From: a virus
Lineage: Duplodnaviria; Caudoviricetes
Strand: one strand, 5' to 3'
IMG/VR virus record: IMGVR_UViG_3300031519_000074
Span: 1-38,512 of that record
Length of the DNA stretch: 38,512 bases
Of the stretch, positions 1-38,512 are shown one piece after another. The notes under the pieces are model-generated. The model did not search any database and had not been told where the DNA came from. It saw only the letters and a program-made list of their open reading frames with translations. Made by a program: the position numbers and the translations under genes. Numbering within the stretch: position 1 is the first letter of the stretch; the number at the start of each line of letters is the position of its first letter.

Positions 1-71
1 TGGTTTACTTCTTCTTGGGTAGCATTATTAGCAAGCATTCCCTCAACCATCTGTAATAATTCTTCATTCAT
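1..71 (-). CDS. 5' fragment of a further virion/cargo gene (runs off window), MNEELLQMVEGMLANNATQEEVN...
   Basis: ATG at 71, 12 nt after the stop of the 814-aa ORF, open to the window edge. Confidence 0.65.
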   Translation of the reverse strand, partial: MNEELLQMVEGMLANNATQEEVN

Positions 72-83
72 AGGATTAATTTT

Positions 84-2528
84 CTATTTTATGCTGTTAA
101 GAGCAATTGAGAGAGCAGCTTCAGCATCTTGGGTACTTGTAACGTTACCGCCTACTGCATCAACACCGTAACTCTTCATTAAATTTGATATAATTTGTTC
201 TTTTTCTTTTTCAGTTTTATCAGCAAAAGGAATTGTTTTAAGGGTCTCAGCTGGTTTGTCTTGATAATTCCCCAGTGCATCTTTTTCGCTATCAAGTGCT
301 ATTTTACCTTCTATAACCAACTCTCCAGTTAATGGGTCTAAACTAACACCACTTATACCTTTAGCACCTGTGAAAAGTGCTTCAAGTTCTTTATTGTATG
401 TTGTAACTACTTCAGGGCTGTACTGATTTGGATCCCAGGTTATGCCTTCTCCGGGTTTTAGATTAACATCAGCATCTCTTCCCGCAGTAAACACTTGTCT
501 AAATGAACCAGCTATATCTCTTGCGGCTTGTCTATTTATAAATTCAGTAGAATTACCTTGTTTTTTCAGGTCAGCATACCTTGCTTGTCTTGCTTGTCTG
601 CCTTTTACTAATGCGGTAGACAGTGAAGTGGATTCTTCAGATCGGTAATTTTGCATAGGAGCTAGGATATTCATCATATCCTCCTTCATTTTAGCTGCAA
701 TAAGACCTTTTGGATCTGATTCAGGATCTTTAACCATTTCATTATACTGTCTATGATCTAGATTTAATAAGGCAGAACCGTAGCCTCTAGCTGAATTGGT
801 TTCTTTCAATTCTTCTTTTATATATACATCTAGAACTCTTCCTAGTTGATCTGTATTATATTTTGTAATTTTATTTCCATTTGCATCAACTGTGTATTGC
901 TTTTCAACACCTGGAATTTTATCAGTCTTTATGTTGGCAGTGAACTCATTATAGAATTCCATAGGATCTTGCTTCTTAACAAAACTCTTTTTTTGAAGTT
1001 GCTGAGCTAAGCCAGTAAGACTCATTTGTATACCCTCACCTCCGCGTGTTTCTCCAGCTAAAGATGCTCCCATGCCATCTCCTAAATCAACAACCCCTAA
1101 TATAGAACCTCCTCGAAGGAATGTATTGTATAAATCTTCAAGACCTGAATCTGATGCAGGGCCATCGATTTCACCTTTTTCTACACCTTCTTTGTAAGCG
1201 TTAGTAGCTTCCACTATATTGTCTTTAGCGTTTAAAACTTCGTCGGCAAAATTCGTATATTCCTTGTTTTTTATGTCCCATTCGGTTTTTCTACCTTCTC
1301 GAATAGCTGCGCTTCTGTCTTTCTGGTGCTCAGCATATTGTTTTTTTCTTTGGTTTCCTAGTTCATTTAAGCTTTGGTCTAAATAATCAATACCTGTTCT
1401 TTCTGCATTCAACCCAGCAGTCATTTCGTTAAAATAGTCTTCAGAATCAGCTTGTACTTGCTTGTCGTAGTTTCTACCCTCTACAGCTAAATTGTAACCT
1501 TCTATTGCTGCACTACCCATAAAACTTGCGCTAGAAAGCTTCCGCTCTTTTTCTACATAAGTTTTACCTTCTTGGTATTGTGATTCATCAGTGCTTCCAG
1601 AGATATCTCTGCCTCCAATATTAACGGCGTACATAGAAGCTAAATCGTCAGTTCTCTGTCTAGAAAAGGGACTATTGTCTTTTTGTCTAGGGAATGCACT
1701 TTTGAATTGTGCTTCATGTATTGCCGCATTATAGGTCTCACCTTTAGGTAAGTTTTTCTCAGCCCATGCTCTTCTTGCTTCTGTTTCTTTTCCAGAAGTA
1801 GCTGCATCATCAAGATATTTTTGTTTATTACCTTTATATTTGGTTTTAACATCTTCTAGGTTATTGTTCCAGGCTTCTTCTTTGCTTGGTAATCCACCTC
1901 CGCCAGTTTGTTTTTCAACTTCTTTAGGAGTTTGAACGAATGCTGATGCTTCAGTGTCTGTTGCTTTGGGTAAAAAGGAGGTGAAGCCTTTAGCTCCAGA
2001 TACTCCGATATTCAAAGAATCCAACACAGACTGGTTTTTTCCAGGTGCTGGCATAGCGCCCTCGGTTGGTGTTGTGTCTTCTGGGTTGTTTAATCCAGTA
2101 GTTCTATCTCCAATACCATCAGTATTAACTAGATTATTTCCCCCAGCAGGTTTAGTTGATTTTGCTAATCTCTCTTTTCCTGCAGCTTCTACAGCCTCTG
2201 CATCTTTTGCTTTTTTAGCTTGAGATCTTTCTTTGGCGCCTTTTAATGCTGCTCCAATTGCAGTTCCAACAGCTCCTATCTCTCGACCAATAGTTTCAGT
2301 TACTATATCCCTACCTGCTCGACTAATAAAAGCTGCATCTTCAACAGTTAGCTTATTAGCCATTTGCCTTTTCTTAAGTGGGCTCGTTTTGTCTTTTATA
2401 GCTTGACCAATTGCAGTCCCAACACCACCTACTTCTCTTCCTATTGTTTCGGTAACTATATCTCTTCCAGCTCTGCTGATAAATTGAGCATCCTTTATGC
2501 CTACTTTATTTCCCATTTGTCTTCCCAT
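84..2528 (-). CDS. Putative internal virion (ejection/cargo) protein, 814 aa
   Basis: Helical, charged Ala/Gly/Lys/Glu-rich protein downstream of muzzle, GNAT and small ejection-like genes; N-terminal duplicated motif. Confidence 0.6.
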   Translation of the reverse strand: MGRQMGNKVGIKDAQFISRAGRDIVTETIGREVGGVGTAIGQAIKDKTSPLKKRQMANKLTVEDAAFISRAGRDIVTETIGREIGAVGTAIGAALKGAKERSQAKKAKDAEAVEAAGKERLAKSTKPAGGNNLVNTDGIGDRTTGLNNPEDTTPTEGAMPAPGKNQSVLDSLNIGVSGAKGFTSFLPKATDTEASAFVQTPKEVEKQTGGGGLPSKEEAWNNNLEDVKTKYKGNKQKYLDDAATSGKETEARRAWAEKNLPKGETYNAAIHEAQFKSAFPRQKDNSPFSRQRTDDLASMYAVNIGGRDISGSTDESQYQEGKTYVEKERKLSSASFMGSAAIEGYNLAVEGRNYDKQVQADSEDYFNEMTAGLNAERTGIDYLDQSLNELGNQRKKQYAEHQKDRSAAIREGRKTEWDIKNKEYTNFADEVLNAKDNIVEATNAYKEGVEKGEIDGPASDSGLEDLYNTFLRGGSILGVVDLGDGMGASLAGETRGGEGIQMSLTGLAQQLQKKSFVKKQDPMEFYNEFTANIKTDKIPGVEKQYTVDANGNKITKYNTDQLGRVLDVYIKEELKETNSARGYGSALLNLDHRQYNEMVKDPESDPKGLIAAKMKEDMMNILAPMQNYRSEESTSLSTALVKGRQARQARYADLKKQGNSTEFINRQAARDIAGSFRQVFTAGRDADVNLKPGEGITWDPNQYSPEVVTTYNKELEALFTGAKGISGVSLDPLTGELVIEGKIALDSEKDALGNYQDKPAETLKTIPFADKTEKEKEQIISNLMKSYGVDAVGGNVTSTQDAEAALSIALNSIK
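2241..2522 (-). repeat. Intragenic tandem duplication (period 153 nt / 51 aa), core FISRAGRDIVTETIGRE
   Basis: RQMGNK..DAQFISRAGRDIVTETIGREVGGVGTAIG vs RQMANK..DAAFISRAGRDIVTETIGREIGAVGTAIG. Confidence 0.95.
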
Positions 2529-2531
2529 AAT

Positions 2532-3146
2532 TTATCCTTCTTTAGTGCCGCCGAAACCTCCAGCTATTTGTCCAATACCACCCATAAGTTGTTGAGTAGC
2601 TTTTGCCCTTGCTGCGTCAGCTTGTTGTTTACGAGCAGATGCCATTCTAAGTAAATCTTGGTTTTTGTTATAATTTTGAGTTTGTAAATCTTCTTCACCT
2701 TGAGCTTCTAAACCTTGGTTAGCAGCAGCCTGTTGAGCTCTCATAGCTTGATTACGGCTCTCTTGTCCTGCAAGGTCAGCAGATATACCTGCTTTAGATT
2801 GCAGTGCAGCAGCGGCAATTGCTTGTGCCCCACCAGCAGCTCCACCTGAAGCTATAGCAGCTTGCATTGACTGAGCTAAAGCAGCATCAGTTTGTTGCGC
2901 TTGAAATTGACTTGCTTGCTGATTGACTGTTAAATCTTCAGCTGTATTTTCTAAGTTTGCAAACGGATTTGTAAAAGTAGTATCCATTAACTGTTGTCTT
3001 TGTGTTTCAAATTGAGCAGCAGCTATTTTTGCTTCTTTTCTTCTAGCTTTTCCACCTATTAGCGAACCCGCTATATTAGCAACCCCACCTATCGCATCCG
3101 CAACACCGCTTACCGGATTTAAAGCACCCATTAGTCCTTTTCCCAT
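2532..3146 (-). CDS. Putative ejection/pilot protein (positional analogue of T7 gp14 / P22 gp7), 204 aa
   Basis: Gly/Ala-rich hydrophobic termini, Gln/Ala-rich coiled-coil core, position after nozzle and GNAT genes. Confidence 0.65.
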   Translation of the reverse strand: MGKGLMGALNPVSGVADAIGGVANIAGSLIGGKARRKEAKIAAAQFETQRQQLMDTTFTNPFANLENTAEDLTVNQQASQFQAQQTDAALAQSMQAAIASGGAAGGAQAIAAAALQSKAGISADLAGQESRNQAMRAQQAAANQGLEAQGEEDLQTQNYNKNQDLLRMASARKQQADAARAKATQQLMGGIGQIAGGFGGTKEG

Positions 3147-3147
3147 T

Positions 3148-3552
3148 TTAGTATTTTATTATTAATTCGTGACTCGGTGTATTATTTACCGAGAATCCTG
3201 ATTCTATATATTTATCTAATAACACGCCAGGGGTTGCCCAAGCGAATGAATATTTATACCCCATGTCTTCTGCGAAGCTGGAGGTAAAATCCACCAGTAA
3301 CTGTAACGCGTCACTTCTATCGTTATCTTTATAATCTTTATCAGATATAACTATAGCTGGAATTGCAGTTCTTGAATTTGTTGTGTAAAGAAACATTGCT
3401 GCTATAGCATCGTGTTCTTTACATACCATAAAGCCGCCTAATCCGTTTTCTGGTAGGAAGTCTCTTTGCGGTGGTGGTTGATCGTAAACTTCCCACCAAG
3501 ATGGCAAGAAGTTCCAATCTGACTCTATTAATTTTCTTACTTGTAATTTCAT
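3148..3552 (-). CDS. GNAT-fold acetyltransferase-like protein, 134 aa
   Basis: N-terminal VRKLIESD, central beta strand, helix LLVDFTSSFAEDMGYK, C-terminal Y..GF motif; T7 gp13-like position. Confidence 0.6.
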   Translation of the reverse strand: MKLQVRKLIESDWNFLPSWWEVYDQPPPQRDFLPENGLGGFMVCKEHDAIAAMFLYTTNSRTAIPAIVISDKDYKDNDRSDALQLLVDFTSSFAEDMGYKYSFAWATPGVLLDKYIESGFSVNNTPSHELIIKY

Positions 3553-3566
3553 TTAATTTAATTTAA

Positions 3567-6500
3567 TTAAGATTGACTTATATAATATTCTGTACTTATT
3601 GCAAAAAGTTCTTTAGCTGTTGTTGCGGAGTTTTTAAATCTAACTTTAGCAAAAAACCCTTTAGTACCAGACACATCTTGTGTGTTGCTACCATCTTGTA
3701 TTAGTGGCCAAAATCCGTCAGCCCCTACAGAACCACTTGGATCAATTATATATGAGGGTTGTGTTCCCACAACTGCCCCATAGTATTTACCTTCTTTAAG
3801 GAACCATCCTAGAAAACCTGACTGATCAGAATCAAGCAATCTAACATTTGTTATGTTGTACAGCCCGTCTTGATCGCCTTTTATGCTAGTAGCTTCCCAA
3901 TCAGAATCACCTTCATAGTTTAGTGTAAGAAAATCAGAAACGTTACCAGAGTTGTCGTTAAATAAAATTTCTACTTCTGAATCATAATCTGTACCATAAA
4001 AATTGTTTCTATTAGCTGTATTAGAATTATGCAAATAAGCGTTAGCGTTTTTAAACGTGTAGAATTTGTTGTTCATTGTTATTCCTGATTCAGGAATAAA
4101 GCTATATCTAGACGTCCACCCTTGCGTAAGTATATTGTAACCTATTGTTGTATTAGTGGTTTCATTTGGAAATGTTTCGGACCCAATAGATGCTTCTGTG
4201 TGATTATACCCTTGCATTGATAAGGTATATATATTTTTAGCACCGTCATACATTCCCACTAGCTTGTTAGCTGTACCAATACGATCTCTATAGAAGTTTG
4301 ACATACCCCTAGAACTTATTGGATTTATTTGGCCATTAGCAGGAGTTAGCTGTAAAACATTACCTCTTTTAGCGTCTGTAAAATATATATTATTTCTAAA
4401 ATGTGCAAAAGATTCTGGATGATTACTAATACCAAAGTTACCTTGGTAAACCATAGCTTGTCCTAGTACTAAATTAGTAGCTGTAACGTTAACACCGTCG
4501 TCTGCATTAAACAGGGCATCCTTGTCTGCTAATATTCTAAACACTTTATCTTCCGCAAAAGCAATTAAATTAGTGTCTAAAGCAAATAACTTTTGTATCC
4601 CTCCGTAGTTAGGTTCTAACTCTTTTGTTATACCTATAGACGCATTAAATTGATTAAGCTCATTGATACCTGTTTTTGAATTATATAATCCTGAGAATAT
4701 TAAACCAGCTTTTCTATGCTCTTCAGCAAATCTACTAGCTGGGGTATTAACACGTATCCCTTTAGCAAGTTCTACTGAATTAAATTTATCAAAAATTTTC
4801 ACTGATTCTAAGTATATATTACCAGTGGATGCCTCAGCTGTTCCTATGCAGTTTGCAAAAGGTACATCGTTTGTATACCCATGGTCCGCATCAACGAGAT
4901 ACGTCTTACTTGATTCCCAGTACAGATCTATATTTGAGTCAGCAATAGGTTCAGTTTCAAAATTCATTTCTTTTATAAGCGAAACTTTACCCTCTTCATC
5001 AAATTCTGTTTGGTAAGTAGGCAAAACAGTTATTCCTGAATTATTCGCAACATCCCGCGGCATTTTAACAAAAAACGAACCTTGTAATTTTTCTTTTCCA
5101 TCTTCTGAAAGGCCAAATTTAAAAAATTTAACAAAGCCTTTTGTTCCGTTATATGCACCTGCAGCATCAAAATTCGCAGGAACTGTGGTAAAACCAACAG
5201 TACTGGTTAATCCACCCCCGTCATCAACACTCTTCCCTAATGTTATTTTAAATGTGTTTCTTTGATTTGCTCCGGGTGTTGTACCATATTCTATGCTCTC
5301 AACAAGACACTTATTGCTATCGCCAACATTGTCTTTAAGCTGAATAGCTAAGCGGTCTGCGTAGCCGGACATGTCTATCAGTTGAGTTGTATTTAATGGT
5401 GTTTCTTTTGAATTAAATAACGTGTTAGCTGTTCCACCAGCCGTAGGATCTTGGGATCTTATATAGGTATTTAAAAAAGCAATTTTTCCTTGCTCATCCC
5501 AATTCAACCCCCTGTCTTTAAAAAATAATACTGTTTGCCCAACGGTTATGTAAAGACCAGTGGTATTAGTAAAACTAGTATGACTGTAATAAGCTGAGGA
5601 GCTGTGACTAAACAAATCTGCTCCTTGTCTTAAGTGAGCCCAGGTTCCTACGGGTGACATAGTTCTTTCAACAACCTGACTTTTAATAATATCAGGTGCT
5701 TCATTCTCTATGTCCAGCACAGGGTGTCTTGATTCGTTGGTAAAAGAAACTTCTATTCCGTTCTCAGCATTATGCCTTCTAGGTATTAATATTGTGTCGT
5801 CGGATAGTTTATTTCTATCAGAAGAATTAAACTGTGCATATATATTATCTGATGTGGTGTCATCAGTTGACCCATCATTATAAACATTAAACGCTGATAA
5901 ATTAAAATGTTCTCCAGCAGCGTCTTTAATAAAGTATCTGTAATATACAGCCCATTCCGGAGCAGCACTTGTTATTTTAGCTGTAAGCGATGATCTAAAT
6001 CTTGTTGTAAAATCAGTTTTTATTGCAGATCCTTGTCCAACCGTTTCAGCTGCTTCTTGAGTTACCAAGTTACCATAACGGCCATATTTATCAATGTATA
6101 CCACACCAACATTATATGTTCTATTACCTTTAACGTGTGGCCCATTTAGTGGATCTGCTCCTAGTGATTTAGTACCTATAACTATATTTAAAGGCTTTTG
6201 ATCAAATTGATGAACATAATTACCATACATAAGTCTGTTAGCGGTTACTTCTTGTGCTTTTGCTTTTAAAGGCACATTATCGTATACTCTAGACAACTGA
6301 GCATTTGGTAGAGCTGAAGAGAATGATCTTTTAGTAACTTGTGCTTGTAAGAAAGCACCATCTCCTCTTTCACTTTCTGGTATCTCAATTGTTTTTAGTA
6401 TATATACAGTACTGGATAATGATTCCGAGTATAGCATGTCTACAGCAACAACATCAGGACCACCTTTATCAATACCGTTAAGATTTATTGACTCAACGGT

Positions 6501-6674
6501 ATTTGATATTGATGTGTTATGACCTTTTTTAAAGTATTCTTCCACGTCTGGGTCTTTAGGAAAAAAGTTAACCTTGCTAAATGGAGCGTATGGAGAATAT
6601 TGTCCATCTTCATATCTCCACCTATAACTAAAATATGGGAAAATTTTTTCAAAAGGTAGTTTTTTATTTGACAT
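3567..6674 (-). CDS. Tail stabilisation/muzzle (P22 gp10-like) protein, C-terminal part, 1035 aa
   Basis: FSYRWRYEDGQYSPYAPFS, DNVPLKAKAQEVTANRLMYGNY, YGGIQKL, GISNHPESFA..IYFTDAKRG motifs recalled from crAss-like stabilisation proteins. Confidence 0.8.
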   Translation of the reverse strand: MSNKKLPFEKIFPYFSYRWRYEDGQYSPYAPFSKVNFFPKDPDVEEYFKKGHNTSISNTVESINLNGIDKGGPDVVAVDMLYSESLSSTVYILKTIEIPESERGDGAFLQAQVTKRSFSSALPNAQLSRVYDNVPLKAKAQEVTANRLMYGNYVHQFDQKPLNIVIGTKSLGADPLNGPHVKGNRTYNVGVVYIDKYGRYGNLVTQEAAETVGQGSAIKTDFTTRFRSSLTAKITSAAPEWAVYYRYFIKDAAGEHFNLSAFNVYNDGSTDDTTSDNIYAQFNSSDRNKLSDDTILIPRRHNAENGIEVSFTNESRHPVLDIENEAPDIIKSQVVERTMSPVGTWAHLRQGADLFSHSSSAYYSHTSFTNTTGLYITVGQTVLFFKDRGLNWDEQGKIAFLNTYIRSQDPTAGGTANTLFNSKETPLNTTQLIDMSGYADRLAIQLKDNVGDSNKCLVESIEYGTTPGANQRNTFKITLGKSVDDGGGLTSTVGFTTVPANFDAAGAYNGTKGFVKFFKFGLSEDGKEKLQGSFFVKMPRDVANNSGITVLPTYQTEFDEEGKVSLIKEMNFETEPIADSNIDLYWESSKTYLVDADHGYTNDVPFANCIGTAEASTGNIYLESVKIFDKFNSVELAKGIRVNTPASRFAEEHRKAGLIFSGLYNSKTGINELNQFNASIGITKELEPNYGGIQKLFALDTNLIAFAEDKVFRILADKDALFNADDGVNVTATNLVLGQAMVYQGNFGISNHPESFAHFRNNIYFTDAKRGNVLQLTPANGQINPISSRGMSNFYRDRIGTANKLVGMYDGAKNIYTLSMQGYNHTEASIGSETFPNETTNTTIGYNILTQGWTSRYSFIPESGITMNNKFYTFKNANAYLHNSNTANRNNFYGTDYDSEVEILFNDNSGNVSDFLTLNYEGDSDWEATSIKGDQDGLYNITNVRLLDSDQSGFLGWFLKEGKYYGAVVGTQPSYIIDPSGSVGADGFWPLIQDGSNTQDVSGTKGFFAKVRFKNSATTAKELFAISTEYYISQS

Positions 6675-6685
6675 TCTTTATTTTT

Positions 6686-9600
6686 TTATAGTAACCATGA
6701 TAAATTATTGCCCCCATATCCTAAATCACCAAAAGGACTTCCCTCTCCGGGCTGTTGTATTAGTTTTATTTTTTTAGTTACCCCAGGTGTGATTGAATGA
6801 GAAAGATGAATGTATATTTCACGCTGTGAGGTGCTATTGTTTACAGGACAATTTACAGTTAAAACAGTGTTGCCTGATCTATCTCTTTCTTTTAAAACTC
6901 TAGGTAATCCACCACCGCCTGCGCCAGCAGGAAACCAGTAATCATCTGTACGAGCAGTTACAGTCGCTGTAGATGGAGTAACTTTAAAATCAAAACTGTT
7001 CCCGTCAATCCCACGACCTTTATTATCAAACCAAATAACATTATTTCCTAGCACATTTACAGAATCGGGTGTTGGAGATCCTGCTGTCTTAAATAACGTT
7101 GCTTTAGTACTGTATCCTACGCCTACACCATTTTCAACGGCAGCAATAATATAATATTCAGTGTTAGAAAGTAAATTTTGTATATTTTTACCTCCTATCG
7201 TCCTTCCGCCAAACCTTGCACTAGCATCTGCAAAAACTTTATTAGAGCTTGCAATTAAATTAGGCGCTGCTGTTAATGCGTTATTAGGATTATAACTAGC
7301 TGCCATATCTGATTTTTTTACATAATAAAACCCTATTATGTTACCAAAATAATCTGCATTTCCACCACTACCAATTACTTGTGATTTAGCCCAAGCGTTG
7401 TTTGGTGAAATACTTGTCATTACAACTGGATTTATTATAGGGGCGGTTGCAGCAAGAGGTTGTGTTTTAAATTCGTTTAAATTACTATCAGATAATCCTG
7501 CTCCATTTGATACGGTAGTAGAAGCAAAAAACCAATATTCTGTGTTTGGTGACAACGAAACAGCCGCTGACGAGCTAAATTCTTGTCTTCCTCCTAAAGT
7601 AGCGTGCACTTCAGTTGCAACGCGTCCGTTAGCATTAATGTCAGGAATATCACAAAGCTGCTTACCTTTTTCAGAGGTTCTCGCATTTGATCCTACTTGT
7701 GTTTTTATATTAGCTATTCTTTGTGCATTAGTTGAGCCAACAGTAATTGATTTTTTTGCGTAGTAAAATGCAGGATTCATTTCTATTAAGCTCATGTTTG
7801 ATCCACCATCAGTAGTCAGATTAGCTCTAACCCTAGCTGTTGTTCTTTCAGCGGCACCAGCGGTTGAAGCTGTAATTTTAGCTAAAGCTACGGGAGGCGC
7901 TAAAGTTCTAAATCTAGTGATCCCATCACCATAAGTTCCTTGATTATCACCGTCAAATTTAGCATACGACTTAGCTCCACCTTTTTCAACAAAAGCTTGA
8001 ACTTTAAATAGAGTATTGTTTTGTAAGCTTGTTTTTGAAGCTTTAAAATTGCCACTACCTGTTCCTGTTGCTATATAATTATTTAATGTAGCTAATTCGC
8101 TACTAGAAATATTTACAAAAGCTACTTTTAAACTGCCAGTCTCTCCCGCTGCATAAGTAAAACCTGCTGCAGTAACTGGCGTTTTTAGTGATGGATCATT
8201 AACAAATTGAACCGACCCTCGCATAACTCCACTAGTTGTGGTTATGCTTTGAGTGTCTGCTGTAAAAACAGGAGGGGCTTCAGATGATGCTGCGGTCGGA
8301 GTATTTAAAACATCTCCAGTCCCTAGTACTCCTCCGTTAAAAGCAGTTGCCATAATATGATAATCAAATCCTGGTTCTATAGGAACCACGTTATTACCGA
8401 TAAATGTAACTCTAAATAAACCTACATCTGTATTAATTATATCGGGTAACCCAGCAAATTGAGTTTTATAAGCAATAGTTTCAACAGCTGTTGCAGGAGA
8501 AGCGTTAATTCTTCTAATCATTTCAGCTTTTTTAGCCGCTTGATTAATACCTAGCGAAACACCTGTTGCTGTTCTGGTTATATAGAACCCTAAAGATTGT
8601 ACTCCCTGGGAGGTGTCAGCATTATTATCTCCTGTACACACTAACGTAGAGTTTCCATTGCTAGTACCAATAGCTAAATCGTTTGTTGAAACTGAAGGTG
8701 GGGTTGTTACTACATCTACGTCACGTATAGTTAATGGCAATATACCTGTTTGGTTCTCAGAGGGATTGTTAGCATATGCTGCTACATATAGTGTTTCTCC
8801 TCTAGCTAAGGTTAATCCAGTTGCAGCTGTAGTGTCAAAAACAAATTCATCTAGATAGTTATTAGCGGTCATAGGTACGCTAACCTTAAATATATTAGGG
8901 TTAGTACTATGTGTAGCTATCATAGTGAAGAGATTGTTTGATGTTTTACTAAAATAAAAACCTCTTTCTGTTAAATTTCCATTTGGATTTGTTACTTGAG
9001 CTCTAAGTATAGCTTTATTGTTCTCTATGCTACATTCTGCTAATTTCAAAGCTGGAGCCTCTGTTTGGGACACGGTTTGTACTTTTACTAAACCTTCGTC
9101 TTGACCAGACTCAACATTGACAGCGTAAGCTTGATAATAGAATACCGTGCCTGGCTCAATTCTTATGTTTATAGAAAATTCACCAGTATCTCTATTATAT
9201 GTAGCTGTATCTTTATAAGCCCCTTGTATCGGGTTGTTTGAACCGCCTACAAGTGTAGATGGTGTGCTGGTATTATTTAAAAAATCTAAAAAATAGTAAT
9301 AAATACCAACCTCAGTAATTTGTGAGCCTCCTTCATCAGTTACTTTTCCTTTTAATTTATAAGAAAGGTTGGTTAGTTTTTCATGGCCTACCGTGGTTAT
9401 ACTTGGAAAATCTGTTGTAACAGCATTAGTGCTAAAAGCAACAACATCTCCATAAACAGCCGAACCTATTTGAGTTTTAGCATAAGCTATATAATGATAT
9501 TTTTTATCCGCGGCTAAAACAACTTCTGAACTAAAAGCAAAACCATTTAAATCTGCTACTACTTCAGTACCTTCAGCTATAACAGCTTCTAAAGTAGGAG

Positions 9601-10003
9601 TTCGAGAATCAGCACTTGTATATTCCCTATAATAAAAGCCTCTTCTTGTAAAAATGGTACCAGCACTAACGCTAGAGCCATGCAGCTTTATAAAAGCATT
9701 AAATATCTCTGCCTCTCCTGTTATAGCTAGAGGCTCTTGTGCATCAATCGGCACATCAACTTCTTGAGATAAACTAGAATTAATAACTGCTTGAGGGTGT
9801 GGCCTTATTACAGTTATATCTCTCTCTATGAATTGTCTACCATATACGGATGTTGTTCCGGTTGAATGATCTCCCGCTTTAAAAACTTCAAGATTTATTC
9901 TTTTAGGCTCTGTTTCATTATCGGTGAAATAAAGTATATTGTCGATAACATTAGCCGCTGTAATAAGCCTGCTTTTATCAAAATTTAATGTAAAACTTCC
10001 CAT
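6686..10003 (-). CDS. Muzzle middle segment fused to ~7 FN3-like repeats and a C-terminal BACON-like domain, 1105 aa
   Basis: N-terminal LNF..LITAANVIDNILYFTDNETEPKRINL; repeated G(F/I)YY...Y...AY..N..G...F.T units; C-terminal V..N.....R...I........IKLIQ pattern. Confidence 0.7.
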   Translation of the reverse strand: MGSFTLNFDKSRLITAANVIDNILYFTDNETEPKRINLEVFKAGDHSTGTTSVYGRQFIERDITVIRPHPQAVINSSLSQEVDVPIDAQEPLAITGEAEIFNAFIKLHGSSVSAGTIFTRRGFYYREYTSADSRTPTLEAVIAEGTEVVADLNGFAFSSEVVLAADKKYHYIAYAKTQIGSAVYGDVVAFSTNAVTTDFPSITTVGHEKLTNLSYKLKGKVTDEGGSQITEVGIYYYFLDFLNNTSTPSTLVGGSNNPIQGAYKDTATYNRDTGEFSINIRIEPGTVFYYQAYAVNVESGQDEGLVKVQTVSQTEAPALKLAECSIENNKAILRAQVTNPNGNLTERGFYFSKTSNNLFTMIATHSTNPNIFKVSVPMTANNYLDEFVFDTTAATGLTLARGETLYVAAYANNPSENQTGILPLTIRDVDVVTTPPSVSTNDLAIGTSNGNSTLVCTGDNNADTSQGVQSLGFYITRTATGVSLGINQAAKKAEMIRRINASPATAVETIAYKTQFAGLPDIINTDVGLFRVTFIGNNVVPIEPGFDYHIMATAFNGGVLGTGDVLNTPTAASSEAPPVFTADTQSITTTSGVMRGSVQFVNDPSLKTPVTAAGFTYAAGETGSLKVAFVNISSSELATLNNYIATGTGSGNFKASKTSLQNNTLFKVQAFVEKGGAKSYAKFDGDNQGTYGDGITRFRTLAPPVALAKITASTAGAAERTTARVRANLTTDGGSNMSLIEMNPAFYYAKKSITVGSTNAQRIANIKTQVGSNARTSEKGKQLCDIPDINANGRVATEVHATLGGRQEFSSSAAVSLSPNTEYWFFASTTVSNGAGLSDSNLNEFKTQPLAATAPIINPVVMTSISPNNAWAKSQVIGSGGNADYFGNIIGFYYVKKSDMAASYNPNNALTAAPNLIASSNKVFADASARFGGRTIGGKNIQNLLSNTEYYIIAAVENGVGVGYSTKATLFKTAGSPTPDSVNVLGNNVIWFDNKGRGIDGNSFDFKVTPSTATVTARTDDYWFPAGAGGGGLPRVLKERDRSGNTVLTVNCPVNNSTSQREIYIHLSHSITPGVTKKIKLIQQPGEGSPFGDLGYGGNNLSWLL

Positions 10004-10004
10004 A

Positions 10005-10226
10005 TTATATTTCTGTGTAATTCACGACCACCTCTGGAATAAAACTTTTAGAAGCATATCCTTCTTGTATATAAACTTTGGTGTTTGCGCTTATTGTGTC
10101 GTTAATGTTAAAACCAAGCTCTAAAGCGTGTATGTTTTCAATAGAGTTTATTTGTATATCAACGCTTGGTGTAAACGACACAACTGGATTAGTATATGTT
10201 CCTGGGTTTATTGTAAATTGAGCCAT
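10005..10226 (-). CDS. Small hypothetical protein between muzzle segments, 73 aa
   Basis: Fills the gap with 1-2 nt spacing to both neighbours; beta-rich composition. Confidence 0.7.
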   Translation of the reverse strand: MAQFTINPGTYTNPVVSFTPSVDIQINSIENIHALELGFNINDTISANTKVYIQEGYASKSFIPEVVVNYTEI

Positions 10227-10228
10227 AA

Positions 10229-12298
10229 TTAGTAGTTATAAGTTATATTCAAAGTATGCGTAAGTGTACTACCAGCAAATCCAGTTCTGTTATTTAAAAC
10301 TTCTGGATCTGCTTCTATTATAACAGCTGGACATACACTACTTAATGCGCCAGAACCCCAAATTGACATAGCCTCCTTTGCAATATAATAATCGTAGTCA
10401 AGGCCTTCCGTTTTGCCGGTTATAGAAACACTTAATTTTGCAGGATCAAACCCTACAAAACTTGAAGTTGTAGCAGTTGCTAAAGGAACGTTTGTAACAT
10501 TTGCTATAGGTATCATTATAGCTCCACTTCCGTAATTCGCTTCATGGGGTCCTATTTTGAAGTTAGCCAAAGGGCTTGGAGAAGCATTCCAGTGCAGTCC
10601 GGTATTCGTATTATGGTCAAACACAGCTACAGCTGGCACCGCTCCGGTTCCTGTTTTTGCAAAATTTAAAGTAAAGTTAGAAGTCCTTACTGCATTGGAA
10701 GGTGAGCCGTATTTTATTTGTACACCACTTGATGTAAACCCAGTTTTAGAAGCTGTAACCATGTAAAATCCAGGAGCAGATGTTGATGCGTACTCACTTC
10801 GGGTTTTCGCATAATTAGTTGGAAAATTTGGCCCAGCATTGATAAAAGTTAAAGAAGTAGAGCCTATATTACTTAATAAGCCCGTTTCATTTGTTAAATC
10901 GGTATAGTCAGCAAATAATCCGCTTTGATTTGAAGCAGTTACAGCAAAATAAAGATTACCGTCTGCCTTTTCAAAGTCACCAAAACCCGGATAGTATTGG
11001 CCAACTTGGTTTGTTGCTTCGTCACAAACTGTTGGAAAAATAAATAATTTATTATTTGGTAAAGTATTGTATGCTGGTGCAACGTACGCGTCAGTTTGGA
11101 AAGTTACAATATCACTAAAGGTTGTTCCTTGAGCATTCGTAACGTAAGCTACAACCGCATGTTCGGTGGTATGTGCCAAAACTGCAACTGCAGCGCTAAA
11201 AGGCGACGTTATCGCACCTGCTAATGAAACTTGTGTACCTGAAGAGACAATTTGAGAGCTGGTTAAAGCATTGTTTATTGTTGTTAGTGTACTAGTTTGG
11301 GCTACAGTAACTGGTAATGTAGCTGAAAAAGAACTAATAAATTCTATTGTAGAAGGTTGTGGGCCAAAATGTTGTTCGTAAACATAATTACTTGTGCTAA
11401 TAACATTGCCGTTACCATCTATAACAGTAACATCACTAGATGGAACTCCTTCAAAAGGGTCTGTCCAATTAGGTGATCCGCTAGATATATTTGCGCTTCC
11501 ACCCTGTAGCACATCAATAACAATTTTATTAGAGTACAAATTAACTGTGCTGCTTCCACCTGTATTAGCAGTATAATAAAAGCCTATATCTGTTAATGAA
11601 GCCGCATCTTGAGTATATCTACCATTCAAAGTAGCGGTGGTAGTTGTTATTAAAGTTGGTTGTAATATAGTAACAGACGTTGCAATAGGAGCTGCGATTG
11701 CCTGCTGTGTAGCATTTAAAGTTCCGCTTACATAATCATTTGTATTACTATATCCATTAGGTACTCTTACTCTTGCTGAAATAGTCCGTAAGGTGTCTGA
11801 TACTACTGTTTCATTGAAATTTTCAGTAGTACTTTCTATTTCTCCTAAAGATGATGATACACTAATGTCTCCATTAATAGCCACTAAAGCTAGTGCCGAA
11901 GCATTAGGAAATGTAAAATTTAGTAATGTGGGCGCAGGCGGGGGTGTTGAACTATCAATTATTATTGTGTTTGCTCTTGGAGGTGTTGTACTAAAGTCGT
12001 ATTCAAATATACCATCAGTATTATCTCCTGTTACAAAATAGTAAATTTTATCTTCTTCAGGATGAGCTATACTGCCAATTACTTCTGCATTTGGATTAGA
12101 AGCAGCACTAAGACCTGTTATGTTTTGAGTTAGTAATAACTCATTACCTTTTAGGTTTTCTAAAGCCCCTACATTGCCGTCTTCAGAAAAAGCAACGCTA
12201 ACGTTTAAAGCGTCTCTATAAGAGCCAGGAGGGACTAATCTGTCATCAAGGTCCTTGTTCATTTGAGCGGACTGAAAGTTTCTTTTACTTTGTGCCAT
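10229..12298 (-). CDS. Muzzle N-terminal segment fused to Thr/Ser-rich FN3/Ig-like domains, 689 aa
   Basis: MAQSKRNFQSAQMNKDLDDRLVPPGSYRDALN...VGALENLKGN matches the characteristic N-terminus of crAss-like stabilisation proteins; later FN3-like DIGFYY...AYVTNAQGTTFSDIVTFQT. Confidence 0.75.
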   Translation of the reverse strand: MAQSKRNFQSAQMNKDLDDRLVPPGSYRDALNVSVAFSEDGNVGALENLKGNELLLTQNITGLSAASNPNAEVIGSIAHPEEDKIYYFVTGDNTDGIFEYDFSTTPPRANTIIIDSSTPPPAPTLLNFTFPNASALALVAINGDISVSSSLGEIESTTENFNETVVSDTLRTISARVRVPNGYSNTNDYVSGTLNATQQAIAAPIATSVTILQPTLITTTTATLNGRYTQDAASLTDIGFYYTANTGGSSTVNLYSNKIVIDVLQGGSANISSGSPNWTDPFEGVPSSDVTVIDGNGNVISTSNYVYEQHFGPQPSTIEFISSFSATLPVTVAQTSTLTTINNALTSSQIVSSGTQVSLAGAITSPFSAAVAVLAHTTEHAVVAYVTNAQGTTFSDIVTFQTDAYVAPAYNTLPNNKLFIFPTVCDEATNQVGQYYPGFGDFEKADGNLYFAVTASNQSGLFADYTDLTNETGLLSNIGSTSLTFINAGPNFPTNYAKTRSEYASTSAPGFYMVTASKTGFTSSGVQIKYGSPSNAVRTSNFTLNFAKTGTGAVPAVAVFDHNTNTGLHWNASPSPLANFKIGPHEANYGSGAIMIPIANVTNVPLATATTSSFVGFDPAKLSVSITGKTEGLDYDYYIAKEAMSIWGSGALSSVCPAVIIEADPEVLNNRTGFAGSTLTHTLNITYNY

Positions 12299-12344
12299 TT
12301 GAATTATTTTTATTAAAAACTACATTTAATTGCATATATTGCAT

Positions 12345-12383
12345 TTATATAATATATATTGCATAAATATAGCAAAAGGTATA
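12345..12383. promoter_or_regulatory. 39-bp AT-rich promoter-like repeat, copy 1
   Basis: 34/39 identical to 38385-38423; lies in one of the few intergenic gaps, upstream of the tail operon. Confidence 0.6.
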
Positions 12384-12386
12384 TGT

Positions 12387-13346
12387 TTAGTGTTTTATCC
12401 ATTTTGATTTTCCTCTCAACACTTGTACCATTTCTTCAGACTTATAATTAGATAGTCTTATTTTAGTATTACGTGTTTTTGCACTAGCCTCTTTTTTATA
12501 GAATGGAGCTAATTGTGCTGTAGCCGGTCTAAGCTTTGCCAAGTTGTATAGCATTTGCGCATATAAAGCCTCCTCAGCTAGTTTTGGCACTAACACCTTA
12601 CTTAGATCTCCATTGTCAGATAAGCCATCAGAAATGTAGTCTAAAACAACTGGAGATGCCTCACCTCTAGCAATACCCGCAAAGGTTCCATTAAAAAATA
12701 TTATACCCTTAACATTATCAATAAAATATGTGCCTGATCTGGACATGTCTTCCGGATTAGATCCAAATCTTTTATTAAAGTATGCAAAATTATCATCATT
12801 ATAGTTAGTATGATAATAATCTTGGGCTAACGCCGATGTATTCGAGGGGTTATTAGGATCCTGAAATCTTTTAGCTGTTGTAGATTTTGCAGCTTTTTGA
12901 ACATTTCCAGAACTATCATATAAATAAGAGAAATCTGCATCTTGTAATATAGCTGTTGGGTTGTTAGATGTTCTGCTTGGCAGTAATGTTCTTTTTACCC
13001 CGTCATCACCAACTACTGAAATTTTAACATAATTCACATAGTCTTGAGGTAATGGAAACTGCAATGCAGCTCCAAGCTCAATTTCAACACTTTTTTCAGA
13101 GTGCAAGATGTCGTAGCTAAATTCTTGAATAGCTCTTTGAGCCCAAAAAGCTACCTCATACTCGGGTACTTTAGTTAAAACCTTGTCTTCACCTATGTAT
13201 GCTACAATAAAGTTATTTATAATATCTTCAAGACTTGTTCTTTTGTAGTATCCTAATCCTTTAAAATCAGCCGGTGTGTTTCCAGCATCTGCTTCAAAGT
13301 CTGCGTGGTATGCTTGCTCAGTATATATATTCCTAGATTCTGCCAT
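12387..13346 (-). CDS. Tail ring / head-tail connector structural protein, 319 aa
   Basis: AQRAIQEFSYD, LPQDYVNYVKIS, LDYISDG, KLAEEALY motifs; position between MCP and muzzle. Confidence 0.7.
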   Translation of the reverse strand: MAESRNIYTEQAYHADFEADAGNTPADFKGLGYYKRTSLEDIINNFIVAYIGEDKVLTKVPEYEVAFWAQRAIQEFSYDILHSEKSVEIELGAALQFPLPQDYVNYVKISVVGDDGVKRTLLPSRTSNNPTAILQDADFSYLYDSSGNVQKAAKSTTAKRFQDPNNPSNTSALAQDYYHTNYNDDNFAYFNKRFGSNPEDMSRSGTYFIDNVKGIIFFNGTFAGIARGEASPVVLDYISDGLSDNGDLSKVLVPKLAEEALYAQMLYNLAKLRPATAQLAPFYKKEASAKTRNTKIRLSNYKSEEMVQVLRGKSKWIKH

Positions 13347-14050
13347 TATCGTTCAGATTGAGTTATTTGTTGATCTTTTGCTGCTGCTACTTGGGTTATT
13401 TCAGGTGATCTTATGATTACACCAGCATATGCTAATACCTTAACTACAAGTTCGTGTTCTTCAGATGGGTGTAATTCAAAGTTTTGATAACCCGATGCAC
13501 TTGTATTAGGTATGACTTGCCCCGATTGAGTACCACCTATCCATTGTGGCTCGATTGGCTTTCTAACGTAGTTTATTAGCACATTAGATATTCCTGTAAC
13601 TGGGTGTAAAACTATACCTGCCTCGTGTCTAGCGTAAACAGGATTTTTTACCGTAGGTTTTGTTAAAGGCGCTCTGTTTATATATAGTAAGTCCTTGTTA
13701 GACACCTCAGATACGTGAATCCCTCCAGCAGACACTGTACCTAGTCTATAAAAATTAGACGGATATGCGTAGTAACTAGCGGTAGTGTTACCTGCTGCAT
13801 TTGAAAAACTACCAACAGCAACAGTTTCTTCATTTTCAAATAAAGCTATTTTTTCTTCAACATTTCTTTTTATATTAGAATAATCTGAATCGTTAGAAGC
13901 TGCAAAGTTCCTTAAAGAAAAGTAACCTTCAAAAATTTCATTTTGAGCTTGGTTAGCAAGAGTATTAAATTCTCTCGGTACTATATAACCTCTATTTTCT
14001 TTGTTCAGTATATTTAATACTGTTTTATAAACATTGTCTATACTTACCAT
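13346..14050 (-). CDS. Tail ring/adaptor (P22 gp4-like position) protein, 234 aa
   Basis: VYKTVLNILNKENRGYI.P.EFN.LA.QAQ and FELHPSEE motifs; synteny. Confidence 0.7.
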   Translation of the reverse strand: MVSIDNVYKTVLNILNKENRGYIVPREFNTLANQAQNEIFEGYFSLRNFAASNDSDYSNIKRNVEEKIALFENEETVAVGSFSNAAGNTTASYYAYPSNFYRLGTVSAGGIHVSEVSNKDLLYINRAPLTKPTVKNPVYARHEAGIVLHPVTGISNVLINYVRKPIEPQWIGGTQSGQVIPNTSASGYQNFELHPSEEHELVVKVLAYAGVIIRSPEITQVAAAKDQQITQSER

Positions 14051-14072
14051 TGGTTTGTTTTATTAATTAGTT

Positions 14073-14100
14073 GGTTATGGTTAAACGAATAACCACAACC
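14073..14100 (-). other. Intergenic RNA hairpin
   Basis: Minus strand GGTTGTGGTTA-ttcgtt-TAACCATAACC, 11-bp stem with one G-U, no downstream U-tract. Confidence 0.55.
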
Positions 14101-14107
14101 TATTGTT

Positions 14108-14833
14108 TTATGCAAGCTTCTTTTCGATAGCTTTCATAACGTTTATACCATCATCTGTTTTTAAGAATCTAGCAAACGCTGTATATGGATGTTCATCAAA
14201 TGGCACAGTTAAAATCTTTTTACCTGTTTTAGCCCATTTAAATGTCGTGTTGTCATCTGCTAAATTAACTACACCATTCTCAACACTTCTGTTAGCTAAG
14301 TTACGAAGTTTTATATCTTCGTCGTTAGCAATTTCTGTGAATAAGCCTGGATTGTTTTTTGCAAATAAATAACAATCACGTTTAATTTCTTTTGAAGACA
14401 TAGTAGTTACTTCAGAACCTAATTCAGTCCTAAGGATAGCTTCTAAGTGTTCAATCTCTAATTCTTGAACTAGTTTTAGTGCTTCTAATTCTAATTCAAT
14501 TTGATCAATATCATCAACAGCTTCTTGTAGTTCGTCAATCTCTTCCCAAACTTTTCCAGCTTCAGGATGATAATTAGATAACAACTGTTGTAATACCACA
14601 TTAGTACGTGGTACATAAAGTGCTCCATTCTCAAAGATAACATGTTCTATCTGAACTCGGTCATCTTGTTCGTCTACAAATAGTGATTTTTGATTAGGCG
14701 CGTAACGCAATTCTCGGTTGATTTTTTTATCTTCATCAAACCAAAGCATTCCAACACTCCGTATTTTGTATGTTAGTGGACTCATTCCACCGGATAGGAC
14801 ATAAGACCTATCTTTTAATTCCCAATTTTTCAT
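14108..14833 (-). CDS. Conserved hypothetical protein following MCP, 241 aa
   Basis: Long ORF with phage-like codon usage; RELRYA.NQKS.FVDEQ motif; conserved position in this phage group (recalled). Confidence 0.6.
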   Translation of the reverse strand: MKNWELKDRSYVLSGGMSPLTYKIRSVGMLWFDEDKKINRELRYAPNQKSLFVDEQDDRVQIEHVIFENGALYVPRTNVVLQQLLSNYHPEAGKVWEEIDELQEAVDDIDQIELELEALKLVQELEIEHLEAILRTELGSEVTTMSSKEIKRDCYLFAKNNPGLFTEIANDEDIKLRNLANRSVENGVVNLADDNTTFKWAKTGKKILTVPFDEHPYTAFARFLKTDDGINVMKAIEKKLA

Positions 14834-14843
14834 AATATAATTT

Positions 14844-14880
14844 AATAAAATAAAATAACCCCCACCGAAGTGAGGGCTAT
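14844..14880 (-). terminator. Rho-independent terminator after the MCP gene
   Basis: ATAGCCCTCAC-TTCG-GTGGGGGTTAT hairpin with cUUCGg tetraloop, followed by TTTATTTTA. Confidence 0.85.
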
Positions 14881-14888
14881 ATTAATAA

Positions 14889-16328
14889 TTAGTCTTTCAA
14901 TAAGAAGAAGTTATTAGCTCCTTGCGTAATTAAACATCTTTCAGATAAGAAATTAACTCTCATTTCGTCAATGTCAGAAGTGTAAGCACCACCAACAGAT
15001 CCCGTAATCCAAGTTTTCATTTTTCTGTCATCTGTTTCAGAAGATCTATAACGTATGTGTAAGAATGGACGCTTGATGTTTTTACCAAGGTCTTGGTCAT
15101 ACACAGTAGATGTTCCTGCAGGGATAAGAGCTCCTTCAATATCTCCAAATTGACCACGTGTTCCGAAGTCATTTAAGTATTTCCAGTCAGTCTTATAGAA
15201 ATCGTAAGATCCACGACGGAATCCACTAAATCCTAAGTTTAAAGCCATATCCTCAGAGTTGTTGAATACTCCGTAAGAAGTACCACCAGAACCGTAAGAA
15301 TTTTTAGCAGCTAAACCATCATCAATTGCTAAAGATAAAGCTCGGTTTGTGTATAGCATATTTTCTTCTATAGCACCGTTTTTATCTAATTGCTTAAGGA
15401 TAGTATCGAAACTAGCGATAGTATCAGCATCAGCAGCAAGATCAGTATAAACATTTCCTCTAGACTCAAGAGCCGCGAAGAAACCTTCAGATCCAGTAAT
15501 ACTTCCTGGGAAGTTTGCGTGAACTGATGCGCCTTTCTTAACTGATTCAACCATAGACATCTCTAGGTAGTCTTCAAATCGTTGACGAGTTTCGTGCTCA
15601 GATTTTAAGTACCATAGGTATCCGCTTGCACCATTCTCAGAAGCAACTTCAATCCAACCGATCTGAGCTGTGTCAGAACCGCTTACTTGGTAGTTATCTT
15701 TTAAGATGATTGGTTTGTTAGTGTATGAACTGTAATCAGATTCGATTGCACCTTCCATACCAGCTGTTCCTTTTGCAAATTCAGAACCGTAAACTAATAC
15801 GTTAACACCGTTAGATGCATCAAATCCTGTTGCAGCCCATGTTGTAGCTGAGTAACAGTGTGCAGTAAATTTACTAGTTGAACCAGCTTCTGCACTTCCA
15901 GCAGTAACCACTACTCCTTTAAGTACCGGTCCAGTAACAGCACCGCCTCCAGTTTTACCTTGTACCATGATAGTTTGTCCTGCGCGGATAGCAGCAGCTC
16001 CTGAAGCAGGAAATGCAGTCCCATCAGGGTTAGCAGGGTGCGTTACCACAAACACACCTGTTGCAATGGTTAATGTTACAGCATTGTATGCTACGTGTAG
16101 TCTTCCTTGCTCTACCCAACGAATTTCATCAGACGTAGAAGGCATCTCAGCTGAAACCATACGTAAGAAAGAAGAGATAGAACGATTTCCGTAGATCTCA
16201 GCTTCTTTTTCGTATACGTCAGGCAAGAATTGCTTCGTAAAGTTAAAGTCTGTAATGTAGTTGTTTTGGAATAAAGAACCTTTCGTTGGAGAAGGTACTA
16301 AATTGTTAATTCCACTTGTAATAGCCAT
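14889..16328 (-). CDS. Major capsid protein, 479 aa
   Basis: Follows portal and scaffold; WVEQGRLH, YGSEFAKGT, SGSDTAQIGWIEV, LNLGFSGFRRGSYDFYKTDWKYLN motifs of crAss-related MCPs; strong terminator downstream. Confidence 0.9.
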   Translation of the reverse strand: MAITSGINNLVPSPTKGSLFQNNYITDFNFTKQFLPDVYEKEAEIYGNRSISSFLRMVSAEMPSTSDEIRWVEQGRLHVAYNAVTLTIATGVFVVTHPANPDGTAFPASGAAAIRAGQTIMVQGKTGGGAVTGPVLKGVVVTAGSAEAGSTSKFTAHCYSATTWAATGFDASNGVNVLVYGSEFAKGTAGMEGAIESDYSSYTNKPIILKDNYQVSGSDTAQIGWIEVASENGASGYLWYLKSEHETRQRFEDYLEMSMVESVKKGASVHANFPGSITGSEGFFAALESRGNVYTDLAADADTIASFDTILKQLDKNGAIEENMLYTNRALSLAIDDGLAAKNSYGSGGTSYGVFNNSEDMALNLGFSGFRRGSYDFYKTDWKYLNDFGTRGQFGDIEGALIPAGTSTVYDQDLGKNIKRPFLHIRYRSSETDDRKMKTWITGSVGGAYTSDIDEMRVNFLSERCLITQGANNFFLLKD

Positions 16329-16340
16329 TTTTTAATTTTT

Positions 16341-17507
16341 TTATTGTTTAAGTTTCATTCGTAATTTAGAACTAGAATCGCCTGATACAACTTTAAATTT
16401 TTGTCCACTATTGGTTTTAATAACGCCTTCTTTTCTAGGATCCATATTAATATTTTTAGCCTCCTTAGCGGAATTGCGCAGAGCATCGGCACGGCCTTGC
16501 TCATAAAAATGTTCAGCTAGTTTATCTGCATTTCGCGCAGTAAACAGTGCTTTATGGTATCCTTTGGCATCACTAATAGACCCATCGTCTCCAAGAAACT
16601 TTGATACAAAATTATTAATGTCTGATTGCTGGTCTTTTGTATCAGCTACGTTTGGAACCTTATATCGGTATTTATTGTCTCCAACTTGAAAATCAAAACC
16701 TTTAAAAGATTCACTAAAAACTTGATCAGTTTTTTGTAAAAAAGTTTGTGTTAATTGTGCACTTGATTCAGTGTTCTGTTTATATGTGTCATAATGCTGT
16801 AAAGCTTCTTGGTACTCCTGAGGAATATCTTTTTGCTGACTCAACTTGAGATCTGCATAATATTTCTCTTTGTTTCCTTCTAAATACTTTCTAGCATTGA
16901 ATAACTCTTCTTTGAACGCTCTTTTCTTAGAGCGAATTTCTCTTGGGTCATCATCGTCGTCATAAGTGAACTGGTCTTCCATGTATTCATTAATGTCTTG
17001 ACTATCCCAAGGTTTTGCTTGTTTATAATATTCTCTTAATACATCTCCATCTTCATAAGCGGAAATATCTCTGTTGAGGTTTACATAATCTTCTACAGTA
17101 CCACCTGTTTCCTGCATAAACTTTACTAGCTTATCTACATTTTCAGGTAATTCAATTTCGGGTTGTGCATTCCTTTCTGCAGCTCTTTGATCTACTTTAG
17201 GACTGTCATCCTGTGGTTGTATTTCTTCTTCATCAGTTACCAGCTCCAAAGGGGTGTCTTCTACCTTTGTATCTTCTTCAGGAGTAGGAGCTACTTCTGT
17301 TTCAACAGCTTCTTCCTCTTTTACCGGTTCGTCTTGCTTGTTAACTTCGTCTAGGTTTATTACCGGGACTTCATCTTCATTTTTACCAGCAGACTCAGGG
17401 GCGATCTCACCCTTTTCTACAGCAGTATCTAGTACCGCTTGTTCTTGTTCTTGTGCTGATTTAGTTTCTTCACTATCAACAGCACCTTTAATTTTCCATT
17501 CACTCAT
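16341..17507 (-). CDS. Putative scaffolding/head assembly protein, 388 aa
   Basis: Very acidic disordered N-terminus, helical body, HFYEQGRADA C-terminal motif; located between portal and MCP. Confidence 0.65.
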   Translation of the reverse strand: MSEWKIKGAVDSEETKSAQEQEQAVLDTAVEKGEIAPESAGKNEDEVPVINLDEVNKQDEPVKEEEAVETEVAPTPEEDTKVEDTPLELVTDEEEIQPQDDSPKVDQRAAERNAQPEIELPENVDKLVKFMQETGGTVEDYVNLNRDISAYEDGDVLREYYKQAKPWDSQDINEYMEDQFTYDDDDDPREIRSKKRAFKEELFNARKYLEGNKEKYYADLKLSQQKDIPQEYQEALQHYDTYKQNTESSAQLTQTFLQKTDQVFSESFKGFDFQVGDNKYRYKVPNVADTKDQQSDINNFVSKFLGDDGSISDAKGYHKALFTARNADKLAEHFYEQGRADALRNSAKEAKNINMDPRKEGVIKTNSGQKFKVVSGDSSSKLRMKLKQ

Positions 17508-17539
17508 AATTTAATAATATATAATAATTAGTAATTTTT

Positions 17540-19924
17540 TTAACTTGGACCAAATCTACTCATATCAATATCTCCTAGCACGTCGTTACCTTTTGATTCA
17601 AAAGACTTTTGTGGTGCCGCGGATGATGGTGGGCCCATTATATCCGAATCAGTAAGTTTACCTCCAGCTATTTCTTTTTTAGCCTGGAGTTCCATTTCTT
17701 TTAATTTTACATTGAGTTCAAACTCGTATTTCATAAGCTCACGTTTAGTGATTGCTTCATGCTCTACTTTTTTAATATCAAAGTTAGTTTGAGCCTCCAA
17801 CACTTGAACTTTTGATTGAGCCTTTATTTGCTCAGCCTGAGCTTTAGCCATTTCAGCGGTTTGTGCAGCTTTACCATTAGCCTCTGATTGCGCTTTAATA
17901 TTTGCTTCTGCTCTTGCTTGATCAGATTCAATTTTTTTGTTTCTTCTATGCTTTAATAATTCATTAGCTAATTTAACATTTTTAATACGACGTATGTCAA
18001 TAACGTCTTCTAAGTGTATTTGATCTTTAGATAATGCTATTTGTATATTATTTTCTACTAGTTGCTTTTCGTCTTGATCTGGTTCTAGTTCTAAAAATAT
18101 ACCAAAGTCGTGCAAATACAAAGTATTAAGCTCTTGTAAAGCTCCTACACTAAACCTTCCAATACCTCCTATAAAAGCTTCTCTTTGAGGGTGGAACTCT
18201 AACACGTCTTTAATTCTAACAGATATAGCTTCAGCTAAAGTAGCTGTTATATATAGTGAACTATGCAATATATGCCTAGTTGCAGTATTAGAATTAGCAG
18301 CAGCTAGTTTTTGTACACCTAGTAAAGCATATTGATCGGGGTCAGAACCATCTCTAGCCTCATTCAAACCGGTCACATCTCGTATCATGTTAAGATAGTA
18401 ATTGTAAGCCTGAATAAGCATCTGTGATTGTTGTCCACCACCTCCTGGCAATTCTTGTATAGGTACTTTACCAGCATTCATTTCCCCATCCACTGTCATT
18501 GATCTACCAATAACAGATCCTGTTTGGAAATACATATTTAATGCTTCCTGAGGATTATAGTTAGTACCATTACCTAAATCAATTTCAGCCAATCCATCAG
18601 CATCTAGATAAACACCTGATGGTGTCATTCTTTGTATTGTTTGTTGTAACTTTAAATGCGTTAATTGAATTAAATCAGCATAAGTAATCATTCTACCAAC
18701 TAAACTAGATATTTTACCCTTATACATTCTAGGGGCAGAGACTACGTAGTTCATCATAACCATACTAGCATTAGCATCTGGTCGAACCATATTGCTAGCT
18801 TTCTCCCATTTAAGAAGTTCATTAGAGCCTAAAGCCATTACGCCTTCGTATATAACCTCTCTTGCCATTGCAACTTTTTCAAAACGTGTTCTTTGATCTT
18901 TTGGTGGATCAAATTTATCGTCTTTTTTAATTGCTTTACTTGCTCCTGTAGAAGTTTCTTTTATTTTGTAAACACTTTTTTCCCAACTTTTCCAGTTAAA
19001 GTACATAACAGTCACAGTGTTTGAGTCTGACTCGTTACTTGCATCATTATTAGAATAGTCGTAATTCTTGTAATTTGATGAGGTTTTTACAATTTCAGCA
19101 AATTTTTCATTAGATAATCCTGGAAATTCTTTTTTAAGTTCGTTTGTTTTAATTTGTTTTATTTCACCAAAATAGTATACGTCCTCAAAATTCGGATCTT
19201 CTGTGTATGAATAAACTAAATTAGAAGGGTCTACGTATTCTAATTTGATTCCATCGGTGTTATTGAATGTATGTTTTGCGCACGCAATTCCTAAAACCGC
19301 TTGGTCATAATCTAGTCTTTTCTTTAATTCAGGATAGTTATTTCTTTGAAAAACATTATCCATAGCTTGCTCGTGAGCAATCTCTATAGAAGGCTTGTAA
19401 CCAATTTGCATGTGAAGCTCTAGTTCCTCTGTAGTCTTAGGGGTACCAGGTGCTTTTTCATTTCTGGTATCAATACCTAATTTAGAGTTCATATTTTCAA
19501 TAAAGTCCTCAGCTAATATATCTTCTTGAACAGAGTCCACGTAGTCAGTTCTTTCTTTTACAGAAGTTGGATCTTGCGCAAAGGCTTTTATTTTAAATAA
19601 TCTATCTTGCATTCCGTTTACCACTATATCCACAAATTTAGGGATTATTGGTACTGGAGTCCAATCTAAGTTTAAATACGACAGATCTCCATTTACTGAA
19701 AATTCATCTTTATACTTTTGGACTGATTGCTCGCCTCTAGCATATAATCTTAACTTGTGAAAGTCTCTTTGATTTTGTGCAAACCTCCCTGTACCGGATG
19801 ATTTTCTAAACCATTCGTTCTGGATACCTCGCGCCACTTCCATTCCGTAGTCCATGCTAGCTTTCGTAGCATCATCAACCGATTGGCTGGGAAATTGGGT
19901 AACTTGTCCTGTAGCTTCTGCCAT
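17540..19924 (-). CDS. Portal protein, 794 aa
   Basis: Immediately after terL; LSYLNLDWTPVPIIPKFVDIVVNG, IRDVTGLNEARDGS motifs; C-terminal coiled coil. Confidence 0.9.
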   Translation of the reverse strand: MAEATGQVTQFPSQSVDDATKASMDYGMEVARGIQNEWFRKSSGTGRFAQNQRDFHKLRLYARGEQSVQKYKDEFSVNGDLSYLNLDWTPVPIIPKFVDIVVNGMQDRLFKIKAFAQDPTSVKERTDYVDSVQEDILAEDFIENMNSKLGIDTRNEKAPGTPKTTEELELHMQIGYKPSIEIAHEQAMDNVFQRNNYPELKKRLDYDQAVLGIACAKHTFNNTDGIKLEYVDPSNLVYSYTEDPNFEDVYYFGEIKQIKTNELKKEFPGLSNEKFAEIVKTSSNYKNYDYSNNDASNESDSNTVTVMYFNWKSWEKSVYKIKETSTGASKAIKKDDKFDPPKDQRTRFEKVAMAREVIYEGVMALGSNELLKWEKASNMVRPDANASMVMMNYVVSAPRMYKGKISSLVGRMITYADLIQLTHLKLQQTIQRMTPSGVYLDADGLAEIDLGNGTNYNPQEALNMYFQTGSVIGRSMTVDGEMNAGKVPIQELPGGGGQQSQMLIQAYNYYLNMIRDVTGLNEARDGSDPDQYALLGVQKLAAANSNTATRHILHSSLYITATLAEAISVRIKDVLEFHPQREAFIGGIGRFSVGALQELNTLYLHDFGIFLELEPDQDEKQLVENNIQIALSKDQIHLEDVIDIRRIKNVKLANELLKHRRNKKIESDQARAEANIKAQSEANGKAAQTAEMAKAQAEQIKAQSKVQVLEAQTNFDIKKVEHEAITKRELMKYEFELNVKLKEMELQAKKEIAGGKLTDSDIMGPPSSAAPQKSFESKGNDVLGDIDMSRFGPS

Positions 19925-19926
19925 TT

Positions 19927-22158
19927 CTATTTTATTATTTTACTATTTGATCCTGTGTTATTATATTTAGAAAAACCAAAATCAATTTTTTTAACTTCTC
20001 TAGTTGTTTTTGATGCATACAAATGTCTTTGACAAGCCATTATAGCTAATCCTGAACTTATAGACGCATCAAACTTTGTCCTATTATTAATATCAAACCC
20101 CGCCCAATCTTCTAATGTTCTTTGGAAATACATTTTCCCATAGTCACCAGATTCTTTTAAGCCAACGTGGTCTTCTATATAACTTTCAATTGCAGCAGCA
20201 TGAGCCTGTTTTATATCTTCAGAAGAGTTTGGTATACCACCTAATTCTTTTTCAGTAACAGATAATTTGCTGCGTGCTTTGTCGGGTCTATTCATTGAGT
20301 AGCCTCGGTAACCCCGTCTTTTAATATGATATAATAATCTAGGCTTATTGTTTTCTGCTAATATAGGCATTCCATAAAATATCATTGCCATTAGAACATC
20401 TTCAAAAAATATTTCAGCTGTTTGTGGTCTCGCTATGTATTCTAAAAAAAATTGGCTTGAGGGAACTTCTGCTAGCATACTATAAGCGGTTAACCCATGT
20501 AGTGCCCCATTAGACCCACTGCCATCAGTCGTACCACTAATATCATAACTATCACAGCCGAAAGCACCCATGTCTTTATTACCAGGATATTTTATACCGT
20601 TCTTTATAACAATATTGTTTTGCATACTTACAGGAGGTATCCAAGATAACCTAAACCTTCCGTTCTTATTTGGTGAAAATTGTACTTCAGAATCTTTAAC
20701 TCCATTTTTCCAATTAAACGATCCAGTAGTTACATAACCCTCTTTGGTTAGGTCTTCATTAAAATCAGTTTGTTCGTATATCTTATTAAGATTAAATAAA
20801 GACTTTGCTATTTCATCTCTGAAAGCGTGCTTCTCTGTTCTTGGAAACTGTCTGTAGTATTCATTTAATCCATCGTTGTTATCTCTAAGTCCATCTGCTT
20901 CATTCTCCCAATGCTCGATAACTCCAGAGTAGATAAGCTCTCCGTCGATTCCTTCAACTGGCTTTTCAGGATTATCGAAGACAGGAAATCCATATTTATT
21001 AATGAATCCCTCGAAGTTCCATTCCATAGGTATGAACAAAGAATATAATCCACTAGCAGTCTGCCCATTGCGATTTCGCTTGTTGACGTCTGAATCATAA
21101 TATAGTTTTTTAAAATTCCCACCGCCTTTTTTAATTGCATTAGAGGTTGAACCCATCATGCATTTACCAACTATTCTTGCTCCGAGCCTAAGACACGTTT
21201 TCGTAACCCTCCAGTTGTTGAGGATGTTGTCCGGTCTCTCCCATTTACCCGATTCATCGTGGACGAGGAGCTTGAGTTTCTCTCCATCATACGAGTTGTC
21301 CCCTGTGTTCTTCCAGTCGATCGTGGTGTCAAGGCCGAGCTGGTCGGTCTCATCTGCGTTCTCCTTAATGGAGTTGCGAGTGAGTCTCTTTGACGGTACC
21401 TTGTATGATAACTCCGTCTTTGGACGTTCCATTCCGTCCTGTGTTGGTTTAAAAAAGAATGGGTAATTTGTTGATATTGGTACAACTTTGTCCGTAAACA
21501 TCTTTTTAGCATCTCCACCTGACTTTGATAAGATCCCAAATCTAGAGTCTCTAGATAATGTAGCCTGGTTAACAGTCTCTGAGCTTGCCATGAAGCTAAA
21601 CCCGGACCTTCTATTCTTAAGGTAACACATTCCATAACTTCTCGAGTCTGCACAACATGCCTCCCAGAATAAGTATAATATCCTATTTGCTTGTCGAAAG
21701 TCGGGTAACCCAATGTCAATCTTAGTCCAGTTGAGGTAGATATAGTGCGAACCGGTAATGTATTGAGCTTCACCGTTGCACATGAACCAGTGACCATCAC
21801 TACGCTTATTATACTCATTACTAATATAATCGTAGTACTTTTCTTTAATGTTTTCTGGATACTTTTTAAAATCATATAATGTTTTTATTTTATCAAGCGT
21901 CTCAGGTTTCTTAGTCCGTGTGAAAACTTGTTCCTCTGGAACATTGCTATTAGATTCAATTTGTTTTGGTTCAGGTGGTAATGCAATTTTTAAACCTTGT
22001 ATAGCATATATTTCACCTATCTGTCCGTTCTTACTTATAACGATGCAGTCTAAATCTTCATTAAATCCATATTTGAATGACTTGGATTTATTTAATTTTT
22101 TAACATACTTTTGTTGTAAGTGAGATGTTTGTACCGAGTATAAATGTTGTTTATACAT
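19927..22158 (-). CDS. terL: Terminase large subunit, 743 aa
   Basis: Walker A-like KNRRSGFS, Walker B LLVHDESGKW, motif III GST, nuclease FGCDSYD and KFDASISSG. Confidence 0.93.
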   Translation of the reverse strand: MYKQHLYSVQTSHLQQKYVKKLNKSKSFKYGFNEDLDCIVISKNGQIGEIYAIQGLKIALPPEPKQIESNSNVPEEQVFTRTKKPETLDKIKTLYDFKKYPENIKEKYYDYISNEYNKRSDGHWFMCNGEAQYITGSHYIYLNWTKIDIGLPDFRQANRILYLFWEACCADSRSYGMCYLKNRRSGFSFMASSETVNQATLSRDSRFGILSKSGGDAKKMFTDKVVPISTNYPFFFKPTQDGMERPKTELSYKVPSKRLTRNSIKENADETDQLGLDTTIDWKNTGDNSYDGEKLKLLVHDESGKWERPDNILNNWRVTKTCLRLGARIVGKCMMGSTSNAIKKGGGNFKKLYYDSDVNKRNRNGQTASGLYSLFIPMEWNFEGFINKYGFPVFDNPEKPVEGIDGELIYSGVIEHWENEADGLRDNNDGLNEYYRQFPRTEKHAFRDEIAKSLFNLNKIYEQTDFNEDLTKEGYVTTGSFNWKNGVKDSEVQFSPNKNGRFRLSWIPPVSMQNNIVIKNGIKYPGNKDMGAFGCDSYDISGTTDGSGSNGALHGLTAYSMLAEVPSSQFFLEYIARPQTAEIFFEDVLMAMIFYGMPILAENNKPRLLYHIKRRGYRGYSMNRPDKARSKLSVTEKELGGIPNSSEDIKQAHAAAIESYIEDHVGLKESGDYGKMYFQRTLEDWAGFDINNRTKFDASISSGLAIMACQRHLYASKTTREVKKIDFGFSKYNNTGSNSKIIK
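21171..21875 (-). CDS. Candidate overprinted lipoprotein in the +1 frame of terL, 234 aa
   Basis: 705 nt stop-free alternate frame; Lys-rich n-region, hydrophobic h-region, lipobox-like TGS-C32; local shift of terL to C/G-ending codons. Confidence 0.5.
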   Translation of the reverse strand: MILKSIQKTLKKSTTIILVMSIISVVMVTGSCATVKLNTLPVRTISTSTGLRLTLGYPTFDKQIGYYTYSGRHVVQTREVMECVTLRIEGPGLASWQAQRLLTRLHYLETLDLGSYQSQVEMLKRCLRTKLYQYQQITHSFLNQHRTEWNVQRRSYHTRYRQRDSLATPLRRTQMRPTSSALTPRSTGRTQGTTRMMERNSSSSSTMNRVNGRDRTTSSTTGGLRKRVLGSEQE

Positions 22159-22415
22159 TATTTAACTTGAGATTCAACACCAAAAAAATCATTGTTAGTG
22201 TCTTTGTTACTCTTGCCTGTAGCTGTAAGCTCTTCTACTTTATCTATCATAGCCATTGCGTCATCCATTGCAAGTCTATAAGCTGAAGCAGATACTTTAA
22301 CCTTTTCAGGATCTATCTCGTCAGAGTTCATTTTTTTATTCATTACTTTTATAAGCTCGTTGATTGAATTTTCAGCGGCTTCAAGTAGTAGTAGTTTTGT
22401 TTTCTTTATGTCCAT
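22158..22415 (-). CDS. Small helical protein, possible terminase small subunit, 85 aa
   Basis: Overlaps the terL start by 1 nt; helical; positional inference only. Confidence 0.45.
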   Translation of the reverse strand: MDIKKTKLLLLEAAENSINELIKVMNKKMNSDEIDPEKVKVSASAYRLAMDDAMAMIDKVEELTATGKSNKDTNNDFFGVESQVK

Positions 22416-22968
22416 AGTTGATAGTAATGTCTTTTGATAAAATTCTATATAATTTTTTATCTTCTATGTTAAACTCATATTCCGAATTAGGTGTAAACCC
22501 AACCACGTCTCCACAGGACAATCCTAAGGAGCTTAAGTAGTCATTTGTATATGTAAGCTTTCCTATTAGCTTTTGTTCGCTATCGGTGCTCCATACGTCT
22601 TTGTTTTCTAAAGGCTCCACAAAACAATACTGTATAGGACAATGCCATTTACCGTTTTGCTTGTATGCAAATATTTGCTCTTCAGAAACTGTGTATGTAT
22701 CTTCTTTTATATAGTTACCCGAGTTACGTTCGTTTCCCCTAACGTCATACCATCTACGAAATACATTGTGATGTACAATAACCTCGTTTCCGGATTCTAT
22801 AGGTGTTTTTATATTTATAGGTGCGTTAATTACAGTACCTATTCTGTTAACGAACAAATAATCTCTTTCTGTTATTTCTGTGTTAAGAATTAACTCTTTG
22901 CTGCCAACAGACACTTTATTATCGTATCGGCTATTTGTTGATATAATATAATTGTATAGTGATCTCAT
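22381..22968 (-). CDS. GroES-like protein with two tandem Cpn10-like domains, 195 aa
   Basis: Two units with GroES-like pattern: RIGTVINAP...IESGNEVIV and GKLTY...LSCGDVVGF...FNIEDKKLYRILSKDI. Confidence 0.55.
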   Translation of the reverse strand: MRSLYNYIISTNSRYDNKVSVGSKELILNTEITERDYLFVNRIGTVINAPINIKTPIESGNEVIVHHNVFRRWYDVRGNERNSGNYIKEDTYTVSEEQIFAYKQNGKWHCPIQYCFVEPLENKDVWSTDSEQKLIGKLTYTNDYLSSLGLSCGDVVGFTPNSEYEFNIEDKKLYRILSKDITINYGHKENKTTTT

Positions 22969-23187
22969 TTAATAATCTAAATTGTATTCTATTGATATGG
23001 CCATGTTTTTATTGAAGTTTTTCCAAGGCAGTTGTGCTCCTTTCTTTTCAATGTATATATTGTAAGACCCATCTTCTTCTAGTATATCACATATTTTGTG
23101 ACCCCCGTAAACTTCTTGCCCAACGGCATAGTGCATAGCCTCGTTCTTATAGTCTTGGCCAACGCTTATTTTTCTAATTAATTTCAT
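22969..23187 (-). CDS. Conserved hypothetical protein, 72 aa (start corrected to MKLIRKIS)
   Basis: ATG at 23187 removes the overlap with the peptidase gene; abuts the downstream gene. Confidence 0.7.
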   Translation of the reverse strand: MKLIRKISVGQDYKNEAMHYAVGQEVYGGHKICDILEEDGSYNIYIEKKGAQLPWKNFNKNMAISIEYNLDY

Positions 23188-23197
23188 TAAATTTATT

Positions 23198-23554
23198 TTA
23201 ATATGTCCATATAGTAGTGGATGGTGCACCCGGATAACCAATACCTAAATGTATAAACCCACTTTTTCTGGAAATTCCTATTCTAGTAAACCCTATTTTA
23301 ATGGCTGCTTTAACCAATAAAAAAGTAGCCTCACCTCCAACGCACTTTATGTCTACAGCTGCACCATGAGCGTGTTCGCCTGGTTTAGCTTTGGCAGCTT
23401 CTATAGGGTGTTCTGGTGCTCTATAAGAAGAATTTATAATTATGGGAAACCCATATTCTTTTCTTAAAGCGTCCAGCTTACCTAATAAAAGGGGATCCAT
23501 TTTATCCATGTTGCCCTTAAAATCATCTTTGTCGTTGAAGTATTTTAATTTCAT
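23198..23554 (-). CDS. Peptidase M15 family endolysin candidate, 118 aa
   Basis: SSYR..HP, H.HG.AVDI, FIH zinc-binding motifs; adjacent to holin-like genes. Confidence 0.85.
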   Translation of the reverse strand: MKLKYFNDKDDFKGNMDKMDPLLLGKLDALRKEYGFPIIINSSYRAPEHPIEAAKAKPGEHAHGAAVDIKCVGGEATFLLVKAAIKIGFTRIGISRKSGFIHLGIGYPGAPSTTIWTY

Positions 23555-23709
23555 TTATTACATATTTTTTTATATATATTTATACTGGTATAAATTATAG
23601 TTAATATCAATACCGCGGCCTGTAACATTGGCGTTATACCTACTTCCTGCGTGCTAGCAACTAATGCCGTTGAATTCAATCCGTATACTTTTAAATCTGT
23701 GAATGTCAT
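23551..23709 (-). CDS. Small membrane protein (holin/antiholin-like), 52 aa, MTFTDLKVYG...AAVLILTIIYTSINIYKKICNK
   Basis: Missing from the ORF track; ATGA 4-nt overlaps with both neighbours; C-terminal TM helix with basic tail. Confidence 0.75.
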   Translation of the reverse strand: MTFTDLKVYGLNSTALVASTQEVGITPMLQAAVLILTIIYTSINIYKKICNK

Positions 23710-24122
23710 TTATGCTTGTTGTCTCCCATTATTTTTTCAGCACCTCGAGAACCGAAGTAACCTATAAAAACGATAGTTAATAATTCCTTGACCGTTTCTA
23801 GCGATTCAAGTTGTAGTCCCCAGCCAGCAACAAATGCGACTGTAAGAAAGACTAGTGTAAGTGGACGGACATTAGAAGCTAACCAGGATCCACTCCTGGA
23901 GTCTGCTACCCAACGTTTGGTTATACCGTCAAACTCATGTATCTCTTGCTCTAACTTTTTAAGAGCAATCTCTTTATCTTTTGCGGGCATGTCCGATCCA
24001 CCAATAATGGCTTTTATAACATTACCTACGGGGGTGTCCCCTGCTATGGCACCTACAACGCTAGGAATTTTCTGTAGTAGAAATTTCCCAACGTCAGTGT
24101 CTTTAAATTTTTTTTTAGACAT
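23706..24122 (-). CDS. Holin-like membrane protein (3TM holin-type), 138 aa
   Basis: RW.AD..S.SWL..NVRPL, TM helices, YFGSRG.EK C-terminal motif. Confidence 0.75.
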   Translation of the reverse strand: MSKKKFKDTDVGKFLLQKIPSVVGAIAGDTPVGNVIKAIIGGSDMPAKDKEIALKKLEQEIHEFDGITKRWVADSRSGSWLASNVRPLTLVFLTVAFVAGWGLQLESLETVKELLTIVFIGYFGSRGAEKIMGDNKHK

Positions 24123-24123
24123 A

Positions 24124-24873
24124 TTATTGTTGGTATCCGTTAGAAACTATAGTATCTATTTGTGATTGTGGCATAACCCCATCATATATACTAAGACTTG
24201 ACCAGCTATCTGTCAACCAGTCTGTATAGCCAGGAGAACAACCTATCCAAAAACCAGAAGCCCCATTATTTGTTATTCCTGTTGGAAAAGTACCTCCTAT
24301 CGTAGTTTCGTTTACTAGAGTTGTTGCTGAGCCACCTTGCACGCCTACATAAGTCTTTACTGTATTTGCACTAAATGTTGTTGTTATATTATACCACGTA
24401 TTAAGATTAATTCCATCAGCAAAAGTAGCTACTACTGAATTTCCTGAATATACTCTAAGTGATTGCGTGTTAGCATTATTTCTACGAGTTAATCTTATTG
24501 AATTGGTGCCAAAAGCATTAAAAGCCCATATTCCTCTTTCTGAATTAAACCCTGGGTTATTTGGTTTTTTACCCCAATATGATACACTAAATTCTGTAGG
24601 TCTAGTAAAACCAGCTCTTCTAGCGTGAGATCCCCCACCATTCATAGTCCAAAACTTGTTTCCAGCTGTGTTGCTATAAGAGCCATAGAAAAAAGCAGCG
24701 GGGTTTCCGCTTAGGCCATAAGGACCTAATGTCAATCCATTTATTACATCGTTACATGAGGTTCCCCCATTAGTAAACGAGGCTGAATCCCATGCTCTCC
24801 AGGAGTTGTTTATCACTGCATCAGGTCCTCCCCCTCCACCAGCAGCCTTGATTTGATGTAATTGTCCAAACAT
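24124..24873 (-). CDS. LamG/concanavalin-like receptor-binding protein, 249 aa
   Basis: FSVSYW, TWYNITTTF, FWIG, LSIYD..M...I LamG-like pattern after a poly-Gly linker. Confidence 0.7.
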   Translation of the reverse strand: MFGQLHQIKAAGGGGGPDAVINNSWRAWDSASFTNGGTSCNDVINGLTLGPYGLSGNPAAFFYGSYSNTAGNKFWTMNGGGSHARRAGFTRPTEFSVSYWGKKPNNPGFNSERGIWAFNAFGTNSIRLTRRNNANTQSLRVYSGNSVVATFADGINLNTWYNITTTFSANTVKTYVGVQGGSATTLVNETTIGGTFPTGITNNGASGFWIGCSPGYTDWLTDSWSSLSIYDGVMPQSQIDTIVSNGYQQ

Positions 24874-24874
24874 A

Positions 24875-25234
24875 TTATGTAGCTATTTGTGATATTGAAT
24901 ACCAAAATTCAGTAGCGCTTATGCATGTAACTTGTATAAAGTTTTTGGCCGCACCGGTATCGTCGTAATCTCCACTTAATTTATTAAAAGTGCCTGAACT
25001 CCCTCCAACATTAAACGCTAGTGTATTACTTTGACCTTCCCCCACTACTACTATTACTTTTGTAATACCAGGAATGACGTTCTGCATGTTAAGCGTAATA
25101 TTTTCAGTTGCCGTAAAGTTAAATATTTGGCTCGCAGACCAATCTATATTTACTGTACCTGAAGATTGAGTTAACGATGCTGCTGTAGTAAACTCATCTC
25201 CGAGTTGTCCTCCTCTGTATTTAGTTTGTGCCAT
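24875..25234 (-). CDS. Tail fibre adaptor-like protein (paralog A1), 119 aa
   Basis: Shares IDW/LDF..AQ.F, G.YDDT...KNFIQ..C motif with 25237-25584 and 36817-37200. Confidence 0.65.
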   Translation of the reverse strand: MAQTKYRGGQLGDEFTTAASLTQSSGTVNIDWSASQIFNFTATENITLNMQNVIPGITKVIVVVGEGQSNTLAFNVGGSSGTFNKLSGDYDDTGAAKNFIQVTCISATEFWYSISQIAT

Positions 25235-25236
25235 AA

Positions 25237-25584
25237 TTAACTAGGTTGTGATATAGTATGAAAAAATTCACCTGTATTGGTATCATTTGTACATACTATT
25301 TGTATAAAATTTTTAACATTAGCAGTATCATCATAAGCTCCGCCTAAAAGGAAAGAAGTTCCTGGAAATGTTAATGTTTTAGATGCTCCTGTACCATTAA
25401 TTCTTAAAATCTTTACCATACCAATAGCAAAATCACTAAAAGTGAAAGTAGTGTTTTGATTTGGTACTAAAGTAAATACCTGTGCAGAATTAAAATCTAA
25501 ATCTATAGTGGCACCGGCTGTTAAAGAGTGAGCTGTCTGGAATTCATCCGATATTACACTTGAAGTTATTTTTGTTGTTGCCAT
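25237..25584 (-). CDS. Tail fibre adaptor-like protein (paralog A2), 115 aa
   Basis: Paralog of the adjacent gene (DEF.TA.SLT, YDDT...KNFIQ). Confidence 0.65.
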   Translation of the reverse strand: MATTKITSSVISDEFQTAHSLTAGATIDLDFNSAQVFTLVPNQNTTFTFSDFAIGMVKILRINGTGASKTLTFPGTSFLLGGAYDDTANVKNFIQIVCTNDTNTGEFFHTISQPS

Positions 25585-25587
25585 ATT

Positions 25588-26352
25588 TTAAAATTTAAAC
25601 CAAACTTTCATTTGAACTTTGCTATTTGTTGTACTATAATTTATTTGTCCCCAGTGAAAAAGTTTATCTGTATCTCCGTTGAGGTGATAAACGTAACCGT
25701 TTTTTATTCCATAATTGCTCTTGTTTGCCGCGACATAACTTGAATCCGGGTTTGGAGAAGATGTACTATTCATATACAAGTCATTTGCAGGAGTTGTGGC
25801 TGAAGGCAAAGGGTATGTACCTGGATAATGTGTGGATGTATACCTTGTAAACGCACCACTCAACGTAATAGGAGAAGAGTAAACGTAAAAATTATTGCTT
25901 TTATAATATCCCGTGTGTCCTGGGAAATATATATCACTAAAAGCTATTTTGTTCGCTCTAACATAATTACCTCCACCTATACCACACCCACCGTGACTAC
26001 TACTTTGGTCACTTTGTCCAGCATAAATTCCAGTAGGATAATTTCCTGCTCTTATTGATAATAGTCCAGCACTAGTAATTCCTGTATCTGCTAAGATACA
26101 TTGGCCCCCTTCATATTGGCCTCCTATATTACTATCCCATCTAGCCCATCCAGCTGTACTGGTTCCATTTTCTGATCCATCAATATCGAAATACATCTGT
26201 CTAGTTCTTGTTCCATCATTGAACCACCTGAGACCATTTGAGCCGCTGTCCGCTGCTACTTGTTCGTAAGATATATAAGCACTTGATTCTGATTGACCAT
26301 CGTGTGCAGGGGGATCTAAATTACTATTAAGTAATTGGGTTATACCTATCAT
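25588..26352 (-). CDS. Putative receptor-binding/tail-tip protein, 254 aa
   Basis: Gly/Ser/Tyr/Asn-rich beta protein within the fibre cluster; short N-terminal motif similar to 24124-24873 (M.G..QL). Confidence 0.5.
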   Translation of the reverse strand: MIGITQLLNSNLDPPAHDGQSESSAYISYEQVAADSGSNGLRWFNDGTRTRQMYFDIDGSENGTSTAGWARWDSNIGGQYEGGQCILADTGITSAGLLSIRAGNYPTGIYAGQSDQSSSHGGCGIGGGNYVRANKIAFSDIYFPGHTGYYKSNNFYVYSSPITLSGAFTRYTSTHYPGTYPLPSATTPANDLYMNSTSSPNPDSSYVAANKSNYGIKNGYVYHLNGDTDKLFHWGQINYSTTNSKVQMKVWFKF

Positions 26353-26663
26353 GACCAGGGAAAATTAGAATCAACAGAGTCTTGTGATAACTCAATTAAT
26401 TTTTTATCTAATTCTTTTGGTATCATTAATAATATAGGATCGTTAATAGTCCAGTTTATTACTTCTTGCTCTGTTAAATCTGCATACTCTGTAAATGGAT
26501 CAGGATGTTGTGGCTCAGGCCCCAATCGAACCTCAGTTTCAATACTTGCTTGGTTTGTTCCATCAGAAGCAGTAACGTTTATTACAGCACTTTTCACTAT
26601 GCTAGGATAAACTTCATCTGCCTTTTTTAAAGACGTAACGCTATATGTATATGTGTTTGCCAT
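26349..26663 (-). CDS. Tail-fibre-associated small acidic protein, 104 aa
   Basis: F..YADLTE..VI.W ... PW motif recalled from marine phage fibre clusters. Confidence 0.55.
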   Translation of the reverse strand: MANTYTYSVTSLKKADEVYPSIVKSAVINVTASDGTNQASIETEVRLGPEPQHPDPFTEYADLTEQEVINWTINDPILLMIPKELDKKLIELSQDSVDSNFPWS

Positions 26664-26685
26664 TATATTTTTTATTAAGGTTATA

Positions 26686-27270
26686 TTAGGATAGTGCCTG
26701 TATTGTTAATAAAGGTCTATTCCATAGAAAATTACCTGTTGCACCTCCACCATCTCGCCATATATTACCGTTAAGCTCTACTTGGTACGTACTGGAGTAT
26801 GTTCTTGCTTTCACACATATTTCTTTAGCTGCAGTCCACCCTGAGAATTTACCCGAGGCTGCATCAGTAGTGCTTGCTGTTAAATCAAAAACATAATTAA
26901 TGGTCATCATTTGATTTGCATAACCATAAGTTGTATAAGCTTGGTGAGCATAAGTTTTCATCGCTTCTGTTACGTCACTCCCGTCTACATATATTCTGTA
27001 ATGTGATATACCATAGTTACTATTAGGGACTGGATCTATGTGAACAAGATATTCATATTTTATGTATTTAGTGCCAGAGGGTGGTGTGTAGTCTACTTTA
27101 GACCCTGTAACTTCGGTGTACGAAACGTTTAAAGCCTGTGTTCCAGTTACGTTTTGCATAGTATAGGTTCCTGAACCAACAGTTATACTGCGCCCATCAG
27201 GTACACACTGTATTTCTTCTAATAAGTTACTGCCTGCTGCTGCAGGGAAATAATCTGTTAAGTTTGCCAT
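26686..27270 (-). CDS. Tail fibre/tip protein (paralog B1), 194 aa
   Basis: MANLTDYFPA...DGR...SGTYT..NVT..Q.L..SY..VTGS...YTPPS shared with the two adjacent genes. Confidence 0.65.
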   Translation of the reverse strand: MANLTDYFPAAAGSNLLEEIQCVPDGRSITVGSGTYTMQNVTGTQALNVSYTEVTGSKVDYTPPSGTKYIKYEYLVHIDPVPNSNYGISHYRIYVDGSDVTEAMKTYAHQAYTTYGYANQMMTINYVFDLTASTTDAASGKFSGWTAAKEICVKARTYSSTYQVELNGNIWRDGGGATGNFLWNRPLLTIQALS

Positions 27271-27857
27271 TACGAATAAGAAGTTATTGTTATAATTGGT
27301 TTTGCATATACCTCATTACCTGAAGAACCAGCACCATCCTCATATTTATTATTATGAAGATTAACTTGATAAGTGCTGGCGTATTCTCTCCCTTGTACCT
27401 TAATTATTTTATTACTTGTCCAAGCGGATGCTAAAATTTGCCCAGCGGCAAGGTTAGTTGTGCTTTTTGTTAGATCAAAAACATATTCTACAAAACCAGG
27501 AAAATTACCTTCTGCGTATCCTTGGTTGGAATAGTTTGTTGCCATACCCCTACTAGCTGCTGTAACAACTGTACCGTCTAAAAGCAATCTGAGACCTAAA
27601 ATACCACTGTTCGAAACTGCTCTGTATTGAAAGTCAAACCTGTAATTAACCCATTTAGCCCCAGATGGGGGTTTATATGATATAGTACTTCCTGTAACAT
27701 CTGCAAAAGAGGTTGTTAAAGCTTGCAAGGCTGTGACATTTCCCATGGTATAGCTACCAGAAGAGACAGTTACGGCTCTACCATCTGCTGGTGCTGAAAA
27801 CATCTCCAGAATTGTATTTGACGCTGGAGCTGGAAAATAATCTGTTAAATTTGCCAT
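27270..27857 (-). CDS. Tail fibre/tip protein (paralog B2), 195 aa
   Basis: Tandem paralog; TAATG coupling. Confidence 0.65.
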   Translation of the reverse strand: MANLTDYFPAPASNTILEMFSAPADGRAVTVSSGSYTMGNVTALQALTTSFADVTGSTISYKPPSGAKWVNYRFDFQYRAVSNSGILGLRLLLDGTVVTAASRGMATNYSNQGYAEGNFPGFVEYVFDLTKSTTNLAAGQILASAWTSNKIIKVQGREYASTYQVNLHNNKYEDGAGSSGNEVYAKPIITITSYS

Positions 27858-28432
27858 TATGAATAAGCTTTTACCGTTAATGAAGGTTTTGTGTATTGAC
27901 TAGTGCCATATGTTGAGTAATAAGCATTATGGTGCACTGCTGCTTGATAAGTGCCACTATATTCCCTAGCTTGTACTTTTATAGTTTTTGCTGTTGTCCA
28001 ACTTGCAAACTTACCGTTTGCTGCATCATCTGAACTGGCTGCCAAATCAAAGTTATAAAACATACTTTCCATGTGATGTGCATGATTATGCCCGTGGTTA
28101 CCTGAGTAGTTACTAGAAATGCATTTATAAGCTGGAACAACTTCTGTGCCATCAATAATTAATTTAAAATGTGATATACCTGAGGAAGCAATAGAATCCC
28201 ATTCAAAATCAAACTTGTACAGTACATGATTTGCATCCGAGGGTGGGGTATATGCTATTGAACTGCCCGTTACATCTACATACGAAGTGCTTAAATTTTG
28301 GTAGGCTGTTACATTACCAAGTGTGTAAGTTCCCGACATCACCTCAATAGCTCTACCATCGCAAGTTCCGCTTATGGCTTCTAAAATGTTACTGCCTGCG
28401 GCTGCAGGGAAACTGTCTGAAAGATTTGCCAT
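27857..28432 (-). CDS. Tail fibre/tip protein (paralog B3), 191 aa, His-rich insert
   Basis: Tandem paralog; NHGHNHAHH segment. Confidence 0.65.
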   Translation of the reverse strand: MANLSDSFPAAAGSNILEAISGTCDGRAIEVMSGTYTLGNVTAYQNLSTSYVDVTGSSIAYTPPSDANHVLYKFDFEWDSIASSGISHFKLIIDGTEVVPAYKCISSNYSGNHGHNHAHHMESMFYNFDLAASSDDAANGKFASWTTAKTIKVQAREYSGTYQAAVHHNAYYSTYGTSQYTKPSLTVKAYS

Positions 28433-28433
28433 A

Positions 28434-30290
28434 TTATGATCCTATTATTACCCAACCATTAGTCGAATCTGTATATACTAGTTCAAAACTTGAGGATGCT
28501 GTATCTAATGTTAAATCCGCTGCTGCTCCTAGTATTCTACTTCCGTTTCGTAAAAGCTGGCATGTAGTCACCGCTGATCTATTAGAGATCTTAATACTCT
28601 CCCCTGTAGAAGGATTTGCTGGTAGTGTTAAATTTAAATTAGCTGTAAATACATAAACTGATCCAGCAGATGCTGTGGTATTACTGTTTATAACACTTAC
28701 GTTGTATCTTGCACTATTAGCATCGTTTATTGATGCGCCAACAAGAGCTCCGTTACCCATAGAAACAACTTCTACTGTATCACTACTGCTAGGGGCTGTG
28801 CTAAATACAATTGCTCCACTTGTTAAACTGTATGTGGCCTTCTGTTGATATACACCAGAAAGGAACACCATAGTAAAAGCTTTATTAGAAGGCGTTCCAT
28901 TTACAAGAGTAAATGAAGTTTGTGAGCCCGTGCCTGCAAAATTGTCGCTTGCCAGATAAGTAGCTTGAGACAAATTAGTAGCGGTCTGAGACATTACATC
29001 AAATGTATATCCATTTTGGGGTGCTGTAGAAAAAGTCAAAACATTTCCAGATAATGAATATGTAGATTTGTCTTGATAAACACCTTGAAGAAATACATTT
29101 GTTAAATCTTCAGATGCTGGTGTAACGCTTAAAGGAAATGCGGTTGTACTGCCGTTACCCGTAAAGTTATCTTTAGTTAGCGTACCCCCATCCGATACAG
29201 CGATAGACCCCACTGAAATAACCTCTATGTTATTTGTGCCCGATGGAGGCGCAGTTGAAAATGTTATACCTGTACCGTTTACGGTGTAGTTGTCTTTAGA
29301 CTGGTATACACCGTTTATATATATTTGTGTTAAATTTTCATTAGATACCGAATTTGCTAAAACAAAGCCAGTAGCGGATCCGTTACCATTAAAAGTATCT
29401 TTATAGAAAGATGAACTTCCTCCACCACCACCACCGCCTGTTACGGTAATAGTTTTTGTTGTTCCCGTACCAGTAGCTGTAACTCCTGTGCCTACAAAAT
29501 TTATTGTAGTCGCTGCAGTAGATAAAGCAGTACCTTCTTCTTGTACTGTTATAGCGCCACCTGTTACATTAATTGTTTTAGTAGCTCCCGTACCAGTAGC
29601 AGTTATTGCAGAACCTGTAAAATTCAATGTTGTTGCAAGAGGTCCAACTAGAATGCCCTCTTCCTGTACTGTTATTCCAGCCAACCCCGCAGCCGCCGCT
29701 ATAGTAACCGCATTTGCGTTATTTCTAGTAAGTGTTACATTAGAACCTGCGGTAAGTTGTACTGTAGAATCTGTACCACTCGCAGCATCTAATTTTAAAT
29801 CTACATTATTACCGTCTTGTGTAACGTCAATAGAATATGTATCACCAACAGTACCAGTTCCAAATTTCATATAACTACCCATGCGAGCATGTGCACTACA
29901 CTGGTAAAATAAAATAGGGGGAGTATTCACGTCTGGGATTATCTGACTATAAGCTCCCGCATTCCCAGGCGTTCCCGATGTGGTTACTAGCGTACTATAC
30001 GCTGTTGTCTTGTCTGCATCTGAATAAAACCTAAGAGGATGATTAGCATTAGAACTATCTGATTGGTCAAACTTATACGTAATACCAGGCGTAAATTCTA
30101 AGTATGCTCCTTCAACGCCATCTATAACAAATCCTGCGCTACTCCCGTTGTTATGTTCTGGGTGTGATGCTGTTTTAGTAGCAACTGTAACCGCAAGTGT
30201 TTGAACAGCGTCCGTGTGCTTTATCACTCGGTGTTTTGTCTGAGTCAACGACCCGTCTATTTCAACCGAACTTATAAATTTGTTAGCCAT
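28434..30290 (-). CDS. Modular tail fibre protein, 618 aa
   Basis: Cupredoxin-like N-domain, two 41-aa repeats, poly-Gly hinge, three ~75-aa repeats, C-terminal LTLPA.P..G..I...ELVYTDSTNGWV adaptor motif. Confidence 0.75.
   Translation of the reverse strand: MANKFISSVEIDGSLTQTKHRVIKHTDAVQTLAVTVATKTASHPEHNNGSSAGFVIDGVEGAYLEFTPGITYKFDQSDSSNANHPLRFYSDADKTTAYSTLVTTSGTPGNAGAYSQIIPDVNTPPILFYQCSAHARMGSYMKFGTGTVGDTYSIDVTQDGNNVDLKLDAASGTDSTVQLTAGSNVTLTRNNANAVTIAAAAGLAGITVQEEGILVGPLATTLNFTGSAITATGTGATKTINVTGGAITVQEEGTALSTAATTINFVGTGVTATGTGTTKTITVTGGGGGGGSSSFYKDTFNGNGSATGFVLANSVSNENLTQIYINGVYQSKDNYTVNGTGITFSTAPPSGTNNIEVISVGSIAVSDGGTLTKDNFTGNGSTTAFPLSVTPASEDLTNVFLQGVYQDKSTYSLSGNVLTFSTAPQNGYTFDVMSQTATNLSQATYLASDNFAGTGSQTSFTLVNGTPSNKAFTMVFLSGVYQQKATYSLTSGAIVFSTAPSSSDTVEVVSMGNGALVGASINDANSARYNVSVINSNTTASAGSVYVFTANLNLTLPANPSTGESIKISNRSAVTTCQLLRNGSRILGAAADLTLDTASSSFELVYTDSTNGWVIIGS
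28755..29402 (-). repeat. Three ~75-aa repeats (D.F.G.GS.T.F.L...GVYQ.K..Y......(T/V)FSTAP)
   Basis: Visible in the translation. Confidence 0.9.
29433..29675 (-). repeat. Two 41-aa repeats (ITVQEEG...ATT.NF.G...TATGTG.TKTI.VTGG)
   Basis: Direct comparison; period 123 nt. Confidence 0.9.
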
Positions 30291-30300
30291 ATTTTATGTA

Positions 30301-31269
30301 TTAGATTTTAGTCACAAGCACTCTTATAGCGTTTGCAGACGGAGCTGTTGTGAATGATACATCTACCGCGTTCGCGTTTGTTCTAACGACATCGGCCACA
30401 ACAGTATCAAATGTAGCTATATCGTAAAGCTGCACTATAACGTCTCTTGTATCTAAACCGTGAGTAACTGTTACACTTGTTGCGCCACCTATACTAGAAG
30501 CAAAAGTACGGCCAGAGATAACAGTAGCTACCCCAAGCGGAGTAACTGCTAGCGCTTCCGAAGTTCCGGCTGTTGTTTCAGCAGCTGTTGCTAGCTCAAC
30601 TATACCATCTTGAGCCGTTGAAGCAGAACGAATTGCTACATCTGCTGAACCGTTTGTTTTTGTTATGGTTAATGCGTCGCCGGTTTTGGTTACATCGTAA
30701 ATTAGGGGGTGATAGGTTGTCCCATCGTTGGTTACTTCCCAACGATCTATATTGTCATTCCAATGCAGTACTGTGTTTGCCTCAGTTCCTCTTTCTACTT
30801 CAATACCACTTCTAAGGGTGGTTGGTGCGGCAATTGTCTGACCATTATTTAAAACAATTATATTATCAGTAACGTTAAGGTTATTAGTGTTAACAGTAGT
30901 AGTTGTTCCGTTAACTGTTAAATTACCACCTAGCACTGTATTACCTGCTACAGCTAAATCAACGCCTACACTAGCATTACCAGATGTAGTAGTATGTACG
31001 CTTGCCCCACTACCTATGGTAACTGAAGCGTCAATCTGAGGTAATCTTGCTTTAAGATTATCTATGTTTACGTTTATATCGGTGTTTTTAGCACTTAACC
31101 AAGCAGAGCCATCATAGAAACGTAATTCGTTGTCTGTTGAATCATAATATACTTGACCTTCTACCGGAGTAGTTAAGGCTGTTGCAGAAGAACTTGTTTC
31201 TACGTGAATTCTTGCTTTCTTTAATTGATTTTTATTTAAATCAATATCAGATAAATGTTTTATTGCCAT
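30301..31269 (-). CDS. Tail fibre-related protein, 322 aa
   Basis: EGQVYYDST..LRFYDGSAW, GNLTVNGTTTTVNT, GIVELAT.AET, C-terminal VTHGLDTRDVIVQLYD motifs typical of phage fibres. Confidence 0.7.
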   Translation of the reverse strand: MAIKHLSDIDLNKNQLKKARIHVETSSSATALTTPVEGQVYYDSTDNELRFYDGSAWLSAKNTDINVNIDNLKARLPQIDASVTIGSGASVHTTTSGNASVGVDLAVAGNTVLGGNLTVNGTTTTVNTNNLNVTDNIIVLNNGQTIAAPTTLRSGIEVERGTEANTVLHWNDNIDRWEVTNDGTTYHPLIYDVTKTGDALTITKTNGSADVAIRSASTAQDGIVELATAAETTAGTSEALAVTPLGVATVISGRTFASSIGGATSVTVTHGLDTRDVIVQLYDIATFDTVVADVVRTNANAVDVSFTTAPSANAIRVLVTKI

Positions 31270-31275
31270 GAGTTT

Positions 31276-31626
31276 TTAGTTTAAAAATGCCTTTCCTGAT
31301 ATTGCAGCACTTAAAGTTATTAGTATTGTGTTCTTTGACTCGTAATTAACTTCCCCATAAATCACGTCATCATCGCTGTCCACCAATACTATTGAAGGAT
31401 ACTTGTTTAAATTATGATTTATTGTCCATACAGAAGACGGAGAATTCTGTTCGTGTACGTAAGAATCCACTTCGTCTTGTCCAGGCACATTTATAGTACC
31501 AGATACTAGTGTGTTAAAGGAACTTAGTGAAAAGTTTTTAGTCTGTCCTGTTACCGAGTCAGTACCTAAAAGCTTATCAGTACCAGTGACCGTGTTGTCT
31601 ATACCGTATGATGATATTCTAGCCAT
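31276..31626 (-). CDS. Small tail/fibre-base structural protein, 116 aa
   Basis: MARISSY N-terminus; YVHEQ....VWTINHNLNKYPSI...SGKAFLN domain. Confidence 0.6.
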   Translation of the reverse strand: MARISSYGIDNTVTGTDKLLGTDSVTGQTKNFSLSSFNTLVSGTINVPGQDEVDSYVHEQNSPSSVWTINHNLNKYPSIVLVDSDDDVIYGEVNYESKNTILITLSAAISGKAFLN

Positions 31627-31627
31627 T

Positions 31628-32077
31628 TTATAATTTGTCTTTGTTAAATTTATCTATCGCGTTTGCGTATACTTTATCTACATAAGTTTTACGTTTGCCT
31701 ATGGCACTTCGTTTGGCGTCAATAGGCATTTCTTCTTGACATATTAATATCTTATATATCCTATTAATTAACCTCTTGCCTCGAAGAGATACTTTATATT
31801 TGTTATGGTCTCCTAAGCGACCATTACCTTTATGTATCTTTTCTACCCAGCCTTCTCTCTGTAGTCTGTAAAAGCGTTGACGGTCCCAATGATAATACAT
31901 TGTACCGTTCTGAAAATCTTTTATTGTAAAGTATTTTATAGGATCTAGATAAAATAACAATTCTAAATCTGAAATAGACATATTATTTTCTTTACAAGCC
32001 CAACGTGAAACAAGTCTATAATATTTAAGAAAATCAACCTTAAGTTCTCCTCTTTCTAAAAAGTCATTTCTGTCCAT
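31628..32077 (-). CDS. Winged-helix (MarR-like) protein, 149 aa
   Basis: SDLELLFYL...RL.REGWVEK...YKVSLRGKRLI pattern; coupled to groES. Confidence 0.5.
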   Translation of the reverse strand: MDRNDFLERGELKVDFLKYYRLVSRWACKENNMSISDLELLFYLDPIKYFTIKDFQNGTMYYHWDRQRFYRLQREGWVEKIHKGNGRLGDHNKYKVSLRGKRLINRIYKILICQEEMPIDAKRSAIGKRKTYVDKVYANAIDKFNKDKL

Positions 32078-32337
32078 TACAACACTATAATAACATCTTG
32101 CTCTTGTATAACTTTAAATATTTTTTGTTCAATCTCAATATTATGACCAGCAATACGGTCATAGTATATCTTGTCGCCCTCTACAATACCTTCAACACGC
32201 ACACCTACTGACTCAACGTCAGCAGTGCGGTATCTTATATCTTCTCTATGATTTTCTGCTAAAAGCAGTCCACCTTCTGTTTTTTGAATTTTTTCCTTTA
32301 TTTCGGAAATTATAATGTAGTTACCTATTGCTTTCAT
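32077..32337 (-). CDS. groES: Co-chaperonin GroES (Cpn10), 86 aa
   Basis: MKAIGNYIII, KTEGGLLL mobile loop, V.SVG, EGDKIYY, QDVI. Confidence 0.9.
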   Translation of the reverse strand: MKAIGNYIIISEIKEKIQKTEGGLLLAENHREDIRYRTADVESVGVRVEGIVEGDKIYYDRIAGHNIEIEQKIFKVIQEQDVIIVL

Positions 32338-33919
32338 AATCTCTAATATTTGAAATTACACAATCAGTTGATAGAATAGTTGTTGCTACCGAAACTGCAT
32401 TTTGTAGTGCAGACTTAGTAACTAGCACCGGATCAATAATACCTGCTTTACGCATGTCTTTAGTTTTCCCGTCTGTTACGTCTACTCCTATTCCCCATTT
32501 ATCTAAGGTTTCATAATCTGCGGGATCTAGCCCTGCATTAGTTAAAATCTTATTAAATGGTGAAAGCAATGATCTTTTTAAAATTTCCACACCAATCTCT
32601 TCCCCTTTGTTTGCTGTTGTAGCCTTTAAAGAGTTCGCTAAAAAGCATAACGCTGCACCGCCTCCAGGAAGTATTCCTTCCTTCTTAGCAGCACGAACTG
32701 CGTGTATAGCATCATCTACTCGGTCTTTCTTTTCAGAAACCTCTACTTCGGTGTCACCACCTACATAAACAATAGATACACCCCCGTTTAAAATTGCTAA
32801 CCTACTTTCTAAGTGAGGTCGCATAACGTGGTGTTCGTCTTCGTCTAATTGAGACTGTAAATACTCTACGCGTTCCTTAACTCCTTCCGCTGCTTCCGCA
32901 ATAGCTAGAGTAGTCCCGTCGTTATCTATGATGGCCTTGTCGGCTCTTCCTAACACTTCAGGGGTGATATTATCTAGAGAGTCTCCTAAACCTTCATCAA
33001 TAACAGTAGCACCCGTTAGAAGGGCAATATCATCAAGTACATCCTTCCGTTTCAGTCCGAATGATGGAGGATCAATAATATTGCACTTAATATTGCCTTT
33101 TACGTGGTTCATCGCAAGAGCCGATACAACCTGCTGATCGCAAGGGGCAATGAGTAGCAACGCTCGATTGGACTTGATTGCAAACTCTAATATTGTTTGT
33201 ATGCGTCTAACGTTTGAAACTTCAGACGAACATAAAAATATAAGTGGCTTATCTAGCTCACTTAATTCTTTTTCTTTATTTGTATGAAAATACATACTTT
33301 TGGTTGTGGACTTAATGTGTGTTCCATCAACCGCTTCAATGTAGGTTTCATTACTCGGACTTGTTTCCATTGTAACTACACCGTTATCACCAGCTAATTT
33401 AAAGGCTTCAGCAATAAAGTCTCCAAGTAGAGGATCGTTATTGGCTGATATGCGCGACACATGATTTAATCGTTTGTCATCTACATCTACACCTTTCTTA
33501 GTAAGCGCATCTACCGTAAGTTTAGTAAACGCAAGCATACCGTTTTTAACATCACGAAACGAGTACTTCTCCGCATCTAAGTCAAAGTAATTTTTAATTA
33601 CCGACTGTGCTAATACCGTTGAGGTTGTTGTACCATCACCAGCTTTTGATGCTGTTTGTCTAGATGCTTGTTTAAGCATAGTTACACCTAAGTTCTCTAC
33701 CGGGTCTTCTAGGTTTATATAGTTTGCTACGGTTACACCATCCTTTGTAACGTGAGGGTTACCGAAGTCATCTTCTAATACTACCGTACGACCAGACGCA
33801 CCTAGTGTGCTGCCTACTGCTTCTGCTAATTTGTTTATTCCTGAGATTAGTCCGTCTTTAGCTTCTTTCTTAAAGCTTAGTTCTTTGACTATCTTTGGGG
33901 ATCCGAATTGTATTGCCAT
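32321..33919 (-). CDS. groEL: Chaperonin GroEL (Cpn60), 532 aa
   Basis: VTKDGVTVA, AGDGTTT, ISAN.D, EKKDRVDDA, EGILPGGG, GIIDP..VT..AL.NA.SVA. Confidence 0.97.
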   Translation of the reverse strand: MAIQFGSPKIVKELSFKKEAKDGLISGINKLAEAVGSTLGASGRTVVLEDDFGNPHVTKDGVTVANYINLEDPVENLGVTMLKQASRQTASKAGDGTTTSTVLAQSVIKNYFDLDAEKYSFRDVKNGMLAFTKLTVDALTKKGVDVDDKRLNHVSRISANNDPLLGDFIAEAFKLAGDNGVVTMETSPSNETYIEAVDGTHIKSTTKSMYFHTNKEKELSELDKPLIFLCSSEVSNVRRIQTILEFAIKSNRALLLIAPCDQQVVSALAMNHVKGNIKCNIIDPPSFGLKRKDVLDDIALLTGATVIDEGLGDSLDNITPEVLGRADKAIIDNDGTTLAIAEAAEGVKERVEYLQSQLDEDEHHVMRPHLESRLAILNGGVSIVYVGGDTEVEVSEKKDRVDDAIHAVRAAKKEGILPGGGAALCFLANSLKATTANKGEEIGVEILKRSLLSPFNKILTNAGLDPADYETLDKWGIGVDVTDGKTKDMRKAGIIDPVLVTKSALQNAVSVATTILSTDCVISNIRDYESNR

Positions 33920-33958
33920 TTAGTTTGATTTAATTAAATAAAATTTATAAGATATATA

Positions 33959-34312
33959 TTAGCAGTTCCATTTACGGCGTGCTGCTTTACCACGCTCTGA
34001 TTTCCATGATTTAGATCTAGCACAAAAGCCTTTACGTCTTTTAGCTGCCTTGCTTCCTTTCTTAAGTTTAGAGGGAGGCGTTGTTACGGCAGTTTTTAAT
34101 TTGCTGCCTGGATTGTCTTTTCTATACTTAGCTACACCTTTAGCTGTCATTCCACCGCCAGCTTTACCACCCGTGCCACTGCCTGATTTAACCTTAGCGT
34201 AGTAGCCTTTAGATTTTTTACGAGATGGTGCTTTGCTTTTCTTCCGTGTTAATGGAGTATCCGCTGCACAAGTACATGTGGCATGCTTCGCTGTTAATGG
34301 TATTGCTTTCAT
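33959..34312 (-). CDS. Small highly basic protein, 117 aa
   Basis: GGMTAKGVAKYRKDNPGSKLKTAVT...RRKGFCAR...RRKWNC, a motif recalled from marine phages. Confidence 0.75.
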   Translation of the reverse strand: MKAIPLTAKHATCTCAADTPLTRKKSKAPSRKKSKGYYAKVKSGSGTGGKAGGGMTAKGVAKYRKDNPGSKLKTAVTTPPSKLKKGSKAAKRRKGFCARSKSWKSERGKAARRKWNC

Positions 34313-34548
34313 GTAGTATTGTATCTCTTAGTTCCTTTACCGTGACCACCTCTATTAGCTGCAACGCTAACAAATTTTTTCTTGTTGTGATCCCAGTCTT
34401 TACCTTTTATATTTATCCCCTTCTTGATTGCATCGCGTCTTTTCTTTTGTGTCTCCGCCTTCATAGCTCTACGCCGGGGAGTTAAAGCATATGCAAGGTC
34501 ACGGGCCGCTTTTTTCTTACGAGCCGCTGGAGATAGCTTCTGTGCCAT
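34309..34548 (-). CDS. Small basic protein with minimal HNH-like motif, 79 aa
   Basis: GKDWDH...VSVAANRG; ATGA overlap with the downstream gene. Confidence 0.65.
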   Translation of the reverse strand: MAQKLSPAARKKKAARDLAYALTPRRRAMKAETQKKRRDAIKKGINIKGKDWDHNKKKFVSVAANRGGHGKGTKRYNTT

Positions 34549-34685
34549 TACTTATTGTAACCGCCGTAGCTAGATTTGTTAGGTTTTTTTGATCCACTCA
34601 TTTTTTTAAGTGGTGCTATTGTAGCTGATCTACCTGCCATTTTTTTAAATGCCCCAGGTACTACTGTTTTTCCTTTTGTTCCCAT
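34548..34685 (-). CDS. Small basic protein, 45 aa (start corrected to MGTKGK)
   Basis: ATG at 34685 lies 4 nt after the upstream stop and removes the overlap. Confidence 0.65.
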   Translation of the reverse strand: MGTKGKTVVPGAFKKMAGRSATIAPLKKMSGSKKPNKSSYGGYNK

Positions 34686-34689
34686 AATA

Positions 34690-34887
34690 TTATTTTTTTC
34701 TTGAATAAGGTTTACTTTTACCACCACAAAATCTACGAATAGGGTTGCCACTACGTGATTCTCCGATCGGTTGTAAGGGATTCTTTGGCTTTTTTTCCTT
34801 AAGAATTTTACCTTTTATAGAGTTCCTCCCTACTTTCTTTAGTTTTTCAGCATTTAGTCTTTTTAATTCTTTTTCTGCGTCTGTCAT
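34690..34887 (-). CDS. Small basic protein, 65 aa
   Basis: Tightly packed in the operon; Lys/Arg-rich. Confidence 0.65.
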   Translation of the reverse strand: MTDAEKELKRLNAEKLKKVGRNSIKGKILKEKKPKNPLQPIGESRSGNPIRRFCGGKSKPYSRKK

Positions 34888-34891
34888 GGCG

Positions 34892-35146
34892 TTATTTTTT
34901 CTTTTTAATAGATGAAGTGCGCTTACCCATACCTGTGCGTTTCTTCTCTGATACAGCTTTTCGCTTTTGAGAAGAACTCATTTCGTTCCATGCTACAGGT
35001 GTAGACTTTGATATTCTAACCGAGGGTCTGCACTTCTTTACTTTTTTGTTCTTAGCAGATCCGCAGGCATTACCTTTTTCGTCGGTCCATTTTTCTTTAA
35101 ACCAACGTTTAAGGTTTGCTCCTTTTTTTGTTTTGCTTACTGCCAT
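34892..35146 (-). CDS. Small basic protein, 84 aa
   Basis: LKRWFKEKW.D..G..CG......KCRPS.R.S..TP motif recalled from marine phages. Confidence 0.75.
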   Translation of the reverse strand: MAVSKTKKGANLKRWFKEKWTDEKGNACGSAKNKKVKKCRPSVRISKSTPVAWNEMSSSQKRKAVSEKKRTGMGKRTSSIKKKK

Positions 35147-35151
35147 TATGT

Positions 35152-35568
35152 TTACTCTTTATTTAATGCTTTTTTAGCTAATGCTCTGTCATCAAAATCC
35201 AATGCTGCTTTAAGTATGATTTTATCCATAACCGCATCTTGATTGTCTAGTATCTGCTTTTGCAGATCGATGATCATATGCTCTAAGTTATCCTTAGCTG
35301 CAACTAGATGTTCTATTTGATTGCTTTTCTTTTCTACTTCTGTTTTAAGCGCATTTACGTCATCCGGTTTAGATCCGGTGATAGTAGACACTACTAATCC
35401 AATAGAAGCTGATATAGTACCTATGAGCATCATCACAACCTCTTTGTTGCTTTCTAGCACTGGGTACTTCATCATTATAAATATGATGGACATAACTAAT
35501 AGGAATATAAATAACGATCCTATATAATGCCTTAACTCTTTAGCGACTCCGTTAGTGGGTAATTTCAT
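35152..35568 (-). CDS. Membrane protein, two TM helices plus coiled coil, 138 aa
   Basis: Hydrophobic IGSLFIFLLVMSIIFIMM and VVMMLIGTISASIGLVV segments; heptad-like C-terminus. Confidence 0.7.
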   Translation of the reverse strand: MKLPTNGVAKELRHYIGSLFIFLLVMSIIFIMMKYPVLESNKEVVMMLIGTISASIGLVVSTITGSKPDDVNALKTEVEKKSNQIEHLVAAKDNLEHMIIDLQKQILDNQDAVMDKIILKAALDFDDRALAKKALNKE

Positions 35569-35581
35569 GCCATTCGTTATT

Positions 35582-36349
35582 TTATGTTAATCCGTGAGCT
35601 GTTTTACTAAACTCATAATTAGCGGTTACTTCCGCGTTAGTTAATGCTTTATTATAAAATCTAACTAAACTCATCCAACCTTTATACCAAGAACTGTAGC
35701 TACCAAAACCATTACCATAGTTACTTCTTCCAATCCAAACTTCTTGACTGTAACCGTAAGGGGCTCCTGGCAACACACGGTTTGCATTGTCAGTTATACC
35801 AACTTCTTGGCCGTTTATAAACATCTGCCCTCTTAGGGTAGAATTATTTCTTGTAGTAACAGCTTGGTACCAGTTATTACCAGAAAGTCCAGTCGCGTAG
35901 GTTCCTGAATTAGACCCACCTATAGATGTGTTGGCATAATCGCCTATCCTCATATACTGTAGGTAGTAAGGAGGTGAATGTGAACTGTAATCATATCCCC
36001 ACAACCACGGAGTTGAGTTACTCCCGTAAGGTACGTACTTAAACCACGTTTCAATACTAAAGCTAGATAAGTCAAAGTGCCCTAGACCGTTATTTCCTCC
36101 ACTAGGTGGTGCAAAGTTAAAGTAACCTCCATTGAAATACCAAGAGCCTACTCCTGTTGCTGCTTCCGATTGCCAAGCTACACCTGTACCGTTTCTATTA
36201 AAGTTTTTGCTATTTCCACTAGCATCAGCCCACTGGGTTGAAGAAGAAGAGTACGAACCGTCGTTAGCATTTAAATCTAAGATTAATCCATCAGTAGTGT
36301 AGCCCCCGCCGCTGCTGCTTTGAAACAGCTTTTTGCCAGTAACACTCAT
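35582..36349 (-). CDS. LamG/concanavalin-like receptor-binding protein, 255 aa
   Basis: DGLILDLNA, W.D.SGN, FSIETWF, WYQAVTT, VRFYNKALT.AEV..NY. Confidence 0.8.
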   Translation of the reverse strand: MSVTGKKLFQSSSGGGYTTDGLILDLNANDGSYSSSSTQWADASGNSKNFNRNGTGVAWQSEAATGVGSWYFNGGYFNFAPPSGGNNGLGHFDLSSFSIETWFKYVPYGSNSTPWLWGYDYSSHSPPYYLQYMRIGDYANTSIGGSNSGTYATGLSGNNWYQAVTTRNNSTLRGQMFINGQEVGITDNANRVLPGAPYGYSQEVWIGRSNYGNGFGSYSSWYKGWMSLVRFYNKALTNAEVTANYEFSKTAHGLT

Positions 36350-36350
36350 G

Positions 36351-36815
36351 TTAGTAAGTTATTAAATACGACATTACAGCAGCTTTATCTGCTAAAGCGT
36401 TTATTGCTACCTCATGGGCATCACATGCTGTTCTTACGGCTGCCCTACTGTCTAGTATAGCTTGACTGGTGGTATTACCTAATTCAGTGTCTCTTACAAT
36501 AACCCAGTCAGTATGTCGTAAAGAATCTGAAGCTGCGTTTTTTGCCACTGTTATTTGTTTTTCTTTTAGCTCCGCTAAAGTTTCATCCCACTCAATACTT
36601 ACAACATTATATACAAACTGATTAGTGCTTTCATTAAATTGCAAGCCACTGAAATACTGTATAAGATCGTTATATTCAGGATATACCACATCATAAAACC
36701 CATAACCTTGAAGTTCGATGTCTGATAGTAAATCGAATCCTCCAATAATGCTTCCGTATGATTTAGGTATGCTTGGGAATAATTTGATGGTTCCGTTATA
36801 ATCTTTTGCTTTCAT
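36351..36815 (-). CDS. Tail fibre assembly/chaperone-like protein, 154 aa (start corrected to MKAKDY)
   Basis: L..TDW.IVR..E.G...R.AVR motif resembling fibre assembly proteins; ATG 1 nt after the upstream stop. Confidence 0.6.
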   Translation of the reverse strand: MKAKDYNGTIKLFPSIPKSYGSIIGGFDLLSDIELQGYGFYDVVYPEYNDLIQYFSGLQFNESTNQFVYNVVSIEWDETLAELKEKQITVAKNAASDSLRHTDWVIVRDTELGNTTSQAILDSRAAVRTACDAHEVAINALADKAAVMSYLITY

Positions 36816-36816
36816 A

Positions 36817-37200
36817 TTATGGTGTTGTATCTTGAGCCTCGGTTGCCACTGTGTATAGAAATACCGCATTAACGCTATTATCATCTAAGCACTCTACTTG
36901 CAGTACATTAGGATCAGAAGACCCGTCGTAATCCCCGCCGACTTTATGAAATGTAGAACTGTTTGTAGCGTCGGATGAAAGTGTCAATGTTTGAGCACCT
37001 TCCAAAGCATAGATGGTTAATACTTGTCCTGTTACAAATCCTGTAAAGTTTAATGTAGCTGCCCCAGTTAACGATGCATTCATTTTGTATATTGCGGCTG
37101 CAGACCAGTCGACACTAATAGTACCGGAAGTACCACTTATTACCGCTGCGTCTGTATAACGCGCTTCTAATACATCCGATGTTACTTTAGTTAATGACAT
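36817..37200 (-). CDS. Tail fibre adaptor-like protein (paralog A3), 127 aa
   Basis: MSLTKVTS.V, SGT..VDWSA, GDYD....N..QV.C motif shared with A1 and A2. Confidence 0.65.
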   Translation of the reverse strand: MSLTKVTSDVLEARYTDAAVISGTSGTISVDWSAAAIYKMNASLTGAATLNFTGFVTGQVLTIYALEGAQTLTLSSDATNSSTFHKVGGDYDGSSDPNVLQVECLDDNSVNAVFLYTVATEAQDTTP

Positions 37201-37212
37201 ATCTTATTTGTT

Positions 37213-37347
37213 TTATTTGTTTTTTCTGCATTTAGCGATAGCTCCAGAGGCATATGCCGATGGAAATACCTTGTATTGCTTTTTTACTTTATGGTAGCAC
37301 GCATCCTTCTTAAATAAAGGTGACGTGGCCTGTGGTCTATTTGCCAT
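37213..37347 (-). CDS. Small basic protein, 44 aa, MANRPQATSPLFKKDACYHKVKKQYKVFPSAYASGAIAKCRKNK
   Basis: Below the ORF-track cutoff; DACYHKVK...PSAYASGA..KCRK motif recalled from marine phages; A/T-rich leader. Confidence 0.8.
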   Translation of the reverse strand: MANRPQATSPLFKKDACYHKVKKQYKVFPSAYASGAIAKCRKNK

Positions 37348-37368
37348 AATATTAATTTACATGTTTGT

Positions 37369-37555
37369 AATCATAAGGGCACCTTAGTCCAATGAAGGTT
37401 ACTAGGTACCCTATGACTCTACTTTGAATAGTGCAACGATCTGTACGTTCACTGCCTCAACCACTTCCTAGGTGGTATCTGAAAGGAACTAAGCAAAAAA
37501 GCAACTATATGACACCTGCCTGATGAGCAGCCTTAACACAACGTGTCCATTAAGG
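37369..37555 (-). ncRNA. Candidate structured RNA (five stems, two potential pseudoknots)
   Basis: Intergenic gap of ~225 nt, more GC-rich than other gaps, with complementary segments; G-U pairs favour the minus strand. Confidence 0.55.
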
Positions 37556-37572
37556 TAGCGATTCTTTGGTAG

Positions 37573-37818
37573 TTACTTTTTCTTCTTCTTGGTAGCAGCC
37601 TCTAAGAATCCTCTTTCATATTCTAACTGCTTCTCCATATCAAGGATGCGATCCTCAAGATCGTTAATTACTTTTATCTTCTTATCTAATCTATCATGCA
37701 CCGTCGTAAGCTCACTCTTAATAGCCGTGAACTCAGCGAATATGCCACCAGCTGTAAATACAGCTACAAGCAAAGATAACACAACAGACATGTTGTTCTT
37801 TATAAATGTATCCGGCAT
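37573..37818 (-). CDS. Membrane-anchored coiled-coil protein, 81 aa
   Basis: N-terminal TM (VVLSLLVAVFTAGGIF), coiled coil, poly-Lys end. Confidence 0.7.
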   Translation of the reverse strand: MPDTFIKNNMSVVLSLLVAVFTAGGIFAEFTAIKSELTTVHDRLDKKIKVINDLEDRILDMEKQLEYERGFLEAATKKKKK

Positions 37819-37833
37819 AATAGTTAAATTGTA

Positions 37834-37989
37834 TTATTTCTTTTTCTTCTTAGCAACAGGCTTCTTTTTAACAACCTTCTTCTTCTTAGGCTTAGACTTC
37901 TTTTTTCTTTCTAATGCAGACTTAAGTTTGTCTGCGGCTACTCCCATGAGTACTTGTTTAGCTACGGCTGCAATTACTGGTGCTGGCAT
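37834..37989 (-). CDS. Lys-rich histone-H1-like small protein, 51 aa
   Basis: MPAPVIAAVAKQVLMGVAADKLKSALERKKKSKPKKKKVVKKKPVAKKKKK; below the ORF-track cutoff; first gene after the non-coding region. Confidence 0.7.
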   Translation of the reverse strand: MPAPVIAAVAKQVLMGVAADKLKSALERKKKSKPKKKKVVKKKPVAKKKKK

Positions 37990-38512
37990 GTGTGTGTTCT
38001 TTTAAATTAGTATTTTATATATAGAGGTATTGTGTTGCATTATACATTTGACAACGAATCGTGTATATTAAAGCCATATGTGTAACGTATGCGGCTATAT
38101 ACCGCTATATTAGTGGTGTTTGTATCATTTTATCGATGCATTGTCATTATTTGTGTCGTTCGTAGCTTGTTATCGTACGTCATACTGTCATGACACTGTC
38201 ATATGTTCGGTGCATCGTATACATCACTGCGTTATTGTTAACACATTGATTGTATTGTTGTTGCATTGGTAATTTATTACGTAGTTGTTTGCATATAGTG
38301 CAATAGCTTTATAGCACATTGCATTATGTTTGGTGATTAATATGTTTTATCACATTATATACATATAAACGTATGCTTAAGTACTTATATAATATATATT
38401 ACATAAATTTGTAAAAAGGTATAATTTTGTATATAATACGTTACAAACCGCATTACGATGTGATAATATATATGTAAGTAACAAAGTAACAGTCTTACGG
38501 AGTTTTATAAAA
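37990..38512. promoter_or_regulatory. Long non-coding control region (promoters; possibly origin or genome end)
   Basis: No ORF of 60 aa or more; AT-rich; repeated GTCAT and TGCAT words; palindrome TGTCATGACA at 38186-38195. Confidence 0.55.
38385..38423. promoter_or_regulatory. 39-bp AT-rich promoter-like repeat, copy 2
   Basis: 34/39 identical to 12345-12383. Confidence 0.6.

Follow-up and report, generated by a model that had tools for sequence, protein, structure and literature searches.

Does the gene for the terminase large subunit (terL) of this phage hold a second protein in its +1 frame, and what would such a protein do? The window is the whole stretch of DNA that was analysed (38,512 nt), and its source record is a 38.5-kb linear virus contig that is about 60% complete. 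In it, terL (743 aa; PHROG 6681, E 1.9e-158) lies on the minus strand at positions 19,927 to 22,158. Sequence searches of Pfam and PDB gave no match for TerL, and its single-sequence model (pLDDT 30) was too low for a fold search. Before terL lie a GroES-like gene, an M15 peptidase endolysin (23,198 to 23,554, minus strand; Pfam PF08291, PHROG 894 endolysin) and two holin-like genes on the same strand, one of 52 aa (23,551 to 23,709; PHROG 920 holin, weak, E 0.0031) and one of 138 aa (23,706 to 24,122; PHROG 3427, E 3.7e-14). A P22-like portal gene (weak Pfam match) comes after terL, and a GroEL-like gene is found elsewhere in the window. The order of GroES-like gene, terL and P22-like portal is that of the group 2 putative Flavobacteriaceae phages with GroEL (PMC5332604), and by this resemblance the phage may be placed in group 2. 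Because its cultured relatives (elemo, phi13:2, phi38:1 and Gundel, at 31-45% TerL identity) are flavobacterial phages, the host is presumed to be a flavobacterium.

The hidden frame in terL

The hidden ORF (21,171 to 21,875, minus strand; 234 aa, ATG start) covers TerL codons 95-329. Its ATG lies 283 nt downstream of the terL ATG at 22,158, which is the +1 frame; coordinates and sequence agree with the original prediction of a 234-codon stop-free ORF in this frame and on the same strand, and the observation is confirmed. The ORF spans KNRRSGFS (TerL 181-188) and LLVHDESGK (TerL 297-305), which we take to be the Walker A-like and Walker B-like motifs, and it starts about 85 codons ahead of the first of them.

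The +1 frame of terL holds 33 stops in all and none within codons 92-328. When codons were resampled using the codon usage of the genome, none of 20,000 replicates reached a run of 237 codons (maximum 175; 13.2 stops expected), and none of 20,000 did when terL's own codons were shuffled (maximum 205; 11.3 stops expected). The analytic log10 P of the stop-free run was -9.3, and the longest +1 run among the 34 other genes of the window was 71 codons. Chance, which had been named as one way for the idea to fail, never produced such a length under either null. As had also been noticed, terL contains an island of C/G-ending codons under the tail of the hidden protein (21,180 to 21,445, minus strand), with a GC3 of 0.65 in TerL codons 238-326, 0.40 in codons 95-237 and 0.25 outside the hidden ORF. 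In TerL 264-328, the +1 frame has no stop versus 7.3 expected. The antisense and +2 frames were considered as an explanation and rejected, both being full of stops.

Searches of the hidden protein against Pfam, PHROG and GenBank phages gave no match. A scan for promoters and terminators gave signal at or below the shuffle level. Contigs from four RNA runs (two studies) cover the region, with strand, frame and level not readable from them, and contigs from four DNA runs are a mixture of related phages with no usable strain polymorphism.

Distribution and age of the frame in relatives

The first two scans and GenBank gave 167 terL sequences, of which 161 span the region (six were dropped) and 119 are less than 90% identical. 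No +1 stop was present in TerL 113-224 in 78 of these 119 non-redundant relatives, versus 0.52 expected from their own codon use; the remaining 41 had 3.93 stops in the same interval versus 4.03 expected, i.e., the neutral rate. The interval was picked after inspection of the data, and the gap held when further scans were added: in the enlarged set of 316 loci, duplicates included, 194 had no stop, 7 had one and 115 had two or more. Outside the overlap, stops were near expectation in open and closed groups alike. The +1-stop depletion that a second coding frame should leave in related terL genes is therefore present, and real dual coding of terL is supported.

On a tree of TerL 335-743 (118 rows), the open or closed state changes 12 times versus a shuffled mean of 34, and TerL divergence across open-only clades amounts to 9.8 changes per site; together, these values suggest that the frame was maintained for a long time and was repeatedly lost or gained. 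Where the frame ends varies from TerL codon 225 to 329, and its 3' limit is Met-Met at TerL 334, which spells TGA and is a stop in 79 of 81 sequences. Six GenBank relatives had no long +1 frame (longest 39-87 codons), and a profile search of 1.84 billion proteins gave 148 matches, every one a terL +1 read-through, with no free-standing homologue. Since these GenBank relatives are without the frame and the only matches are such read-throughs, the comparison indicates that the hidden frame is younger than TerL, terL being the older frame. A frame longer than chance allows, selection in diverged relatives and a narrower distribution than that of terL are all found here, as for an overprinted gene.

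For the analyses below, a wider set of 217 non-redundant sequences (of 311) was used, to which two scans seeded from closed relatives contributed; the shares are accordingly not population frequencies. The set falls into clade A, which includes this phage (23), other open frames, group B (102), and closed frames (92). Clade A had the same 23 members on a tree built outside the overlap.

Start codon, leader and mature part

The hidden ATG is at TerL codon 95 in 21 of the 23 clade A members, and an in-frame ATG is found upstream of the leader in 23/23 sequences of clade A, 101/102 of group B and 62/92 of the closed group. Because the hidden ATG is conserved, frameshift entry from TerL is not needed. 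The ATG follows an A-rich context (21,876 to 21,895, minus strand), and the host group needs no Shine-Dalgarno sequence. Its start score was 4.1, compared with a median of 4.2 for 513 ordinary starts and a 95th percentile of 3.4 for other +1 ATGs; the score in clade A is helped by A-rich TerL codons at this place. The base at -3 is T, not the A that is favoured there (PMC6847099).

The leader consists of a Lys-rich n-region (residues 1-15; 21,831 to 21,875), a hydrophobic h-region (residues 16-29; 21,789 to 21,830) and a lipobox-like T-G-S-C (21,780 to 21,791), all on the minus strand, with Cys32 read from TGT at 21,782-21,780 and spelled by TerL Met126-Cys127. The basic n-region and hydrophobic h-region are as in bacterial lipoprotein signals. 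Mean +1 hydropathy over TerL 111-123 had a median of 2.6 in clade A and of 0.1 and -0.4 in the other groups. Values of at least 2 were found in 22/23 clade A sequences at TerL 111-123, in 100/102 of group B at TerL 130-139 and in 6/92 closed ones; a hydrophobic leader stretch is thus present in 122/125 open frames versus 6/92 closed frames, at positions that differ between A and B and never at both.

The codons of TerL in this region also differ between the groups. The invariant TerL Thr135 is ACT (+1 Leu) in 101/102 group B sequences, 29/82 closed ones and 0/23 of clade A. Leu142 is TTG or CTG (+1 Cys) in 89/102 of group B versus 35/92 closed, and the second Cys is absent from 13/102 group B frames. 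TerL site 126 changed 74 times elsewhere on the tree and never in clade A (8.3 changes expected), where it is fixed as Met, giving the +1 Cys, and Phe125 is TTC (+1 Ser) in 21/23 of clade A versus 12/89 closed. Two-fold sites of clade A carry C at 7% in TerL 110-119 and at 60% in the next codons.

Synonymous divergence was measured in disjoint close pairs (12 in clade A, 39 in group B and 27 closed). It was 0.78 and 0.65 of background over TerL 113-145 in open pairs and 1.21 in closed ones; over TerL 95-145, it was 0.65-0.84 in open frames and 1.06-1.21 in closed frames. Over TerL 146-328, no reduction was found (ratios of 1.05-1.58 open versus 1.05-1.18 closed). Of the reduced synonymous variation that had been predicted, the part over the leader (TerL 95-145) is borne out and the part over the mature region is not. 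More even codon use could hide weak constraint over TerL 146-328.

These data bear on the reading that there is no second protein, only a GC-richer patch, an RNA element or an inherited codon accident. Three observations would suit it: the region as a whole has a raised GC3, sequences with the same state, open or closed, group together on the tree, and T-ending codons give a hydrophobic +1 frame by default. However, the leader keeps T-ending codons and is followed by the switch to C, its position differs by group, closed frames behave neutrally and the open-only clades are deeply diverged (the 9.8 changes per site given above). This reading is largely refuted already and is scarcely credible. 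The hidden ORF is, on these comparisons, almost certainly a real protein-coding gene, and its product is very probably exported.

Whether the product is also lipidated depends on the cysteine. Compared with the lipobox [LVI][ASTVI][GAS]C, the T/I-G-S-C of clade A fits at -1 and has a Gly at -2 that is outside the strict consensus, and in group B the Thr at -1 is outside it; deviations such as FVGC are listed in PMC6139136. A signal peptidase I site fits the sequence too, and the leader could instead be cut by that enzyme or be kept as an inner-membrane anchor, leaving a polar chain with no lipid. Small residues are selected at -3 and -1 of S-C-A|T (Ala 96%, Ser 91%) and of T-C-S|G, the leader is long (31 residues), the group B lipobox is non-canonical and, as noted, some group B frames have no second Cys. 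Signal peptidase I cleavage requires neither the frozen Met126 nor the Cys-making Leu142 codons, though, and the leaders of clade A and group B, though differently placed, each end in Cys, which makes the unlipidated chain unlikely. The lipoprotein signal that was originally proposed thus stands as a leader and Cys under selection, with the signal peptidase I reading fitting as well; of the lipobox, it is the Cys that is selected, frozen in clade A and favoured in group B, the latter in a non-canonical setting. On this sequence evidence, the hidden protein is probably a lipoprotein. In Bacteroidota, surface lipoproteins carry K-(D/E)2 or Q-A-(D/E)2 after the Cys (PMC5080379); the window reads C-A-T-V-K-L-N-T at this place, and no acidic surface-export motif was found in the clade reads either.

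The mature part (21,174 to 21,779, minus strand) is polar and predicted to be unstructured, with no membrane helix. Its 203 residues include 29 Thr, 27 Arg and 20 Ser, the Ser/Thr/Arg-rich tail described at the outset, with 3% Pro and no proline stretch. ILVMF residues make up 29% in open frames versus 42% in closed ones, and S/T/P 18-19% versus 10%, so that the mature part is shifted to polar residues. In the AlphaFold model, the N-terminal helix alone was confidently predicted; pLDDT averaged 45 and was under 50 at 187 of the 234 residues. Mature length ranges from 85 to 206 aa across the 125 open frames, and none of the 125 has a membrane helix in this part. No mature site was conserved beyond what TerL forces: the conserved W, G and C derive from TerL Trp and Met codons, and it is Met codons of TerL that dictate Cys83 and Cys126. 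The idea of a cationic peptide was rejected, net charge over TerL 146-224 being 7.2 and 6.0 per 100 residues in the open groups versus 7.6 in closed frames. Comparison of open and closed frames indicates selection on the frame itself, on its start codon and leader, and on a polar composition, and that the product is an exported, probably lipidated, unstructured chain.

Candidate role and comparison with known systems

Ordinary lipoproteins in the lysis clusters of relatives give a clue to the role. In closed freshwater-type relatives, u-spanin-shaped genes (signal, Cys and C-terminal helix) adjoin endolysins, as in L184, L278, L280 and L185, and in some a membrane-coiled-coil and lipoprotein pair (i/o-spanin-shaped) does so. 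Other closed relatives have a family of 130-aa lipoproteins in which the lipobox is x-S-C-G/A and the tail is rich in N, Y, P and S. Records with this family (30 searched, minus one lacking terL and two cut, plus three known) were closed in 20/30 cases (19/23 non-redundant), versus 41/119 in the unseeded scans. A cluster of membrane-coiled-coil, thioredoxin-like and outer-membrane-like genes occurs with open and closed frames alike and does not discriminate between them.

The pooled set consisted of 56 records (52 non-redundant), 27 of the 56 having been found via the lipoprotein itself; six further records were excluded because they were partial or frameshifted or lacked terL. An ordinary lipoprotein was present in 25 and absent from 4 of the closed non-redundant records, and present in 8 and absent from 15 of the open ones, with absence scored by a heuristic and often on records that are 50-85% complete, this phage's included. 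The Fisher p for frame versus lipoprotein was 1.8e-4, a value that takes no account of kinship or of the way in which the records were collected. Six independent contrasts on strong branches gave 4.6-4.8 in the same direction and none in the opposite one (sign test, median p 0.0625, not significant). Strict mutual exclusion was rejected, as 11/56 records (8/52 non-redundant) have both the hidden frame and an ordinary lipoprotein, and exclusion appears to be a tendency, not a rule. Neither gene was found in 4/52, related records with a DUF5675 endolysin that include G002 (98% complete), where two large proteins have lipoprotein-like leaders and, by judgement, were not counted as an ordinary lipoprotein. 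In clade A, no such lipoprotein gene was found in this phage or in G008 (65% complete). Of two close sisters, G039 (97% complete) is open with no lipoprotein, and G047 has the lipoprotein and a hidden frame with an intact leader and two fresh stops near 196-198, which is the state to be expected were the hidden gene to decay in the presence of an ordinary lipoprotein. The association is real but loose, and hints at redundancy with a lysis-cluster lipoprotein whose own role is putative. Of the original proposal of an o-spanin for the holin/M15 cassette, a link to the lysis lipoproteins is supported, and the hidden protein is at most a candidate o-spanin.

On the sequence comparisons, a lysis role of the hidden protein has about an even chance. 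The best explanation as a whole, at slightly under even odds, is an overprinted lipoprotein that helps to break down the outer membrane at lysis. Translation would begin at the ATG in TerL codon 95, on the late terL message, and the protein would be exported by Sec, lipidated at Cys32 and cleaved by signal peptidase II. It would lie on the periplasmic face of the outer membrane, since the acidic surface-export signal is missing, and, as gene co-occurrence suggests, would act there as an o-spanin-like tether, doing the job of the ordinary lysis-cluster lipoprotein of relatives. For such a tether, the anchor, the length (at least about 85-100 residues) and hydrophilicity would matter, not the exact sequence. 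A bolder version, less likely than not, is that a widespread group of aquatic flavobacterial phages wrote a lysis lipoprotein de novo over the ATPase half of the terminase, recoding TerL twice, at different places, for the signal and swapping the hidden gene repeatedly with ordinary spanin-type genes, as a sequence-indifferent spanin substitute; phages that seem to have no spanin would then be concealing one.

The same lipoprotein could instead block a receptor or outer-membrane transporter from inside, for superinfection exclusion or to protect progeny from debris. Receptor blockers of this type (T5 Llp, phi80/N15 Cor) are small, have a fold and make specific contacts. Selection on the leader and Cys would fit such a blocker, the alternating ordinary lipoproteins are partly of unassigned role, an aromatic-rich exported protein, possibly an outer-membrane protein (no family match), lies in the same cluster, and the two genes can coexist (the 8/52 above). 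However, the hidden protein has no fold (pLDDT 45) and no conserved mature site, the alternating genes adjoin endolysins with some being u-spanin-shaped, and neither homology nor a folded receptor-binding domain was found, with no Pfam or PHROG family matched. This analysis found no evidence for the superinfection-exclusion factor offered in the original prediction, and a receptor blocker is improbable. Another possibility is that the product is incidental, and that translation of an export-targeted frame serves to hold the terL-portal message at the membrane or, through ribosome traffic, to adjust how much TerL is made. Selection only on openness, start, leader and polarity, with a length that varies between TerL codons 225 and 329, is consistent with this, but it leaves the selected Cys and the association of frame loss with a lipoprotein unexplained and is very improbable.

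The nearest candidate i-spanin is an 81-aa gene with an N-terminal membrane helix and a coiled coil (37,573 to 37,818, minus strand), a weak match to PHROG 739 Rz-like spanin (E 0.0033) about 15.7 kb from the hidden ORF, which is a possible i-spanin-like partner on these features. Its relatives directly precede terS/terL in L016, L017 and L022, and it was found at only 6 loci (4 distinct lineages) among the loci examined. With this gene in a record that is about 60% complete, the view that the holin/M15 cassette has no obvious spanin is provisional. Modelling the 81-aa protein together with residues 33-140 of the hidden protein gave a score of 0.00, which bears neither way. The lack of conserved mature residues and of synonymous constraint is odd for a protein that binds an i-spanin.

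As a nested, out-of-frame precursor of lipoprotein type, the hidden ORF resembles lambda Rz1 in Rz and T7 18.7 in 18.5, and it shares a largely unstructured mature part and a late-gene context with embedded o-spanins (PMC6139136). Unlike embedded o-spanins, its host gene is the packaging motor and not the partner i-spanin gene, and its mature part is 203 aa versus 40 aa in Rz1 and is poor in proline (the 3% given above). An o-spanin gene is embedded in, overlaps or adjoins its i-spanin gene; the hidden ORF is embedded in terL and has no linked i-spanin, the largest separation in the spanin survey being about 1 kb (PMC6139136). The N-terminal lipoprotein signal is shared with u-spanins of the T1 gp11 type (PMC6139136), but the C-terminal membrane helix of u-spanins is found in 0/125 open frames. 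A u-spanin is annotated in the flavophage Ingeline (PMC8776804). The hidden gene is therefore not filed as a spanin and is judged, from its sequence features, likely to work like one.

If the lysis link holds, it would help to account for the many phages in which no spanin is seen (91/677 in PMC6139136), and missing spanins should be searched for in other frames of non-lysis genes. The locus is a well-controlled natural case of gene birth by overprinting, here in a phage gene that is essential and evolves slowly. About 90 frame-less relatives serve as built-in controls, and the case shows repeated losses, a moved leader and a visible cost to TerL. The codon use and substitution rates of terL, a standard marker, are distorted in an abundant group. 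No description of the hidden gene was found in the literature covered, most subscription journals being outside that coverage.

The original prediction placed known nested lipoprotein genes in spanin genes and not in a packaging ATPase, which needs correction: T7 19.2 and 19.3 (NC_001604) are also annotated +1 ORFs inside terL, though with no signal peptides. These are hypothetical ORFs of 85 and 57 aa with no signal peptide or lipobox, in an unrelated terminase; the hidden ORF, by comparison, has 234 aa and measured selection on frame, start and leader. A new frame over an old structured gene, an unstructured product and no outside homologue are as in overprinted de novo genes of viruses and bacteria, whose disorder bias is mentioned in PMC6139136. 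Unlike other overprinted genes, the hidden ORF lies in an essential motor gene of dsDNA phages and was repeatedly lost, and its leader moved between clades and fixed amino-acid changes in TerL.

Lysis-side lipoproteins and the endolysin-end cluster

An unnamed family of phage lipoproteins of 120-160 aa adjoins the lysis genes in related phages (locus L523, 19414-19857, and loci L525-L604). The family carries the motif LAVTxEGD and a tail rich in N, Y, P, and S, gave 108 matches in viral contigs, and has no family in Pfam. In G039, a related record without the ordinary lysis-cluster lipoprotein, an exported protein of 391 aa (L503, 3625-4800) begins with the N-terminal leader MKLWKIVLF, identical to that of the lipoprotein family; the shared leader hints that a deletion or leader swap may have occurred where the lipoprotein gene is absent.

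Far downstream of terL, a gene cluster recurs in relatives (L330, 15381-19735; L334, 11861-14774; and L367, 14005-18321, among others). Its order is an exported protein of 340-410 aa, possibly of outer-membrane type, a membrane-coiled-coil protein of 91-96 aa, an exported protein labeled thioredoxin-like by eye, and then an M15 or DUF5675 endolysin. Pfam held no family for the three proteins preceding the endolysin.

terL variants in related phages

The terL matches in records G028 (28873-31066) and G029 (41117-43213) were split over several frames, reflecting either assembly errors or real breaks. TerL of the phages elemo, Panino, and phi38:1 (L083, L084, and L086) is 876-879 aa with an N-terminus longer by ~130 aa, possibly a fused small-subunit region.

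Other genes of the window

All genes described here lie on the minus strand. An 81-aa protein (37573-37818) with an N-terminal membrane helix followed by a coiled coil gave a weak Rz-like spanin match (E 0.0033), and its homologues immediately precede terS/terL at L016, L017, and L022. The gene at 35152-35568 encodes 138 aa, comprising a pair of membrane helices and a tail that forms a coiled coil; its homologues at L430 and L455 lie near the lysis-type cluster. GroEL-like (532 aa) and GroES-like (86 aa) genes, labeled by eye, occupy 32077-33919, and a second GroES-like gene (195 aa; 22381-22968), matching PHROG 13932, precedes terS. Small, strongly Lys/Arg-rich ORFs, common to the phage group, form a series at 33959-35146 and 37834-37989.
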